DNA from: an uncultured virus (IMG/VR IMGVR_UViG_2873412701_000001)
Lineage: Duplodnaviria > Heunggongvirae > Uroviricota > Caudoviricetes
Virus record (IMG/VR): IMGVR_UViG_2873412701_000001
DNA: 64,000 nt
Direction: 5' to 3' (one strand)
Shown: positions 1-64,000 of the stretch, in pieces
Layout: each line of letters begins with the position of its first letter
How positions within the stretch are numbered: the stretch's first letter is position 1
Notes under the pieces: generated by a model
What the model was told of the DNA's origin: nothing
What the model saw: only the letters and a program-made list of their open reading frames with translations
The model's database searches: none
Made by a program: the position numbers and the translations under genes

Positions 1-687
1 ATGACCGACAGCCTGTACATCACGTACACCGAAGCCGATATGGACCTGATCCCGAAGGGAATCACCATTCCCGCTGCGCTGGCTGAGGCTCTGGCCGCCC
101 GCGACACGGCGTATGACGCCTACGGCGATGCGCTGATCAAGTACGACGATGTGCTTCGCCAGGACTACATCACAGCGGCTCAGGCTCGCGATGCTGCGAA
201 CGTCCGCGCGGCTGTTCTGGCTGGCTCCGACCCAGACGAGATCCCCAGCGAAGTAGCGCGGGTAACCGCTGCGCGAGGCAGGGCCGTTGGCCTGGTGAAT
301 GGCCTCGCTGACCGTGTGCGCCAGTGCGACCGCGAGATCTATCGGCAATGGGTCGCCGTACTGCCGCAGGCCGAAAGCGAAGTGTCCGAAGCCTTGGGCG
401 CCGCTGAGGATGCGCTCCGTAGGGCCGAGGATGCGTTCCGGGCCGCGCGTAGCAATCACGCTGCGATGGTCAACACGCTGGTCTACGTGAGCCTCATGAA
501 GCGTGGTGTGGTGCGGTCGCAGACCGGGGCGCCGAAGTACATGCCCGGACGGGACGAAGACCGAATTGCGCACGCGCGGCTGCACATGAAGAACCTCGGC
601 GTAGGCGATCCGGATGCCAGCGTGGAAATGCGGCGCGTGCTGGACGCGAGCGGGAATGCCGTCACCATCCCGATGCGCAAGGACTAG
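1..687 (+). CDS. Hypothetical Ala-rich helical protein
   Basis: 228-aa ORF followed by an inverted repeat; family not recognised. Confidence 0.6.
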   Translation: MTDSLYITYTEADMDLIPKGITIPAALAEALAARDTAYDAYGDALIKYDDVLRQDYITAAQARDAANVRAAVLAGSDPDEIPSEVARVTAARGRAVGLVNGLADRVRQCDREIYRQWVAVLPQAESEVSEALGAAEDALRRAEDAFRAARSNHAAMVNTLVYVSLMKRGVVRSQTGAPKYMPGRDEDRIAHARLHMKNLGVGDPDASVEMRRVLDASGNAVTIPMRKD

Positions 688-700
688 CCGCTCAGCAACG

Positions 701-725
701 GGGCCCAGAAACCGTTTCTGGGCCC
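701..725. terminator. Inverted repeat / possible terminator
   Basis: GGGCCCAGAAAC-C-GTTTCTGGGCCC, 12-bp perfect arms directly after the stop codon. Confidence 0.55.
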
Positions 726-750
726 TCTCCCACACCAATTAGGAGAATCC

Positions 751-939
751 ATGGCACTCGTGCCCGTTGAAATCGTGAACAACTCCGGTCAGACCGTGCA
801 AATGACACTCGATGAGAACGGCGAACAGCTTGCGCACTTCCGCAGGATGGTCCGGCGGGAAGAACTCGTGAGCGTCGAGGTAATCGAGCCTGCGACTACT
901 CCCCGTAAGTCGGCTGCGCGAGGGAAGACCGGCGCGTAA
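751..939 (+). CDS. Small hypothetical protein
   Basis: AGGAG RBS upstream; 62 aa. Confidence 0.65.
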   Translation: MALVPVEIVNNSGQTVQMTLDENGEQLAHFRRMVRREELVSVEVIEPATTPRKSAARGKTGA

Positions 940-997
940 CCGCTGAGCAAAGGGCCCTGGGTCGTACACCTGGGCCCCTCTGCGGAAGGGATAAGCC

Positions 998-1588
998 ATG
1001 ACTGTTCGACTGCGAGTCGCTTTCGGTCGTCAGTTCGTGTTCGCCGGCGAGACCTATTCGGGCGGCGATGAGATCGAGATAGCGGACGACGTGGCCATTG
1101 CGATGTTGCGAAGCGGTTTGGTCCTGCCCGCTGACGGTAATTGGCGTGACACAGTGCCGAATTCCGCTGAGCCTGAGCCGCTGGCCGACCATCCGCCCTG
1201 TGATCCTGGCGAAAGGCCCAAGGGTTCTCGCGGCGCCATGCAGACATGCCCCGTTCATGGGTGTCCATGCCTCACATGGAAGGGCAATTGTAGAGCCCAT
1301 GCGCGCAGCAATAGCAGGGGAAGGCGCTACAGCGACAGCTATAACGCGGGATCGGCCCGCCGTAAGCGCTGGGATATAGCCAGTCGTGCCTATCTGCGCG
1401 AGAATCCGTTGTGCGTCAGCGAGCGATGCGCGGCCAAACCTGAGCCATTGCGGAAAGCGGCCAGCGAGGTAGACCACATCGACGGGCTAGGGCTGCAAGG
1501 TCCGCGCGCATTCGACCCGGCCAACTGGCAAGCGCTGTGTAAGCCATGCCATTCACGGAAGACCGCTGGCGAATCATTCGGCCATTAG
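998..1588 (+). CDS. Phage packaging-type HNH endonuclease (true start may be ATG 1238)
   Basis: CPxHGC..C..H, RW..S..YLRENPLC, VDHI, NWQALCKPCHSRKT: pattern of terminase-associated HNH proteins. Confidence 0.8.
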   Translation: MTVRLRVAFGRQFVFAGETYSGGDEIEIADDVAIAMLRSGLVLPADGNWRDTVPNSAEPEPLADHPPCDPGERPKGSRGAMQTCPVHGCPCLTWKGNCRAHARSNSRGRRYSDSYNAGSARRKRWDIASRAYLRENPLCVSERCAAKPEPLRKAASEVDHIDGLGLQGPRAFDPANWQALCKPCHSRKTAGESFGH

Positions 1589-1649
1589 CTCACGCGCTGT
1601 AGTCACTGGCGTCTCACCCATAATCACTCACTGTGTCGAGTGACTACAC

Positions 1650-1760
1650 AGGGTAGGGGGAGGGACCCTGATCGACTGGGATTGGACAGCGCGGGGGAGG
1701 GCGCTGTCAGGTCCGCCCGGTTCAAAGACCCCGTTCGTTACCGTTCCGTGACCTGCGGAG
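1650..1760. other. Putative cos-like packaging region
   Basis: Two GGGGGAGGG boxes directly downstream of the HNH gene, the position cos sites occupy in HNH-dependent cos phages; inference only. Confidence 0.35.
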
Positions 1761-2029
1761 CGGTCTGGCCATAACACAGCGTGACAGCAGATTGGGGTAC
1801 GTCGTGAGCATCTTTCACGCCCTCACTGACATGAAGCTAGGTACCGACGATCCGAGCCTAGACCGCATCCGGGCCGAGCACGCCGCATGCCGCTGGTCGG
1901 ACTGCCCACACCTCACAGCCTTCGCTGCCCACGAAGACCGAATGCGCACTGCCGGACGTTCCTGGCGCTGCGAGCCGGCGATTCGACACCAGCGCCCCGA
2001 GCGCGACTAGACACGAATACCCGCCAATC

Positions 2030-2057
2030 GCCCCCGAATTTCACTGGATTCGGGGGC
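2030..2057. terminator. Inverted repeat
   Basis: GCCCCCGAAT-N8-ATTCGGGGGC followed by ATTTT. Confidence 0.5.
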
Positions 2058-2081
2058 ATTTTCATGCCTGAGGGGCGCCAG

Positions 2082-2651
2082 ATGGCCAAGAAAAGAGACT
2101 TACTCGGGTCGGCTGCGCTACTCGCTGCACTGATTGCCACGGCCAGCGCAGAGTATGAGCTAGCGCGCGCAGTCGGATACGGCGAATGGGTCGCGGGATG
2201 CGTTCCGGCCGCACTCGATGTCTGGTGCATCCGCGCATTCAAGGTTCAGCGGGATGTGGCTGCGGCTGTGGTTGCGCTGGTGCTGGTGAATGCGGCTGCG
2301 CATCTGGTGAGTGCAGACCTCATTCCGGTGTCCGTCCCGCTGGTGATCGCTGTCAGCGCGATTGCGCCCCTGGTGCTGTACCGAGTGCACGCCCTACATG
2401 AGCCGCTGAGCGCCCCGCCAGCGCCCCAGGAGCCTGCGCCAGTGGTCCCGGAGCCGCAAGAGCCTGCGAAGCCCGTACAGACGCCTACGGCTGCGAAGCC
2501 TGCGCACTCCGCTGACCCGCTCTTGCCGGATGCGCGGAAGCTCTATGCAGCCAACGGCAAGCCCGTACCGCTGCGCACGCTGCAAGCCGAGTTGCGTATC
2601 GGTCAGTCCCGCGCTCAGCGCATCCGAACCGCACTCGCTGCAACCACGTAG
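2082..2651 (+). CDS. DUF2637/Spd-like membrane protein with C-terminal HTH
   Basis: Several TM helices, Pro/Glu linker, C-terminal LRTLQAELRIGQSRAQRI HTH-like segment; start chosen from RBS. Confidence 0.7.
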   Translation: MAKKRDLLGSAALLAALIATASAEYELARAVGYGEWVAGCVPAALDVWCIRAFKVQRDVAAAVVALVLVNAAAHLVSADLIPVSVPLVIAVSAIAPLVLYRVHALHEPLSAPPAPQEPAPVVPEPQEPAKPVQTPTAAKPAHSADPLLPDARKLYAANGKPVPLRTLQAELRIGQSRAQRIRTALAATT

Positions 2652-2704
2652 TCAAGCCCCTGCACTCGCTGCCATTCGGTGGCCAGTGCAGGGGTATTCG
2701 TGTT

Positions 2705-3922
2705 TCAGGCTGCCTGGTGCTCAGCGAGTAGGGCAGCGACTTCCGGCACTTCTGCGTAATCCTCCAAGCGGCTGAGAATGACACGCACTCGCTCCGCCAC
2801 TCGCTCTGACAGGGTGTCAGCTCCGAGAGAAATGACCCGCTCGGCTACCGTTGCCGCTTCCTCAGGCTCGTTTGCATCGGCCAGCGCCACGGCCAGCCAA
2901 GAGAGGTACAGAGCCATTTCGCGGGTATGCGTTGCGTCGTAGCCGCTGAGGACTTCACGGAGCAAGGGAACAGCGCGCAAGGGCCGGTGAAGCTCGGTGT
3001 AAACGCGTGATTCCATGACCCGCAGTTCGCCAGCGTCCACCCAATACAGGTACGCGGGTGACTCCGTTGCGGCGCTGTCCTCGCTGAGTGCTTGCCCGGC
3101 TTCCCCCAGCGCGCGCATCGCTTGCCTTGCATGGTCGATTCCCCCGACCTTCGTATGCGCCCATGCCACGCGGTCGAGGTACAGTGCGCGTGCCTTCGGC
3201 GGGGCATCGCTGCCAGCGTCATATAGCGCCGCTTGTGCCAGCGTGACACCCTCGATTTCCCGCCCAGTGTTGCTCATCTGGTAGGCCAGCGATCCGGCTA
3301 TGTTCCCGGCAAGCGTGTGATCCTCCGCCTGCCTCGCTGCGCTGATTCCGACCCGGTAAATGCGTTCAGCTTCACTGTGCTGGCCGGCGTCGCTGGCAAT
3401 CCATCCGGCAATCTGCGCCAACTCCCCTATCTGCCTGAGTAGTCGGCGCCCTACTTCGCTGGTATGGGTTCCTTCGCGGTACAGCTTCACGGCGGAGCGG
3501 AGTTCACGCAGCGCAGGCCGGATTAGGTCGCCTCCCGCTAGAACGTCGTCGGCAAGCCTGAGCCCGTGCACTCGCTGCTGTAGGTCATCCACCTGGCCCA
3601 TGCTGATCCGGCGCCCTGTACGGGCACTCAGCGGGCTTAGCGGGTCACCTTCGGGCAGGAAGTCAGCGAGGGTCGGCAAAGGCGGCTCAGCGGGCTTCTG
3701 TGGCGCGCGCAGCGTGTCTACGGGTACGCCGAGAGCAGCAGCGAGGAACGGAAGCCATTCACGGGGCGTGCGCTTGCCCGTCTCCCATCGGCTGATCTCT
3801 TGGCGCCCGACTGGTTCGCCAACAACCCCAGCGGTACGGCAGACCTCATGCGCTAGACGTGCCTGACTCCACCCGCGCGCTTCGCGGTACCGCCGGATGT
3901 TGGCCCCGATGTCGCTGCCCAT
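2705..3922 (-). CDS. XRE-family HTH regulator with TPR-like C-terminus
   Basis: IRRYREARGWSQARLA...ISRWETGKRTP; helical C-terminus typical of Streptomyces XRE regulators. Confidence 0.9.
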   Translation of the reverse strand: MGSDIGANIRRYREARGWSQARLAHEVCRTAGVVGEPVGRQEISRWETGKRTPREWLPFLAAALGVPVDTLRAPQKPAEPPLPTLADFLPEGDPLSPLSARTGRRISMGQVDDLQQRVHGLRLADDVLAGGDLIRPALRELRSAVKLYREGTHTSEVGRRLLRQIGELAQIAGWIASDAGQHSEAERIYRVGISAARQAEDHTLAGNIAGSLAYQMSNTGREIEGVTLAQAALYDAGSDAPPKARALYLDRVAWAHTKVGGIDHARQAMRALGEAGQALSEDSAATESPAYLYWVDAGELRVMESRVYTELHRPLRAVPLLREVLSGYDATHTREMALYLSWLAVALADANEPEEAATVAERVISLGADTLSERVAERVRVILSRLEDYAEVPEVAALLAEHQAA

Positions 3923-4178
3923 GCCTCAAGTCTGGCCGACAGTTGGCCTACAGGGGGCCGCTATGCCGCTGCTTTTTGGGGCGGAAGGGTCGAGGAGCGT
4001 AAGTACCCCCGCGACGCTGCGAACGTCCGGGGGCGTGGGCCACCTGAGAAAGGCAGGCAGTCACCATGGGTCTATCACGAACGCTCGAACGAGTGAGAGC
4101 CGCATTCCGGCGACGCACACCAGGCAGGCACAGGCGCTCCGCGCTGACCCAGGAAGCGCCCTGGGGTGGTGCCCAGTG

Positions 4179-4379
4179 ATGACCATCGCTGTGTACCGGA
4201 TCGACCCGCAGACAGGCGCTCAGACCCTCGTACGCGCGCAGCACACGGTGAAGCCTGCGAGCGTGCCGGATCTCTCCAGCGAATACCCACCGTGCGCCTG
4301 CCCGCGCCACAGGGGCAGCGAAAGCAGACTCCGCACTCTGCTGGCCGAAGCGAACCGACGTAGCAGGGGGACGCTGTGA
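4179..4379 (+). CDS. Small protein with CxCxxH motif, divergent from the XRE gene
   Basis: MTIAVYRIDP...PPCACPRH; stop overlaps the next start. Confidence 0.55.
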   Translation: MTIAVYRIDPQTGAQTLVRAQHTVKPASVPDLSSEYPPCACPRHRGSESRLRTLLAEANRRSRGTL

Positions 4380-4636
4380 CGCGCTCGATCATCAGGGCCG
4401 CTGAGTGGACGCTAGGGCCGGAAACCGCCCAGGGTGCTACGCAGGGCATCTACTCCGCCGAGTGCATCACGTGTGGGGCCCAGGCTCAGCCAACTGACAA
4501 TGACCGCTTGCCAGTTGAGGTCTGGACGTTGAAGCACACGGGGCTGAATCCGACGCACCGGCAGTTCAAGGCCACGACGGAGACTTTCTGGCGCGTGACT
4601 CCGACTGACGGCAACCCGTACCGCGAGAACGACTGA
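4376..4636 (+). CDS. Small zinc-ribbon protein (DUF7848-like)
   Basis: C-x2-C...W.LKHTG.NP.H; common partner of Streptomyces XRE genes. Confidence 0.7.
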   Translation: MTRSIIRAAEWTLGPETAQGATQGIYSAECITCGAQAQPTDNDRLPVEVWTLKHTGLNPTHRQFKATTETFWRVTPTDGNPYREND

Positions 4637-4655
4637 GCGCCCAGCGCCGAAGACT

Positions 4656-4699
4656 GCCCCGTTTCACTTGCTCTCCCACGCTGGCGAGTGAAACGGGGC
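4656..4699. terminator. Bidirectional terminator-like hairpin
   Basis: GCCCCGTTTCACT...AGTGAAACGGGGC between convergent genes. Confidence 0.6.
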
Positions 4700-4710
4700 T
4701 CCTTGCTGCC

Positions 4711-5079
4711 TCAGTGCTGGCTCAGGGCTCCGCGCAAAGCGTCTGCCAGCGCCACAGCCACAGGAGCGTTCAGCCGTTCCCCGCGCAGTTCTGCTACGCC
4801 AGCGACGTCCTTCACGGCTCCGGCCAGTTTCTCGACCAGCGAGCAAAGCTCAGCGCGTGAGATCTCCGGCCGCTGGACCATCGTCAGCGCGTAGGCGGCA
4901 TCGTTGCGCGCTGCGCTGATGATGTGCGCTTCGGTGCGATCCGCGATCAGGTCAACACCTTCGCCGGGCACTGCGTACTCTGCGTGTCCCGCTGGCCCGT
5001 TCCACGGTAGGCGCCTGCCGATAGGCTCAGTCACGCCGACTCCAATCCAGTCGGTTAGCCCCGGTGCGGAAGCCTTCAC
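4711..5079 (-). CDS. Hypothetical protein (start uncertain)
   Basis: RRLPW..P.G type small protein seen in Streptomyces mobile regions. Confidence 0.5.
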   Translation of the reverse strand: MKASAPGLTDWIGVGVTEPIGRRLPWNGPAGHAEYAVPGEGVDLIADRTEAHIISAARNDAAYALTMVQRPEISRAELCSLVEKLAGAVKDVAGVAELRGERLNAPVAVALADALRGALSQH

Positions 5080-5214
5080 CCTTCCCGCCGGGGCACTGTT
5101 TTTGACTTGATCAGATTACGTGGCCGGGCACTTTCAGGGACGCTCGCACGCCCATTTTCGGGGCCGATTCCCCCTGTTGGGGTCTCGCGCTGGCCTGGGA
5201 CGACGTGCTAGAAC

Positions 5215-5250
5215 TGCCAGTCACAGGCCCTACGGGTTGTCCGCGCCGAC
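5215..5250. other. Hybrid att junction of the left element
   Basis: Minus strand GAC AAC CCG TA|G GGC CTG TGA, where TAC GGC CAY CCN is expected. Confidence 0.6.
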
Positions 5251-6718
5251 CGAGATGAGGGCCAACCGTGGAGCCATCGCACGTATCAGTCCAGGGTCCT
5301 GGTAGGCCGAACCATGGTGGGCGACCTTCACCACGTCCACGGCTCCCAGCGCCGCGGCCTCCGGTGATCCCGCCAGTTCCCGCTGGCCCGGTGGCTCCAG
5401 GTCGCCCAGGAGCAGCAGGGTCAGCCCGGCCGAGCGGACGAGCATGGTCACGCTGGCGTCGTTCGGCCCGTCCGGTGCGGCGGCGTCGGCCGGTGGCCAC
5501 AGCACCCGCCAGGTGAGGCTGCCCGTGCGGCGCTCCTCCCCCGCCACGGCCCGGGTCAGCGGGATCCGCCGGTACGCCGCCTCCCTGCGCACGAACTCGG
5601 CCTGTTCCTCGGGCTCCTCGAAGCCGGTCGCCGCGATCGCCCCCACCGCACGCCCTCGCAGCACTCCCGGCAGCCCCATCACGTGGTCGGCGTGGAAGTG
5701 GGTGAGGACCACGAGCGGGATCCGGGTGATGCCGAGTGCCGTGAGGCAGCGGTCGACCGACACCGGATCGGGACCGGCGTCCACGACCACTCCGGCGCCG
5801 TCGCCCGCCGCGAGGACGCTCGCGTCCCCTTGCCCCACATCGCACATCACCAGGTGCCAGCCCGGCGGCGGCCACCCCGTGATCACCCTGGTCAGGGGCG
5901 GTGGCTGCACCACGACCAACAGAAAGGCCAGCAGGCAGGCACCCACCAGATACGGATGGCTGAGGAGGCGCCGCCCGATCAGGACGACCACCACGGTGAC
6001 CAGGACGAGGAGCAGCGCACCGGTCCAGCTGCCCGGCCAGTCCACTCCCGCGCCGGGCAGCGACGCCCCGGTGCGGGCGATGTCCGCGATCCAGCCGGCG
6101 GGCCAACTCGCGCACCAGGCAAAGCACTCGGCGACGGGCATCGCCACCGGGGCCGTCGCCAGGGTGGCGAACCCCAGCACCGTGGCCGGGGCCACCGCGA
6201 ACTCCGCCAGCAGGTTGCACGGCACCGCCACCAGGCTCACCTTGGCCGACAGCACGGCGACGACCGGCGCGCACACCGCCTGCGCGGCTCCCGCCGCGGC
6301 CAGCGCCTCGGCCGGACGCGGTGGCACCCGGCGCCGCTGGAGCGCGGCGCTCCAGCGCGGGGCGAGGATGAGCAGCGCTCCGGTCGCGAGGACGGACAGC
6401 AGGAAGCCGTAACTGCGGGCCAGCCACGGGTCGTACAGGACCAGCAGCAGGACCGCCGTCGCCAGCGCGGGGACGAGGGACCTGCGGCGTCCCGTCGCGA
6501 TGGCCAGCAGCGCGATCGCACCGCACGCGGCGGCCCGCACCACGCTGGGTTCCGGCCGGCACACGATCACGAACCCGAGCGTCAGCGCACCACCCGCCAG
6601 CGCGGTCGCCCGCAGAGAGATGCCGAGCCGTGGTGCGAGTCCCCGTCGCTCGGCCCGCTGCGCCAATCCCGGCGGTCCGATGAACAGGGCCAAGAGAATC
6701 GTGAAGTTGGCCCCTGAG
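5230..6718 (-). pseudogene. comEC: Internal fragment of ComEC/Rec2 DNA-uptake protein, interrupted at both ends
   Basis: SGANF, PSVVRAA, GFLLSVLAT, metallo-beta-lactamase motifs DVGQGD, THFHADH, NDAS, GDLE, KVAHHGS, ISVGADNP. Confidence 0.93.
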
Positions 6719-6759
6719 AATATGTACCGGACAGGTGAGTCGGTCGCTATCCTCAGGCC
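6700..6759. other. Hybrid att junction of the prophage plus integrase promoter
   Basis: comEC similarity ends at S-G-A-N-F, about 40 bp before the integrase ATG. TATCCT (6748-6753) is placed like the -10 box of a leaderless mRNA. Confidence 0.7.
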
Positions 6760-8301
6760 ATGCCGATCGCGCCCGAATACCTCCATCTGGTCTACCCAGA
6801 CACGGTCTTCCACGCCCTGCTCTACGGCCGCGCCTCCCGCGACCCCCGCAAAAAGGGCCGCAGCGTCGGCGACCAGCTCGACACCGGACACGAACTCTGC
6901 GACGCCAACGGCTGGCCCGTCGCCGAAACCTTCCGGGACATCGACCGCTCTGCTTCCCGCCACGCCCGCCGGACCCGCGACGACTTCGAGGCACTCATCG
7001 CCGCCATCGAAGCGAAGAAGGGCCGCATCGTCGTCGCCTTCGAAGCCTCCCGCTACTACCGGGACATCGAGGCATACATCCGGCTGCGGAACGCCTGCAT
7101 GGCCAACGACGTCCTGCTCTGCTACAACGGCCAGGTCTACGACCTCTCCAAGCGCGAGGACCGCAAAGCCACCGCCCAAGATGCCATCGCCGCCGAGGAC
7201 GAAGCCGAAGGCATCCGCGACCGCGTACTCCGCTCCACCCGCGCCCAGGCCAAGAAAGGTCTTCCCCACGGCCGCCTCCTCTACGGGTACGCACGCCGCT
7301 ACGACCCCGACACCGGCGACCTCATCGAGCAGTACCCCCACCCCGAGCAGAGCGCCATCGTGCTGGAGGTTTTCGAGCGGGTCGCCGCGGGTGAGACCGA
7401 GTACTCGATCCTCCAGGACCTTCGGACGCGCGGCGAGCGGACGCCGGGGCAGGAGTGGGGCTACTACCACTTGCCGAACATGCTGCGGAACGTCGGCTAC
7501 AAGGGCCGCCGCCTGCACCGCGGCGAGGACTTCGGGGAGGCGACGTGGCCGGCGCTGGTGCCGGAGGAGCTGTTCGAGCAGGTGCAGGAGATCATCGGGG
7601 CTGAGTCGCGGAACACGGTCCGGGACTATGCGGTGAAGCATCTGCTGTCGGGGATCGCCCGCTGCGGCGAGTGTGACGATCACCCGCATCTGCGTGTGGG
7701 GAAGTCGCGCGGCTATCTGACGTACGGATGCTCGGCCAAGTTCGACTCGCAGATGAACAAGGACAAGCTCGACGCGTATGTCGAGGAAGCGGTCGTGGAG
7801 TGGCTGGGATCGCGGGCCGCGGTGGCTGCGTTCCAGTCGGACGAGCAGGGCAAGCGGGCCGAGCGGGCACGCGCCCGGCAGAAGGCGTTGCAGCGGCAGT
7901 TGGACGAGGCGCGGGAGATGTCGGCGACGTTCAAGGAGGACGGGGTGACGCCGCGCTTGTCATTGGCGTCGCTGGCGGTTCAGGAGGACCGGCTGGTGCC
8001 GCAGATCGAGGCGGCGCGGCGCGAGGCTCAGGAGATGGACGCGCCGCCGCTGGTGCGCAGGTTGGTCGGCCGGCCGGATGTTCAGGAGGTCTGGGACGAG
8101 GAGTTGACGATCGAGCAGCAGCGGACGGTGCTGCGGGCGGTGGTCAACATCCGTTTGAACAGGGCGAGGGCTCGGGGTGTGCGCTCGATTGAGCCAGGCC
8201 GGGTCACGCTGCGGTTCTTCGGGCAGCCCGGGTTCAGGGACCAACCACGTTATGTCCGCGCGACCTCTCCCGCTCCGGCTGCTGCTGAGGGAACGGAATG
8301 A
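6760..8301 (+). CDS. Large serine recombinase (integrase)
   Basis: YGRAS catalytic motif, DxDRSASR, recombinase domain, LLSGIARCGEC zinc ribbon, coiled coil. Confidence 0.95.
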   Translation: MPIAPEYLHLVYPDTVFHALLYGRASRDPRKKGRSVGDQLDTGHELCDANGWPVAETFRDIDRSASRHARRTRDDFEALIAAIEAKKGRIVVAFEASRYYRDIEAYIRLRNACMANDVLLCYNGQVYDLSKREDRKATAQDAIAAEDEAEGIRDRVLRSTRAQAKKGLPHGRLLYGYARRYDPDTGDLIEQYPHPEQSAIVLEVFERVAAGETEYSILQDLRTRGERTPGQEWGYYHLPNMLRNVGYKGRRLHRGEDFGEATWPALVPEELFEQVQEIIGAESRNTVRDYAVKHLLSGIARCGECDDHPHLRVGKSRGYLTYGCSAKFDSQMNKDKLDAYVEEAVVEWLGSRAAVAAFQSDEQGKRAERARARQKALQRQLDEAREMSATFKEDGVTPRLSLASLAVQEDRLVPQIEAARREAQEMDAPPLVRRLVGRPDVQEVWDEELTIEQQRTVLRAVVNIRLNRARARGVRSIEPGRVTLRFFGQPGFRDQPRYVRATSPAPAAAEGTE

Positions 8302-8779
8302 GGTTGCCCTTGACGGCCGGCTGAGGCGCGAACTTGCCGTTGCGGTACATGCGGACGGTGGCTTCCATCGTTTCCGCGATGAGGGAGGCGCGGCGCTCTT
8401 CGAACTCGGAGTGCAGTGCCTCCCTTTCGGTTGCCAGGCGGACGGCGAGGGCGGCGCGTTCGGCAGCTACGGCTTGGGTGCGGCGCCCGTGTTCGTTTTC
8501 CAGGGCCGCTTCCAAGGAGACGTAACGGTTCCTCTCGTCGTCGGCGGCGCGTGTGGCGTCGGCGAGGGCGCGTCGTTCTTCGCTGGTGTTGGTGAACCAG
8601 CGGTGGATGAAGAGCAGAGCTATGAGCGTGAGCGCGACCATGGCCAGGCAGAGCCCGCCGAGGGCTTGTGCTGGGTCGCCGCGGACTACTGCATGGAGGG
8701 TTACTGCCGCTCCTGCGAGCAGGGCTGCCGCTCCTGTTGTGGCTGTGGCTCGTGTTCCGCCCGTGAGACCCATGCGCAT
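8234..8779 (-). CDS. Membrane protein with coiled coil
   Basis: Two TM helices then a coiled coil; downstream of the repressor. Confidence 0.7.
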   Translation of the reverse strand: MRMGLTGGTRATATTGAAALLAGAAVTLHAVVRGDPAQALGGLCLAMVALTLIALLFIHRWFTNTSEERRALADATRAADDERNRYVSLEAALENEHGRRTQAVAAERAALAVRLATEREALHSEFEERRASLIAETMEATVRMYRNGKFAPQPAVKGNLIPFPQQQPERERSRGHNVVGP

Positions 8780-8786
8780 CCCCCGA

Positions 8787-9236
8787 TCACATTTCTGCTG
8801 CTGCCTCTCCGGGGTTGTTGCGCTCGGTGGGCTGGTCGTCTTCCAGGCGCTTGAGACGGTCGATGGTTGCGAAGAACATCTGGCGTCCCACTTCGTCCTG
8901 GATTCCGAGCCCGTCGGCTACTTCCTCCGGAGTGAGGTCAGAGCCTACCTGCGATCGGTCAGTTTCGGACAGTGACTGAAGAGATTCGCGGGACATGAGC
9001 CCGGCTTCGACGAAGAGAGCCGCAGGGTGGAGGCCTACAGCCTCGGCGAGGGGCTCGAAGAAGCGGGGCTCGGGGATGGCTTGTCCGTTCCACATTCGGC
9101 CAATGCTGCTCTCGGTCATGCCGGTGGCGCGTGCGAGGCGGGCTTGGCGGCCGTGGCCGGTGTAGCCGGCGCGTATGGCGGCGGGCACGACGACGGCGGC
9201 GAAGCGCTGCGCGAGCGTGGGGGTCGCATCGGTCAT
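8787..9236 (-). CDS. Immunity repressor, XRE/cI-like HTH
   Basis: QARLARATGMTESSIGRMWNGQAIP; divergent from a cro-like gene. Confidence 0.85.
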   Translation of the reverse strand: MTDATPTLAQRFAAVVVPAAIRAGYTGHGRQARLARATGMTESSIGRMWNGQAIPEPRFFEPLAEAVGLHPAALFVEAGLMSRESLQSLSETDRSQVGSDLTPEEVADGLGIQDEVGRQMFFATIDRLKRLEDDQPTERNNPGEAAAEM

Positions 9237-9251
9237 GTTCCGAAACTGTAC

Positions 9252-9436
9252 CTCCCTAGTTAGGGAGTATCCAGAAAATCCCTGAGGCGCAAGAGTCTCT
9301 ATCGGGCCACCTACCTGCATTAACGCAGGCCACGCCCGAAACTGCGTGAAAGTTCATCTAAAACCCACCCCTATCGGACCTGCATCCTCCCTTGCGAGGG
9401 AGGGTTTTTCATGACAGAGTCTCCCTCGTGAGCAAG
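9252..9436. promoter_or_regulatory. Three palindromic operators CTCCCT-N4-AGGGAG
   Basis: 9252-9267, 9387-9402 and a degenerate copy at 9421-9436, between cI and cro. Confidence 0.8.
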
Positions 9437-9493
9437 GAACCCCCTTCCACCAGTGACAACCCCTGCCAACCACCCCCCGAGGGAGGTGAGTAC

Positions 9494-9718
9494 GTGTTCC
9501 GCCTGGACACCGCCAAGATCCTCGAAGTCGCCGCGCTTCACGGCGACAAGACCCGCGCCGCCATCTACCGCCGGACCGGGATCACCGAATCGTCCGTCTA
9601 TCGGATCCTCAACGGCGAGACCCAGCCTGACCTGAACTCGGCCATGCGCCTCGCTGAGGCATATGACGTTGACCTGCGCACCGTCATCAAGCGCGTCCCC
9701 ATCGAGGCCGCCGCGTGA
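9494..9718 (+). CDS. Cro-like HTH regulator
   Basis: GGAGG RBS, GTG start; RTGITESSVYRILNGETQP. Confidence 0.85.
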   Translation: MFRLDTAKILEVAALHGDKTRAAIYRRTGITESSVYRILNGETQPDLNSAMRLAEAYDVDLRTVIKRVPIEAAA

Positions 9719-9933
9719 CCCGCGAACAGCGCCGGGCGCTCCTCGGCGACGCGGCCATCGAGCACATCCACGAAGGCGTCGACGAGGCCGTCCGCGACTT
9801 CACGAACGCGCCGTCCGAGGACAAGGTCGGCCTGATTCGCCGGCTCCGGCCGATCCTCGCGCCGGCTGCGGCCCGCTTGCAGTCCCGCAAGGCGGCTGAA
9901 GCGCCGGCTGCTGCGGCCTCGAAGGCCGCCTGA
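9715..9933 (+). CDS. Hypothetical phage protein
   Basis: GTGA overlap with cro. Confidence 0.65.
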   Translation: MTREQRRALLGDAAIEHIHEGVDEAVRDFTNAPSEDKVGLIRRLRPILAPAAARLQSRKAAEAPAAAASKAA

Positions 9934-10024
9934 TCCCACACATGCCGAAGGCCCGCCCGACTGCCAGGCCCGGCGAGCCCACGACTTTCGGCGACCCCTT
10001 CAACTTCAGAAAGCAGAGGTCACC

Positions 10025-10357
10025 ATGACCGAACAGACTACCGCTCAGAGTAAGACCCATCGCCTGATGGCGGCGCTCTCCGTGGCCGAGCGGCTTACCG
10101 CCGAGTCGCCGATCACGCCGTCGAACCTGCGGGTCGACGGTCACTCCGACTGGGCGGCCCCGTCGATCGGGGTGCTCCTGTACTTCCACCGCGACCCCGA
10201 GGCGGTGCGGGTCTTCGCCGAGCACTTCTCGCTGACGGTGTTGCGGCGAGGCTGTGGCGAGGACGACGAGTACACGCTGGCGGACGGCGTCGTGGACGGT
10301 GTGCCGTTCCGTGCGTGGTCGCTGACCGAGGTCAAGTCTTCGGCGGTGGCGGCATGA
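10025..10357 (+). CDS. Hypothetical phage protein
   Basis: GAGG RBS, operon coupling. Confidence 0.7.
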   Translation: MTEQTTAQSKTHRLMAALSVAERLTAESPITPSNLRVDGHSDWAAPSIGVLLYFHRDPEAVRVFAEHFSLTVLRRGCGEDDEYTLADGVVDGVPFRAWSLTEVKSSAVAA

Positions 10358-10875
10358 GCGCCGACGAGTTGGCGGCTGCGGTCGCGGAGCTGGGCGCCCT
10401 GCCGATGCCGGTGCCGGTCGCGCCGGAGGCGGAGGAGCCTCTGCCGGTGGCGTTCCTGGCGTGCCGGGACTCGCGGGTGCTCGGCCTGTACGGGCAGAGC
10501 GAGGACGCGCTGCACCACTGCGAGAACGCGCTGGGGCGGACCGTCGGGTACAGCGCCGCCACCCCCTTCTCGTGGCGAAAGCGGCCGGGCGGGATCCGCG
10601 AGTTGTACGCGTGGACTTCGCAGGAGGTGTCTTCGGCTACCGGGTTCACCGTGGCGCGGCTGGAGGTGCGTGACGAGTTCGACGAGGGCTGGGGCGCGGA
10701 CGCGGATGTAGTGCCGGATCCTGTCGCGGTCTTGTCGTCGGAGCGTCCGGTGGACGGGCTGACGGCGGTGTTTGTGCCGGTGGCGTCGTTGCGTGAGCCG
10801 GAGCCCGAGTTCTACGGGTCGGTGCATCACGACTGGCGGCTCGGCCGGGACCTGCCCGAGGGCGGCCTCCGATGA
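10354..10875 (+). CDS. Hypothetical phage protein
   Basis: ATGA overlaps at both ends. Confidence 0.65.
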   Translation: MSADELAAAVAELGALPMPVPVAPEAEEPLPVAFLACRDSRVLGLYGQSEDALHHCENALGRTVGYSAATPFSWRKRPGGIRELYAWTSQEVSSATGFTVARLEVRDEFDEGWGADADVVPDPVAVLSSERPVDGLTAVFVPVASLREPEPEFYGSVHHDWRLGRDLPEGGLR

Positions 10876-11126
10876 GCGCCACGCACAGTCTCGCCGAGTG
10901 GGCGTCCGTCCTGTCGCTGGGTGTCTCCGCGATCAGCCTGATCGCGTTCGCCCTGGCGTTCGCGCCCGCCGATGTCGAGTACTTCGACCCGCGTCCGCTT
11001 CTCGGCCGTGCCGGTGACCGGCTGCTCGTCGAGGCCGTGAACGCCCGCCTGGCCCTGCGTGATGCCGCGATCACCTGCGCCGCGCTCCTCGCTCTTCTCA
11101 CCGTCCGACCGGAGGCACTCCGATGA
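10872..11126 (+). CDS. Small membrane protein
   Basis: Hydrophobic segments, ATGA coupling. Confidence 0.65.
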   Translation: MSATHSLAEWASVLSLGVSAISLIAFALAFAPADVEYFDPRPLLGRAGDRLLVEAVNARLALRDAAITCAALLALLTVRPEALR

Positions 11127-11365
11127 CCGAGACCACTGCGCCCATCCCGCTCGACGCCGACGGCGAGGAGCTCGTGGACAGCGCCGAGTACATCGACCGG
11201 CACGGCGACACGTGGCGCTACCTCGGTGGGATCGAGGAGCTCCGTCACGTCAAGCGCGCCGACGAGGACACGCCTGACCCCAACTGTGGCCGCTGGTGCG
11301 AGGACGCGACCGCTGTCGCCCGCGACTTCGGCCCCATGACCAAGGTGACGGAGGCCACCCGATGA
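11123..11365 (+). CDS. Hypothetical phage protein
   Basis: GGAGG RBS; D..GD.W...FGP pattern. Confidence 0.65.
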   Translation: MTETTAPIPLDADGEELVDSAEYIDRHGDTWRYLGGIEELRHVKRADEDTPDPNCGRWCEDATAVARDFGPMTKVTEATR

Positions 11366-11730
11366 CGTACAAGATCGAGGGTCCGACCCCTCTCACCCTC
11401 AAGGCCACCGACGACGGCGCCGAGCTGGGTGTGGCCCCGTTCCTGCGGGCCGTGTTCCTCGACCTGTTCAACGCCGCCGACTCCGACCCCGAGAGCTTCG
11501 CTGCCGAGTTCGCGGAGATGCACGCCCTCGCGCAGTCCGCACAGACGCAAGGCCGGGACTCGCATGCCCGTCACGAGTTCGACGAGCGGATGAACAAGCT
11601 GCTCGACGAGTTCGCGGACGGCGGCACGATCAGCCTGTACGCGGGTGGCCTGCACCAGTTGCGGGACGCGGCGGCGGAGATCACGGCCCCGCGCTCGGTG
11701 CCCGGCCAGCGATCGGCGGGCGCCGCGTGA
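11362..11730 (+). CDS. Hypothetical phage protein
   Basis: GGAGG RBS, ATGA coupling. Confidence 0.65.
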   Translation: MTYKIEGPTPLTLKATDDGAELGVAPFLRAVFLDLFNAADSDPESFAAEFAEMHALAQSAQTQGRDSHARHEFDERMNKLLDEFADGGTISLYAGGLHQLRDAAAEITAPRSVPGQRSAGAA

Positions 11731-12383
11731 ACGCCCGTCGTCACCTCATCGCCGCCCTGTCTGAGGACAGCCTCGGTGGGATCGCCACCCTGGCGGACGT
11801 CGCCCACGCCGAGCAGCTGGTGGACGCCTACCGCGCGGAGATCCTGGCCGAGGCCAAGATCGAGGTTGTCGCCTGGCTGGTGAAGAAGGCCGCCGAGGGC
11901 ACCCCGATCGGGGACCTCGCGTCCAAGGTCGACAGGGGCGCCGTCCGCGCCTTCCTCGGGACGGGCCACTACCGGGACGCCATGGACGCCCACCGCTCCC
12001 GGGTCCTCAACGAGGCCGCCGACTACGTCGAGCAGCGGCGTCTCGCACGCGCCGACATCGTCACCGACTTCGACCGGGGGCGTCGGGCTGCCGAAGGCTG
12101 TGTCGTCGAGGAACTCCGCGAACTCGCCGGTGAGGAGGCCACCGCTGCGGCGGCGACGGCCACTCCCGACGAGAAGTTCTTCGTCCCGGGCCGCGTCTAC
12201 ACCCGCACCAACCGGCTCGGCCTCCACCTCAGGTTCGTGTGCGAGCACCTGACCACCGACCCGAAGGTCGGCGACCGGGAGGCGTGGGGCTGGCTCCACC
12301 GCTCCGACGGCACCCGCCGCATGGAACGCCTGTGGGACCACGACTACCCCCGCTGGACGGAGGCGGGTGAAGGCCGTGGATGA
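11727..12383 (+). CDS. Hypothetical phage protein
   Basis: GTGA coupling, high GC3. Confidence 0.7.
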   Translation: MNARRHLIAALSEDSLGGIATLADVAHAEQLVDAYRAEILAEAKIEVVAWLVKKAAEGTPIGDLASKVDRGAVRAFLGTGHYRDAMDAHRSRVLNEAADYVEQRRLARADIVTDFDRGRRAAEGCVVEELRELAGEEATAAAATATPDEKFFVPGRVYTRTNRLGLHLRFVCEHLTTDPKVGDREAWGWLHRSDGTRRMERLWDHDYPRWTEAGEGRG

Positions 12384-12606
12384 GCGTCCTCGCCGCCTCA
12401 GTCTCCTCGCCGAGATCCACCGTATCGGCGGCGAGATCACCTCCGGTCAGGCCCACCGCTTCTACCGGGCGACCGGCTGGGGCCCGTCCCGGAGCACGGC
12501 CCGCGGCGACCTCCAGTACTACGCCCGCCGCGGCGTCCTCGTGCAACGCGGCCCCGACAACGGGCGCCTGTACACCCTCGCACCCCAGAAAGGCGGCACC
12601 GCCTGA
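12367..12606 (+). CDS. Small winged-HTH-like protein
   Basis: SRSTARGDLQYYARRGVL. Confidence 0.6.
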   Translation: MKAVDERPRRLSLLAEIHRIGGEITSGQAHRFYRATGWGPSRSTARGDLQYYARRGVLVQRGPDNGRLYTLAPQKGGTA

Positions 12607-13529
12607 TGGCAACCGTCGCGCAGGCCGGGGTTGACGCCCCGGCCGCCGGCCCCACCGTCCTCGGCTTCTTCGAGCCGGGTTCGGATCAGTGGCACGCCGC
12701 CCGAGCGAACGGCATCGGCGGCAGCGAGATCGCCGCCGTGATGGGCCTGTCTCCGTACGAGTCCCGGTTCTCCCTCTGGCACCGCAAGAAGGGCCTGATC
12801 GGCCCGGTAGAGGAGAGCGACGTCATGTACTGGGGGAAGATCCACGAGCCCGCGATCTGCGCCGAGTTCGCCAAGCGGCACCCCGACGGCGAAGTCCGCC
12901 CGTCGCCCACGTACGCCGCGGCCGGACGGCCGTGGCAGGTCGTCAACCCAGACCGTCTGATCCTCGATGGCGAGTGGAAGACGACGGCGATCGTCGAGGC
13001 CAAGACGAGCCGCGACGCCGAGGGCTGGGGCGAGGAGGGCACCGCCGAAATCCCGGTGCACTACCGGGCCCAGTGCCAGTGGTACATGGACGCCCTGGTC
13101 GTGCCCCGCTGCCACGTCGCGGTGCTGATCGCCGGGTCGGAGTACCGCGAGTACGTCGTCGACTACGACCCCGCCGACGCCTTGAAGATGCGGGAAGCCG
13201 CCACCGAGTTCATGCGGACCCTCGCCGACGACGAGCGCCCCAGCATCGACGGTCACTCCGCGACGTACCAGGCGATCCGCGAGATCCCTGAGGGCATGGA
13301 CCCGGTCGACGTGGAGATCCCCACCCTGCTGCGCGACCGCTTCTACGCCGCCCAAGACGCCGCTTGGACCGCCGAGGACGAGCTGACTGCCTGCAAGGGC
13401 GAGCTTCTCGACGCGGTCGGTACTGGCCAGCGGGCCGTCTGCGAAGGACAGCGCATCGCTACCCGCACCGTCCGCAACGGCTCCACCTACTCCCTCATGC
13501 CTGCCCGAACCCGAAGGAACGCCCGATGA
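12606..13529 (+). CDS. YqaJ/lambda-exonuclease family recombination exonuclease
   Basis: W..AR..GIGGSE, G..HEP, NPD, EAKT, Y..QCQWYM. Confidence 0.93.
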   Translation: MATVAQAGVDAPAAGPTVLGFFEPGSDQWHAARANGIGGSEIAAVMGLSPYESRFSLWHRKKGLIGPVEESDVMYWGKIHEPAICAEFAKRHPDGEVRPSPTYAAAGRPWQVVNPDRLILDGEWKTTAIVEAKTSRDAEGWGEEGTAEIPVHYRAQCQWYMDALVVPRCHVAVLIAGSEYREYVVDYDPADALKMREAATEFMRTLADDERPSIDGHSATYQAIREIPEGMDPVDVEIPTLLRDRFYAAQDAAWTAEDELTACKGELLDAVGTGQRAVCEGQRIATRTVRNGSTYSLMPARTRRNAR

Positions 13530-14401
13530 CCGACAACACCGTCTCCAATGCCGTCGCCGTCCGTGATGCCGGCCCCGGCGCCATGGTCGAGCAGTACCGC
13601 GAGGAGTACGCCGCCCTCGTCCCCTCCCACGTCAACGCCGACCAATGGGTCCGCCTCGCCGTCGGAGCCATCCGCGGCAACCGTGACCTGGAGCAGGCCG
13701 CCAAGACCGACATCGGCGTGTTCCTGCGGGAGCTGAAGATCGCCGCCCGTCTCGGCCTGGAGCCCGGCACCGAGCAGTTCTACCTCACGCCCCGCAAGTC
13801 GAAGGCCCACCGAGGCCAGAAGATCATCAAGGGGATCGTCGGCTACCAGGGAATCATCGAGCTGATCTACCGGGCCGGCGCCGTGTCCTCCGTCGTCGTC
13901 GAGACCGTCCGCCAACGCGACACCTTCCGGTACGTCATCGGCCGCGACGAGCGCCCCGTCCACGACGTCGACTGGTTCGGCGGCGAGCGCGGCGACCTGG
14001 TCGGCGTGTACGCGTACGCGGTCATGAAGGACGGCGCCACCAGCAAGGTCGTCATCCTCAACCGGGCGCAGGTCATGTCGGCGAAGGCGAAGTCCGACGG
14101 CCGCAACAGCGAGTTCTCCCCGTGGAACACCAACGAGGAAGCGATGTGGCTGAAGACAGCCGCCCGCCGCCTCGCCAAGTGGGTGCCGACGTCCGCCGAG
14201 TTCATGCGCGAGCAGCTCCGGGCGCAAGCCGAGGTCGCCGCCGAGCTGCCGTCCGGGTTCGCCCCGGCGCTCCCGCAACCGCAGGTCGACCTGCCCGATG
14301 ACGGCGACGACGCCATGGACGACGAGGGCCCGATCGAGGGCGAGTTCGTCGACGACGAGCCCGGCCAGCAGTGGCCTGCCGTCGCCCAACCGCCTGCCTG
14401 A
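13526..14401 (+). CDS. recT: RecT-family single-strand annealing protein
   Basis: LGLEPG..FYL.P, GYQG.IEL..R, SPW....EAMW.KTA.RRL.KW.P, acidic tail. Confidence 0.92.
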   Translation: MTDNTVSNAVAVRDAGPGAMVEQYREEYAALVPSHVNADQWVRLAVGAIRGNRDLEQAAKTDIGVFLRELKIAARLGLEPGTEQFYLTPRKSKAHRGQKIIKGIVGYQGIIELIYRAGAVSSVVVETVRQRDTFRYVIGRDERPVHDVDWFGGERGDLVGVYAYAVMKDGATSKVVILNRAQVMSAKAKSDGRNSEFSPWNTNEEAMWLKTAARRLAKWVPTSAEFMREQLRAQAEVAAELPSGFAPALPQPQVDLPDDGDDAMDDEGPIEGEFVDDEPGQQWPAVAQPPA

Positions 14402-14473
14402 CCCCTCGCCCTTGCCGAGCTCCCGCCCGCCGATAACAGGCGGGGGCTCGGCCTCCCCTAGGAGACCACGCCC

Positions 14474-15322
14474 ATGACCCACACCGAACCTCCCTGGTTC
14501 ACCCAGAGGCTTGCGGCCCTCGACTTCGAGTGCTCCGACAAAGTGCCGGAGACCGCCCGCATCGTGTCCTGCGCCCTGATCCTCGTCGGCGGCGGACTGC
14601 CCACCGACACCCGCACCTGGCTGGTCAACCCGGGTATCGCGCAGGAGCCGGGCGCGATCGCCGTGCACAAGCTGACGGATGAGCACCTCGCCGAGCACGG
14701 CACGCCGGCTCCGGAAGCGGTCGGGGAGATCGCCAAGTCGGTGGCCGAAGTCGTCGCCGCGGGGACGCCGTTGGTTGGCCACAATCTCGGAAGTTTCGAT
14801 TTGAACCTTCTGAACCACGAGTGCATGCGCCACCTCGGCGACAGCCTCGAAGGCGTCTGCCGGCAGCCCCTCACCCGCGTGCTGGACACGATGGTGCTGG
14901 ACAAGCACGCCGCCCCGTACCGGCGGCGCGTGTCGGAGAAGCAGGGCCCGTACCAGATGCGGACCACCGCCGAGACGTACGAGCTGCCCTGGGACGAGAG
15001 CGCGGCTCACGGCGCCGAGTACGACGCCCTGATGTCCGCCCGTGCCGCGTACCGGATCGGGATCATCGCCCACACCCCGCCCGAGCACCGGCCCGACTGG
15101 GTCAAGGCGCTCCGCAACCGGCGCGGCCCGTACGACCGGTTCGACGACCTCGCCAACGTCACCGTCGAAGGCCTGCACCAGCGGCAGATCCGGTGGGCGG
15201 CCGACGACGCGGCCTCCTACCAGGCGTGGCTGCGAGACCCGGCCAAGAGCGGGGACAAGCACAACCCGGACGCGGTCATCGACGGCACCTGGCCGCTGCG
15301 CCCGATCGGCGGTGCGTCGTGA
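14474..15322 (+). CDS. DnaQ-like DEDDh 3'-5' exonuclease
   Basis: DFE, GHN..FD, AH.A.YD. Confidence 0.9.
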   Translation: MTHTEPPWFTQRLAALDFECSDKVPETARIVSCALILVGGGLPTDTRTWLVNPGIAQEPGAIAVHKLTDEHLAEHGTPAPEAVGEIAKSVAEVVAAGTPLVGHNLGSFDLNLLNHECMRHLGDSLEGVCRQPLTRVLDTMVLDKHAAPYRRRVSEKQGPYQMRTTAETYELPWDESAAHGAEYDALMSARAAYRIGIIAHTPPEHRPDWVKALRNRRGPYDRFDDLANVTVEGLHQRQIRWAADDAASYQAWLRDPAKSGDKHNPDAVIDGTWPLRPIGGAS

Positions 15323-15606
15323 CGAGCCCGATCCGTTTCCTGCGTCAGGTCGTCGCCCCGAACGGCCGGCACCGTCTCCGGCCGGTGTTGCTGCCCGACG
15401 AGCCGATCCCGCCGCGCGCGGAGCCTGTCCCGCACGTGGTCCTCGACGAGGACGAGTTGCTGCGGCTCCTCGACGAGGACAAGGCTGAGGTGTTGGAGTG
15501 CGCGGACTGCCCGGTCTGTGACCGGCTCACCGCGCACGCCGTGAGCCCGGACAGCCGGCGCTGCTGGGTGTGCGGCACCGAGTCCCCCGCAGGGGGCGTC
15601 CGGTGA
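15319..15606 (+). CDS. Zinc-ribbon protein
   Basis: CPVC...CWVC. Confidence 0.6.
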   Translation: MTSPIRFLRQVVAPNGRHRLRPVLLPDEPIPPRAEPVPHVVLDEDELLRLLDEDKAEVLECADCPVCDRLTAHAVSPDSRRCWVCGTESPAGGVR

Positions 15607-15887
15607 GCCTCGACGCGAAGACGTTGGACGTGTTCATCAGCGTCCCCACAAACACCGCCGAGACCCGCCGCGCGGCCGCCCTGCACGTCGCCTCCAAGGC
15701 CGTCGACAAAGCAGACGCCACCCAACTGCTGGCCGCACTCGGGCTCCTGCCTCGCGCACATCCGGCGGTCCTCCGCGCGGACGAGCACGGCATGCGCGGC
15801 TGGCGGTTCGGCTGCCGCTGCACGGTGTGCCGGAAAGCGAAGTCGGACGACAACCGGCGGAGCGCGAAGAACGGGGGCGCGGCATGA
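15603..15887 (+). CDS. Hypothetical protein with HG...GCRCxxC motif
   Basis: GTGA coupling; Cys motif. Confidence 0.6.
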   Translation: MSLDAKTLDVFISVPTNTAETRRAAALHVASKAVDKADATQLLAALGLLPRAHPAVLRADEHGMRGWRFGCRCTVCRKAKSDDNRRSAKNGGAA

Positions 15888-16132
15888 GGGACGCCCTTCT
15901 CTTCCTCGGCTGCTGGCTGGTCCTGGGCATCGTCGCCGCGGTCCTGTTCGGCCGTCACGCGCGCCGCCGCCCGTACCTCGCCGCCCGCTGGGACGACGGC
16001 GCAGGCGACTGGGCCGACGAGACGCCGACCGCCGGCAGCCCGGCCGACCTCGACGCGCTCGAACTCCTGTGGGACCTGCCCACGTACAGCGGCGGCGACC
16101 ACACCACCACCAACCCGACGGGGGACCAGTGA
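15884..16132 (+). CDS. Small membrane protein
   Basis: N-terminal TM helix. Confidence 0.55.
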   Translation: MRDALLFLGCWLVLGIVAAVLFGRHARRRPYLAARWDDGAGDWADETPTAGSPADLDALELLWDLPTYSGGDHTTTNPTGDQ

Positions 16133-16455
16133 CCACGCCCACCACCACCGAGCTGCTCGCCGACCTCGAACGCGCCCGCTCGATCGCGGTCGCCTTGGAG
16201 CAGCAGCTCGCGCTCGCCACCGTCCTGGAGATCCCGCGCCCGGGCACCGGCATCCCGCTGCAACTCCGCCGCAGCCACGGCCACACCGACCGCTGGGCCA
16301 TCTGCGACCGCGAGGGCCGCCGCTGGCACCGCGAGCACGGCTGGGTCTACGAGTCGCAGGGCATCCGCGACGAGGCGCAGCGCGACGACACCCGGTACAC
16401 GCTCGACGAGGCGCTTCCCCTGGCCCAGCAGCTCGCCAAGGACGGTGCCGAATGA
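16129..16455 (+). CDS. Hypothetical phage protein
   Basis: GTGA coupling. Confidence 0.65.
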   Translation: MTTPTTTELLADLERARSIAVALEQQLALATVLEIPRPGTGIPLQLRRSHGHTDRWAICDREGRRWHREHGWVYESQGIRDEAQRDDTRYTLDEALPLAQQLAKDGAE

Positions 16456-16967
16456 GCCTGCTCAACTGCGAGGCACCGGCCGCCACCACGGCGGCCGGGC
16501 CCCCGGCCTACACCATCACCCTGCCCGCCGGCCTGAAGCTCCTCAACTCCAACCAGCGCCTCCACCACAGGCCCAAGGGCGAACGCACCGCCGAACTCCG
16601 CGCCGCCGCCATGGAAGCCGTCAGCGACAACCCGACCCTCATGGCTGCTCTCGCCGCCGCGAAGCCCGGCCCGCTGTTCCAGCGCGCTCACATCCTCGGC
16701 ATCCTCCACCCGGCCACCAACGGCCGCTGCGACCCCGCGAACTGGTACCCCAGCTTCAAGGCCGCGGTCGACGGGATCGTCGACGCGGGCCTCCTCGACG
16801 ACGACGACCACACCCGCGTCGTCGGCCCGGACATGCGGCTCGGGACGAAGGTGAAGGGCGGCCAGCTCGTCCTCGTCGTACGCGGCCTGGGGCCGGGCGA
16901 GGACCTGCTGGACACGGTCGGGCTGGCTGGCTGCCAGTGGCCCGACCACGAGCAGGTGACCCGATGA
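16452..16967 (+). CDS. RusA-like Holliday junction resolvase
   Basis: LNSN.R.H, D..N...S.KA.VDG.VDAG...DD. Confidence 0.8.
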   Translation: MSLLNCEAPAATTAAGPPAYTITLPAGLKLLNSNQRLHHRPKGERTAELRAAAMEAVSDNPTLMAALAAAKPGPLFQRAHILGILHPATNGRCDPANWYPSFKAAVDGIVDAGLLDDDDHTRVVGPDMRLGTKVKGGQLVLVVRGLGPGEDLLDTVGLAGCQWPDHEQVTR

Positions 16968-17623
16968 CTCTCGGATCCGTACACGGCCTCACCAGCCCCC
17001 GCCCCGCCGACTGGCGCGCCACCGCCCCCTGCAAGGACGACGCGGACGCCATGTTCCCCAGCAGCAAGGGCGCCGAGATCGAGCACGCCAAGTCGTTCTG
17101 CCGCCGCTGCCCCGCCATCGAACGCTGCCGGGACTGGGCTATCGACACCCGCGAAATCTATGGCGTCTGGGGCGGCCTCACCGAAGACGAACGCTGGGAA
17201 ATCTTCCGCCAAACCCCCCAGCCCCACCGCGCCGCCCAGCCCCCCGGGCCCCGGGTCCCGCCGCCCGACTCCCTCGGTGAACTGTTCGCCCGGCACGCCA
17301 ACCCGTCCACAGGCGGACACCTGATGTGGATCGGCGCGAAGACACCGATCTACCAGGGCCGGCAGTTCACGCCGGGGCAGGTCGCGTTCATCGCCGACCG
17401 CGGCCGCAACCCGCAGGGGCTGGTGCAGCGGACGTGCGAGGTCCGCGGGTGTGTGCAGCCGGCACATCTGGAGGACGACACCGAGCGGCAGCGCTGCGGC
17501 ACGCGGCCGGGATACAACCGGCACCGCCGTAACGGTGAGGCGCCGTGCGCCGACTGCCGTCAGGCGAACGCGGACGCCGACAACCGGCTCCGTAGGACCG
17601 GCACCACGAAGGTCGCCGTCTGA
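16964..17623 (+). CDS. WhiB-family regulator fused to extra Cys/His domains
   Basis: W...A.C...CRRCP....C...GVWGGLTEDER. Confidence 0.88.
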   Translation: MTLGSVHGLTSPRPADWRATAPCKDDADAMFPSSKGAEIEHAKSFCRRCPAIERCRDWAIDTREIYGVWGGLTEDERWEIFRQTPQPHRAAQPPGPRVPPPDSLGELFARHANPSTGGHLMWIGAKTPIYQGRQFTPGQVAFIADRGRNPQGLVQRTCEVRGCVQPAHLEDDTERQRCGTRPGYNRHRRNGEAPCADCRQANADADNRLRRTGTTKVAV

Positions 17624-18063
17624 TGGCCGGCCCCCCGGGCGTGCCGCGCGCCGACATCGTCGCCCTCCTCCACGACGGCCACTCCGACCGGTACATCGGC
17701 CGCACCCTCCACACCAACCCGAAGCGGGCCGCCCGGATCCGTACCGAACTCGGCCTCCCCAAATCGGTGCGCATCCAAGGCACCGCCATCGAACACAAGT
17801 GGAACAAGTGGACACACCCCGTCACCGGCGGTCACATCCGCTGGACCGGCGCCGTCCGTGGCATCACCCCCAACCTCGTCCACCGCAAGCGGAACTACTC
17901 CGCCCGCCGGGTCGGCTTCCAGCTTGAGCACGGCCGGCTGCCGGTCGGCCGTGTGCTGCCGGGCTGCGGCCAGTCGTGGTGTGTGGCGCCAGCGCATGCG
18001 ACGGACGAGCCGATGCGTCGGGCAGACGCCATGTACCGGCGGATCTTCGGGCGGGCGGCCTGA
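17623..18063 (+). CDS. HTH plus degenerate HNH-like protein
   Basis: GH..WTG...CG...CV.P.H. Confidence 0.65.
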   Translation: MAGPPGVPRADIVALLHDGHSDRYIGRTLHTNPKRAARIRTELGLPKSVRIQGTAIEHKWNKWTHPVTGGHIRWTGAVRGITPNLVHRKRNYSARRVGFQLEHGRLPVGRVLPGCGQSWCVAPAHATDEPMRRADAMYRRIFGRAA

Positions 18064-18254
18064 TGCCCGGCCCGTGGCGTGGCGGGATCGCTGTACGGCG
18101 GATGGACCGCGGCCAGGTAGCCGTCGCGGACTTCCTGTGCGCCGTGTGCATGCATCACCGCCGGGTCACGGGCCGGGCCATGGTCGTCGACTTCCTCAAC
18201 TCCTCCCCGATCGAAGCGCACCGGACGGTGTGCACCCGAAAGGACAACCCGTGA
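18063..18254 (+). CDS. Small zinc-finger protein
   Basis: CxxC...HxxxC. Confidence 0.55.
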   Translation: MPGPWRGGIAVRRMDRGQVAVADFLCAVCMHHRRVTGRAMVVDFLNSSPIEAHRTVCTRKDNP

Positions 18255-18403
18255 ACCGCTTCCTCCTCGGCCTGCTCCTCGGAGCGAGTGCCGCCCTCAT
18301 CACCTGGGTGATCTCGTCCAGCCACCTGTGGACCGCCGTGATCGGCCTCGTCGTCGCGGTCCTCGTCTGGTTCGGCGAGTTCCTCCTCGACGACCTCATC
18401 TGA
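18251..18403 (+). CDS. Small two-TM membrane protein
   Basis: AAGGA RBS; 50 aa, hydrophobic. Confidence 0.6.
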   Translation: MNRFLLGLLLGASAALITWVISSSHLWTAVIGLVVAVLVWFGEFLLDDLI

Positions 18404-18465
18404 CCCGCCCCAACCACAGCGCCCGCCGGGGGCTATCCGGCGGGCACCACCCCAAGGAGAACACC

Positions 18466-18915
18466 GTGACTGACCGCCCGTACACCGACGAAGACCTCCG
18501 CACCGAAGCCGCCCGCCAGCACGTCGCCCTCACCGAGGACCCCGACTTCATGGGCGTCGGCGAGCAGATGGAAGACGCTCCCGTCCCGTCGACCGAGGAC
18601 GGCGACACGTCACTGACGTGGACGGAGCTCCTCGTCCCGCAGGGCGCGGGGGCCAGCTACGAAGCGTTCGGCGAGGCACAGCGGCAGATCCACGACCTGA
18701 TCAACGGCGCGGCCGACGTGTCCGAGTGGGCGATCAACCTCGGCGCCGACGGGCTGGAGCCCAGCGACGAGCACCTGATCACCGTCAACGCCGACAACGG
18801 GGTCGAGCGGCCCATCGTCCGCATCCACTTCGCGTTCGAACCCGGCATGCCCGAGGAGATGCGGACCGCGTTCGTGCAGGGCATCGGCCAGGCCCTCGAC
18901 GCCCACCTGAGCTAA
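18466..18915 (+). CDS. Hypothetical phage protein
   Basis: AAGGAG RBS, GTG start. Confidence 0.7.
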   Translation: MTDRPYTDEDLRTEAARQHVALTEDPDFMGVGEQMEDAPVPSTEDGDTSLTWTELLVPQGAGASYEAFGEAQRQIHDLINGAADVSEWAINLGADGLEPSDEHLITVNADNGVERPIVRIHFAFEPGMPEEMRTAFVQGIGQALDAHLS

Positions 18916-19022
18916 CCGACCGGCGGCTGCACCTCCCCCCAGCAGCCGCCACCGGGCCCGCTCCTCACCTCCCCCAACGAGGGGCGGGCCCGGACCACCA
19001 GCCACCACGAGAGGAGCCCTCG

Positions 19023-19232
19023 ATGAGGGACTACAAGCCCGGCACCCAACTCACCGGCGACGTCCGTACCGCAGCCCGCGACAAGGCCGCCGAACTGTAC
19101 GGGCAAGGCTGCACGATCCGCTCCGTCGCCCAGCAACTCGGCCGCTCCTACGGCGGCACACGCGTCCTCCTCCTCGAAGCCGGCGTCACCCTCCGCGGGC
19201 GCGGCGGCGGCATCCGGAAGGCGGCCGTCTGA
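19023..19232 (+). CDS. Small HTH protein
   Basis: Y..G.TIRSVA..LGRSYG....LL.EAGV.LR.RGG. Confidence 0.8.
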   Translation: MRDYKPGTQLTGDVRTAARDKAAELYGQGCTIRSVAQQLGRSYGGTRVLLLEAGVTLRGRGGGIRKAAV

Positions 19233-19558
19233 TGGGCCTCTACCACTCCGTGAACCTCGCGTACGGCTTCGAGATCCCCGCGAAGACCGACGTCAACGAG
19301 ATCGACCGCGCACTACAGGGCCAGCCCTACAACCCCGACAGCGTCGGCTACATCGTCGTCGGCGACTGCGACCACCTGCTCCTCGCCACCCGGTGCACGC
19401 GCGTCGACGAGAACGAGTTCGTCCGCCTCAGCATCGACACCCTCGCACCGCCCGCCGAGCAGGCCGCGTGGGACACCGCCCTCCACCAGGCGGCCGTCAG
19501 CGTCGGCTGCCCGGACCACCCGGCGCCCGCCTGGCTGGTCATCCACAACTACCGCTGA
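19232..19558 (+). CDS. Hypothetical phage protein
   Basis: TGATG coupling; followed by hairpin at 19569-19592. Confidence 0.7.
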   Translation: MGLYHSVNLAYGFEIPAKTDVNEIDRALQGQPYNPDSVGYIVVGDCDHLLLATRCTRVDENEFVRLSIDTLAPPAEQAAWDTALHQAAVSVGCPDHPAPAWLVIHNYR

Positions 19559-19610
19559 GCAACACGAAGGCCCCGCACGCACGGTGCGGGGCCAGGGAGG
19601 AGGAGGGGTG

Positions 19611-19862
19611 TCAGGACTCGGCGATGTTGCGGGCGGCGTTGGCGTCACGGGCGCGCTTCGGATCGGGCGCGATCTTCGCAACCCACTCACGGGTCATGCC
19701 GGACCAGCGGGCCATGTCGGACGGCCCGACGCCTTGAGCGCGCCAGGTCACGAACAGCTCGCGCAGCGCGGCGTCGTCCCGCTCGAAGGCGGCCTTCGAC
19801 TTCTCGCGCTTACGGGTGGCTTCCCGGATCTGGGTCTCGGCATCGCTGGTCATGACCCTCAT
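19611..19862 (-). CDS. Small HTH regulator
   Basis: GVGPSDMARWSGMTREWVAKI. Confidence 0.75.
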   Translation of the reverse strand: MRVMTSDAETQIREATRKREKSKAAFERDDAALRELFVTWRAQGVGPSDMARWSGMTREWVAKIAPDPKRARDANAARNIAES

Positions 19863-19943
19863 GGTGGCACAGCTTGTCACGGTCGCGCTACGCGTCCGCG
19901 CTATGGGGTCGCGAAGCGCGGTCGCGAACGGTATTCTCGTCTC

Positions 19944-20516
19944 ATGAGTAACAGCGAACGGCGATCGGCCGTCCGGATTGCCGACGGAAAGATCACGATG
20001 GCCTACTCGACGGAAGCCGACGCACGCACCGCTTTCCGCCAGCTGGCCGAGGCGTACGGCTGGCTCGCCCGGGAGGAAGTGGTCATCCCCGGGTGGGGGC
20101 GCATCGATCTCGTACTGCGGTCCACCGAAGCCGCTAGCCCGGTTCTCATCGAACTGAAGAAGGAGCTGAAGAAGCCCTCGGAGATCCGCAAGGCGTTCCA
20201 GCAGGCAGACGGTTACGGCCGATGGTGGGCTCTCCACAAGGACGAGAGCGTCACCAGTCTTCTCGTGGGCATGGAGTGCGACTGGGCGCAGGTGCAGCCG
20301 GTCGCAGATGCCTACCCGCAGGTCAAATCTCTCTCCGGCGCAGGGTTCATGACGAACCTCTTCAACTGGCGTCTAGACCCGGGTACGCGCGCGCCACGTG
20401 CCCGCGAACGCCTGGCCTCTCTGGAAGCGCTCCTCGCCATCCACCGCCTCGCTGTGGAGGAGATGGACACCGAATCCACTCAAAGCCCTTATCCCACGGA
20501 GACGGACAGTGTCTGA
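19944..20516 (+). CDS. PD-(D/E)XK restriction-endonuclease-like protein
   Basis: E...GRIDLV...IELK...AFQQADGY (D..ExK plus QxxxY). Confidence 0.7.
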   Translation: MSNSERRSAVRIADGKITMAYSTEADARTAFRQLAEAYGWLAREEVVIPGWGRIDLVLRSTEAASPVLIELKKELKKPSEIRKAFQQADGYGRWWALHKDESVTSLLVGMECDWAQVQPVADAYPQVKSLSGAGFMTNLFNWRLDPGTRAPRARERLASLEALLAIHRLAVEEMDTESTQSPYPTETDSV

Positions 20517-21309
20517 AGAAATCACCCGCTTGATGACGGAAGCAGAGGCGCATGCATCCGTAGACCGCACGAAGCGCAGTCTGCAAGACGCCGCAGATGA
20601 ACTCGTTCGGCAGATCAACGGCCGCGCGTGGATCGCGCTGGGATATCAATCGTGGGACGACATGCGGGAGGCCGTCTATGGCGGCGCAGCCATCATCGTT
20701 CCGCGTGCGGATCGTCCCGAGCTGACCGCTCAACTGGCCGCTGGCGGTCTCAGTCAGACCCAGATCAGCGAGACGCTGGGCGTCTCTCAAGCCACCATTT
20801 CGGGCGACCTGCAACGCGTTATCAACTCTGATAACGCGAGCGTCCCCGCCACCCGGATCGACTCCATGGGGCGAGAGCAGGTGCGCACCAAGCCGCGCAC
20901 GACGCCCCCCGCCGAGTCTGACCCACCGTCGGACGAGGACCTCCTCGACGGCCGCGAGTGGACGGGCGCCGCAAACCCCAGCCTCGAACCCGCCCGGCCT
21001 GAGCCGCCGAAGCCGAAGCGCCGCCCGCTCCCCGAGGCGTTCACCGACGCCACCCATGACTTCGTCCGCATCGCGGAGCGCTTCGACCGCCTGCGCCAGG
21101 ACGACCGGTTCACCCGCAACCGGCACCAGACCCACCACCGGGCCTCCGACATCGTCCGGGCCCTGGACTCCATCGCCCAGTTCGCCGCCGACATGGATCT
21201 CCCGGCGGCCGAGACAAGCGAGGAGGCCCGCCGCTGGTGGGCGACGAGCCTCCACAACATCTCCGACGCCCTCACCGGCGTCGCCAACTCCCTCGAACAG
21301 GAGAAGTAA
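20509..21309 (+). CDS. HTH DNA-binding protein
   Basis: AWIALGYQSW; GLSQTQISETLGVSQATISGDL. Confidence 0.75.
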   Translation: MSEEITRLMTEAEAHASVDRTKRSLQDAADELVRQINGRAWIALGYQSWDDMREAVYGGAAIIVPRADRPELTAQLAAGGLSQTQISETLGVSQATISGDLQRVINSDNASVPATRIDSMGREQVRTKPRTTPPAESDPPSDEDLLDGREWTGAANPSLEPARPEPPKPKRRPLPEAFTDATHDFVRIAERFDRLRQDDRFTRNRHQTHHRASDIVRALDSIAQFAADMDLPAAETSEEARRWWATSLHNISDALTGVANSLEQEK

Positions 21310-22190
21310 TGACCAGCTCCATCGTACCCATGACCGGCCAGGACGGCCCGGTCTACACCGTCGTCGACATCACCCCCGACCTCGCCAAGGACTGGCTCGG
21401 ACAGAACATCCACAACCGCAACCTCCGCGAGCGCGTCGTCAACGGCTACGCCGCCGACATGCGCGACGGGAACTGGGTCGAGGACGGACAGAGCATCAAG
21501 TTCGCCAAGGGCAACACCGTCCTCCTCGACGAACCCCCGATCGTCGGCGGCGCACTCCTCGACGGCCAGCACCGTCTCAGCGCGGTCGTCGCAGCCGACA
21601 CCACCGTCCGCATGCTCGTCGTCACGAACCTGTCCGACAGCACGCAGGAAACCATGGACACCGGCGCCAAGCGCGTCCTCGGCGACGTCCTCAAGCTCCG
21701 CGGGGAAGAGCGCTACGTGCCCCTGGCGGCCATCCTCCTCCGCGTCTACCTGTGGGAGGTGCAGGGCCAGCGGCGCAGCATGAAGGCGAACAACGCCCGC
21801 CCCACCCACCGCCAGCTCCTCCAGTTCCTCGAAGAGCACCCCGAGCTGCGGCGCTCCGCCGAGATCGGCAGCCGGGTCAGGACCGCCATCCCGCTGTCGG
21901 CCAGTTCTGGCGGCCTGTGCCACTGGCTGTTCAGCCGGATCGACCAGAGCGACTCGGCGTTCTTCTTCGCCCGCCTCGTCGACCACGCCGGCCTCGTGCC
22001 CGGCGATCCGATCTACGCCCTCCGGCGCGTGATCGAGAACTTCGCCAAGGACAAGGGCCGCGTCGGCGAGGAGCACCTCACCGCCCTCGCCATCAAGGCG
22101 TGGAACGCCTACCGCGACGGCCGCCAGGTCCAACTCCTGACGTACAAGCCGGGCGGCGCCACCCCCGAGGCGTACCCCGAGCCCAAGTAG
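21309..22190 (+). CDS. ParB/Srx-like domain protein
   Basis: ITP..A...L..N..NR, Y..DM..G.W, LLDGQHRL.A. Confidence 0.8.
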   Translation: MTSSIVPMTGQDGPVYTVVDITPDLAKDWLGQNIHNRNLRERVVNGYAADMRDGNWVEDGQSIKFAKGNTVLLDEPPIVGGALLDGQHRLSAVVAADTTVRMLVVTNLSDSTQETMDTGAKRVLGDVLKLRGEERYVPLAAILLRVYLWEVQGQRRSMKANNARPTHRQLLQFLEEHPELRRSAEIGSRVRTAIPLSASSGGLCHWLFSRIDQSDSAFFFARLVDHAGLVPGDPIYALRRVIENFAKDKGRVGEEHLTALAIKAWNAYRDGRQVQLLTYKPGGATPEAYPEPK

Positions 22191-22262
22191 CCGCACCCGC
22201 GGGGCCGTCCACGCGGCGGCCCCGCTTCCCTCCCTGATCAGTACGGACGAGAGAAGCACTTC

Positions 22263-23243
22263 ATGGCCTGGTTCGCCCTCGATGACGGGTTCGACACGCA
22301 CCCCAAGGTGCGCAAGGCGGGCAACGCTGCCGTCGGCCTCTTCGTGCGCCTCGGCGTCCACGCGACCAGGCACCTCACCGAAGGGCACCTCGACGGCGAC
22401 ATCGTCCGCAGCTACGGCACCGGACCCAACATCAAAAAGCTCGTCGCCGTCGGCATGCTCCACGGCCACGGCCACGACTGCATGCGCTGCCCGCAGCCGG
22501 CCGACGGCGACTTCGTCATCCACGACTACCTCGACTACAACAAGTCCCGCGCGCAGATCGAGGCCTCCCGTGAAGCGGCCCGGAAGCGGCAGAACCGGGG
22601 TCGGGAAACGGCCCGCGCGAACCGGAATGCACGCGATTCCGAGCGCGTTTCGAGCCCGATTCGGAGCCGAAACGGATCCGATTCCGCTCCGAATCGTGAA
22701 CGAAATGACCCCCTGTTTGATGATGAACCCGCAGGTCACGACGACATGTCACGGCGTGACACCCATGAGGGTGTCACGGTTGTCCCCTCCCCTCCCCTCC
22801 CCTCCCATAACTACGACGTGGCTGATGTAGGTGGGGGAACTACCGGTAGTAGGGCCGCTGATCTTGACGCTCACGCGCCCACACCGATCGAGATCGACGG
22901 CTTCCAGCTGACCGACGCCATGCGCCGCTGGGCCAAGCGCGACGGCTACTCAGACCTCGTCGACATCGACCACGCCACCGCCCAGTTCGTCTCGCACTAC
23001 CGCTCCACGGCCGCCCGCCGCTCCTCGTGGCCGGACGCCTGGCAGAAGTGGATCCGCGACGACGCCAAGCGCGCCACCGAACGCGGCACCCGCACCCAGC
23101 AGGGCGCATTCCTCGTCGCCCTCCCCGGCGGAGGACAAGCACCACCACGCCCCTCCACCACCGACGCCCGCGTCCAAGCCGCCCTCGACCTCGGCCGGCA
23201 GATGCAAGCCGAATACGACGCCGCCCACAAGGAGGCCCAGTGA
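22263..23243 (+). CDS. Phage replication initiator-like protein
   Basis: MAWF.LDD.F..HPK N-terminus, IHDYLDYN, C-terminal W...W..W domain. Confidence 0.75.
   Translation: MAWFALDDGFDTHPKVRKAGNAAVGLFVRLGVHATRHLTEGHLDGDIVRSYGTGPNIKKLVAVGMLHGHGHDCMRCPQPADGDFVIHDYLDYNKSRAQIEASREAARKRQNRGRETARANRNARDSERVSSPIRSRNGSDSAPNRERNDPLFDDEPAGHDDMSRRDTHEGVTVVPSPPLPSHNYDVADVGGGTTGSRAADLDAHAPTPIEIDGFQLTDAMRRWAKRDGYSDLVDIDHATAQFVSHYRSTAARRSSWPDAWQKWIRDDAKRATERGTRTQQGAFLVALPGGGQAPPRPSTTDARVQAALDLGRQMQAEYDAAHKEAQ
22600..22810. other. Putative replication origin inside the initiator gene
   Basis: Clustered GATTC/GAATC, TGTCACGG repeats and palindrome, (CCCCT)4. Confidence 0.45.
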
Positions 23244-23971
23244 TCACCTTCGAAGACGCCTCAACACTCCTCGGCCTCGCTGCTGCTCGCGACCAGCGCA
23301 CCGTCGGCCGCGCCGATGTCCTCGCCTGGCACGCCGACCTCACCGCCGCAGGCCTCACCCGCAACGATGCTGAGGCCGCGCTGACGGTCTTCTACCAGGA
23401 GATGGCCAGCCGCCAGCCGAAGGACCGCTACCGGGTCACCGCCGTCGACTTGATCGACATCGCCAAGCGGGCCCGCCGCGAACGCGTCGCCAACCTCCGC
23501 TACGACGGCGACCCCGACGAAACCCCCGCCCAGTACCTTGCCCGGCTCCGCGCCCGCACCGCCGCCCTCGCCGACGGCCGCATCGGACCGGACACCGGAC
23601 TCCGTGCCCTCAACCCCGGCACCCCCGACCCGCGACTGCTCCGCGAACTCACCGCCATCGGCCGCGACGTACCCGACGACGACACCGCTGGAAGCCGGCG
23701 GCCGGTACGCGTCGGCCCGCTCACCGTCGCCTGCCCCGCCTGCCTGGCACCCCTCGGACGGCACTGCCGCACCAACGGCCACCCCCGCACCGTCCCCCAC
23801 GCCGCCCGCCGCCGAGCCGCACGCGACGCCCACGAACTGCCCCGCGAAGACACCGCCCAGATCGCCGCCCGCAAAGAAGCCGCAGCCGCCTACCTCGGCC
23901 AGCTACCTCCTGAGGAGCGTGCCGAGCTGGAGGAGTTCAAGAGCCAGATCCGGAAGACGGACGCCCCGTGA
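23240..23971 (+). CDS. Helicase loader/inhibitor-like protein with zinc finger
   Basis: LLG.AAA.DQRTVG.AD..AW; CPAC.A..G..C; follows the initiator. Confidence 0.65.
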   Translation: MITFEDASTLLGLAAARDQRTVGRADVLAWHADLTAAGLTRNDAEAALTVFYQEMASRQPKDRYRVTAVDLIDIAKRARRERVANLRYDGDPDETPAQYLARLRARTAALADGRIGPDTGLRALNPGTPDPRLLRELTAIGRDVPDDDTAGSRRPVRVGPLTVACPACLAPLGRHCRTNGHPRTVPHAARRRAARDAHELPREDTAQIAARKEAAAAYLGQLPPEERAELEEFKSQIRKTDAP

Positions 23972-24135
23972 CCGACAAGCCGCCCGCCTGGTCCATCCGC
24001 TGCCCGTGGTGTCAGGCCCCTCCCGGCGCCCGCTGCACCAGCCCCCGCGGCCGGCGCCTCGCCATCGAATCCCACGACGCACGACTCCAAGCCCACACCG
24101 CCCGCACCGCCGCCGAGAACAGGACCAGCCCATGA
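23968..24135 (+). CDS. Small zinc-finger protein
   Basis: CPWC.A.PG..C...H..R. Confidence 0.65.
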   Translation: MTDKPPAWSIRCPWCQAPPGARCTSPRGRRLAIESHDARLQAHTARTAAENRTSP

Positions 24136-24359
24136 CTGCCGACTTCTACGAGCCCGGCCACACCTATGCCAAGAGCCACGGGTGGAAGTTCCGCGTCGAC
24201 ATGATCACCACCCACCCGGCCGACGGTGAACGCACCGCGCTCGGCTGGCGCTTCTTCCGCGACGAGTGGGAGCCCTACGAGTACGGCGAGGGCGACTGGT
24301 CGATCCACCAGGCCACCGGCGGCTTCACGGAGATCACGAAGACGGAGGCCGACCGGTGA
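24132..24359 (+). CDS. Hypothetical phage protein
   Basis: ATGA coupling. Confidence 0.65.
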   Translation: MTADFYEPGHTYAKSHGWKFRVDMITTHPADGERTALGWRFFRDEWEPYEYGEGDWSIHQATGGFTEITKTEADR

Positions 24360-24640
24360 CCGCCTTCAAGCCGCACCCCGCCGTCCACGCCCCGTGGATG
24401 TTCATGTGCGCCATGGACGACCCCGACGCCGTCATCATCTCGTTCGCCGAAAACCCGGGCGCCCAGATCGCGAGCGCCCTCCTCGAAGACGTCGGCGACT
24501 GGCACCACGCGATCAAGAACCTTCAGCGGACCAACGTCCCCGAAGGCGTCGTCACCGCCCTGGACGCCTTCCACGACGCCGTCTGCGGCTGGGTCGAGTG
24601 GAACGAACAGGCGGCCAAGCGGACGGAGCCCAAGCCGTGA
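24356..24640 (+). CDS. Hypothetical phage protein
   Basis: GGAGG RBS, GTGA coupling. Confidence 0.6.
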   Translation: MTAFKPHPAVHAPWMFMCAMDDPDAVIISFAENPGAQIASALLEDVGDWHHAIKNLQRTNVPEGVVTALDAFHDAVCGWVEWNEQAAKRTEPKP

Positions 24641-24840
24641 CCCCGCTGGAGCGGCTCCTCGCCGAAGACATCCCCACCCGACCGCCACCCGCCCCGTCCA
24701 CGCCCAGGACAAGCACCGGCCGCCGGCCATGGACCCCCGCCGAGCAAGACGCCCACTGGCAGGCCCTCTGCGACGCCGTCGGCGCCCCGGACACCCAACG
24801 CCCCGCCCTCCGCCTCATACGACCCGCACAAGCCGCTTGA
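24637..24840 (+). CDS. Hypothetical phage protein
   Basis: GTGA coupling. Confidence 0.55.
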   Translation: MTPLERLLAEDIPTRPPPAPSTPRTSTGRRPWTPAEQDAHWQALCDAVGAPDTQRPALRLIRPAQAA

Positions 24841-24905
24841 CCTGTTGTGCACCCCGACCGCCAGACAACCAGCACAAACACCACGAAAGGACCCGCGTCG
24901 TGACC

Positions 24906-25343
24906 ATGAACGACGACCTCAACCGCATCGGCTACCAGATGCTCAGCCGACGCGTCCACGCCGCCGAAGCCGTCGCCTGGCAAGCCCTCAACATCACACC
25001 CCTCGACGACGAGACCGCCGCCCAGGTACTCGCCCGCATCCGGTACGTCGCCGAGCGGGACCACCCCGAACTGCTGCTGCGCTTCGAGCACTCCCGCATC
25101 GAGATCTACACGGTCGCCGACGACTGCGGATGCGACGAGAACGCCGAGGACTACGACAGCGACCACGGCGAGAGCGACGACGACGGCCGCTACCTCTGCT
25201 CGAAGAAGTTCCACGGCCACGTCTGCGGCGACTGCGAGAACGAAGACGGCGACGGACCCTCCTGGCGCCCGGACCGCTACGAGTGGCCGTGCCCGACCGT
25301 CGCCGCGATCGACCGCCGCACCACCAACCAGCCCGCCGCCTGA
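24906..25343 (+). CDS. Cys-rich hypothetical protein
   Basis: CGDC...WPCPTV. Confidence 0.65.
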   Translation: MNDDLNRIGYQMLSRRVHAAEAVAWQALNITPLDDETAAQVLARIRYVAERDHPELLLRFEHSRIEIYTVADDCGCDENAEDYDSDHGESDDDGRYLCSKKFHGHVCGDCENEDGDGPSWRPDRYEWPCPTVAAIDRRTTNQPAA

Positions 25344-25428
25344 CCCGCAACTGATCACCACCGCGCGACCACCCGGATACCCCGCCGTCTAGCCGTCGCG
25401 CGTTGAACCCCGCCTAAGGAGCCACACC

Positions 25429-25962
25429 ATGAACACACGCCGAACCCTCGCCCTCACCGCCTACATCCTCGCCATCGCCGCAGCGAACTGGCTCACCACC
25501 CGCTACGGCATCGTCCCCACCGGCTTCGGCCTCGCCACCACCGCAGGCACCTACGCCGCCGGACTCGCCCTACTGCTCCGGGATGTCGTGCAGGACTACG
25601 CCGGCACCGCCTGGGTGTTCGTCGGCATCGCTGCCGGAGGCGCGCTCACGGCCGTCATGTCGCCCGCCCTGGCCGTGGCTTCCGTGGCCGCGTTCGTCCT
25701 TGCCGAACTGTTCGACTGGGGCGTCTACACCCCGCTCCGCTCCCGCGGGTGGGCACGGGCCGCCCTCCTCTCCGGGATCGTGGGCGCGATCGTCGACACG
25801 GCGGTGTTCCTGCGGCTCGCCCCGTTCCCGTTCGAGTGGCCCGTGTTCTGGGGCCAACTGGTCGGCAAGGCGCTGTGGGCCACGCTCCTGCCCGTCCTGC
25901 TCGTCGTCGCTATCCGGCAGGTGCGCCGTGGTCCGGTATCTCGGCACTCCGTCGGGGCCTGA
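25429..25962 (+). CDS. VUT/YhhQ-family queuosine-precursor transporter
   Basis: AANW...G..P.GFG....AGT..AG....LRD.VQ; ASVAAF.LAEL.D..VYT.LR; VDT..FL..A. Confidence 0.85.
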   Translation: MNTRRTLALTAYILAIAAANWLTTRYGIVPTGFGLATTAGTYAAGLALLLRDVVQDYAGTAWVFVGIAAGGALTAVMSPALAVASVAAFVLAELFDWGVYTPLRSRGWARAALLSGIVGAIVDTAVFLRLAPFPFEWPVFWGQLVGKALWATLLPVLLVVAIRQVRRGPVSRHSVGA

Positions 25963-26572
25963 CGTGCGGGCCGCGATGAGTGCCGGGCTCATCGGCTGCA
26001 TGACGACCCCGGCCCAAGGCAACCGGATCCCCGAGGGCGCGCTGTACGCGTGCGACAACGGCAAGTTCGGCTGCGACGGCAAGGGCCGCAACTGGCCCGG
26101 CACCCAACGCTGGTGGGACTGGCTAGAGCGCACCGTGGAGCGGTACGGCGCCGACCGGTGCCTGTGGGCGCTCGCTCCCGACGTCCCGTTCGATGCCGCC
26201 GCCACCCTCGACGAGTCCCGGCCGTGGCTCGCCCGCATCCGTGAACTCGGCGTACCGGCCGCGTTCGCCGCACAGAACGGCTGCGAGTACGGGCTCATTC
26301 CGTGGGGCGAGTTCGACGTGCTGTTCCTCGCCGGGGACACCGAGTGGAAGACCGGCCCGATCGCCGAACGCCTGTCCCGGGAAGCGCGGGAGCGGGGCGT
26401 GGCCGTCCACATGGGCCGCGTGAACTCCCTCGCCCGGCTGCGCACAGCGGAGTGGTTCGGCTGCGACAGCGCGGACGGCACGTATCTGGCGTTCGGCCCG
26501 GACAAGAACCTCGCCCGGCTCACCGGCTGGCTGGACGAGCTGCACCACACGCCGAGCCTCTTCGGCACATGA
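25928..26572 (+). CDS. TGT-fold / DpdA-like base transglycosylase
   Basis: DNG.F, PDV..D...T, Q.G, VHMGRVN, DSADGT; overlaps the VUT gene. Confidence 0.65.
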   Translation: MVRYLGTPSGPDVRAAMSAGLIGCMTTPAQGNRIPEGALYACDNGKFGCDGKGRNWPGTQRWWDWLERTVERYGADRCLWALAPDVPFDAAATLDESRPWLARIRELGVPAAFAAQNGCEYGLIPWGEFDVLFLAGDTEWKTGPIAERLSREARERGVAVHMGRVNSLARLRTAEWFGCDSADGTYLAFGPDKNLARLTGWLDELHHTPSLFGT

Positions 26573-26697
26573 CCACGCAGGACGGCCGCCCCTGTCGCTA
26601 TCAGGGGCGGCCGCACCCGAAGTCCATCACACCGCCCGTCCGTTCCCCGGCTGCCGCTTCACGGTGGCGGCCGGCCACCCCAACCGTGAGGACCACC

Positions 26698-27459
26698 ATG
26701 ACCACCGACCCGACACCCGAGTCCGCCCGCGCGCTGCTCGACCGGCACGGCCTGCCTGAGGACGTCATCGACGGCGTGCTCTGCCTCCACGCGCAGGAAC
26801 TCGCCGCCTTGCAGCGGCTCCGCATGGACGAGCTGGACCTGACGGGGCAGAAGGCCCGGTTCGTGGGGCGGATCGTCGACCTGATCGACCCGACGCGCAC
26901 CGCTGCTGTTCCTGTTGCCGCGCCGCCCACCACCGAACAGACCGCACTCCGGGACTGCATCCGCCGCGCGCTGTGCGAGGCCGCTGGGTTCGGCTTCGCC
27001 TGGGGCACGGACATGCTGGAGCCCGACGAGTACGGCGAGGTCGCCGATGCGGTGCTGGCTGTGCTGCCTGCGCCCGCAGACCGGGCCGCCGAGGCTCGGG
27101 TTCGCGCCCTGCACCAGGAGTACGCGTTCGGCGGCGACCCGCAGGTCTACTGCGCGCACTGCAACCAGATCAGCGGCGGATGGATCCCGTGGCCGTGCCC
27201 GACCGTGCAGGCGCTGGCCGCCGAGGCACCCCACGCCGAGACACCGGACGCCGAGGGTCTGCCTGCCCGTCTCGAAGCCGCGCTCACCGAACGCTTCACC
27301 GCGCTCGGCAATCCGTTCTCCGAGATGCGCCGCCAGGAGCAGGGCCCCGACGGCTGGCCCGCGTCGCGTCCGGTCGGGCCGCACCAGGTTGCCGAGGTGC
27401 TGCGGGAACTGCTTGCCGCCGCGCCCGCCGTTGTGGCCCAGCCCGGCAAGGAGAACTGA
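26698..27459 (+). CDS. Hypothetical modular phage protein
   Basis: GAGGA RBS; CAHC...WPCPTV. Confidence 0.65.
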
Positions 27460-27460
27460 C

Positions 27461-27664
27461 ATGGCCGACCGATTCAGCGGCAACCACATCGGCCGCTCCT
27501 GGACCACCCACGAGATCGAAGACCGGTGCCCCTGCCCGAAGGCCCCGTGCGGGCTCGTCGTGCAGGACGAGGTCGCCGCCGAGTGCCGTGAGCACCACTG
27601 GTCCGCTGCGAAGACCACCCGCCAGTCGCACTCCGCTGACCGATGCCCGGGAGCAACGCAGTGA
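27461..27664 (+). CDS. Small Cys/His-rich protein
   Basis: [10 protein letters not shown]...C.EH; GGAG RBS. Confidence 0.65.
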
Positions 27665-27929
27665 TCGCCGAAGCCTTGGAGGCGGCGTGGGTGGTCGTCG
27701 GGGTGGTGGCGGTGACGGTCGGCCTGTACGCGGTCGTGGTGGCCGGGTGGGGGATCTGGCGGGCGGTGGTGGCTGTGATTCGCCGCTGTCGCACCTCGGA
27801 AACGCACGACGACCCCTCGTCCTGGTCCGGAGAGGGGTCGAGAAAGGGTGTGACGGGGGCTGTGAGGCGATGAGGGGGCGTTTCTTTACCGCGCCGCATC
27901 GGGCGAGTTTGCGTGGCTCAGGCGGGCGC

Positions 27930-28151
27930 TCAGGGCTTTGGATCTTCCTTGGGTGCTCTGGGCCGGCGGGCCGGGTGCGACGCCCGCCACTTGTCGACCT
28001 CTCCGGGAAGCCAGAGCGAGGCCCGTCCGACCTTGGTCGGCTTCGGAAAGTCGGGCGACCTGTTGACCAGGTTGTAGACGCTCTGCCGGGAGATCCCCAG
28101 ACGGCTCGCTACCTGGTCAGCGTCGATGTATCGGCTGATGTCCATTGGCAC
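27930..28151 (-). CDS. AlpA/excisionase-like HTH protein
   Basis: VASRLGISRQSVY......FPKP.KVGRASLW....V..W. Confidence 0.85.
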   Translation of the reverse strand: MPMDISRYIDADQVASRLGISRQSVYNLVNRSPDFPKPTKVGRASLWLPGEVDKWRASHPARRPRAPKEDPKP

Positions 28152-28163
28152 ACGGTAACCCCT

Positions 28164-28201
28164 TGGAGTAGTTCAGGAATGCTAGGATGGAGTAGTTCAG
28201 G
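28164..28201. promoter_or_regulatory. 14-bp direct repeat TGGAGTAGTTCAGG x2
   Basis: 28164-28177 and 28188-28201, between the divergent alpA-like and HNH genes. Confidence 0.75.
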
Positions 28202-28222
28202 TCGCCTAAGAAAGGTTGAAAG

Positions 28223-28840
28223 GTGACAGCAAAACCCCTCCCTCCCGGAGACTGGCGCCTACGCGTCTACGGCCGCGCCCCCGCCAACGGAGTCACAACC
28301 CGGCAATATCCCCGCGTCGCCGAACGCAACCGCGCCATCGAGAAGCAGAACAACCAGTGCCTCTACTGCGAGATACCGATCGGCACGCCCATATGGCGCC
28401 ACAGCAAGACCGTGATCCTGCGCCTCAACTGGGATCACTTCGTGCCCTACGCCTACCTCGCGCGCAGCCCCCGCGATAACTGGGTCCTGGCCTGCCACGT
28501 CTGCAACCGGATCAAGTCCTGCCGGATGTTCGACACCGTGCAGGCAGCCCGCGAAGTCATCCTCCCCGAGCGCGTAGCCCGGGGGTACGAGGCGCCCAAG
28601 GAAGTCCTTCTCCGCCTCGGTCTTGCGGCCAGCGAGAACCCGTGGCCGGTCGACGTCCGGGCTATGGGGCACGCCGTGTACCACTCGGCGCGCATGGTCC
28701 GTGAGGGCGTGTACCTCACCCCGTGCGGGGTCGAAGTGGCCCGCGAGAACATCCGTCCGATCGCGTCGCATCAGCGGCGCTGCACCAAGTGCCTACAGCT
28801 GCGCGACCTTCCCGTTGTGCCGCCTGCGGCAACACCGTGA
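28223..28840 (+). CDS. HNH endonuclease
   Basis: CLYC...DHFVP...N.V.ACHVCN..K. Confidence 0.85.
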   Translation: MTAKPLPPGDWRLRVYGRAPANGVTTRQYPRVAERNRAIEKQNNQCLYCEIPIGTPIWRHSKTVILRLNWDHFVPYAYLARSPRDNWVLACHVCNRIKSCRMFDTVQAAREVILPERVARGYEAPKEVLLRLGLAASENPWPVDVRAMGHAVYHSARMVREGVYLTPCGVEVARENIRPIASHQRRCTKCLQLRDLPVVPPAATP

Positions 28841-28926
28841 ACGGGCAGGGCGCCCCCCGCAGCAATCGGGGGGCGCCCGTCGCCCATCCAACCACGCTCG
28901 TGCTCAGCAGATGGAAGGCAAGATCG

Positions 28927-29616
28927 ATGCGCGATCCAGATTCCCAACGACGGGAAGTGCAAGGCAGCTTCGAGGGCGGCGCCAAGAGCACGAGAGCCCG
29001 TGGGTATCGGAACCTCACCCAGCAGGCGCGGAGAGCGCACACCGCCGCAGGCCAGGCCGATCATGTACTACCCACGACTCCCGAGGCGTACCAGCAGGCG
29101 ATCGACGCCCAGATGTGCCCCGCATGCGGCGCGGGACCATGGAAGATGCTGGCTGGCCACATGTCCAAGACGCACGGAATTGGCCCCGCTGAGCTGCGGC
29201 GTCTGGCAGGCCTTCGCCCCAAGGACAGCGTCTGCGATGCCGACTACTCCTCTCGCCGCCGAGAGTTGATCACAGAGCGCATCGAAATCGAGCCGCTGCC
29301 TCGCCCGAAGCCCAGAGAAGGCATCGAGGCCGACCGTGCCGAAATGCAGCGGTTGTACGAGAAGGAAATGCTCAGCGTGCGGGCCATTGCCGCACGGTTC
29401 GGCTTGGAAAAGCGGCAGGTAGGCCGAATCTTGAGGAGACGCGGCGTAGCGATGCGGGATGGCTCTCGCTCCGGCGCAAAGCTGACCGAGGAACAGGTTC
29501 GGCAGATCCGGCAGAGCCCTGAGCAGACGACGCCCCGGCAACTCGCCGACGAGTACGGCGTAAGCCCCTCCCTCATTTCGATGATCAGGAACCGACGGGT
29601 CTGGAAGGAAATCTGA
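28927..29616 (+). CDS. Zinc finger plus tandem HTH protein
   Basis: CPACG...L..H...HGI; two HTH-like segments. Confidence 0.7.
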   Translation: MRDPDSQRREVQGSFEGGAKSTRARGYRNLTQQARRAHTAAGQADHVLPTTPEAYQQAIDAQMCPACGAGPWKMLAGHMSKTHGIGPAELRRLAGLRPKDSVCDADYSSRRRELITERIEIEPLPRPKPREGIEADRAEMQRLYEKEMLSVRAIAARFGLEKRQVGRILRRRGVAMRDGSRSGAKLTEEQVRQIRQSPEQTTPRQLADEYGVSPSLISMIRNRRVWKEI

Positions 29617-29685
29617 GCCGACCACCCCGCGTCTCGTGTCGGGCCTGCACCGGGCCCGACACCCCACCCCACCAAGGAGACACCC

Positions 29686-29931
29686 ATGACCGCCAAGCCC
29701 ACACCCGAGGAAGCCGAGACGCTCCTCGCCGCCCTCCAAGGCCAAGCACCCGCGATCGTCTGCTACAGCCGCTGCTGGCCCTGCCAGTTCGACCAGCACT
29801 ACGACCCGCCACAACCGCACCCGTGGGCCGACGACGAAGACCGCGCACACGCCACGGCAACCGGCCAGCCCGAACCCACGGGTAACTGCGCCTGCCGCTG
29901 CGCCAAGCCGGAAGCCGAGGCGCAGCGATGA
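29686..29931 (+). CDS. Small Cys-rich protein
   Basis: AAGGAG RBS. Confidence 0.65.
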   Translation: MTAKPTPEEAETLLAALQGQAPAIVCYSRCWPCQFDQHYDPPQPHPWADDEDRAHATATGQPEPTGNCACRCAKPEAEAQR

Positions 29932-30249
29932 CCACGGCCGCCGACGAAGCAGACCGAGCCGCTCGACGGCGCGCCGCCCTCCACCACGTCTCCGGCGTCA
30001 CCATCGACTGCTGCGAGCAAGGTGAGACCGACTGCCCGTGCGTGTGCCACGACCCCGAGGAGGCGCGGCGATGACCGCCACTCCGAAGCGCCGCCCGCCA
30101 GCCCGCGAACTCCTCACCGACACCGCGGCCCGCATCCTCGCCACCCGCTACCCCGGCCAAGTCCGCGCCGTCGTCATCGAACGCGCACTCCAGCGGATGG
30201 CCGCAGCAGACGCCCGCCGCCAACGAACAGCCGCACGCAGGAGCCGGAC

Positions 30250-30534
30250 ATGACCGACCGCCACACCGTCAACACGATCACCAGCGACGCACTCGACGCC
30301 CTGTACGAGCAGCTGGAAGCAGCCGAGGACACAGAGTCGCAACGGCAACTTCGCATCGCCGACGCAGCATTCGCATCCGCCACCGTCCGCGCCGCACAGC
30401 TCGGAGCACAGCTCGCCGAAGCCCGCCGCCTGCACGCCCAGACCTGCCCCCTCGCACAAGGCCAGCTCCGGCCGCCCGCGTTCACCTGCTCGATGTGCGA
30501 CGCCCTCACCGCACCCGCCCTGGAGACCCCGTGA
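30250..30534 (+). CDS. Hypothetical phage protein
   Basis: AGGAG RBS. Confidence 0.65.
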   Translation: MTDRHTVNTITSDALDALYEQLEAAEDTESQRQLRIADAAFASATVRAAQLGAQLAEARRLHAQTCPLAQGQLRPPAFTCSMCDALTAPALETP

Positions 30535-31028
30535 CCCCGCCCGACATCACCCACCGCTGGACGTGGACCGGCGACCGTACCCTCCCCGACTGGCTCGACC
30601 GCCGCCACCACTGGCACGCCGACCGGCCGATCATCCACACGTCGGACGGGCCCCGCACCCTCTACGACGGCTGGATCGTCATCGGCTGGTCGGACGGGGC
30701 GATCACCGTCGCATCCGCCACCGTCGCCGAACGCGTCTACGGGCCGGACGGGATCGCCGGCCGACTCGCCGCCGCAGAGAAAGCCCTCGCCCGCATCCAG
30801 GCGATCGCCGACGAGCACCCCGCCGGCATCGACACCGCCCTCATCCACGCCGCACTCGACGGACAGCCCGACCCGACAGCGACCCAAGCGACCGAAGCCA
30901 GCACATCCGCACGCCCCTGGTCCACGTGCACCGTCCCCGCCGACCACGGCCCCCATCCCTGGCACGACCCGCGGCCACTCCCGGACGGGCAGGACGCGCA
31001 CTGCCCCGGACGACCCACACCAGGCTGA
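30531..31028 (+). CDS. Hypothetical phage protein
   Basis: GTGA coupling. Confidence 0.6.
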   Translation: MTPPDITHRWTWTGDRTLPDWLDRRHHWHADRPIIHTSDGPRTLYDGWIVIGWSDGAITVASATVAERVYGPDGIAGRLAAAEKALARIQAIADEHPAGIDTALIHAALDGQPDPTATQATEASTSARPWSTCTVPADHGPHPWHDPRPLPDGQDAHCPGRPTPG

Positions 31029-31385
31029 CCGGCGTGGCATCCTGGCCCTGCGGTCTCCCTGTCCCACCCCGTGACGGGAGACCGCACCGTCTGCCGGGAT
31101 CAGGTCGGGACCAGGTGACTGGACCCTCCCGCGAACATGCATCTCCGCAGGTCAGCCAGGTTACCGGAGCCGGTAACCTGGAGACCGCAGAGGCCAGCCG
31201 CGCGGGCAGTGGCCCCCGGAGACACGCAGTGCCCCGTTCACCCCGAGCGGGGCACTCGCCGTTGTCAGACACCCGCCGTACCCTGGCGAGGCCGCCCGCC
31301 GTTCATGCTGCTGCACGCCGGGAGGCCTGCCTCGTCCCGGGGCATACGACAGCCCCGCCTCAGACCGAGGCGGGGCTTCGTCGTA
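31029..31385. ncRNA. Candidate structured RNA or ssDNA element
   Basis: Non-coding gap with an enclosing stem, three internal hairpins and a terminator-like hairpin. Confidence 0.4.
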
Positions 31386-31390
31386 CGCGG

Positions 31391-31771
31391 CTACGGCCGC
31401 CACTCCTCGCGGTAGCCGGGCCGGTCCGCGTACGGCAAGGCGAGGAGCGGAAGTACCCACTCGGTGCCACCCGTGTCGCCGTGCTCGCGCAGCCACGCGT
31501 ACCGATCCACGATCCGCCTCTTGGCGTCGATTTCCCGCAGCACCCGAGCCGGATCCCACACCGCGATGTGGTGCGCGACCACCTCCGCGAGAGGCATCTC
31601 CAAGCCGTCCGCTACCTTCGCGACCTCAGCCTCGCGCCCACCGCCCCCGCTTCCGGCCATGACCCACGGGCCCGGATCGGACCACTCGTGCCCGAGGTCT
31701 ACGGGGATGGCGCGCGTCTTCCGTTCGTCCTCGTCGAGACAGGCTGTCAGCCACTGCACAAGATCAACCAT
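31391..31771 (-). CDS. DUF6221-like protein
   Basis: L..WL...LDEDE...HIA..DPARVLREIDAKRRI...LALPYADRPGYREEWRP. Confidence 0.8.
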   Translation of the reverse strand: MVDLVQWLTACLDEDERKTRAIPVDLGHEWSDPGPWVMAGSGGGGREAEVAKVADGLEMPLAEVVAHHIAVWDPARVLREIDAKRRIVDRYAWLREHGDTGGTEWVLPLLALPYADRPGYREEWRP

Positions 31772-32048
31772 CGGACGGCTCCGACTCGTCGGCGTTGGCG
31801 GCAGCCCACGCAGCGTTCTTCCATTCCGGGTCGTCGCTGGGCGGTTCGAGGAGCCCGCCGGCGACCGCCGCCCGCACCCACTCCCGCGCCTCCGAGATCA
31901 GCGCCTCCGGGTTGTCCTTGCCGAGCCACAGCCACTCCTCACGGGTGCCGCCCGTCCGCAACCGCCACGCCACCTCGGCGAGATGCCGGATGCGGGGATC
32001 GGTTGCGTAGTGCACGTTCAGCGCGGGCCTGGCGTCGATACGTGCCAC
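31764..32048 (-). CDS. Hypothetical protein
   Basis: Coupled operon on the minus strand. Confidence 0.65.
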   Translation of the reverse strand: MARIDARPALNVHYATDPRIRHLAEVAWRLRTGGTREEWLWLGKDNPEALISEAREWVRAAVAGGLLEPPSDDPEWKNAAWAAANADESEPSDG

Positions 32049-32049
32049 C

Positions 32050-32604
32050 TCAGGCCCCTTCCGTCTCCGTCGCGTTCAGCAGCTCCGCGAGATCCGGATT
32101 GTCCTCCACCAGCTTCGCGGCGACCGCGTCCCCGGACGACTGCTCCAGCCGCCACAGGAAGTCACGGAGCTCGGCCGCCCGGTAGGCGGCGAGCATCTTC
32201 ACCGCCTCATCCCACGGCACGCACCGCTTCTCGGCCGTCGCGTTGTACGGCGGGTCGTTCAGGTCGGACAGGATCGCAATACGCGGATCAACGGTGTGGC
32301 TCACTGGTTCTCCCTGCTTGGGCCTGGGGCTGCGCTTCTTCGTGTCCGGACCGCGCCCCCGCCGCTTTCCGAGCCGCTCCCGCATGTACTCGGCGAGCAC
32401 GTCATACGGCAGCGTCCGCGTCTTCCCGACCACCCGGTAGTCGCCGGGGCCGATGGGCCAACCGGACTTCGGGTCGCGCGCGAGTCTGCGTAGCCCTTCG
32501 GCGGTCATGTTCGGAGCGATGCGGTCCTCGACGAGCCGTTCGGCAGCCTCGGTGAAGGACAGCATCGTGGGCTGCTCCTCTCCCTGTGGCGTGTCTTCGG
32601 GCAT
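32050..32604 (-). CDS. Putative DNA-binding regulator divergent from the transfer operon
   Basis: MLSFTEAA..L.....MT.EGLRRLAR (Xis/MerR-like HTH); GGAGG RBS. Confidence 0.65.
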   Translation of the reverse strand: MPEDTPQGEEQPTMLSFTEAAERLVEDRIAPNMTAEGLRRLARDPKSGWPIGPGDYRVVGKTRTLPYDVLAEYMRERLGKRRGRGPDTKKRSPRPKQGEPVSHTVDPRIAILSDLNDPPYNATAEKRCVPWDEAVKMLAAYRAAELRDFLWRLEQSSGDAVAAKLVEDNPDLAELLNATETEGA

Positions 32605-32619
32605 GGCTCATCCTCCCAG

Positions 32620-32644
32620 CTTTATTGCGTTGAACGCAACAAAG
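32620..32644. promoter_or_regulatory. Palindromic operator TTGCGTT-G-AACGCAA
   Basis: AT-rich palindrome in the divergent promoter region; a 12-bp hairpin follows at 32674-32705. Confidence 0.7.
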
Positions 32645-32735
32645 AGCTACGGTCGTACAGCACCAATAAGTCGGCCCGGCAGGAAATCTCACCTTCCTGC
32701 CGGGCTAGCCACTACTGATCTCACCAGGAGTGACC

Positions 32736-32891
32736 ATGGCCGATCGTAGCGATCCGCAACCCCCGAAGCACGACCCGCGCACCTGCCAGCCCTGCGGCAT
32801 CTACCGCCACCCCGCCCAAGCGAAGCAGGGCCGCGCCCTCCAAGCGCACCTCGCGGCCAACCCCTTCCCCCGGCAGGCGGCCACCCAGTGA
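32736..32891 (+). CDS. 51-aa microprotein (CxxC..H)
   Basis: AGGAG RBS; translated by hand, below the ORF-track cutoff. Confidence 0.65.
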   Translation: MADRSDPQPPKHDPRTCQPCGIYRHPAQAKQGRALQAHLAANPFPRQAATQ

Positions 32892-33022
32892 GCTACCAGG
32901 GCCCCACCTGCACCGGCTGCGGCGGCCAAGGCGGCTACCCCGACACCACCCCCACCCCCGAAGGCGGCCACACCACCGTCTTCCGCCCCTGCACCACCTG
33001 CGGCGGAAGGGGCCACCAGTGA
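32888..33022 (+). CDS. 44-aa DnaJ-type zinc-finger microprotein
   Basis: CTGCGGQG...CTTCGGRG; GTGA overlaps. Confidence 0.7.
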   Translation: MSYQGPTCTGCGGQGGYPDTTPTPEGGHTTVFRPCTTCGGRGHQ

Positions 33023-33108
33023 CCTGCTGCGGCAAGCCCATGCAACAACAAGGCCAACAACTCGTCTGCGGCAAATGCGGCGGATGGATCGACCCCGACA
33101 CCAGCTGA
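33019..33108 (+). CDS. 29-aa zinc-ribbon microprotein
   Basis: CCGKPM...CGKCG; GTGA overlap. Confidence 0.6.
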   Translation: MTCCGKPMQQQGQQLVCGKCGGWIDPDTS

Positions 33109-33176
33109 CCTCCCCAAGCCGCCGCGCCCCGGTACCACCCCCGGCCGGGGCGCGGCACCCCTACGGAAGGAACCCC

Positions 33177-33368
33177 ATGCGCTCCTGGAAGACCCTCGTC
33201 GAAGTCACCGACCCGAACGGCCGCGCCGGCACCGTCGAAACCCCCGTCTGCGCCCTCACCGAAAACGCCGCCGCCACCGGAATCATCGGCGAACTCAAAG
33301 CCGACGGCTACACCCCCACCGACGGCCGCGTGATCGTCGAACCCACCGGCACCTGCACCCACCAGTAA
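33177..33368 (+). CDS. Small hypothetical protein
   Basis: AAGGA RBS. Confidence 0.65.
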   Translation: MRSWKTLVEVTDPNGRAGTVETPVCALTENAAATGIIGELKADGYTPTDGRVIVEPTGTCTHQ

Positions 33369-33391
33369 CCCCTCACCCGAAGGACCCCCCC

Positions 33392-33691
33392 ATGGGCCTG
33401 TTCAGCCGTAAACCGCACGTCAACAGCAACGGCATGACCGACGCCGAACTCCACGCCTCACTCCGCAACACCCTGGAACAGCGCGAACGCCAAGCCGAAG
33501 CCGACGCCGCCGAAGCACGCCAGCGCGCACAGAAGTGGGACCGCACCGTCCGCAACATGACCAGCCGCGGCGAAGACCACGAAGGCCGCGACTACGCCAT
33601 CCGAGCCCGCACCCGCGCCCAAGGCGACCTCGCCGCCGCAGAGATCGACCAACTGACCGCGAAGAACGAACGCTCCAACTACCGCCGCTAA
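33392..33691 (+). CDS. Small coiled-coil protein (MGLF N-terminus)
   Basis: AAGGA RBS. Confidence 0.7.
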   Translation: MGLFSRKPHVNSNGMTDAELHASLRNTLEQRERQAEADAAEARQRAQKWDRTVRNMTSRGEDHEGRDYAIRARTRAQGDLAAAEIDQLTAKNERSNYRR

Positions 33692-33707
33692 CCGAAAGGA
33701 ACCCGAC

Positions 33708-33911
33708 ATGGGCCTGTTCAAGAAGACCGACGAGGAGAAGGCCGCGATCGCCGACATGAAGGCGGCCGACCGCGCACTGAACGCCAACTCCGCCCGGGAG
33801 TTCAAGGCCGGCATCCGGGACGAGACGCCCGAGTACCAGCGGCTGAACACCGCCGCGAACGAGGCCGCCGCCAAGGTGTCGTTCTGGAGCGGCGGCACCA
33901 AGCGGAAGTGA
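33708..33911 (+). CDS. Small protein (MGLF N-terminus)
   Basis: AAAGGA RBS. Confidence 0.7.
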   Translation: MGLFKKTDEEKAAIADMKAADRALNANSAREFKAGIRDETPEYQRLNTAANEAAAKVSFWSGGTKRK

Positions 33912-34000
33912 CTGGCCGGTAGCCCACGGCCCACGTCCCCTCACCGGTACGCGGGCCCTGGAAATCCGACCAGCCCACACCACCCCGAACGGAGACCCCG

Positions 34001-34204
34001 ATGCCCCGCTGCGCCTGGCTCTTGATCGGAGCCCTCACCCTCCTCCTCCACCAGACGATCGGCATCCCCGCCGTCCTCGAAGCCGCCGTCGCGGTCACCG
34101 CCTGGGCCATGACCACGCCGGCCGTCCTCGTCGCCATCGCCGCACTCGCCGCCTGGCACCTCACGAACGAGCACCCGCCCCGCACCGCCCGAGCCCGGAC
34201 CTAA
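34001..34204 (+). CDS. Small Spd-like membrane protein
   Basis: Two hydrophobic helices, basic tail; GGAG RBS. Confidence 0.6.
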   Translation: MPRCAWLLIGALTLLLHQTIGIPAVLEAAVAVTAWAMTTPAVLVAIAALAAWHLTNEHPPRTARART

Positions 34205-34216
34205 CGGAGGAACCCC

Positions 34217-35107
34217 GTGAACACCCCGATCGTCCGCGCCGTCACCCGCAACGGCCGCACCCACCACGTCGAAGAGCCGGCACAGCTCCCGCCGCTCACC
34301 CCCGACGAGATCATCATGCGGGCCGTCGGGGTAGCCACCGCGATCGTCGTTACCGGCGCGCTCGTCTGGTCCACCGTCAGCGTCGGCGCGATGCTCGGCA
34401 AGGTCGCGCCCGAGTGGGCCGCCTACATGATCGCCGGGGTGTTCGACCTGACGTGGATCGTCGCGATGGCCATCGAGTACGTCCTCCGCTTCGAACCCGC
34501 CCGGCAGAAGATCCCCAAGCGGATCGGCTGGCTCTCCCTCTTCATCTCCATGGCCGCGATCTTCACCCACGGGGCGCTCCTCGAAGCCAAGTGGATCGGC
34601 CTGTTCGGCGCCCTCGTCTCCGCCCTCGCCAAGGGTCTGTGGTGGCTGACGATGTACGTCACCAGCCGCCAGCTCGACAAGGACACCCAGGCCTGGCTCA
34701 ACGCCGAACTCGGCGAGGTCCACGCCCGGCGGGCCGAGCAGATGGCCGTGGCGAAGGTGGAGCGGGAGCGGGAGCGGTACGCCCTGAACCAGCCGCCCGA
34801 ACCACCGCAGCTCACAGTGAGCCGGACCGTGAACCCGCCGCAGTCCACGCCGGTTCAGGCCGCGGTTCAGGCCCCCGACCAGCTCGCGAACCAGATCGAG
34901 GCCACCCCCGAACCGGCCCCGGTTCAGACGGCTCAGGCCGCGGTCCGCCCGGTCGAGACCAAGGACCAGGTCGCTGAACTCCACCAGCGCCTCAAGGTCG
35001 GCGAGCACATCACCAAGGCCCGCGCCGCGGAGATCCTCGGCATCCCCGAGTCCACCGCCTACCGCCGTCTCACCGCCGCCCAGGCCCTCCTCAACACGTA
35101 CCGCTGA
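34217..35107 (+). CDS. SpdB/DUF2637-like spread protein (4 TM, coiled coil, HTH)
   Basis: WST.S.G..L...AY..AGVFDL.WI; C-terminal AAEILGIPESTAYRRL. Confidence 0.75.
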   Translation: MNTPIVRAVTRNGRTHHVEEPAQLPPLTPDEIIMRAVGVATAIVVTGALVWSTVSVGAMLGKVAPEWAAYMIAGVFDLTWIVAMAIEYVLRFEPARQKIPKRIGWLSLFISMAAIFTHGALLEAKWIGLFGALVSALAKGLWWLTMYVTSRQLDKDTQAWLNAELGEVHARRAEQMAVAKVERERERYALNQPPEPPQLTVSRTVNPPQSTPVQAAVQAPDQLANQIEATPEPAPVQTAQAAVRPVETKDQVAELHQRLKVGEHITKARAAEILGIPESTAYRRLTAAQALLNTYR

Positions 35108-35166
35108 CCGCCCGCCCGGCCCCCGCCACCGTGCGGGGGCCCGCCTGTCTCTGCGGAGCCCACACC

Positions 35167-36924
35167 GTGAAGATCGACCGCACCGACATCGTCACCGCCA
35201 TCACCGTCCCCGGCCTCGTTTCCGCCGCCGCGCTCACCGCAGACGGCATCTACGGCACCACCGCCGCCGCCATCGAGTTCGGCACGGCCATCGCCGCAGG
35301 CTCCCTGTCGTGGACGTCGTTCTCGAAGAAGTGGCCGCCCTCCCTCGCCTGGGGCAGCCTCGCCCTCGCCGGCGTCTCCGGACAGGCGTGGCTCACCGGC
35401 ACGGTCGGAGGGTTCGCCGCCTGGTACGGGTACGCCATCAGCGCGGCCGCCGTGTTCGCGGCGATGGTCAAGCACCGGCACGACACCCGCCACGACCAGA
35501 TCAAGTTGGACCACGAGACCGCCCGCCTGGAGACCACGCTGATCCGGCAGCAGATGGCCCAGCATGCCCTGGTCCAGAAGACCACCCCGGAACCGGTCCA
35601 GTCCGGACCGGACCTGACCGGGCGGACCGTGGAAGAGACCAGGCTGCGGACCGTGGTCCACGAACTGTTCGCCGCCGAACTGCCGGGCTGCACCGTGGAA
35701 CGCACGCGGACCGGGTGGACTGCGGTCCTGGACCTGCCCGTGAGCCTGGACCGGGACAAGCTCCGGTCCGGCTGGCCCAAGGTGGCGTCCGGGATGGGCG
35801 TGGCCGGGGAGTTCATGCTGGAGGACGGGGCGCTCACGAACCAGCTCGTCGCCAAGTTCATCGACGGCGACCCCCTCGCCGACGTGGTCCCCTACGTCCG
35901 GTCCACCGCAGCCCGGTTCACCGAACCGGTCCTCCTCGGCGTGGACCGGTTCCTGAACTCGGTCTGGCTCGACCTGGCCTACAACCACACCCTGATCGCC
36001 GGTTCATCCAAGTTCGGAAAGTCCACGCTGGTCCGGTCCATCGCGGTCCAGCTCGCGGACCGGCCCGACGTCGTCCTGTACGGCATCGACATGAAGCCCG
36101 GCGCCCCCGAACTCACCCCCATGCTGCCGATCCTGCAAGACCTCGCCACGACCGCCGAGCAGGCCCACGCCCTCCTCGACTGGCTGAAGGCAGAACTCGC
36201 CGAGCGCGGAGAGATTCTCGCCAAGGCCGGCGACCAGGAATGGGACCCGGCCAAGCACGGCCGCCCGGCGATCTGGGTCATCGAGGACGAACTCGCCGAG
36301 CTGGTCCGGCAGGGCGACGACGGGCCGTGGAAGAAGAACCCGGCGTCGAAGAAGAACCAGTCACTGCTGGCGCTCCTGCGGTTCGCCGGCATTCACAAGC
36401 TGTCGGCCACACAGCAGCCGTCCAGGCAGGTTTTCGGAGGGACGACGGACGCCCGCGGGAACTACACGAACCGACTGTCCACGCGCATGAACGATGCGGA
36501 CCACCGCCGGTTCATTTTCGGCAACACCCCTGGTTGGGAGCCTGGGAAGCTGGACCAGCCGGGGAAGTTCCTCCTCCAGTCGCCGGTCCATCAGGTCGCG
36601 GCGCCGTACAAGGGGATGTGGCTGACGGGGGAGGAGTTCAAGGCGGAGGTCGCCCGGATCGGCGCGACGACGGTGCGGGCGCCGGTCGGCAAGCGTCTGA
36701 TCCTCCCGGTGTCCGGCGCGACGAATCAGGAGAAGGTACGGGCCGCGCTCACGAAGTACGGGAACGCCACCCGCCGGGAGCTGGAGATAGCGGCCGGCCT
36801 GGACGAGCGGCAGGTGCTGAAGGCGATCGAGGGCCTGAAGCCGGACGTGGAACGGACGGACGCGGGGACGTGGCGGATGGTGCCCGCAGGGGCGTGGGAA
36901 GCGCAGGCGGTCTCCGTGCCCTGA
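35167..36924 (+). CDS. TraB-like FtsK/SpoIIIE DNA translocase
   Basis: N-terminal TM helices, Walker A GSSKFGKS, IDMK, Walker B WVIEDE, ATQQP, C-terminal winged HTH. Confidence 0.88.
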   Translation: MKIDRTDIVTAITVPGLVSAAALTADGIYGTTAAAIEFGTAIAAGSLSWTSFSKKWPPSLAWGSLALAGVSGQAWLTGTVGGFAAWYGYAISAAAVFAAMVKHRHDTRHDQIKLDHETARLETTLIRQQMAQHALVQKTTPEPVQSGPDLTGRTVEETRLRTVVHELFAAELPGCTVERTRTGWTAVLDLPVSLDRDKLRSGWPKVASGMGVAGEFMLEDGALTNQLVAKFIDGDPLADVVPYVRSTAARFTEPVLLGVDRFLNSVWLDLAYNHTLIAGSSKFGKSTLVRSIAVQLADRPDVVLYGIDMKPGAPELTPMLPILQDLATTAEQAHALLDWLKAELAERGEILAKAGDQEWDPAKHGRPAIWVIEDELAELVRQGDDGPWKKNPASKKNQSLLALLRFAGIHKLSATQQPSRQVFGGTTDARGNYTNRLSTRMNDADHRRFIFGNTPGWEPGKLDQPGKFLLQSPVHQVAAPYKGMWLTGEEFKAEVARIGATTVRAPVGKRLILPVSGATNQEKVRAALTKYGNATRRELEIAAGLDERQVLKAIEGLKPDVERTDAGTWRMVPAGAWEAQAVSVP

Positions 36925-37188
36925 GCGGGTGAAACCGCAGGCCGGAAGGCGTGCAGCGGGGTCCCTTACCCCCTCCCTTGAGAGCCCTCTACGGGTTCCC
37001 TGCGGGAGGGGGTTTCCGTGTCTGGGGGACCGGGTGGGGGACTGGCCTGCCACACTGGCATCACCCCCGTGGCCCTGCCCCCGGTCCGTCCCCCCGGCCG
37101 GCGGGCAGGGCCTCTTTCGTGCGGTTGGGTGCCGTACGCCCGGCGTGTGCCGCTACGATCCGGTCCTCCGTACGTCCTTGGGGGGACC

Positions 37189-37533
37189 ATGCGCCACACT
37201 GCTGCTGCCCTGCTCGCCGTCGTCTGTTTCGCGCTCGCCGGATGCTCGTCGTCGGGGGAGGACGAGCCCGCGAAGACCGTGACCGTCACCGCGAGCCCGT
37301 CCCTGTCGGATGCGGAGGCGCGGCAGGCGTGCGTGGACGGGTGGCTGAAGGTGATGACGGCCGACGGCTACGACCCTGACCGCGGGCTGGACGCGCGGCC
37401 GGGAGTGTGTGAGGGGCTGCCGGGTCAGGCGACGATGTACGCGGAAGCATTGCAGGCCCGGAACCAGGCCAACCGGGACGAGCTGGACGCGTGCACGGAA
37501 GACCCAGCGTGCACGGTGTGGCCGATGCCGTAG
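37189..37533 (+). CDS. Lipoprotein (possible superinfection exclusion)
   Basis: Signal peptide with LAGC lipobox; function is inference. Confidence 0.75.
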   Translation: MRHTAAALLAVVCFALAGCSSSGEDEPAKTVTVTASPSLSDAEARQACVDGWLKVMTADGYDPDRGLDARPGVCEGLPGQATMYAEALQARNQANRDELDACTEDPACTVWPMP

Positions 37534-37586
37534 CCGCACGCGAAGAGGCCCCGCCGGGTTGGGCGGGGCCTTCGTCATGCGGTGGG

Positions 37587-38057
37587 CTATGTCGGGACCG
37601 CGATGAACTCGCAGTTCGTCCACCGGCACACGTCCTCGGCGGCAGGCCCGTACTGGACGTACCAGGCGTGATCGTGGAACCGCTCGTCGTCGCGGATCAG
37701 GTCGGGTTCCTCCGCGAGCGTGGCCGCCCACTCCTCATCGGTGGACGCCCATTCCTCGCGGTGGGCGATCAGGATGCCGAAGCCTTTGATCTTCGCGTCC
37801 GTGTCGCGCCGGTAGAACCCGGTCACTTCCATGACGAGGTCGCCAGGCTGCGGGTCGCGCATGCGGGCGTACATGTCGGCGACTACGGGTGCGGGGTTGC
37901 CGACGAGTGTGGCGGTGTGGAGAGCCTTCACGGTGCCGATCATGAGGAGTCGGCGGGCGATGGCCTTGTCGGCGAGGGCGAGGAGGTCGTCCTCGGTGCG
38001 CTCGGTGCCGGTGATGCCTTCGCGGGGCTGCGGGTAGAGGGTGGCCGTGTCGCTCAT
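37587..38057 (-). CDS. Hypothetical protein
   Basis: AGGAG RBS, coupled operon. Confidence 0.7.
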   Translation of the reverse strand: MSDTATLYPQPREGITGTERTEDDLLALADKAIARRLLMIGTVKALHTATLVGNPAPVVADMYARMRDPQPGDLVMEVTGFYRRDTDAKIKGFGILIAHREEWASTDEEWAATLAEEPDLIRDDERFHDHAWYVQYGPAAEDVCRWTNCEFIAVPT

Positions 38058-38341
38058 GGGGTGGGCTCCTCGTCCGGGCGCACCGGGCCCGCGCTGAGGT
38101 AGCGCTCCTTGTTCGCTTCACGGATCCGGAAGCTCCAGCGGAGGCGCTGCTGCTCGCCCGCGAGGATCTCCTGTCCCTCGCGCCGCATCTTCTTTGCCAC
38201 GGACGCCTCGGCCTCGTTGAGGATCCCGTGGATGGCGAGCGTGTTGGACAGGTAGTGGACGGTGTCCTCCAGCTGCTGCACGCGCTGCTTGAGGTTGTCG
38301 ATCTGCTCCTCGGGCGTGATGGGGGCGGGCTTCTCGCTCAT
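38054..38341 (-). CDS. Small coiled-coil protein
   Basis: ATGA coupling. Confidence 0.6.
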   Translation of the reverse strand: MSEKPAPITPEEQIDNLKQRVQQLEDTVHYLSNTLAIHGILNEAEASVAKKMRREGQEILAGEQQRLRWSFRIREANKERYLSAGPVRPDEEPTP

Positions 38342-38880
38342 CCGTTCGTCTCCTCGCCGCTCACCGGGCGCTCCGGGAGGGTGATGAGGCCCTCGTCCAC
38401 GCCAGCCTGAACCCCTAGATAGGGTCGCCGCCCCGGCGGAACGGTGCCCAACGTCCGCCGCATCTTGAACGCCCACTGGATATTCCGGGTCTCGGCATCC
38501 CTGAACAGGTCCTGCGCCTCGTCGTACGACAGGGCGGCGACCTCCGGGGAGACGCCTACGTGCTCGGACGGCTCGGGGGCCGGGTCGTCGGGAAGCGTCT
38601 CGGTGACCCGCTGCCGAGGCGCAGCGGCGGCGGGGCTCGGCTCCTTGGCGGTGCTCAGCTCCTCGACCCTCCGGCGCAGCGCCTCCATCTCTGCCTTCTC
38701 CTTCAGGCGTCGCAGGTGCTCGCGGCTCCATCCGGTGACGCGTGCGACGTCGGCCTGCTTCACACCATCCTGCTGGAGGAGCGCGACGGCGGTCCCCTGC
38801 ATCTCGGTGCGGACAAGGTCGAGCGCGTCGGTGGCCTTCTTGTAGCGGTGGGCTACGTCTTCGAGGTCCTTCATGTCCAT
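38338..38880 (-). CDS. HTH regulator
   Basis: GVKQADVARVTGWSREHLRRL. Confidence 0.8.
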   Translation of the reverse strand: MDMKDLEDVAHRYKKATDALDLVRTEMQGTAVALLQQDGVKQADVARVTGWSREHLRRLKEKAEMEALRRRVEELSTAKEPSPAAAAPRQRVTETLPDDPAPEPSEHVGVSPEVAALSYDEAQDLFRDAETRNIQWAFKMRRTLGTVPPGRRPYLGVQAGVDEGLITLPERPVSGEETNG

Positions 38881-38899
38881 GGGGCCATGGTGTCACATG

Positions 38900-38976
38900 G
38901 CCTATGTGCGTTCTAGTGGCCAACGCAACCCATACATGCCAACTGTGTTGCCATAGGCCAACAGGGGTGGCATGAT
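38900..38976 (+). promoter_or_regulatory. GCCAAC repeats at 19-bp period overlapping a TTGCCA-N17-CATGAT promoter
   Basis: GCCAAC at 38919, 38938, 38957 (GCCTAT at 38900). Confidence 0.65.
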
Positions 38977-39008
38977 GGAGTCATCGCACCGCACCAAGGG
39001 GGATCACG

Positions 39009-39392
39009 ATGACCGCCGCCACCCGCACCCGCCGCAACACCCTCCGCACCGCCATCCACACCAGCCGCGCCCTCGGCTACCGCACCCTCTCCGGCATCAT
39101 CGCCGCCCACGTCGAAGCCGGCCGCCTCATCCGCACCGGCGACTTCCTCGACCGGGTCGGCGGCGGCGACCTGAAGGACGGCCAGAAGGCCTGGTTCGGC
39201 CGGCACGTCGCCAAGGCGTACCGGGCGCAGCACGGCGGCGACACCGTCCGCGTCTGGACGCAGCACCGGACGACCGGCAAGTGGATCCACGTCTACGCCT
39301 ACGGGGTCGTCGACGACGCCCTGTACACCGGCCTCTTCAGCTACAAGGGCACCCAGCACCTCCTCGCCGACACGTACGCGGAGGCGGCCTGA
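39009..39392 (+). CDS. Hypothetical phage protein
   Basis: RBS, high GC3. Confidence 0.7.
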   Translation: MTAATRTRRNTLRTAIHTSRALGYRTLSGIIAAHVEAGRLIRTGDFLDRVGGGDLKDGQKAWFGRHVAKAYRAQHGGDTVRVWTQHRTTGKWIHVYAYGVVDDALYTGLFSYKGTQHLLADTYAEAA

Positions 39393-39429
39393 GACCAACT
39401 CCACGGCGCAGCAGACGACCCAGACCAGC

Positions 39430-39777
39430 GTGCCCGACTTCTGCGGAACCTGCGGTGAGACGTTCACCGAACGCTCCGCCCTCGACACCCACCAGTTGGA
39501 GACCGGGCACGAGATGGACCAGCCCGACCACCCGCTACGCCAGGAGCCCGTCATGCCCGTCCCCGCGTTCACGCCCTGCCCCGGCGGCTTCGTCACCGCC
39601 ACCCCGCTCCCCGACGGCCGCACCCTCATCGAGGGCTGGATCCTCAACCTCAACCCCTACGACAGCGACAAGCCCCGCACCGACCCCGCCTGCCACTGGA
39701 TCGCCGACAGCGAGAAGGAGGCCGCCGACACGATCGCCGAGTTCACCAACGACCTCGCCGCCCCGATCACCGCCTGA
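39430..39777 (+). CDS. Hypothetical protein (start uncertain)
   Basis: C2H2-like N-terminus, or a downstream AGGAG-ATG start. Confidence 0.5.
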   Translation: MPDFCGTCGETFTERSALDTHQLETGHEMDQPDHPLRQEPVMPVPAFTPCPGGFVTATPLPDGRTLIEGWILNLNPYDSDKPRTDPACHWIADSEKEAADTIAEFTNDLAAPITA

Positions 39778-40126
39778 GGAGGCCCACCGTGACCCGCACC
39801 GAGAACCTCGCCACCCTGACCACCAACGGCCTCCACGACGAACGCGAAGCCTGCCTCCTCCTCACCACCGACCACTACGCCGGCAGCACCCAGGTGATCG
39901 AGTTCCACGCCGACCTCGCCGACCGGATCAGCGACGAAATCGACCGCCGCACCAACACCTGACCATCGCCGCCCGATCGGAGTCCCGTCGACCTCGGCAT
40001 CACCCACCTCGTCTGGTCCGACCTGCCCGTCGAACTGGAAGACCGCCCGCACAACCCGATGATGCGCGGAGACTGGGGCCCCTACCGGCCCGCCACCTGA
40101 CCACCCGACACGACAGGAGCAACCGC

Positions 40127-40441
40127 ATGACCGAGCTGCCCGAGCGGCTGATGGACTGCCTGCACGCCGAAGCCCTCGCCGAGAACGAGGCACGCAGCGT
40201 GCCCTACTGCACCGGCGACCGCTGCGCCGACTGCACGGCCCCCACCGCCGACGACCCGGACGACGAGTGCTGCGAGGCCACGTGCGGGTGCTGCCCCCGC
40301 GTCGACGAGCACGGGAACTGCTGGATCGGCTCCGAGCAGGACGACGGCAGCCGGTACTGCTCGCAGCACGGCGAAGGCTGGCTCAACGACCGCACGCCCG
40401 AGGCTGAGCTGCGCTACCAGATCCTCCGCGCCAACGCCTGA
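40127..40441 (+). CDS. Acidic Cys-rich small protein
   Basis: AGGAG RBS; about 11 Cys in 104 aa. Confidence 0.7.
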   Translation: MTELPERLMDCLHAEALAENEARSVPYCTGDRCADCTAPTADDPDDECCEATCGCCPRVDEHGNCWIGSEQDDGSRYCSQHGEGWLNDRTPEAELRYQILRANA

Positions 40442-40524
40442 CCTGCCGCACGCCAGAGGGCCCGTCTGGGATTTCGGCGGGCCCTCAACCCCGACCATCC
40501 AACCCGCACCCCGCGAGGTCCCCC

Positions 40525-40887
40525 GTGACCATCCACATCGGCAACGCCGAAAACTTCACCCCCACCCGAGGCTGGTTCGTCGGCGGATTCCTCGACGACA
40601 CCCACGGCCCCCTCAAAACCGAAGACCTCGAACTGAAATGGAGCCGCCACCCCGCAGGCGACCACCGACACGAACTCTCCGAAGCCGCCGACACGGCCAG
40701 CATCACCATCCTCATCTCCGGCCGCTTCCGCCTCGACTTCCCCGGCCAGGACCCCGACACCGTCACGCTTCAGCAGCAGGGCGACTTTACGTACTTCGGC
40801 CCCGGCACCCCGCATGCTTGGCAAGCCGAGGCCGAGTCGGTGATCCTGACCGTGCGCTGGCACCCACGCATTCACGCCAGCACCTGA
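40525..40887 (+). CDS. Cupin-domain protein
   Basis: ILISGRF...GDF.YFGPG.PH.W. Confidence 0.75.
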   Translation: MTIHIGNAENFTPTRGWFVGGFLDDTHGPLKTEDLELKWSRHPAGDHRHELSEAADTASITILISGRFRLDFPGQDPDTVTLQQQGDFTYFGPGTPHAWQAEAESVILTVRWHPRIHAST

Positions 40888-40903
40888 ACGCAAGGAGGGG
40901 CCC

Positions 40904-41140
40904 ATGCCCGACAGAATCGCCCCCCTCCACCAGCAGGGCACCCACCACTGGCTCCTCACCCTCGACCAGGTCGGCTCCCGCTCCGGGACCTGCACCCCCG
41001 ACCCCGGCGAAACCCGCTACGACCTGTACCTCCGTATCCGGGCCGAAGTCCTCGACGCCGAAGGGTTCGCCGACGGCCCGGTCCCGGTGACCCTCAACTT
41101 TGACGTCCAGCCCAACCTCCTGAACGGAACAGCCGCATGA
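40904..41140 (+). CDS. Hypothetical protein
   Basis: AAGGAGG RBS. Confidence 0.65.
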   Translation: MPDRIAPLHQQGTHHWLLTLDQVGSRSGTCTPDPGETRYDLYLRIRAEVLDAEGFADGPVPVTLNFDVQPNLLNGTAA

Positions 41141-41486
41141 AACTCATCGCGCACATCGCCTCGGAGACCTGGCGGGTCATCCGCTACCTGGCAACAGGCC
41201 ACACGAACAGCCGCCGCGACCGTCAGGCGCTCGCCAGCTACTGGCGCTACCAGGCCACAGAGCGAGCGGCAGAGACGCGGAGCCCGCGAACATGATCCTT
41301 GCCGTCGTGAGTCTGATCGTTTCTGTCGCCGTCCTGCTCCTCGTCCTGGACACCCGGCGGAAGATGCTTCACCTGCTCAAACAGCGCGACAAGCAACAGG
41401 GCGCCTAAGTCTCCATTCGGTCACGGGGCCACGCGCGCCGCCCCGGGCACGGCACGCTGAGCACCCGCACACACCAGGGAGCTGCC

Positions 41487-41819
41487 GTGCCGTCATCCGC
41501 CAGACGCCCCATGTACCCCCGCCCCTGGCAACGCTGGGCCTGGGCCGCCGTACCAGCCGTCAGTGCCACCGCGTTGACGTTCGTCCCATTCATCGTCGCC
41601 TGGCGCCGGCACGTCGTCGGCTGGCGCACCCTCGCCGTGTACACGGCGCTGAGCGGCATCACGATCGCGGGCGCGGTCGCCGAAGTCGACGTCCATCAGT
41701 GGGGCACCTTCTGGCGGGAGGTCATCCGCTACACGACGTGGGCGTACCTGATCACCGGGGTCGTCCACGTCGCCCTCCTCGACTGGCCGCACAGGAAGCC
41801 TGCCGCCGCCAAGGGGTAG
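41487..41819 (+). CDS. Membrane protein
   Basis: Three hydrophobic segments. Confidence 0.65.
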   Translation: MPSSARRPMYPRPWQRWAWAAVPAVSATALTFVPFIVAWRRHVVGWRTLAVYTALSGITIAGAVAEVDVHQWGTFWREVIRYTTWAYLITGVVHVALLDWPHRKPAAAKG

Positions 41820-41947
41820 CCGCCATCTCTCGTGACGTCTGCGGCCTCGACTCGACAGTCGGGGCCGCTTTGCGCACCATGCCCTACGATTCGAAGGTAA
41901 GAGCGGACATGTTCCGACGAATCAACGGACGACGAGGAGCGTGAAGG

Positions 41948-42565
41948 ATGGCCGGAGGACCAGGAGGACCAGCCCCCTACCGCAAAAACAACCGCGCCGA
42001 ACGCGCCGAACTCGCCGAACTCGTCTTCGACCTCAAACTCCGGGGCCTCTCCTTCCGCGCCATCGAAGAAGCCACCCAAGACCCCAACGGCCCCACCGGC
42101 GGCAAACGCGTCCCCGCCGGCACCGCCCGCGACCTCGTCCGCGACGAAGCAGCCCGCCGCGTCGACCCCAAAGTCGACGCCTGGCGTGCCATCGTCGTCG
42201 AACGCCTCGAAGCGGCTCACGCCCGCCTCGACCGCATGGAAGCCGCCGCCCACAAGGTGCTGGAACGGCATCACATCACCGTCAACAACGGCCGCATCAT
42301 CACGCTCGACGACGGTGAACCCCTCCTCGACGACGGCCCGGTCCTCGCCGCCATCGACCGCCTCGCGAAGATCGAAGACGCGCGCCTCAAAAACAACGAG
42401 AGCCTGCGCCGACTCTTCGGACTCGACATGCCCGTCAAGGTCGACGCCACCGTCACCGAAGTCACCCAGCAGGACCTCGAACTTCAGGAGATGCTCCGCG
42501 AAGCCAAGGCCCACGTTGCCGCGCAGGAGGAGGAACTCCGCGAAGGCGCCGGCGGCGAGGCCTGA
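41948..42565 (+). CDS. Putative terminase small subunit
   Basis: N-terminal HTH, GLDMPVKVD; directly before TerL. Confidence 0.75.
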   Translation: MAGGPGGPAPYRKNNRAERAELAELVFDLKLRGLSFRAIEEATQDPNGPTGGKRVPAGTARDLVRDEAARRVDPKVDAWRAIVVERLEAAHARLDRMEAAAHKVLERHHITVNNGRIITLDDGEPLLDDGPVLAAIDRLAKIEDARLKNNESLRRLFGLDMPVKVDATVTEVTQQDLELQEMLREAKAHVAAQEEELREGAGGEA

Positions 42566-42567
42566 CC

Positions 42568-44118
42568 GTGACCGCGGCCGTCGCAACCGCCGGCTACCTC
42601 GACGGGCTGGACGCCGAGACGTTCAACCTCCACGCGTACCTCGCCCAGTTCAACCCTGATCTCCTCGCCGACCCCGAAGGGCGCCGCACTCTCACCCGCC
42701 TCGACCCGCTGCTGTTCGCTCTCACCTATCTCCGCCACCACCTGAAGGACACCGCAGGCCGCATCTCCTTCGGGGACGCTCATCTCGACTGGTGCCGCGC
42801 CGGCCGACGCTGGGTTCGTCCCCCGTCAGAGCCGGCCGCCGAGCGGGACGCGTACATCGCGCCCCGGAACACCGGCAAGAGCACCTGGTGGTTCCTGCTC
42901 CTGCCGATGTGGGCTGCCGCCCACGGTCACGTCCGGTTCGCTGCCGCGTTCGCCGCGTCCGCCACCCAGGCCGAAACCCACCTGGCCACCTTCAAGCGGG
43001 AGATCGACAACAACGCGCTCCTGCGCCGCGACTACCCGGACCTGTGCTCCCCGGCGAAACGGCCGTCCGGCGCGAACGTCGCCGACACGCAGAACATGTA
43101 CGTCGCCAAGTCCGGATTCGTGTTCGCGGCCCGCGGTATCGACAGCTCCAGCCTCGGCATGAAGGTGGAGGAGAAGCGGCCCGACCTGCTGCTGTGCGAC
43201 GACATTGAGCCGGACGAGTCGTCGTACTCGGCGGAGCTGGCGCGGAAGCGGCGTACCACGCTGGTCGATGCGATCTTCCCGTTGAACGTGTACGCCCGCG
43301 TCGTGATCTGCGGGACCGTCACCATGCCGGGCAGCATCATCCACCAGCTGGTCCGGGCCGCGAAGGGCGTCCAGGCCGAGGAGTGGGTTCGGGAGGAGGG
43401 CATCCGGGCGCACCACAGCCTGCCGATCGTGCAGCGCCCGGACGGCACCGAGCGGTCGATGTGGCCGGCGAAGTGGCCGATGACCTATCTGGCGGAGACT
43501 CGGCACACGAGGTCGTACGCGAAGAACATGGCGAACGATCCGCTTGCCGCGGACGGGGCGCTGTGGACGCCGGAGGACTTCCGCTACCCGGGCGAGGACG
43601 GCCCGGACCCTGCGACGCACATGATGCTCAGCATCGATCCCGCGGTCACCGCGAAGAAGTCCAGTGACTTCACCGGGCTGGCGGTGGTGTCGTGGTCGGT
43701 GCAGCGGCAGCGGTGCACGGTGCATGCGGCGTGGGCGGTGAAGCTGACGCCGGGGCCGCTGCTGCGGGATCGGGTGCTGGCGATCCTGGACGAGTTTCCG
43801 CAGATCGGGCTGATCTTGCTGGAGGTGAACCAGGGGCACGACACGTGGCTGTCGGTGCTGCATCACATGCCGGTGAAGGTGAAGCCGGTGTCGCAGTCGG
43901 AGCCGAAGTTCGCGCGGGCCGAGGGCGTGTTGAACCACTACCAGCGGGGTCGGGTGCTGCATGCGCGGAAGTTGCCGGAGCTGGAGCAGCAGATGTGCAC
44001 GTTCCCGAAGGGCCCGAACGACGACATGGTCGACGCGGTGGGCAGCGCCGTGCGGCGGTTCATTCCGGCGGCGAAGAAGCAGGAGCCGCCGAGCGCGAGG
44101 CGAGCCAGCTACGTCTAG
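42568..44118 (+). CDS. Terminase large subunit
   Basis: APRNTGKST, RPDLLLCDD, IDPA...SDFT, E.NQG, FP.GPNDD.VDA. Confidence 0.92.
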   Translation: MTAAVATAGYLDGLDAETFNLHAYLAQFNPDLLADPEGRRTLTRLDPLLFALTYLRHHLKDTAGRISFGDAHLDWCRAGRRWVRPPSEPAAERDAYIAPRNTGKSTWWFLLLPMWAAAHGHVRFAAAFAASATQAETHLATFKREIDNNALLRRDYPDLCSPAKRPSGANVADTQNMYVAKSGFVFAARGIDSSSLGMKVEEKRPDLLLCDDIEPDESSYSAELARKRRTTLVDAIFPLNVYARVVICGTVTMPGSIIHQLVRAAKGVQAEEWVREEGIRAHHSLPIVQRPDGTERSMWPAKWPMTYLAETRHTRSYAKNMANDPLAADGALWTPEDFRYPGEDGPDPATHMMLSIDPAVTAKKSSDFTGLAVVSWSVQRQRCTVHAAWAVKLTPGPLLRDRVLAILDEFPQIGLILLEVNQGHDTWLSVLHHMPVKVKPVSQSEPKFARAEGVLNHYQRGRVLHARKLPELEQQMCTFPKGPNDDMVDAVGSAVRRFIPAAKKQEPPSARRASYV

Positions 44119-44215
44119 CCTGCGATTCGTTTGCGGCAATCGACTCGCTGCGCATCTACCGGCATTCGATGGGGGCGTTATCCTTCGATTCAAAGGTCAC
44201 GTCTAGGAGGTCGCA

Positions 44216-45760
44216 TTGGAAGACGAGCCGAGCGTCGACCCCCGCGCCGACCTCATGTCCGGCATCGCCGAACTGGACGACGCCCGCCCCGGCTACAACC
44301 AGGCGCAGACCTACTACGACGGCAAGGTCCCCGAGGTCTTCACCTCCGCCCGCCTACGCCGCGCGCTCGCCGTCCACAACATCGACTTCGACCTGAACTT
44401 CGCCAAGACGCCCGTCAACGCCGTCACCAACCGGTTGAAGATCGCCTCGATCACCAGCCCCGACGAGACGACGAACACCCTCATCTCCAAGATTTGGCAG
44501 GACAACCAGCTCAACCTGGAGATGAAGAACCTGTTCCGCCGGGCCGGAGAATACGGCGACGCCTACCTCATGGTGCTGCCCGTCGAAGACACCAAGGGCA
44601 ACGTCATCCGCGTCGAGATGTTCTACAACTCGCCGCAGACCGTGCGGGTGATCTACGACGAGGAGAACCCGCGGCGGAAAAAGTTCACGATCAAACGGTG
44701 GTGCGACGGGCCGTACCTGCGGGCCGAGTTGTACTACGACGACCGCACCGAACGGTGGACCACCGCGAAGGGCTCCACCGGCGAGAGGCCCAACGACTGG
44801 ATGCCCTGGCCGGCCGACCCCGACGACTCCGAGTCGTGGGTGATCGACCACGACTGGGGTGAGCAGCCCGTCTTCCACTTCCGCACCGACCGCCCTTACG
44901 GGGTGCCGGAACACTTCGGCGCCTACGGCCCGCAGAACGCCATCACCAAGCTCCAAGCCACCCACATGGGCACGGTCGACTACCAGGGCGCACCCCAGCG
45001 CTACGCACTCACCGAAACCGCCACCACCGACACCTCCGACCTGGAGCCCGGCGACTTCGATGACGACGACTGGCCACCCAACGACGCGGGCGCGGGGCCC
45101 AGCGACTCCGGCGACGACAGCAGCCTGAAGGCCGGCCCTGGCGAGATGTGGCTGCTTCGCGGCTACAAGTCCGTCGGCCAGTTCGACGCCGCGGACCCGG
45201 ACGTGTTCCTTGACCCGATCACTTTCAACGTGAAGGCGATGGCGCAGATCACGGAAACCCCGCTGCGCATGTTCGACCCCCAGTCCTCCAGCCAGCGGTC
45301 TGGTGTCTCCTTCCAGGAGGAGGACTCCCCGTTCATCAGCAAGATCGAGGACCGGCAGACCGCCTACGGGGCCGAGACGCACGCGGCGTTCGTGTTCGCG
45401 CTGCGCCGCCTCGGCATCCCCGATCCGGTCGTCACCGTCGACTGGGTTCCCGCCCGGTCCGTCACCGACGCGCAGGGCTGGCAGACCGTCAAGGCGAAGA
45501 TCGACGCCGGGGTCCCGCGCAGGCAGGCCCTGATGGAAGCCGGGTACCGGGCCGAGCAGGTAGATGCGTGGCTCGCCAAGGTCGACGACGCCGAGCTTCA
45601 GCGCCGCGTCGAGATCCTCGCGCGCCTGGCCGACTCCGCGCAGAAGCTCGGCGCGGCCGCGACCCTCGGCGTCATCTCTGACGACCAGGCCAAGGCGCTT
45701 CTTGCCGGGGCCCTGTCGGATCTCGAAGTCCTCGCTGGCGCGCAGGAGGAGGGCGGCTGA
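44216..45760 (+). CDS. Portal protein (SPP1 gp6-like)
   Basis: YYDG, N.....V.A...RL, YGDAY; position after TerL. Confidence 0.88.
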   Translation: MEDEPSVDPRADLMSGIAELDDARPGYNQAQTYYDGKVPEVFTSARLRRALAVHNIDFDLNFAKTPVNAVTNRLKIASITSPDETTNTLISKIWQDNQLNLEMKNLFRRAGEYGDAYLMVLPVEDTKGNVIRVEMFYNSPQTVRVIYDEENPRRKKFTIKRWCDGPYLRAELYYDDRTERWTTAKGSTGERPNDWMPWPADPDDSESWVIDHDWGEQPVFHFRTDRPYGVPEHFGAYGPQNAITKLQATHMGTVDYQGAPQRYALTETATTDTSDLEPGDFDDDDWPPNDAGAGPSDSGDDSSLKAGPGEMWLLRGYKSVGQFDAADPDVFLDPITFNVKAMAQITETPLRMFDPQSSSQRSGVSFQEEDSPFISKIEDRQTAYGAETHAAFVFALRRLGIPDPVVTVDWVPARSVTDAQGWQTVKAKIDAGVPRRQALMEAGYRAEQVDAWLAKVDDAELQRRVEILARLADSAQKLGAAATLGVISDDQAKALLAGALSDLEVLAGAQEEGG

Positions 45761-46776
45761 TGGCGTATCGCAGCGACCGCCTGGCCCGCCTCGTCCAAGG
45801 CCAGCACACGAGCCAAGTCACCGACATCGAAGACCAGATCGCCGACAGCGTGATCGGTGACGGCGACAGCGCGTTCGAGGACCTGATCCGGCGGACCCTC
45901 GCAGCCTGGGTGAAGGCATTCGGCAGCTCCGACCAGGATGCGCTGTCGGGCGAGACACTCCGCCGGATCATCGCCGCCGCCCGCTCCGCCGTCCGACGTC
46001 TCCTCGGCGAGGTCGCCGGCCGCGGCCCCACCGCGCTGTGGAGCGCCCTCGCCGGGGCGTTGGCGCTGGGGGTCGAGCAGGGGACGGCGTTCGTACGAGC
46101 CGCATCCGGAAACAGCCTGCCCGCGCCTGCCGTGCCGCGCGCCGCCCGGGTGCTGCGGGACGAGGCGCTGCGTATCCGTGAGTTGGTGGAGCAGCGCCGC
46201 GACCGCGCCCTGTTTTTGCTGCATCCGGATCGGGTGAACCGCTGGTCGCATCTGCTGGCCGGCCTCGGCGCCGCCCGCGCCGCACTGCCCGCAGTCCGGG
46301 CTCACGTGGCGTGGGTCATCAACACCGCGGTCTCGCAGGGCTGGGATGCGGTCGCCCGCGCGACGGCCCCGCAACGGCTGTGGGTGTCGGAGGCGGATGC
46401 TTGCGTCCGCTGCCTGGCCTACACCGGCCGGGTCGTGGCCGTCGACGAGCCGTTCCCGGGCGGTCTGTCCTGGGACCCCCGGCAGCGCCGCACCACAGTG
46501 GCCGCTGTCGAAGGGCCGCCGCTGCACGCGAACTGCCGATGCCGGGCCGTCCCATGGAACGACGCGTGGACCACCAGCGGGATCCCGTTCCCGCTCGCCC
46601 TGCGCCGTGAGGCGCACCGGTCGATCGCCTACGGCCGGGCCCGCCCATCGGAGTCCCGCACGGCCCGGATCCGCGCGGCCCGGGAACTCCTGCGCGCCGA
46701 GCCCGGCCTGCTGCCCGCCGTGGAGGCACGCGCCCGAACCGCTGTACGCGAGGGCCGCTTCGCCCCCGCCGCATAA
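45760..46776 (+). CDS. MuF-like minor capsid protein
   Basis: AC..C....G...PPLH.NCRC. Confidence 0.85.
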   Translation: MAYRSDRLARLVQGQHTSQVTDIEDQIADSVIGDGDSAFEDLIRRTLAAWVKAFGSSDQDALSGETLRRIIAAARSAVRRLLGEVAGRGPTALWSALAGALALGVEQGTAFVRAASGNSLPAPAVPRAARVLRDEALRIRELVEQRRDRALFLLHPDRVNRWSHLLAGLGAARAALPAVRAHVAWVINTAVSQGWDAVARATAPQRLWVSEADACVRCLAYTGRVVAVDEPFPGGLSWDPRQRRTTVAAVEGPPLHANCRCRAVPWNDAWTTSGIPFPLALRREAHRSIAYGRARPSESRTARIRAARELLRAEPGLLPAVEARARTAVREGRFAPAA

Positions 46777-46831
46777 ACCCCCGGCGCCCGCGACGGGCCG
46801 CCGCCAACCACCCCCGCGATGGGAGAACATC

Positions 46832-47623
46832 ATGGGCATCCACCCCGACACCACCGACCCGCTGCCCGGCATCAGCGTGCCGCCCGGCACCATCCTCGGC
46901 TACCGCGCCGACGGCCGGCCGATCCACGTCATCGCCGGCGCCGCCGAGACCGACGACGAGCCCGACATCGAAGTCGAGCCCGATGACGACCCGGAGCCCG
47001 AGCCGGAGGCCGACCCTGAGCCGGAGCCGGACGACAAGCCGAAGCCCAAGCCGCCCGCCAAGAAGGACGACCCGAAGCCCGGCGACGACGACTACGAGCC
47101 GCCTTCCAAGACGGAATGGGCGCGCACCCAGGCCGCGCTGAAGAAGGCCAACGACGACGCCAAGCGGCACCGGCTCCGCAACAAGGAGCTGGAGGACAAG
47201 GCGCGCGGCGACGAGTCCGACCACGAGAAGGCGCTGCGGGAGGCGCGCGAGGAAGGTGAGCGGAAGTACCGCGCCCCGCTGGTGCAGACCGCGGCCAGGT
47301 CCGCGCTCGTTGAGGCTGGGGCGCTGGCGTTCCTCTCCGATGAGAAGGAACCGGAGTCACAGGCTGCCCGCGAGAAAGGCGAGTCGCGCCTGAAGCGGCT
47401 GTTGAAGCTGGTCGACACGGACGCCCTCGACATCGACGACGACGGGTCGGTGTCGGGTCTGGACGCTGCGGTCGATGAGTTGCGCAGGGACTATCCGGAG
47501 CTGTTCTCGGCGCCAGCCCGGAAGCCGAAGGCCCGGCCGACGGGCGCGCCCCGGCCTGCCGCGGTGGAGAAGCCGAAGAGTACGGCGGAGATCCATGCGA
47601 ACCGGATCCTCGGAAAGGCTTGA
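46832..47623 (+). CDS. Scaffolding protein
   Basis: Acidic/Pro-rich region, coiled coil, YPELF; precedes the capsid gene. Confidence 0.8.
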   Translation: MGIHPDTTDPLPGISVPPGTILGYRADGRPIHVIAGAAETDDEPDIEVEPDDDPEPEPEADPEPEPDDKPKPKPPAKKDDPKPGDDDYEPPSKTEWARTQAALKKANDDAKRHRLRNKELEDKARGDESDHEKALREAREEGERKYRAPLVQTAARSALVEAGALAFLSDEKEPESQAAREKGESRLKRLLKLVDTDALDIDDDGSVSGLDAAVDELRRDYPELFSAPARKPKARPTGAPRPAAVEKPKSTAEIHANRILGKA

Positions 47624-47760
47624 CGCCAACAGGTATATTCATCACCAGGTGAATTGCTCCGGTGATCGGAGTAGGCCGCCGCCCTTGCTTGCGAAGGCGC
47701 CCGTGATGGGGCCCGAGCCCCAACTCGTATCCCCATCACGCCGCCCGCAGGAGGGCCATC

Positions 47761-48675
47761 ATGGCGCGCAACACCCTTGAGGCATGGATCCCCGAAGAGT
47801 GGGAGACATCCAAGGTCATTCAGGGCATCAACCAGATGTCCGCCGTCGAGGCACTCGCCGCCCGCATCACCATGGGCTCCGACACCAAGCACGTCCCGCG
47901 CACCGCTGGCATGGGTGTCGACGTCGTCGCGAAGGGCGGCGCCTACGGTGAGGACGTCAGTCTCAACGACGAAGTCCTGCTGACGGCCCGCAAGTTCGGC
48001 AAGGCCGCGAGGATCGCGGAAGAGGACATCGACGACTCGGTCGCCGACGTCATCGAGGCGAAGATGATCGGCTGGGGCCGGTCCTACGCCAAGATGATCG
48101 ACAACGCGTCTCTCGCTGTGTCCGCCGCCGAGAACGGCACCACCATCCCGTTCACGTCGCTGTACCAGCTGCTGAACACCACCGACGCCACCCTCAGCTA
48201 CACCGGCGGCGACAACATCACCACCGCCGCCAGCTCCGGCGCCCCCACCTACGGCGAGTTCTCCACCGCCATCGGCGACGTCGAGGGCGGCGACTACTTC
48301 GACCCCGGCAACATGGTCGCCATCGCCCACCCGGCGTTCCGCAAGAGCCTGCGAGGCGTCCTCGACGACCAGAGCCGCCCGATCTTCATGGAAGGCCTGT
48401 CCGGCACCCCCGACACCATCTTCAGTGTCCCGGTCCGCTGGTCCCTCGGCGCACGCCTGTCCGCGACCGCCACCTCGGCGCCCACCGGACGGCCGATCAT
48501 GGCGTTCGTCAACCCCGAGCTGCTGCTCCTCGGCGTCCGCTCCGGCCCCGAGAGTGTGTTCATCGACGGCCGCGACGGCCTGTCCGCCCTGACCGACGAG
48601 TCGATCCTCAAGATGCGCGCCCGCCGCGGCTTCGCCTACGGCCACCCCAACGGCGCCTCCATCCTCGTCGGCTGA
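47761..48675 (+). CDS. Major capsid protein (HK97 fold)
   Basis: IPEE....VI, L.ARK, R...R.GF; AGGAGG RBS. Confidence 0.88.
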   Translation: MARNTLEAWIPEEWETSKVIQGINQMSAVEALAARITMGSDTKHVPRTAGMGVDVVAKGGAYGEDVSLNDEVLLTARKFGKAARIAEEDIDDSVADVIEAKMIGWGRSYAKMIDNASLAVSAAENGTTIPFTSLYQLLNTTDATLSYTGGDNITTAASSGAPTYGEFSTAIGDVEGGDYFDPGNMVAIAHPAFRKSLRGVLDDQSRPIFMEGLSGTPDTIFSVPVRWSLGARLSATATSAPTGRPIMAFVNPELLLLGVRSGPESVFIDGRDGLSALTDESILKMRARRGFAYGHPNGASILVG

Positions 48676-48743
48676 CCGCCCCGATTGTGGTGTGCCGCCC
48701 GACGGCTCCGGGCGGCACACCACCGAACACAGGGAGGTGAGCC

Positions 48744-49187
48744 ATGGCAGCGAGGAAGACCACCAGCAGCAAGACCACGGCCGACAAGCCAGCCGAGAGC
48801 GAGGAGCAGCTCCAGCAGAAGCAGTTCCCCGCGAAGGCCGGCGCGCCGGAAGTCGAGGTCGACAAGCGGTCCCCGGACGGCGCCGAGGGCACGCGCCACG
48901 TCAAGGAGTTCGTCGTCCTCGGCGACACCTGGACGGGCGAGGAGTACCAGCACGAGGCGAACAGGGCGGCGGTCGCCAACGAGGCGATCCAGCGCGGCCT
49001 CCACCCGCGCGGCGAGGCCACCTTCGACGGCGCCGAGGATCACCCCGACGGCGCGTCCGTGACCCTCACCTACTCGGTGGAGACCGTGCCGTCCTCCATC
49101 GACCACTCCCCGGAGGACACGACCACCCCGCGCGACGTCATCGAAGACGCCGGCGGCGACACCAGCAGCAGCAAGGCCGAGGCCTGA
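48744..49187 (+). CDS. Hypothetical virion-region protein
   Basis: GGAGG RBS. Confidence 0.7.
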   Translation: MAARKTTSSKTTADKPAESEEQLQQKQFPAKAGAPEVEVDKRSPDGAEGTRHVKEFVVLGDTWTGEEYQHEANRAAVANEAIQRGLHPRGEATFDGAEDHPDGASVTLTYSVETVPSSIDHSPEDTTTPRDVIEDAGGDTSSSKAEA

Positions 49188-49188
49188 C

Positions 49189-49635
49189 ATGGTCGACGCC
49201 TGGGCTACCGCGCAGCAGGTCCTGAACACCACAGGGGTGTCGGTGACCGATGCGCAGCTTGCCCAGGCGCAGGACGACATCGAGATCTTCACCAGCCGGG
49301 TCTACGCCGACACGGCGCGGATCCGGACGCGGGATCTCTACTGGCTGGGCCGGGCCGTCGCCCGGCAGGCAGCGTGGGCGGCGGGCCAGTTCGGTCTGGA
49401 GACGCGGCTGGATGCCACGCAGATCCAGCAGGACCAGGTGTCGACCACGCTCACGGGCGACGGCCTGGTCCTCGCACCCATGGCAGCCCGCGCTTTGCGG
49501 AAGGTGTCGTGGATGCGGTCGCGGACCGTGCACATCCGCTCGGCGGTCGAGGGTGCGGGCCCGGTCGGGAACGTCCTCTCGGACGCGGCTGACGACCAGC
49601 TGGACTGGGCGCCGGTCGGGAACGGGGGCCACTGA
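49189..49635 (+). CDS. Head-to-tail adaptor
   Basis: L..AV..QA...LAP.A..AL; synteny. Confidence 0.7.
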   Translation: MVDAWATAQQVLNTTGVSVTDAQLAQAQDDIEIFTSRVYADTARIRTRDLYWLGRAVARQAAWAAGQFGLETRLDATQIQQDQVSTTLTGDGLVLAPMAARALRKVSWMRSRTVHIRSAVEGAGPVGNVLSDAADDQLDWAPVGNGGH

Positions 49636-49964
49636 TGCAGGCCATCGCCACCACCCTCCTGACCGTGCTGCGCGGCACGACCACCGACGTGTACGGCGAC
49701 GAGCAGGACACCGACGCCCCCGTCCTCACCGGCATCCCTGCCTCGCTGACCGAGCAGTCCCGGCGGGTCACCACCCGCGACAACCCGACCCCCCGCATCG
49801 TCCGCTACGCCGTCGCCCGTGTGGCTGCTGGCACGGATATCCGGGATCAGGACCGGGTGCGTGATGAGCGCACCGGGGCCGTGTACATCGTCGACGCCCC
49901 GTCGTCGATGGCGAACCCCGCGATGACCGCTGATCTGCGGCTGGATCTGCGGCGCACGACCTGA
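49635..49964 (+). CDS. Head-to-tail stopper
   Basis: D.YG...DI...DRV; synteny. Confidence 0.7.
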   Translation: MQAIATTLLTVLRGTTTDVYGDEQDTDAPVLTGIPASLTEQSRRVTTRDNPTPRIVRYAVARVAAGTDIRDQDRVRDERTGAVYIVDAPSSMANPAMTADLRLDLRRTT

Positions 49965-50042
49965 CAACAGCATCGGCCACCAGCGCCCGGGGAGACCGGG
50001 CCCGGCCAGCACGACACCACCTTCGGAGAGGAGGCGGCGACT

Positions 50043-50414
50043 ATGGCGCGATCCGGCGTACGGATCGACCCGTCGGCGCGTACGCATGTCGACGCGGCGA
50101 TCAACGACTGGATGGGAGACGTCATCGGCGTCGCCATCCTCGGAGACGCCCGCGACTACGTCCACAAGCGCACCGGCCGCCTGCACGACTCCCTCCGCTC
50201 CGAGTGCCACGACAAGGTGCTGCGCGTCGGCTCCCTCGACTGCAACTACTCGACGGACGTCGAACTCGGCACCGCCCCGCACGTGATCGTGCCCCGCAAC
50301 AAGAAGGCCTTGTACTGGCCTGGCGCTGACCACCCCGTGGCCCGCGTGAACCACCCCGGCACTCCGCCCATGCCGTACTTGCGTCCCGCTCTGTTCCAGC
50401 GGAGGACGCCGTGA
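50043..50414 (+). CDS. HK97 gp10-like neck protein
   Basis: RTG.L..S, VE.GT, HPGT...PYLRPA. Confidence 0.85.
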   Translation: MARSGVRIDPSARTHVDAAINDWMGDVIGVAILGDARDYVHKRTGRLHDSLRSECHDKVLRVGSLDCNYSTDVELGTAPHVIVPRNKKALYWPGADHPVARVNHPGTPPMPYLRPALFQRRTP

Positions 50415-50860
50415 GCCTCCAACTGCGGGCCACCCCAGAACTCGTCGCCACCGCCTGGCTCAAGACCGTCGTCGGCGACCGCGTCGCCACGACCCTGCCC
50501 AAGGACAACACCTCGTGGGCGGCGTCCGGGTTCTGCACCCTCGTCACGGCCGGCGGCACCCCGAACCTGTACGTGCCGCTGCGGGATCCGGCGATGGGCG
50601 TGGACTGCTGGGCCTTCAACCCAGACAGCCAGAAGCCGCCGTGGAACAAGGCCGCCGTGCTCGCAGAGGCGATCCAGGCCGCCTGTTACGACCACACGGC
50701 GATCCCGCAGACCGTCACCCTGCCCGCCGGGTATCCGGCCGCGCGGGTTCTGTCCGCGTACACGGTCGGCGAGTCCCGACGGATCCATGACGACGCCTCG
50801 TCGTACGCCCGCTACTCGATCCCCGGGCTCGTCATCGCCTGGACGGAGGTCCCCTCGTGA
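50411..50860 (+). CDS. Tail terminator
   Basis: Size and synteny. Confidence 0.65.
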   Translation: MSLQLRATPELVATAWLKTVVGDRVATTLPKDNTSWAASGFCTLVTAGGTPNLYVPLRDPAMGVDCWAFNPDSQKPPWNKAAVLAEAIQAACYDHTAIPQTVTLPAGYPAARVLSAYTVGESRRIHDDASSYARYSIPGLVIAWTEVPS

Positions 50861-51084
50861 GCTGCTACGCCGTCCAGGAACGCAAGCCGCATGGCCAGCT
50901 CCTCAGTTGGAACGGGCGCGTCATCGTCCACAACAGTCGAGACGAGTTGGAGTTCCTTCTCACCGGCGACATCCGCATCGTCGACTGCCCGCGCTCCATT
51001 CCGCCCGAGCAGACCATCGAACTGCGCTTCCACCCGCAGTTCAGCCACCACCGCTTTCCACTCTGTCGGGAGGACTACCCCTGA
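50857..51084 (+). CDS. Hypothetical protein
   Basis: Coupled at both ends. Confidence 0.6.
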   Translation: MSCYAVQERKPHGQLLSWNGRVIVHNSRDELEFLLTGDIRIVDCPRSIPPEQTIELRFHPQFSHHRFPLCREDYP

Positions 51085-51272
51085 TGCCCACCGTCCGGAC
51101 CACCATGCAGCCCGACCGGGAGATCGAGGTCACCGACGCCGACTACCTCGACCTCAAGCGGCAGGGCCTCCTCATCGACGACACCCCGGAGACTCCCGCA
51201 CCCGCCACGGCGGCCCCTGCCCCTCCCGAGAAGAAGACCATCGCCGGCACGGCCGGAAGCAAGGAGAGCTGA
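51084..51272 (+). CDS. Hypothetical protein
   Basis: GGAGG RBS. Confidence 0.6.
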   Translation: MPTVRTTMQPDREIEVTDADYLDLKRQGLLIDDTPETPAPATAAPAPPEKKTIAGTAGSKES

Positions 51273-51275
51273 CCT

Positions 51276-51830
51276 ATGTCGGTGACCACGACCAACCTGA
51301 TCCAGGGCCCCGCAACCCTCTACAAGGGGGCATTCGGTGCGACCGAGCCCGCTGACACGGCCGTCAACGCGGCCCCGCCCGCGTCCTCGTGGACGGATCT
51401 GGGCGGTACGCAGGACGGCGTGAAGCTCAGCGTCGACCAGACCTACTCGGAGCTGGAGGTCGACCAGATCACCCTCCGCGTCGGCAGCCGCCTCACGAAG
51501 CAGGACTTCACCATCGAGACCTCCCTCGCGGAGGCGACGCTGGAGAACCTGTCGATCTCCCTCAACGGCGGCACGGCAGCGTCCGGGTCGGGCTACAAGA
51601 GCTTCGATCCGAACGTTACGTCGAGTGCGACGCAGCCGAACTACTTCGCCGTGATCATGGACGGTTACGGCCCCGGCGGCACGCGTCGCATCATCGGCCG
51701 CCGGATGCTCAACACCGACTCGACGGAACTGGCGTACACGAAGGACAAGCAGACGCTGATCCCCGTCAAGTTCACGGGGCACTACGTCAGCTCGGTGATC
51801 ACCCCCTTCCACATCGTCGACCAGAACTGA
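51276..51830 (+). CDS. Major tail (tube) protein
   Basis: W.DLG.T.DGV, L.E.TLENL. Confidence 0.85.
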   Translation: MSVTTTNLIQGPATLYKGAFGATEPADTAVNAAPPASSWTDLGGTQDGVKLSVDQTYSELEVDQITLRVGSRLTKQDFTIETSLAEATLENLSISLNGGTAASGSGYKSFDPNVTSSATQPNYFAVIMDGYGPGGTRRIIGRRMLNTDSTELAYTKDKQTLIPVKFTGHYVSSVITPFHIVDQN

Positions 51831-51868
51831 CCAGCCCCTAGCCCCTGCCCGTACGAGGAGAACCACCC

Positions 51869-52270
51869 ATGGCATCCACCACCGCACGCACCCGCCAGTC
51901 TGCCGCCGCCAAGCGGAACGCGGCCAAAACTCTCAACCCCGACGTCGACTTCGAGCCCGTCCGGATCGCTGCCGACGACGAGGTCGTTGAGGAGCGGGTC
52001 CCGCTCTTCTATATCGGCGACGACGAGTACACGATCCCCAAGCGCATCCCGAAGGGTGTCGCCCTCCAGTACCTGCGGCAGGCAGGCGAGCGCGGCCATG
52101 AACTTGCCACCGCGCCCCTGCTGATCCGGGTGCTCGGCGAGGACGCCTACGAGGCGCTGGAGAAGTCCAAGGCCCTGACCGACGAGCAACTCGAATCGAT
52201 CGTGGACATCATCGTCGGTCAGGCCCTCGGCAGGCAGGAGGGCGGGAAGGGAAAAGCCCAGAGTGGCTGA
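51869..52270 (+). CDS. Tail assembly chaperone G
   Basis: Lies between the tube and tape-measure genes; ends with slippery G-GGA-AAA. Confidence 0.85.
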   Translation: MASTTARTRQSAAAKRNAAKTLNPDVDFEPVRIAADDEVVEERVPLFYIGDDEYTIPKRIPKGVALQYLRQAGERGHELATAPLLIRVLGEDAYEALEKSKALTDEQLESIVDIIVGQALGRQEGGKGKAQSG

Positions 52271-52650
52271 CCCCGCTCCACGGGGCGATCACCGCCCTGC
52301 CGTGGCTGGAGGCGATCGCAGAGCGGACCGGACAGATCATCTGGGTCCTCGACCACCAGGACGACATCGACGCCGACTTCCTTGCGATCTACCACATCGA
52401 CCTCGAACGCGACGAGATTGACGCCCGCCGCTACTTCGCCCTGGCGCACCGGCTGACCGCCTACTCGGGCGTGATGGCGGCCCGCGCTGAAGCCGAACGC
52501 GAAGAGCAGCAGCCGACAAGCTCGACCCCAACCCGCACCAGCAGTACCCCCGCGCCCGAGGGCGCGGACAGCGACGCCCGAGAGGTCTCGCTGACGACGT
52601 TCCGGATGCAGTTCCCCGGACTGGTGAGCATGGGAGGCGGGGCAGGGTGA
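52249..52650 (+). CDS. Tail assembly chaperone T portion (-1 frameshift)
   Basis: GGGAAAA at 52249-52255; -1 frame open to TGA 52650 (I.ADF...Y.IDL). Confidence 0.8.
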   Translation, partial: GKSPEWLTPLHGAITALPWLEAIAERTGQIIWVLDHQDDIDADFLAIYHIDLERDEIDARRYFALAHRLTAYSGVMAARAEAEREEQQPTSSTPTRTSSTPAPEGADSDAREVSLTTFRMQFPGLVSMGGGAG

Positions 52651-53186
52651 CCACCAAGCAGTGCACCCGGTGCAGCGAGGTCAAGCGCCTCTCCGACTTT
52701 TACTCAAAGGTCAACCGGCGCCCGCACCGCAAGGCCGACCGGACCTATGCCTCGGAGTGCAAGACGTGCACGTTGACCTACGCCGCTGAGTGGCGGGCCC
52801 GTAACGCTGACCATGCCGACGTGAGGCCGCTCCCCGCCTCTGCGTTCTGTGGGCGGTGCAAGACCGAGAAACCCACTGGGGACTTCGCCCTCAACCGCAC
52901 CAAGGCGCGCGGGATTCAGCACATGTGCCTGGACTGCATGAGGGATCGGAAGTACGGGCTGGCCCTCGGCGAGTACGACCGCATGCTCGAACAGCAGGGC
53001 GGCGGCTGCGCTATCTGCAAGCAGCCCTGCGCCCGCGAGCGGCGCCTCAGCGTCGACCATTGCCACAGCACCGGGCGAGTGCGCGGGCTGCTCTGCCAGA
53101 ACTGCAACGCCGCCATCGGCATGCTCAAAGAGGACGTCGCCTTGTTCTTTAGGGCGGTCAACTACCTCTCCGGAGGCGGTTCCTGA
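52647..53186 (+). CDS. Endonuclease VII-like (homing) endonuclease
   Basis: YGL...Y......Q.G.CAIC...VDHCH.TG.VRGLLC..CN..IG. Confidence 0.9.
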   Translation: MTTKQCTRCSEVKRLSDFYSKVNRRPHRKADRTYASECKTCTLTYAAEWRARNADHADVRPLPASAFCGRCKTEKPTGDFALNRTKARGIQHMCLDCMRDRKYGLALGEYDRMLEQQGGGCAICKQPCARERRLSVDHCHSTGRVRGLLCQNCNAAIGMLKEDVALFFRAVNYLSGGGS

Positions 53187-56100
53187 TGGCCGGGAGCTTT
53201 AGGATCGCCGAAGGTTACGTGGAAGTAACCGCCGACGAGTCTGGCTACGACCAGGCGATGGACCGCCTCAAGGCGAAGAAGCACACCGTCAAGGTGGGCG
53301 TTGACATTGACGATGCGGACGCCGTCGCCAAGCTCGACAAGTTGGCCAAGGACCGCAAGGTCAAGTTCTTGGCCAACGCCGACACTCGCGTTGCCGCCGA
53401 TGAGCTGAAGAACCTTACCCAGAAGCGGACTACACGGATCGGTGCGGACGCTGACACTCGCGTTGCAGCTGAAGAAATCGATCTCCTCACCCGCTCGCGC
53501 ACCGTCCGCGTCGACGTGGACTTCGATGGGACCGCGCTCGCTGGACTGACCGCACTCCCGGACACGATCGAGATCCTGACGGAGTTGAATCAGGCGGCTT
53601 ATGACCGTGTCGTCGCCAAGCTCGACAAGCTGACCGCCGACCGGACCGTCATCATCCGCGCGTCCGCCGACACCCGCGTCGCCGCCGACGAGATCCGCAA
53701 CCTCACCGCCCGCCGCCAGGTACGCATCGGCATCGACGTCGACACAAGGGTCGCCGCCGACAGCATCGCCAACCTCACCCGACGCCGCACCATGACCGTG
53801 CAGGCCCGCGCCGACACCGCCGCCGCGCACACCGCTCTGAACTTCCTCACCCGCGACCGGAACGTCAACGTCCGCGCCCGCATGATCGGCAGCCTCGCCG
53901 GACTCGCAGGACTTGGCAGCAACGCCTCCAGTGGCGCCGGAGGAGTCGGCCTCCTCTCCTCCCGGCTCGTCATGCTCGCCTCCGCCGCCATCGGCGCACT
54001 GCCCACCGTGGCCTCCCTCGGCCAGTCCATCGCCGCCATGGGTCCCGCCGCCGCGGTCGCTGCGCCGGCGATCCTGTCGCTCGCGACCGCGTTCGCCGCG
54101 GTCAAGGTCGGCACAGCCGGTATCGGTGACGCGTTCAAGGCCGCGTTCGCGCCGGCCACCGCGAGCGCGGGCGCCGCCACGTCGTCGATCCGGCAGGTGG
54201 AGAACGCGCAACGCTCCCTCGCCAAGGCGCAGCAGGGTGTGAAGGACGCCGAAGTCCGGGCGGCCGAAGCCAGGGTGCAGGCGGCCCGGCAGATCAAGGA
54301 CGCCCAGCTCAACCTGAAGTCCACGATCCAGGACGTCGCCGACGCCAACCGGCGCGCGGCCCGTCAGATCGCCGACGCCGAACGCGACCTCGCCGACGCG
54401 CAGAAAGACGCACGGCAGGCGCAGGAGGACCTCACCCAGGCCCGCAAGGACGCCGCCGAGGAACTCGAAGACCTCAACAACAATTTGGCCGGCGCCAAGC
54501 TCGACGAGCGCCAGGCCGTCCTCGACCTCCAGGACGCCGAGCAGGAGCTGGCGGCGGTCAAGGCGAAGGGGACGAAGGCGTCGCAGGAGGACATCGACAA
54601 GGCGCAGCTCGCCTACGACCGCGCGTTGCAGAACCTGGACGAGCAGCGGACCGAGACGAAGCGTCTCGAAGAGGAAACCGCGGCCGCGAACAAGGCCGGG
54701 GTGGAGGGCTCGGAGAAGGTTCAGCGCGCCAAGGAAGGCGTAGCGGACGCCGACCGGGCGGTCCTGGACCGGACCCGTGCCGTACGTGATGCGGTTGTGG
54801 AGGCGGCCCGCACGCAGCAGGACGGGGTGCAGCGTGTCGCCCGCGCTGAACGCGAGGTCGCCGACGCTCGTGAGGCTGCGCGTAAGGCGGCGGTGGACGG
54901 GGCCCGCGACATCAGGGACGCGCAGATGGCTGTCGCCGACGCAGCCCGCGCGGTTGCTGACGCGCAGACGTCTGGCGCCACCGCGGTCAACAAGCTCGCC
55001 GACGCGATGGCGAGGCTCAGCCCGAACGCCCGTGAGTTCGTCAACGCCGTCATCTCCCAGGGCGCCGCCTGGCGCGGCCTCAAGCTCGACGTACAGGACG
55101 CCCTGTTCCGCGGCCTCGGGACCACGTTCACCAACCTCACCACCGCTGTCGTGCCGCCGCTGACGGCCGGCCTCGTGGGGATGGCGGACAACCTGAACGC
55201 GATGGGGAAGAACGCGGCCAGCGCGGTCATCGAGTTGTCGAAGACTGGCAGGCTGCGGCAGATGTTCGACGGCCTGAACGCAGGGTTCGCGAACCTCAAC
55301 CGGGTGCCCGCCCAGTTCTTGAAGGGCCTGACCGAGCTGTCCATCGCAGCGTCACCCGCCTTCGGGCGGCTGACGAAGGCGGCGGGGGACGCCGGGGACC
55401 GGATCTCGAAGAAGATCTCCGATGGGCTTGCGTCGGGCAAGTTGGAAGAGTCCATCAACCGCGGCATCGACGTCGCGAAGCAGTTCGGGCAGCTGCTCGG
55501 GGACATCTTCGGGACGCTCGGGAACATCATGAAGGCCGCCGGGGAGGGCGGCGGGGATGCGCTGGGCACGTTGGGCGAGGTGTTTGCGGAGCTGCGGCGG
55601 ATCACGGCGATGCCGGAGGTGCAGCAGGCGCTCGCGACGATCTTTCGGGCGGTCAACGAGATCGCGAAGCTGTTCGCGGGCACGCTGGGCGCGGTACTTC
55701 AGGCAGCCCTGCCGCTGCTGGAGGCGCTCGCGCCGGTCGTCACTGAGCTGGCGCAGAAGCTGGGCCCGGTCCTGGCCTCCCTCGCGGAGGCGCTGGGCGA
55801 AGCGCTCATGCCGATCATGGATGCGCTGCTGCCGGTGGTCGAGGAACTTGGTGACGTCCTCATCGACGTCGTGCAGGCGATCATGCCGCTGCTGAAGCCG
55901 ATCGGTGAACTTCTTGCGGTGGTCGTGTCCGCGCTGGCGCCGGTGCTGCCGGTTGTCGGGGACATCGTGACGCTGCTCGTCGGCGCGCTCGTCACCGGGC
56001 TGAAGCCGGTCATCGCCGCGCTCATCCCGGCCGTGGGGACGTTCGGGAGTCTCATCGGCCAGTTGGCGCCGATGCTCGTGCCGCTGTATGCGGCGTTCGC

Positions 56101-57985
56101 GCCGCTGATCCCGGTACTGGGGCAGATGGCGGCCGCGCTGATCAACCTGGCGATGTCGGTGATCGAGCCGATGCTTCCGCTGATCGTGGGCCTGGCGGGC
56201 ATGATGTCCGGCGTCTTGGCGGGCGCGTTCAACATCTTGGTGCCTGCGATCACGACGGTCGTGGGCTGGCTGACGACGTTCGCGAACAAGGTCAGCGAGG
56301 TCGTCGGCTGGATTGTCGACAAGTTCGAGTGGCTGTATGACACCCTCGTCGGGCACTCCATCATCCCGGACTTGGTGCGGGACATCACGCGGTGGTTCAC
56401 GTCGCTGTGGACGAACACAAAAAAGATCTTCACCGCATTGAAGGACTGGGTCGTCAAGACCTGGCGGGACCTGTGGGCTTCGGTACGAGACCGGTGGAAC
56501 TCCTTCTGGTCCGGGCTACGGGGTGCGGTCTCCGGGGCGTGGAAGTCGCTCCGGGACAGTGTGAGCAACCTGCGGACGTCGATCTCCAGCACGTGGAGCA
56601 ACCTGTGGAACGGCGCCCGCGACAAGGTGACGTCGATCTTCTCGACGATCCGCAGCAAGGTCGACTCGTTCAAGTCGGGGATGCGGACCGCGTTCACGTC
56701 CCTCCGGGACAGCTTGGGCCGGATCTGGGACGGCATCAAGAGCAAGTTCGCCTCGCCGGTGCGGTACGTCGTCGGCACCGTCTACAACAACGGCATCCGC
56801 CGCATGTGGAACGCCATCGCCGGAAAGATCAACTCCGGGATCACCCTCCCCGCGATCAAGCTCGGCTTCAACAAGGGCGGCGTCGTCCCCGGCCAGGGCA
56901 ACCGCGACACCGTCCCCGCCATGCTCACCCCCGGCGAACGGGTCCTCTCCACCAGCCAAGTCACCGCCCTCGGTGGCCACCGCGGCATCGACGCCATGCT
57001 CGGCCAGGACCGCCCGACGAAGACCGGCGGGAACCCCACCCGGCAGCAGGAACGCCGCCGACAGCAGCAGCCCGTGCAGCACTTCGACGTGGGCGGCATC
57101 GTCGGCAACGTCACCGGCGGCATCAGCAACGTCGTCGGCGACGTCACCTCCTGGGCGAAAGACCTCGTCGTCGGCGGCCTCAAGGACGCCGCGAAGAAGG
57201 CCCTCTCCTCGCTGGTACGCCCGCTCATCGGGAAGATCCCCAACACCGGCATCGGGAACCTGATGCGCGGCCTGTCGAACAAGGCGGTCGACGGGATGAT
57301 GGGCTGGTTCGGCAAGGAGGACAAGAAGGCCGTCGGCGGGCCCGGCGTTCAGAAAGCCCTGTCGTGGGCGAAAACGCAGCACGGCAAGAAGTACCAGTGG
57401 GGCGGCAACGGCAACCCCAGCTGGGACTGCTCCGGCCTGACCTCCGCGATCGAGTCCGTGATCCGCGGGGAACGCCCGCACCGCCGGTGGGCCACCGGCA
57501 GCTTCGTCGGGAACAACGGGCCGTCCGGATGGGTCCGGAACCTGAACAGCCCGTACATGATCGGCATCACGAACAGCGGCGTCGGCCACACGGCGGGCAC
57601 GATCGCCGGCGTCAACGTCGAGAGCCGCGGCGGCGACGGCGTGGTCATCGGGAAGCGGGCCCGCTCCTACAGGGACAGCATGTTCACGTCCCGGTGGGGC
57701 TTCGCGCCCGCCGCCAAGTTCGACTCCGGCGGCCTGCTCCAGCCCGGCGCGACGATGGCCATCAACGCCACCCGCCGACCGGAGCGGATCCTCGACCCGC
57801 AGCAGACTGCCCTGTTCGAGCAGCTCGTCGCGGGCGGGGGCGCTGCTGGTGGCGTGACGATCGAGAACATCACGGTGGCTGGCACGTTCGACTTCTCCAC
57901 ACCTGCCTCCCGTCGAGCGGCTGCTAACGCCCTCGTCGACGAGATGAAGGAAGCCATCCGCAAGTCCGACAGGAGCCGCGCCTGA
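53186..57985 (+). CDS. Tape measure protein with NlpC/P60-like C-terminal domain
   Basis: 1599 aa, coiled coil, Trp-periodic repeats, D.VPAML.PGE, YQWGG....WDCSGL. Confidence 0.92.
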   Translation: MAGSFRIAEGYVEVTADESGYDQAMDRLKAKKHTVKVGVDIDDADAVAKLDKLAKDRKVKFLANADTRVAADELKNLTQKRTTRIGADADTRVAAEEIDLLTRSRTVRVDVDFDGTALAGLTALPDTIEILTELNQAAYDRVVAKLDKLTADRTVIIRASADTRVAADEIRNLTARRQVRIGIDVDTRVAADSIANLTRRRTMTVQARADTAAAHTALNFLTRDRNVNVRARMIGSLAGLAGLGSNASSGAGGVGLLSSRLVMLASAAIGALPTVASLGQSIAAMGPAAAVAAPAILSLATAFAAVKVGTAGIGDAFKAAFAPATASAGAATSSIRQVENAQRSLAKAQQGVKDAEVRAAEARVQAARQIKDAQLNLKSTIQDVADANRRAARQIADAERDLADAQKDARQAQEDLTQARKDAAEELEDLNNNLAGAKLDERQAVLDLQDAEQELAAVKAKGTKASQEDIDKAQLAYDRALQNLDEQRTETKRLEEETAAANKAGVEGSEKVQRAKEGVADADRAVLDRTRAVRDAVVEAARTQQDGVQRVARAEREVADAREAARKAAVDGARDIRDAQMAVADAARAVADAQTSGATAVNKLADAMARLSPNAREFVNAVISQGAAWRGLKLDVQDALFRGLGTTFTNLTTAVVPPLTAGLVGMADNLNAMGKNAASAVIELSKTGRLRQMFDGLNAGFANLNRVPAQFLKGLTELSIAASPAFGRLTKAAGDAGDRISKKISDGLASGKLEESINRGIDVAKQFGQLLGDIFGTLGNIMKAAGEGGGDALGTLGEVFAELRRITAMPEVQQALATIFRAVNEIAKLFAGTLGAVLQAALPLLEALAPVVTELAQKLGPVLASLAEALGEALMPIMDALLPVVEELGDVLIDVVQAIMPLLKPIGELLAVVVSALAPVLPVVGDIVTLLVGALVTGLKPVIAALIPAVGTFGSLIGQLAPMLVPLYAAFAPLIPVLGQMAAALINLAMSVIEPMLPLIVGLAGMMSGVLAGAFNILVPAITTVVGWLTTFANKVSEVVGWIVDKFEWLYDTLVGHSIIPDLVRDITRWFTSLWTNTKKIFTALKDWVVKTWRDLWASVRDRWNSFWSGLRGAVSGAWKSLRDSVSNLRTSISSTWSNLWNGARDKVTSIFSTIRSKVDSFKSGMRTAFTSLRDSLGRIWDGIKSKFASPVRYVVGTVYNNGIRRMWNAIAGKINSGITLPAIKLGFNKGGVVPGQGNRDTVPAMLTPGERVLSTSQVTALGGHRGIDAMLGQDRPTKTGGNPTRQQERRRQQQPVQHFDVGGIVGNVTGGISNVVGDVTSWAKDLVVGGLKDAAKKALSSLVRPLIGKIPNTGIGNLMRGLSNKAVDGMMGWFGKEDKKAVGGPGVQKALSWAKTQHGKKYQWGGNGNPSWDCSGLTSAIESVIRGERPHRRWATGSFVGNNGPSGWVRNLNSPYMIGITNSGVGHTAGTIAGVNVESRGGDGVVIGKRARSYRDSMFTSRWGFAPAAKFDSGGLLQPGATMAINATRRPERILDPQQTALFEQLVAGGGAAGGVTIENITVAGTFDFSTPASRRAAANALVDEMKEAIRKSDRSRA

Positions 57986-59193
57986 TGGCCCTCTACAACT
58001 GGGGCGACGTCCAACTCGGCCGCATCCCCCTCCGTGAGACGTTCACCGTCACCGAGTCGGGCGGCGAGTCCCGCAGCCTCGACCTCGAAGGACAGGAGTC
58101 CTACCCGCCGCTCACCCGCGCGCAGGTCATCGCCCGGCACGACGGCATCAACGCGCTCCAGATCGGTCAGTGCGTGCCGGTGACGTTCACCGACAAGCCA
58201 GAGCGGTCCGGCTACTACACGATCAAGAGCGCGGGGGCGACGTACAGCGAGCATCTCAACGAGCGCGTCACTACTGACTGGAAGGTCAGCTTGGAGCGGG
58301 TCGGCTCCGACTCGGAGACCGACCTCCAGAGCCGCCTTACCGGGGCCGTGCGCGTCAACGACTTCTCGCTGACCGGGGAGCGCTGGCATGCGCCGCCGAT
58401 CGGGCACTACGGCTACTACACCGGCTCCACCAACGCGACGACGATGACCCGCACCGGCGCGGACGGGGCGATGACCGTCTACCGCAGCGTGCCCGCGAAC
58501 GTGTCCCCACGCTGGGGCTGCGCGCCGACGTCGTACCTGACCGGCCGGGTCAAGGTCACCACCACCGGGGCGCAGGAGGTGTACGGCGTCGACGTGCCGC
58601 TCGCCGCCACCGGGTGGGCGCTGTCGAATGGCCTCGTCAACGTCGCCCCCGGCGCGTCCGCGACGCTGGACGTGCAGGCGTACACCGGCAGTGCCTACCA
58701 CTCCAAGCTCTGGAACGTCAGCGCCGCCGGGTCCGCCTCCTCGATCACGACGTGGGACGGAGCCACCCTCCTCCGCAACGACCCCGAGATGTGCATCGTG
58801 CGGCTGATCAAGGGCCTGGCGCCGGGCCGCGCGACCCTCGACCTCACCCTCCGCCGCGGCTCCCGCTTCGTCGAGGGCTACCTCCAGACCGGCACCTCTG
58901 CCACGCTCGCCGCCTACCGCAGCAGCCTGGAGACCAACACCAGCTTCGCCGCGTCCGGGTACGTCGTCGCCACGTCGGACGATGCCGACGGCAACAAATT
59001 CGCGGCAGGCTCCGCGAGATCGTTCACCGCCCACACCAACGGAGGCGTCATCAAGAGCAGCGCCACCAGCATCGACTTCTGGATCGGCGTAGCGGCCGGC
59101 GGGAGCAGCGCTATATCCGGGGACGCCGCGACCGACCTGCGGAACCAGTACGTCGCCTGCATGCCGGAAGCCGTCTACGGAGTCCGGAGGTAG
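57985..59193 (+). CDS. Minor tail protein
   Basis: TGATG coupling after the TMP gene; beta-rich. Confidence 0.75.
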   Translation: MALYNWGDVQLGRIPLRETFTVTESGGESRSLDLEGQESYPPLTRAQVIARHDGINALQIGQCVPVTFTDKPERSGYYTIKSAGATYSEHLNERVTTDWKVSLERVGSDSETDLQSRLTGAVRVNDFSLTGERWHAPPIGHYGYYTGSTNATTMTRTGADGAMTVYRSVPANVSPRWGCAPTSYLTGRVKVTTTGAQEVYGVDVPLAATGWALSNGLVNVAPGASATLDVQAYTGSAYHSKLWNVSAAGSASSITTWDGATLLRNDPEMCIVRLIKGLAPGRATLDLTLRRGSRFVEGYLQTGTSATLAAYRSSLETNTSFAASGYVVATSDDADGNKFAAGSARSFTAHTNGGVIKSSATSIDFWIGVAAGGSSAISGDAATDLRNQYVACMPEAVYGVRR

Positions 59194-59198
59194 CGCGG

Positions 59199-62069
59199 GT
59201 GGCCGTCAACGAGGTACTGAAGGCTCTGGGTTCGTGGGAGATCGGTCTGCTCCCGTCGATCCCCCGCGACGCCCTGGACGCGATCCAGTACTTCGGGCAC
59301 GTCGCGATCGTCCCCGGCCGGCTCGACCCCGCCCAGTACGGCGACAACCTCCTCGACGTGGCCCGCTACGTCGGCGTCGTCCGCACGCGCACGACCGGCG
59401 ACGACGGTCGCACCAACGCCCCCGGCGACAACCTCAGCGTCGGCGGCGTCGGGATGGCGTTCTGGCTCGGCGACGAGGACAGCAAGGGCGACGTCTTCGA
59501 GAACGCCGTGGAACCCGCGAGCGCCAGCTTCGCCACGGCCATCAACATGCTGCTCCCCGCGTCCGGCGCGGTCACCGCCGGCACCATCCACTCCGTGTCC
59601 GGCACGTACACCGGCCGACACCAGTACGAGACGCCCCGCACCGCGATCGGCTACGTCTGCGACACCATGTCGTCCGAGAGCGTCCCCGTCTCCTGGCGCG
59701 TCAACGGCGACGGCACCCTCGACGCCGGGCCGGACTCCGATCTGTTCGTGACCAACCCGACGTGCGTCATCGTCACCCGCGGCGCCGGCGAGGACATGGC
59801 GCTACGGGCCCTGCCGGGCAGCATGGACGTCACCCGGGATATGGAGGACTACTCCACCCGCGTCGTCCTGCTGGCCGAGGGTGAGGGGGCGAGTATCGCC
59901 ACGGGGGCGGCGGACATCTCTCCGGCGACCGGGTTCAAGGACATCCACGGCAACCCGCTGAAGCTGACCCGCCTCGTGTCCGAGTCGGATACGACGTCGA
60001 CGAACGCGGAGACCCGGGCTGCGTTGCAGCTGTCGCGGTTCACGTCGGCACGGAACGCCCTCACGCTGTCGACTGCGGACTACGACGTCCACGGGTCGTT
60101 CGTGGTCGGGGACCGGGTGTGGGTGTACGACCCGGACTCTGGTCTTGTCGACACATCGACAGAGATCACGTTCCGGGGCCTGCGGCTGAACCCGCTCAAG
60201 CTCCAGGTGACGGAGACCTCATGGTCCATCACCGAGGGATACACGGTCGCCTACCGGGCAGCCGACGGCACCTGGACCGACCTCACGCAGTACATCGACT
60301 TCGAAACCGACGGCACGTCCACCGTCACCGTCGGGGACTTCTCCCGGCAACTCACCAACTCCTCGACCGAGCCGATCGGGTCACGACCCAACGCCGACAC
60401 CTCGGTACCCAGCCAGCCGGTGTTCGTAGAACCGTTCACCGGCCTCGCCTACCTCGACAACCGCGGCTTCACCCGCGCCCGCGTCATCCTCACCTGGAAC
60501 GCCCCCAACAACGTCGACGGATCCACGGTCCTGGACGGGGATCACTACGAGATCCGCTACGCCGTCGACACCGACATGCTGTACCCAGCCACCTGGACGC
60601 AGGTCTCCCAGGTCCGCTGGCAAGACCTCCAGACCTGGAGCCAGCCGTTCGCCGCGCCCGATGACGACTGGCAGGTCATGTTCGTGGCCTGGGGCGAGAC
60701 AACCGCCCAACTCCAAGACCTCTCGCCCGGGGTCGGCTACGACGTGCAGATCCGGGCGGTCGACAGGACCGGCAACACCGGCGCCTGGTCGCCGGTGACG
60801 ACGTTCGTAGCCTCGTCCGACAACCTGCCGCCCTCCACTCCCGCCGCCCCGTCGGTGGCCGGGTCGCGGATTGCAGTGCAGATCACGCACGAGTTGGGCA
60901 AGGCCAGCGGCGGCACGTTCAACCTAGAGTCGGATCTCGACCACCTTGAGATCCACGCCGACTACGAGCCCGGGTTCACACCGACCACGACCACCCTCAA
61001 GGGCAAAGCAGTCGCCAACGCGGGCATGATCCAAGCCGAGATCCCCGTCGTGTTCACCGCCCAGGTGGAAGAGACGTCCGCCCGGTACGTGCGGGTCGTC
61101 GCGGTCGACAAGACCGGCAACAAGAGCGGGCCCAGCGACGCGGCGTCGGCGACCGCACTCCTCATCGACGACGCCCACATCAGCGACCTCACCGTCTCCA
61201 AAGTCACCGCCGGTGAGATCACGGCGTCGTGGGTCATGGCCGGGGAGATCAAAACCGCCGACACCGGCGCCCGCGCCCGGATGTCCGCCGACGGCTACGA
61301 GCTGTACAACACCGCCGGCAGCCGCACCTTCTTCGCCGACGCCTCCACCGGCGACGTGTCGATCATCGGCCAGCTCCTTTCCGGTACAACCGGAAAGCGA
61401 CTGGAGATCAACCCCACCGGAACCTTCCTGCCCGAAATCCGCTTCTACCCCAACTCCGGTAGCGACTTCGGCTTCATCAACGGAGTCTCCGCAGGCACCG
61501 ACGTCAGCCTCGGCATGAACTCCAGTCCGTTCGACGACGGCGGCGTCACCTGCACATCCCGCGCCTACCTCACGCCCACAGCCGCCCGCCTCGAAGTCAT
61601 CCGATCCGACACCGCGGAACGCCGCGGCGGCTACGTCATCGCCCAGCCCGGCGCCTTCTCCGCCGGCTACCAGCGCGGCGGCGTGGACGGCGGCAAGTTC
61701 TACGGCGACGAGGTGCAGGCCATCGTCGGATGGGACAACGGCACCGACGCCACCGCCAACTACTGGCTGCACTTCGCCAACCGGACCGTACACATCGGCA
61801 GGTGGGCCGACTTCGCAGCCCCGGGCAGCATCGACGGCATCTTCACCGGCACCGTCGCCGGGACCGCGAGTGCCTCCAGCCTGTCCCTGGGGTTCGGTAT
61901 CACCATGGACACCCAGCTCGTACCGATCGTGTCCGTCCGCGACGCCCCTGCCGTCGCCAACACGCGCGGGTTCTGCATCAGCGCCTCCGACACGACCGGC
62001 TTCACCACCCAACTCTCCGGCGCCGCCGACGGCGGCTGGTCCGTTTATTTCTGGTGCTACAGGATCTGA
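59199..62069 (+). CDS. Large minor tail / baseplate protein with Fn3-like domains
   Basis: L.PG..Y.VQIRAVD.TGN...WS; GGAGG RBS. Confidence 0.8.
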   Translation: MAVNEVLKALGSWEIGLLPSIPRDALDAIQYFGHVAIVPGRLDPAQYGDNLLDVARYVGVVRTRTTGDDGRTNAPGDNLSVGGVGMAFWLGDEDSKGDVFENAVEPASASFATAINMLLPASGAVTAGTIHSVSGTYTGRHQYETPRTAIGYVCDTMSSESVPVSWRVNGDGTLDAGPDSDLFVTNPTCVIVTRGAGEDMALRALPGSMDVTRDMEDYSTRVVLLAEGEGASIATGAADISPATGFKDIHGNPLKLTRLVSESDTTSTNAETRAALQLSRFTSARNALTLSTADYDVHGSFVVGDRVWVYDPDSGLVDTSTEITFRGLRLNPLKLQVTETSWSITEGYTVAYRAADGTWTDLTQYIDFETDGTSTVTVGDFSRQLTNSSTEPIGSRPNADTSVPSQPVFVEPFTGLAYLDNRGFTRARVILTWNAPNNVDGSTVLDGDHYEIRYAVDTDMLYPATWTQVSQVRWQDLQTWSQPFAAPDDDWQVMFVAWGETTAQLQDLSPGVGYDVQIRAVDRTGNTGAWSPVTTFVASSDNLPPSTPAAPSVAGSRIAVQITHELGKASGGTFNLESDLDHLEIHADYEPGFTPTTTTLKGKAVANAGMIQAEIPVVFTAQVEETSARYVRVVAVDKTGNKSGPSDAASATALLIDDAHISDLTVSKVTAGEITASWVMAGEIKTADTGARARMSADGYELYNTAGSRTFFADASTGDVSIIGQLLSGTTGKRLEINPTGTFLPEIRFYPNSGSDFGFINGVSAGTDVSLGMNSSPFDDGGVTCTSRAYLTPTAARLEVIRSDTAERRGGYVIAQPGAFSAGYQRGGVDGGKFYGDEVQAIVGWDNGTDATANYWLHFANRTVHIGRWADFAAPGSIDGIFTGTVAGTASASSLSLGFGITMDTQLVPIVSVRDAPAVANTRGFCISASDTTGFTTQLSGAADGGWSVYFWCYRI

Positions 62070-62070
62070 C

Positions 62071-62661
62071 ATGCCACCACGCGAATACATCGTCCAGACG
62101 GTCGGCGAGTACTGGCCCAACCCCGACAACCCGTGCTGGTACGTCGACATGCTCAAACCGGACGGCACCCTGCACCGGCACGTCTTCCCCAAGATGACCT
62201 TGGAGAATTTGGCCGCCGAATACGGCATCGACCCGACAGCGGTGGACGACCTCCTCGACATCGCCATGCACCAGCCGTTCGCACCCAACCCCGAGGACCC
62301 GGACGGCGAGGACCCGGCCGGCGCGGCGGGCATGCTGTCGCCCGCGCTCGTCTCGCGCGGCACGACCCGCAAGGGCGACCCTGTACCGACGACCCTGTAC
62401 ACGGCTGCCGACACCGCCGCGGCGCGTGAGGCGCACCGGATACGGATCGAGCACACCAAAGCCCACCGGGTGCGGGTCGTCCCGCCGAAGGCCGGCCGGG
62501 ACCCGCTCAACACGATCCGGCAGGCGCACGGCATCGACCCGGCCCGCGTCGCCGTGAAAGCCCGCATGGTCGAGGAGCGGCGGCTGGTCGCTCAGGGCCG
62601 TGCCCCGCAGCGCCCTACCACCCGTAACCCCGACTTCCTGAAGGGCGGCCCCCGTGCCTGA
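62071..62661 (+). CDS. Hypothetical tail-region protein
   Basis: Operon position. Confidence 0.65.
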   Translation: MPPREYIVQTVGEYWPNPDNPCWYVDMLKPDGTLHRHVFPKMTLENLAAEYGIDPTAVDDLLDIAMHQPFAPNPEDPDGEDPAGAAGMLSPALVSRGTTRKGDPVPTTLYTAADTAAAREAHRIRIEHTKAHRVRVVPPKAGRDPLNTIRQAHGIDPARVAVKARMVEERRLVAQGRAPQRPTTRNPDFLKGGPRA

Positions 62662-63640
62662 CGCTCCCACCACCAGGCTCGGCCTGTACAAATCCCTGTC
62701 GGACGGCTCTGAACTGGTCGACTACTCGCAAGATATCGGCCAGAACTGGGACAAGGTCGACGCCGCCGCAGGCTTCCAAGTCGTCACCTCGGGGACCCGG
62801 CCCTCCAGCCCGTACAGCGGCAAGGGCATCGCCGAGTCCAACACCAGCTACCGGACGTACTTCTCCAACGGCACCGCGCCCGCCTCCGCGTCGTGGGTGC
62901 AGATCCCCAACAGCAGCAGCACGTACGACGCGGACCTCGACCTCACCAGCGGCAAACAGGTCAACATCGGCACCAGCAGCAGCACCGCCAGCATCGCCGT
63001 CGTCAACGCCGCCACCACCACCGACGCCATCAGTCTCCGCGTCACCGGAGACACCCAGTCCCGGTTCCTCGTCGACACCGACGGCTCCATCAACTGGGGT
63101 GCGGGCGCCTCAGCCGCAACCGACGTCACCCTCTACCGGTCAGCCGCCAACATCCTCCGCACCGGCGACAGCCTCACCGTCGACATCGACCTCACCGTCA
63201 CCGGCAACATCAACTCCGCCGCAAACCTCAACACCGGCGCCTGGACCACCTACACGCCCACCTGGACGAGCAGCGGAACCCAGCCCGCCCTCGGCAACGG
63301 CACCCTCGTGGGACGGTACGCCCGCATCGGTCGCACCATCGTCTGCCAGATCAACTTGATCCCTGGCTCCACCACGACATTCGGTACGGGCACCTACTCG
63401 TGGGCGCTACCGGCTACGAGCGCGAACGCGGGCGCCACCTACATCGGTCAGGCTCACCTTCTCGGCACTGCCCGGTGGGCAGGCCAGTTCGTGATCAGCC
63501 CCAACCAGTCGGCGTCCAACCCCTTTTTCTCCACCGCGTCCGGCGACTCACGGCTCGCCGGCATGACACCGACCGTGCCGGAGACGTTCGCGAACGGGTC
63601 CCAGCTCCGCATCACCGTCACGTACGAGGCGGCCGCCTAG
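62654..63640 (+). CDS. Tail fibre / receptor-binding protein
   Basis: T.RLGL.K...N.DK.D; W..YTP.W....LGNG.L.GRY..IG. Confidence 0.75.
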   Translation: MPDAPTTRLGLYKSLSDGSELVDYSQDIGQNWDKVDAAAGFQVVTSGTRPSSPYSGKGIAESNTSYRTYFSNGTAPASASWVQIPNSSSTYDADLDLTSGKQVNIGTSSSTASIAVVNAATTTDAISLRVTGDTQSRFLVDTDGSINWGAGASAATDVTLYRSAANILRTGDSLTVDIDLTVTGNINSAANLNTGAWTTYTPTWTSSGTQPALGNGTLVGRYARIGRTIVCQINLIPGSTTTFGTGTYSWALPATSANAGATYIGQAHLLGTARWAGQFVISPNQSASNPFFSTASGDSRLAGMTPTVPETFANGSQLRITVTYEAAA

Positions 63641-63876
63641 CCGTGGTCGTCGGCCGGGTACGCCGGCTGCGCGGCCAGGTCCGGGCCGAACGTCGATGGG
63701 TCGGGCTTGGCCTGCTGGAGCCGCTGGTTCTCCTCCTGCGCGGCGGCAAGCTGGCGTTCCAGCCCGGCGACCTTCGCGCGCAGGAGGAGGGTTTCGTCGA
63801 AGAGTTCACCGCACCGCTGCCGGAATACGGGGAGCGCGTCGTCGACGCTGATCTGCTGACCCTGGGGCTGGTTCAT
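63637..63876 (-). CDS. Small coiled-coil protein
   Basis: ATGA coupling to the upstream minus-strand gene. Confidence 0.6.
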   Translation of the reverse strand: MNQPQGQQISVDDALPVFRQRCGELFDETLLLRAKVAGLERQLAAAQEENQRLQQAKPDPSTFGPDLAAQPAYPADDHG

Positions 63877-64000
63877 GCGGTGACCGCCTTGTCTGCGAGG
63901 TCCCGGTACCGGTCCAGGAGGTCGGTGTCGTTGAGGAACGCGTGCTGGGTGAAGAACGACCAGTGCGACACGATCGCGTCGCCGCGGAGGATGTTCGGGG
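63873..64000 (-). CDS. C-terminus of a gene entering from the right, possibly glycosyltransferase-like
   Basis: PNILRGDAIVSHWSFFTQHAFLNDTDLLDRYRDLA...; only about 41 codons visible. Confidence 0.4.
   Translation of the reverse strand, partial: PNILRGDAIVSHWSFFTQHAFLNDTDLLDRYRDLADKAVTA

Follow-up and report, generated by a model that had tools for sequence, protein, structure and literature searches.

The principal finding of this study is that an integrated Streptomyces siphovirus prophage carries, overprinted on the codons of an FtsK/SpoIIIE-family gene, a dense array of the short word GGWCC that is almost certainly a selected cis-acting DNA element. The element carrying it is a prophage rather than a plasmid or AICE, its integration site adjoins the host comEC gene, and the window, by which we mean the whole stretch of DNA analysed, is 64,000 nucleotides long. 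The array is probably read by the C-terminal tail of an SpdB-like membrane protein, as the co-variation of motif and tail type among related loci suggests, and its use for loading or tethering in translocase-driven DNA movement has a chance that we place close to even, if not slightly below.

The main array (35508-36061, no strand assigned) consists of 21 GGWCC together with six GAACC/GGTTC and covers codons 114-299, in the 5' half of the FtsK/SpoIIIE ("TraB-like") gene. The original prediction had estimated about 21 GGACC/GGTCC there, and our count of site starts in the window gives exactly that number, 10 GGACC and 11 GGTCC. The entire 64-kb window contains 209 GGWCC, the background elsewhere being an ordinary ~1.6 per 554 bp; one 500-bp bin holds 17 sites and the next seven, and all other bins hold four or fewer. 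The sites often abut as 10-mers, such as GGACCGGACC and GGTCCGGTCC, and abutting 10-mer palindromes occur as GAACCGGTCC at 35590 and 35923 and as GGACCGGTTC at 35943; the example string quoted in the original prediction is located at 35592-35631. It had further been claimed that the sites lie in both orientations and in different codon frames, which a peptide repeat would not explain. The claim on frames is correct, since frames 0, 1 and 2 hold 1, 6 and 14 GGWCC, respectively, a spread for which a peptide repeat is no explanation. The claim on orientation stands only in part: both words are present, yet they are reverse complements of each other, so that orientation is meaningful only when the flanks are considered. 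Oriented flanks extend the main-array sites to the 8-mer YGGACCGG, and the oriented form YGRACCGG is present on both strands. By eye, the array gives the impression of a left/right bias in orientation. The commonest distances between sites are 5 and 15 bp, and no clear helical period of 10-11 bp is seen in the 27 sequences compared, which are not independent of each other.

The enrichment persists under the codon-preserving controls that had been proposed for it. Synonymous permutation gives a mean of 9.2 GGWCC (maximum 18) when codons are permuted within the gene and 11.8 (maximum 20) when permuted within the region, resampling from the codon usage of the window gives 6.6 (maximum 15), and none of 5000 replicates in any of these three nulls reaches the observed 21. 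The array uses 21 of the 26 GGWCC that its protein sequence permits. In an unbiased k-mer scan GGWCC ranks first among the 5-mers and GGACCG first among the 6-mers, and the family-wise test for any 5-mer gives 0/200. A or T is needed at the motif centre, with GGSCC at 3 observed versus 2.3 expected; CGACC is depleted (2 versus 5.5), and GAACC variants are enriched beside GGWCC. Sparser conserved GGWCC continue downstream at 36243-36589 (no strand assigned), where the sites starting at 36243, 36303, 36498, 36552 and 36585 are present in 24, 17, 24, 17 and 19 of 27 homologues.

A smaller array of eight GAACC/GGTTC, with the extended form YGAACCRG, lies at 34786-34925 (again unstranded) in the linker-coding DNA of the SpdB-like gene. 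The earlier count of about eight such sites at 34785-34926 is thus right. Motif-specific synonymous permutation gives a mean of 1.5 (maximum 5; 0/5000 reach 8), but the cluster in the window does not attain family-wise significance (P=0.26 for 5-mers, 0.16 for 6-mers); among four type A linkers given the family-wise test, that of locus L002 alone is significant (P=0.04). The sites draw on the rare codons GTT and GAA in a gene with a GC3 of 94%, and each of the 22 homologous loci examined has, at the corresponding position, a cluster of 2-7 GAACC/GGTTC per 150 bp.

Our comparison of related loci reveals that the main array is conserved with turnover of its individual sites. Distinct homologues of 72-93% amino-acid identity, 27 in number, contain 8-21 GGWCC each, and the array recurs in 26 of them; codon resampling gives 0/500 for 22 homologues, 1-2/500 for four and 137/500 for one, L038. 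Sites are gained and lost among the homologues, and at five array positions the central base flips between A and T with the motif retained. Pairs of sequences differ at four-fold sites by 0.30 within the array versus 0.40 before and 0.42 after it, at an about equal amino-acid divergence in and after the array (0.18 versus 0.17), and synonymous codon entropy in the array conservation analysis is 0.54 versus 0.78 bits (p=1.4e-4). On the translocase tree the gain of the large array falls on a single branch, a point against the reading of the array that we favour below. Beyond this clade, a DNA search of a phage collection gave no match, protein searches of phage and plasmid collections returned homologues at no more than 37% identity, and the three such distant homologues that we inspected are without the array.

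These observations support, as far as comparison of sequences can, the original proposal of a cis-acting array embedded in the genes, with codon selection, site turnover and lowered synonymous divergence on its side and neither RNA covariation nor a conserved overlapping ORF to account for it. It is very improbable that the array has no protein-binding function and is a by-product of amino-acid repeats plus codon bias, of mRNA structure or of a hidden overlapping gene. Part of the GGWCC excess is indeed protein-driven, with about 6-8 sites expected from the protein sequence versus 1.6 from background, but no codon-preserving null reaches the observed count, the sites lie in three frames, and such arrays occur in none of 14 control genes. 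Compared with shuffles, the RNA of the array region shows somewhat better folding (z=-2.5); however, the covariation term from RNAalifold is -0.15 kcal/mol, a double change is seen in only 6 of 98 pairs, and the central bases flip without a compensating partner. We rejected a conserved RNA structure on this lack of covariation, and an overlapping ORF because none is conserved, at most 13 of the 27 sequences leaving any one alternative frame open through the array. Still harder to credit is GGWCC as a restriction/modification target, with the cluster serving as a decoy or modification hotspot. Type II systems do recognise palindromes of 5 bp, as the GGWCC core is, and we take GGWCC to be an AvaII/SinI-type site, but scans of the window ORFs against Pfam and PHROGs found no methyltransferase or restriction enzyme. 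Moreover, sister phages have the non-palindromic words CCGGAC, GGCTCAG and GCGAACA in the equivalent place, tied to tail type, GAACC variants are enriched here as well, and the GGWCC rate in the rest of the window is ordinary. A replication origin was also considered and rejected, the initiator gene lying 12 kb off at 22263-23243 with its own 58-bp palindrome and the array having no AT-rich stretch beside it (GC 0.66-0.72). A packaging site was considered as well; the terminase gene lies 6.5 kb downstream.

The two genes that carry the sites are adjacent, that of the SpdB-like protein lying directly upstream of the FtsK-like gene. The SpdB-like protein (296 aa; 34217-35107, plus strand; ORF GC3 0.94) matches PHROG 35187 and 29416, both of unknown function, and consists of a hydrophobic N-terminal half, a low-complexity P/Q/A linker and a predicted C-terminal tri-helical HTH. 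A crude hydropathy scan reveals clear hydrophobic segments at aa 31-61, 68-90 and 103-121 and a possible fourth. The protein has no Pfam match above cut-off, and none to DUF2637 (PF10935), a family which we assume to be linked with SpdB2; among the eight membrane-part proteins scanned, four give sub-threshold DUF2637 scores of 14-21.5 bits against a cut-off of 22.8. Precomputed annotation places PF10935 on one and PF27080 on about a quarter of the 120 homologues listed, and the named ones all bear 'hypothetical' or clearly automatic labels. The C-terminal HTH, which we designate type A (aa 241-296; 34937-35104, plus strand), is encoded between the linker cluster and the main array and has a predicted recognition helix at aa 278-295 containing STAYRRL. 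An AF2 model of this tail built from 19 sequences has a pLDDT of 88 and three helices, H8-20, H27-34 and H38-55, and sub-threshold Pfam matches to HTH_23, HTH_8, Xre-like and sigma-70 region 4 fall on the same residues. Foldseek returned nothing for the tail at E<=0.001; the weak matches that it lists are mostly DNA-binding helical domains. STAYRRL is found in 22 of 22 loci, despite membrane domains that are merely 30-49% identical in seven of the eight loci aligned.

The translocase (585 aa; 35167-36924, plus strand; PHROG 1358) has a Walker A motif, GSSKFGKS, at aa 279-286 and matches Pfam FtsK_SpoIIIE (PF01580) with E=7e-13 and 48.9 bits versus a cut-off of 24. Its best match in a PDB sequence search is a DNA translocase coupling protein, 6o1w, and its score of 28.8 bits does not reach the cut-off of 800 for NCBIfam plasmid_TraB (NF041214). 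Both proteins fall below the curated family cut-offs, and the names 'traB-like' and 'spdB-like' therefore denote resemblances. As regards N-terminal membrane segments, the first 100 residues of the translocase are Ala-rich and helical, with a maximal Kyte-Doolittle value of 1.58, narrowly below the threshold of 1.6, and low AF2 confidence. The full-length AF2 model is poor (pLDDT 43) and usable only at the C-terminus, where a winged helix of H-H-H-strand-strand order is predicted at aa 517-581 (36715-36909, plus strand; local pLDDT 74-85). VIA-align relates this modelled domain to MarR, IclR, ROK and Z-alpha winged helices (Z 7-8.5 over 56-62 residues), a likeness that is a generic fold match only. 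Within the clade, helix 3 of the winged helix occurs in two to three variants (RQVLKAIEGL, KQVLDAARAL and KQVRDAAGAL).

Which protein is likely to read the array is suggested by the loci whose SpdB-like proteins end in other tails. Loci with the type A tail have GGWCC/GAACC. Those of type B (L055, L072, L084, L038) have CCGGAC instead, at a density of 10-14 per 200 bp and with sites in three frames and on both strands. GGCTCA(G) accompanies type C (L081, L082) as well as type F (L086), GGACA accompanies type D (L073) and GCGAACA type E (L074, L078, L079). The type B to F arrays are overprinted on coding DNA and beat synonymous shuffles. Their motifs were chosen after seeing the data, an objection that the family-wise tests answer: in a synonymous permutation for any k-mer, all ten non-A genes pass at P<0.05 with k=5 or k=6, and none of the 14 control genes of the window does. 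L081 passes at k=6 only (P=0.037) and L073 at k=5 only, and nine of the ten L073 sites lie in one frame and strand, so that a 'DT' repeat contributes there. Type F belongs to the same HTH family as type A but has ATAGRRL instead of STAYRRL in its recognition helix, and its motif differs too; no HTH family was matched by the tails of types B and E. The original prediction had named the HTH of the SpdB-like protein as one of two candidate readers, and it is the candidate favoured by these comparisons, in which the motif shifts with the module over five or six types.

Locus L038 offers what looks like an exchange of tails within the array clade. It is nested with 100% support in a nine-row group of array bearers, its membrane protein ends in a type B tail and is accompanied by a CCGGAC array, and the GGWCC sites have dropped to 8, a number not above the codon null. 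One lineage thus appears to have swapped tail A for tail B, after which its GGWCC array decayed; L038 retains a type-A-like HTH, which is encoded by a T5orf172 ORF of its own. The linker and tail sequences adjoin each other and may be passed on as a single cassette, so the co-variation could in part be linkage. Independent of linkage are only the codon-level tests and the sites in the translocase genes, a second location physically apart from the linker. With CCGGAC fixed beforehand from the linker array, nt 340-900 of type B translocase genes contain 9 copies versus 3.3 expected (2/1000) and 7 versus 2.6 (1/1000), an enrichment that is not significant family-wise (P=0.42-0.66). The type C translocase genes have no copy of their own motif at nt 340-900 in either case, and one and none in the whole gene.

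The other reader that had been proposed is the winged helix of the translocase itself, with the array as a loading site of the clt/TRS type as for plasmid TraB. This alternative has some appeal: the domain is confidently predicted, the array lies inside the translocase's own gene, the oriented flanks yield the 8-mer YGGACCGG, and TraB of pSVH1 reads 8-bp repeats through helix 3 of its winged helix (as cited in PMC3583192). Even so, we regard it as improbable. All of the helix-3 variants in the clade accompany GGWCC arrays, and L009, which is 93% identical to the window and has the other winged-helix type, keeps 17 sites. L055 has exactly the helix 3 of the window and L082 the other type, but in each the corresponding 561 nt hold just 2-4 GGWCC, and their translocase genes contain no significant 5- or 6-mer array; nor is there an intragenic array in any of 11 translocase genes at 29-39% identity. 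The proposed comparison of homologues with different HTHs thus argues against one candidate and for the other, the motif seeming to follow the SpdB-like tail and not the recognition helix of the TraB-like protein. An unlikely alternative, though less so than the winged helix, is that the same pair of tail and array serves a purpose other than the pump, be it autoregulation of the two genes by an intragenic roadblock (a Kil-Kor-like protection from a toxic translocase), a partition or stability tether (sps/SpdA2-like) or exclusion of related phage DNA that enters the cell. The sites do lie within the operon of their candidate reader, scans of the neighbouring ORFs found no regulator of the GntR type, and the several orthogonal tail/motif types recall incompatibility or immunity types. 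L086 has tail and array with no FtsK-like gene within 3 kb downstream. SpdA2 binds a palindrome within its own gene and has an effect on stability but none on transfer (PMC4170104), and traB is toxic on plasmids when unregulated (PMC4447253). However, operators are usually few and at a promoter, whereas about 30 sites are spread here over 1.3 kb of coding DNA; a prophage integrated next to host comEC has no obvious need for plasmid-type partition, and the FtsK-like gene neighbours the Spd-like one in types A to E.

We therefore return to the Spd-like tail, and consider it an even chance that its putative sites serve tethering or loading for the pump. GGWCC and its GAACC variants would amount to about 30 short sites of low specificity, set by codon choice in coding DNA, which jointly may form a high-avidity landing pad unique in the phage genome. 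The likeliest reader would be the three-helix HTH at the C-terminus of the SpdB-like protein encoded directly upstream. This membrane protein may anchor phage DNA to the membrane next to the hexameric FtsK-like pump, which would mark the DNA as a substrate to move, for example across hyphal cross-walls. On Streptomyces plasmids, clt plays this part for TraB.

Short words and site clusters that tell a translocase or a tether which DNA to act on are familiar from other systems. KOPS and SRS guide FtsK and SpoIIIE, KOPS being polar 8-mers that the gamma domain of the translocase itself recognises, and RacA-ram, Noc-NBS and ParB-parS are membrane or pole tethers with arrays of sites. Unlike the phage array, KOPS/SRS, ram, NBS and parS sites are chromosome-wide or lie in non-coding or mixed DNA, and to our knowledge none of these systems is a dense intragenic array with a swappable tail. 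The clt loci of plasmids come closer. They are arrays of 5-9-bp repeats that flank tra genes or extend into them, lie at the gene encoding an FtsK-like dsDNA translocase and are read by a DNA-binding module of the transfer apparatus (PMC3583192, PMC4447253). The clt of pWTY27 includes 16 bp within traA, and that of pIJ101 has 5-bp repeats (PMC3583192, PMC4447253). The clustering of 21 GGWCC in 554 bp inside an FtsK-like gene resembles this arrangement. In contrast to clt, however, the phage array is wholly in coding DNA, belongs to a tailed prophage and has a palindromic core with sites pointing both ways instead of direct ~8-bp repeats; it is also larger, 21 plus 8 sites over 1.3 kb versus about 4-9 repeats in 50-175 bp, and its likely reader is the tail of the membrane partner, not the winged helix of the translocase. 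Another parallel is found in the transfer and spread genes of Streptomyces plasmid pIJ101, where the DNA-binding protein SpdA2 has its short sites, the sps palindromes, within the spdA2 coding region, where they are also visible as an amino-acid motif (PMC4170104). The sps site differs in being a 12-bp palindrome in 1-3 copies, SpdA2 is soluble and contains a zinc-finger-like region, and deletion of spdA2 affected stability, not transfer (PMC4170104). SpdB2, encoded in the spread operon of pSVH1, is an integral membrane protein with DNA-binding activity and TraB as an interaction partner, and its homologues are mentioned on actinophages (PMC4447253). SpdB2 is reported to bind dsDNA non-specifically (PMC4447253), whereas the phage protein has an exchangeable, candidate sequence-reading tail with apparently cognate arrays.

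FtsK-like and SpdB-like genes have been noted in Streptomyces phages, and the portions of the literature that we consulted give no tested function for them; nor did our literature search, whose scope did not extend to Vogelmann 2011 and Smith 2013, find a description of such arrays in phages. The idea that phage DNA spreads through the mycelium had no cis site with which to test it. The present array supplies a candidate, 554 bp in length, and with it come a 56-residue candidate reader and a set of naturally occurring alternative tail/motif pairs. It further illustrates clearly how a DNA code, regulatory or structural, can be written over a protein code via synonymous codons, with one lineage in which the array appears to have decayed after its candidate reader was replaced. 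We speculate, as a tentative reading that at present we hold to be the less probable outcome, that temperate Streptomyces phages possess a conjugation-like module that moves their own dsDNA genomes between hyphal compartments. In such a module, a membrane-anchored adaptor with an exchangeable DNA-reading tail would recognise the pad written into the genes of the module itself and pass the DNA bearing it to the FtsK-like pump of the phage. The five or six tail/motif types would then be orthogonal 'self' labels, comparable to the incompatibility or partition specificity of plasmids, and may evolve by a cassette swap followed by rewriting of synonymous sites.

The translocase gene at 35167-36924 (+), whose product is of the FtsK/SpoIIIE type, carries a dense array of the word GGWCC that is enriched beyond what its codons account for. 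The original prediction placed about 21 GGACC/GGTCC sites at 35508-36061, and we count 21 starts there, within codons 114-299 of the ORF; the string it quoted as an example lies at 35592-35631. The whole window contains 209 GGWCC sites (123 GGACC, 86 GGTCC), and among its 500-bp bins one holds 17 and the adjoining one 7, with no more than 4 in every other. A peptide repeat had been excluded as the cause, and the frames bear this out (1/6/14 sites in frames 0/1/2), the commonest codon settings being NNG-GAC/GTC-CNN, CGG-ACC/TCC and GGA-CCN. The enrichment persists under codon shuffling: the observed 21 was never reached under three codon-preserving nulls (0/5000 each), namely synonymous permutation within the gene (mean 9.2, maximum 18), synonymous permutation within the region (mean 11.8, maximum 20) and resampling of codons according to their usage across the window's genes (mean 6.6, maximum 15). 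The protein sequence permits a ceiling of 26 sites and makes a mild contribution of its own, about 5-8 being expected anywhere in the translocase protein and its distant relatives. An unbiased scan against codon resampling returned GGACC/GGTCC as the top 5-mer (21 vs 9.0) and GGACCG as the top 6-mer (14 vs 5.0), and family-wise tests, which take the highest count over all k-mers and all scanning intervals, gave 0/200. Among single-base variants, GGWCC (21 vs 5.9 expected) and GAACC (6 vs 2.6) are enriched, GGSCC is not (3 vs 2.3), and CGACC is depleted (2 vs 5.5); G-ending rather than C-ending codons are thus chosen ahead of GAC/GTC. With sites oriented as GGACC, Y occupies -1 in 18/21, and GG occurs at +5 and +6 in 14/21 each, a preference due in part to abutting pentamers. 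Examples of such abutment are GGACCGGACC, GGTCCGGTCC and two 10-bp palindromes, GAACCGGTCC (twice) and GGACCGGTTC.

The array is conserved and under selection among close homologues. Translocases with 72-93% identity to that of the window are encoded at eight loci in genomes and 21 in viral contigs; once duplicates were removed, 27 distinct translocase genes were left, and their homologous stretches hold 8-21 GGWCC each. When codons were resampled under each gene's own amino-acid sequence, 22 of the 27 genes exceeded all 500 resamples and four were reached by 1-2 of 500; the count in locus L038 was not significant (reached in 137/500). Sites at 35648 and 36035 are universal (27/27), and those at 35943 and 36057 are present in 26/27. 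There is also turnover, since 35702 and 35717 are not GGWCC in the window and are present in 22 other homologues. Five sites keep the word while their central base alternates between A and T, through synonymous GGA/GGT or Ser/Thr exchange. Four-fold sites differ pairwise by 0.30 within the array, against 0.40 in the part ahead of it and 0.42 in the part behind, while amino-acid divergence in the array (0.18) is similar to that in the part after it (0.17). Synonymous codon entropy is lowered as well (0.54 against 0.78 bits, p=1.4e-4). One homologue (L007, DATCWW010000006.1; translocase 77% identical, array with 14 GGWCC) comes from a 4.5-kb contig labelled as a Gemmatimonadales MAG; this contig is probably a wrongly binned piece of an actinophage or prophage.

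A second cluster lies in the linker-coding DNA of the upstream gene (34217-35107, +). About eight GAACC/GGTTC sites had been predicted at 34785-34926; the count stands, with 8 at 34786-34925, but the cluster is not significant in the family-wise raw-count test (P=0.26 for 5-mers, 0.16 for 6-mers). The window background is 2.3 per kb, and motif-specific synonymous permutation, with a motif picked after the data were seen, gave a mean of 1.5 and a maximum of 5 (0/5000). The sites are spelled with GTT and GAA codons, uncommon ones for this gene of 94% GC3. Each of the 22 homologous loci examined has a cluster of 2-7 sites per 150 bp in the corresponding place; in the family-wise test on four linkers of type A, the type of the window, only L002 reached P=0.04. 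In the window there are 36 copies of the 8-mer YGRACCGG (27.5 ± 4.8 expected), 15 of them within the 717 bp that the two clusters span together. We regard the linker cluster as the weaker partner of the main array.

The element is neither a plasmid nor an AICE but an integrated prophage of siphovirus type. A host comEC-like gene (5230-7689, -) is followed by genes for a Cro/CI-type HTH protein, RecE/RecT, RusA and a replication initiator (22263-23243), then by the Spd-like and FtsK-like genes; downstream of this pair lie terminase (42568-44118), portal, scaffold, capsid, tape measure and tail genes. There is also a record of the Spd-like protein on a 10.3-Mb contig. The product of the gene with the array is an FtsK/SpoIIIE ATPase (Pfam E=7e-13) that has a Walker A motif at aa 279-286 and a C-terminus confidently predicted as a winged helix; by sequence, its best solved relative is the DNA translocase coupling protein 6o1w. 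With the plasmid_TraB model, whose cut-off is 800 bits, it reaches 28.8 bits. The upstream product is a membrane protein. It combines hydrophobic segments with a linker rich in P/Q/A and ends in a three-helix domain (pLDDT 88), for which HTH and DUF2637 matches are sub-threshold only, and its homologues from public sources are unnamed. The terms 'traB-like' and 'spdB-like' are thus descriptions rather than memberships. Within the 59-bp spacer between the two genes (35108-35166), a GC-rich inverted repeat (GCCCCCGC…GCGGGGGC) might fold into a hairpin. The initiator gene contains a comparatively AT-rich, near-perfect palindrome of 58 bp (22648-22705), with 83% complementarity between its 29-nt arms and no spacer, which is a candidate for the origin of the phage.

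Several other readings of the array were considered. A conserved RNA structure gains something from the fold (z=-2.5 vs shuffles), but the covariation term over 27 sequences is -0.15 kcal/mol and only 6/98 consensus pairs show a double change. An overlapping gene would need an open frame, and no alternative frame is open across the array in more than 13 of the 27 sequences. A replication origin is disfavoured by the lack of an AT-rich unwinding region at the array, the initiator gene being 12 kb away with its own large palindrome. No methyltransferase or restriction gene was found among the window ORFs scanned. The original prediction named two candidate readers, and the comparison points against one of them, the winged helix (wHTH) of the translocase. 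Within the array-bearing clade its recognition helix 3 reads RQVLKAIEGL, KQVLDAARAL or KQVRDAAGAL and the wings vary too, yet every helix-3 group has GGWCC arrays; L009, 93% identical to the window with the other wHTH type, still has 17 GGWCC. Searching with the Spd-like protein brought up four sister loci (L055, L081, L082, L084; translocases 57-61% identical, full length). Helix 3 of L055 is exactly that of the window and that of L082 is of the alternative type; these contain just 2-4 GGWCC within the homologous 561 nt, and their translocase genes show no significant k-mer array. Nor is there an array in eleven translocase genes at a greater distance (29-39% identity). Since helix 3 varies with the array kept and the same helix occurs without it, the array does not follow the DNA-binding domain of the translocase. 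The wHTH region itself (window 36673-36921 and homologues) comes in exchangeable variants of helix 3 plus wing, shuffled independently of the rest of the gene, and both types are also common to sister-clade genes. Directly downstream of the S. iakyrus translocase gene (L006/L013; G004:C3:550833-551000) lies a second partial wHTH-coding copy (aa 517-572, 50% identity).

The other candidate, the C-terminal HTH of the SpdB-like protein, is favoured by the comparison. In this comparison the motif does not change with translocase helix 3; it does with the Spd-like tail type. In the type A partners, the last ~50 residues of the protein, STAYRRL included, are conserved in 22/22 loci; the DNA coding for this tail in the window sits between the linker cluster and the main array. 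The membrane domains joined to this one tail are of at least three divergent types (7 of 8 aligned loci are 30-49% identical to the window protein), so that the Spd-like gene is put together from cassettes, as a mosaic; for the L010/L017 type, identity to the window protein over the whole alignment is no more than 30-36%. Sister loci have other tails, each with its own dense word in the linker immediately upstream: CCGGAC/GTCCGG with tail B (…ADSIRRTAKRLGNTYL; L055, L072, L084, L038; 10-14 per 200 bp, both strands, all three frames), CTGAGC/GGCTCA with tail C (…SAATAKRYL; L081, L082; 6-9 per 200 bp), GGACA with tail D (L073; 10 per 200 bp), GCGAACA with tail E (L074, L078, L079; 16-19 CGAAC per 200 bp) and GGCTCA with tail F (L086; 8 per 200 bp). 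Tail F belongs to the same HTH family as type A, with ATAGRRL replacing STAYRRL, and L086 has no translocase gene nearby; no HTH can be recognised in tails B and E. As the words had been chosen with hindsight, family-wise synonymous-permutation tests were run, leaving out L075-L077 as apparent duplicates of L074. All ten non-A genes gave P<0.05 at k=5 or k=6, eight of them P=0.000 in at least one test (L081 only 0.037; L073 passes at k=5 only), and none of 14 other window genes used as controls passed either test. Linker and tail are physically linked, and two observations go beyond that cassette. In type B loci, CCGGAC, fixed beforehand from the linker, is enriched in translocase nt 340-900, the GGWCC stretch of type A (9 vs 3.3, 2/1000; 7 vs 2.6, 1/1000); in type C loci their own word is absent there. 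L038, nested in a 100%-supported group of nine whose other members bear arrays (quick tree, SH-aLRT only), has a membrane protein with a type B tail and a CCGGAC array, and its GGWCC array is down to 8. The only type-A-like HTH left in L038 (1295-2945, contig shared with L080) is encoded by a separate ORF with a T5orf172 domain. In some Spd-like genes the membrane part and the type A HTH are separated by a T5orf172/MUG113 (GIY-YIG-like) domain (proteins P0038-P0045, P0053), and public homologues of 425-434 aa have the fused membrane-T5orf172-HTH form. The large intragenic array has a single origin only. These sequence comparisons indicate that the array word follows the tail of the Spd-like protein and not the translocase wHTH.

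In the literature, of which our coverage is incomplete, we found no description of such arrays, or of the tail and motif types, in phages. In its proposed working the array resembles plasmid clt, a repeat array at a translocase gene that marks DNA to be moved (PMC4447253, PMC3583192). It departs from two defining features of TraB/TRS: its repeats are not in one orientation, and the comparison speaks against the translocase wHTH as the domain that recognises them. Like sps/SpdA2, it has sites inside the presumed reader's own coding sequence (PMC4170104), but departs in site type, copy number and protein. A recent preprint, in its accessible portion, states that some Streptomyces phages encode FtsK-like proteins, with nothing further noted on them. 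Streptomyces phage Mischief19 has 15 GCAAC/GTTGC in 500 bp (L022 4051-4550) near genes 75-77, one of them annotated as an HTH DNA-binding protein, with its FtsK-like gene a few kb off; the cluster could be an array of unrelated sites. FtsK-like proteins 32-37% identical to that of the window are encoded on five Streptomyces 'plasmids' of 129-133 kb (H26-H30). These match in size the 129-kb phage Gilgamesh, whose gp10 (H1) is the best phage match, and they may be phage-plasmids.

We infer that the arrays would be cognate sites of an exchangeable C-terminal DNA-binding tail on a membrane-anchored SpdB-like adaptor, many weak 5-8 bp sites jointly forming a landing pad unique in the phage genome. 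The adaptor would hold the pad DNA at the membrane beside the FtsK-like hexamer, which would then move the DNA. In a mycelial host, the obvious use would be to pass phage or excised prophage DNA across cross-walls, as has been suggested for SpdB2 homologues of actinophages (PMC4447253).
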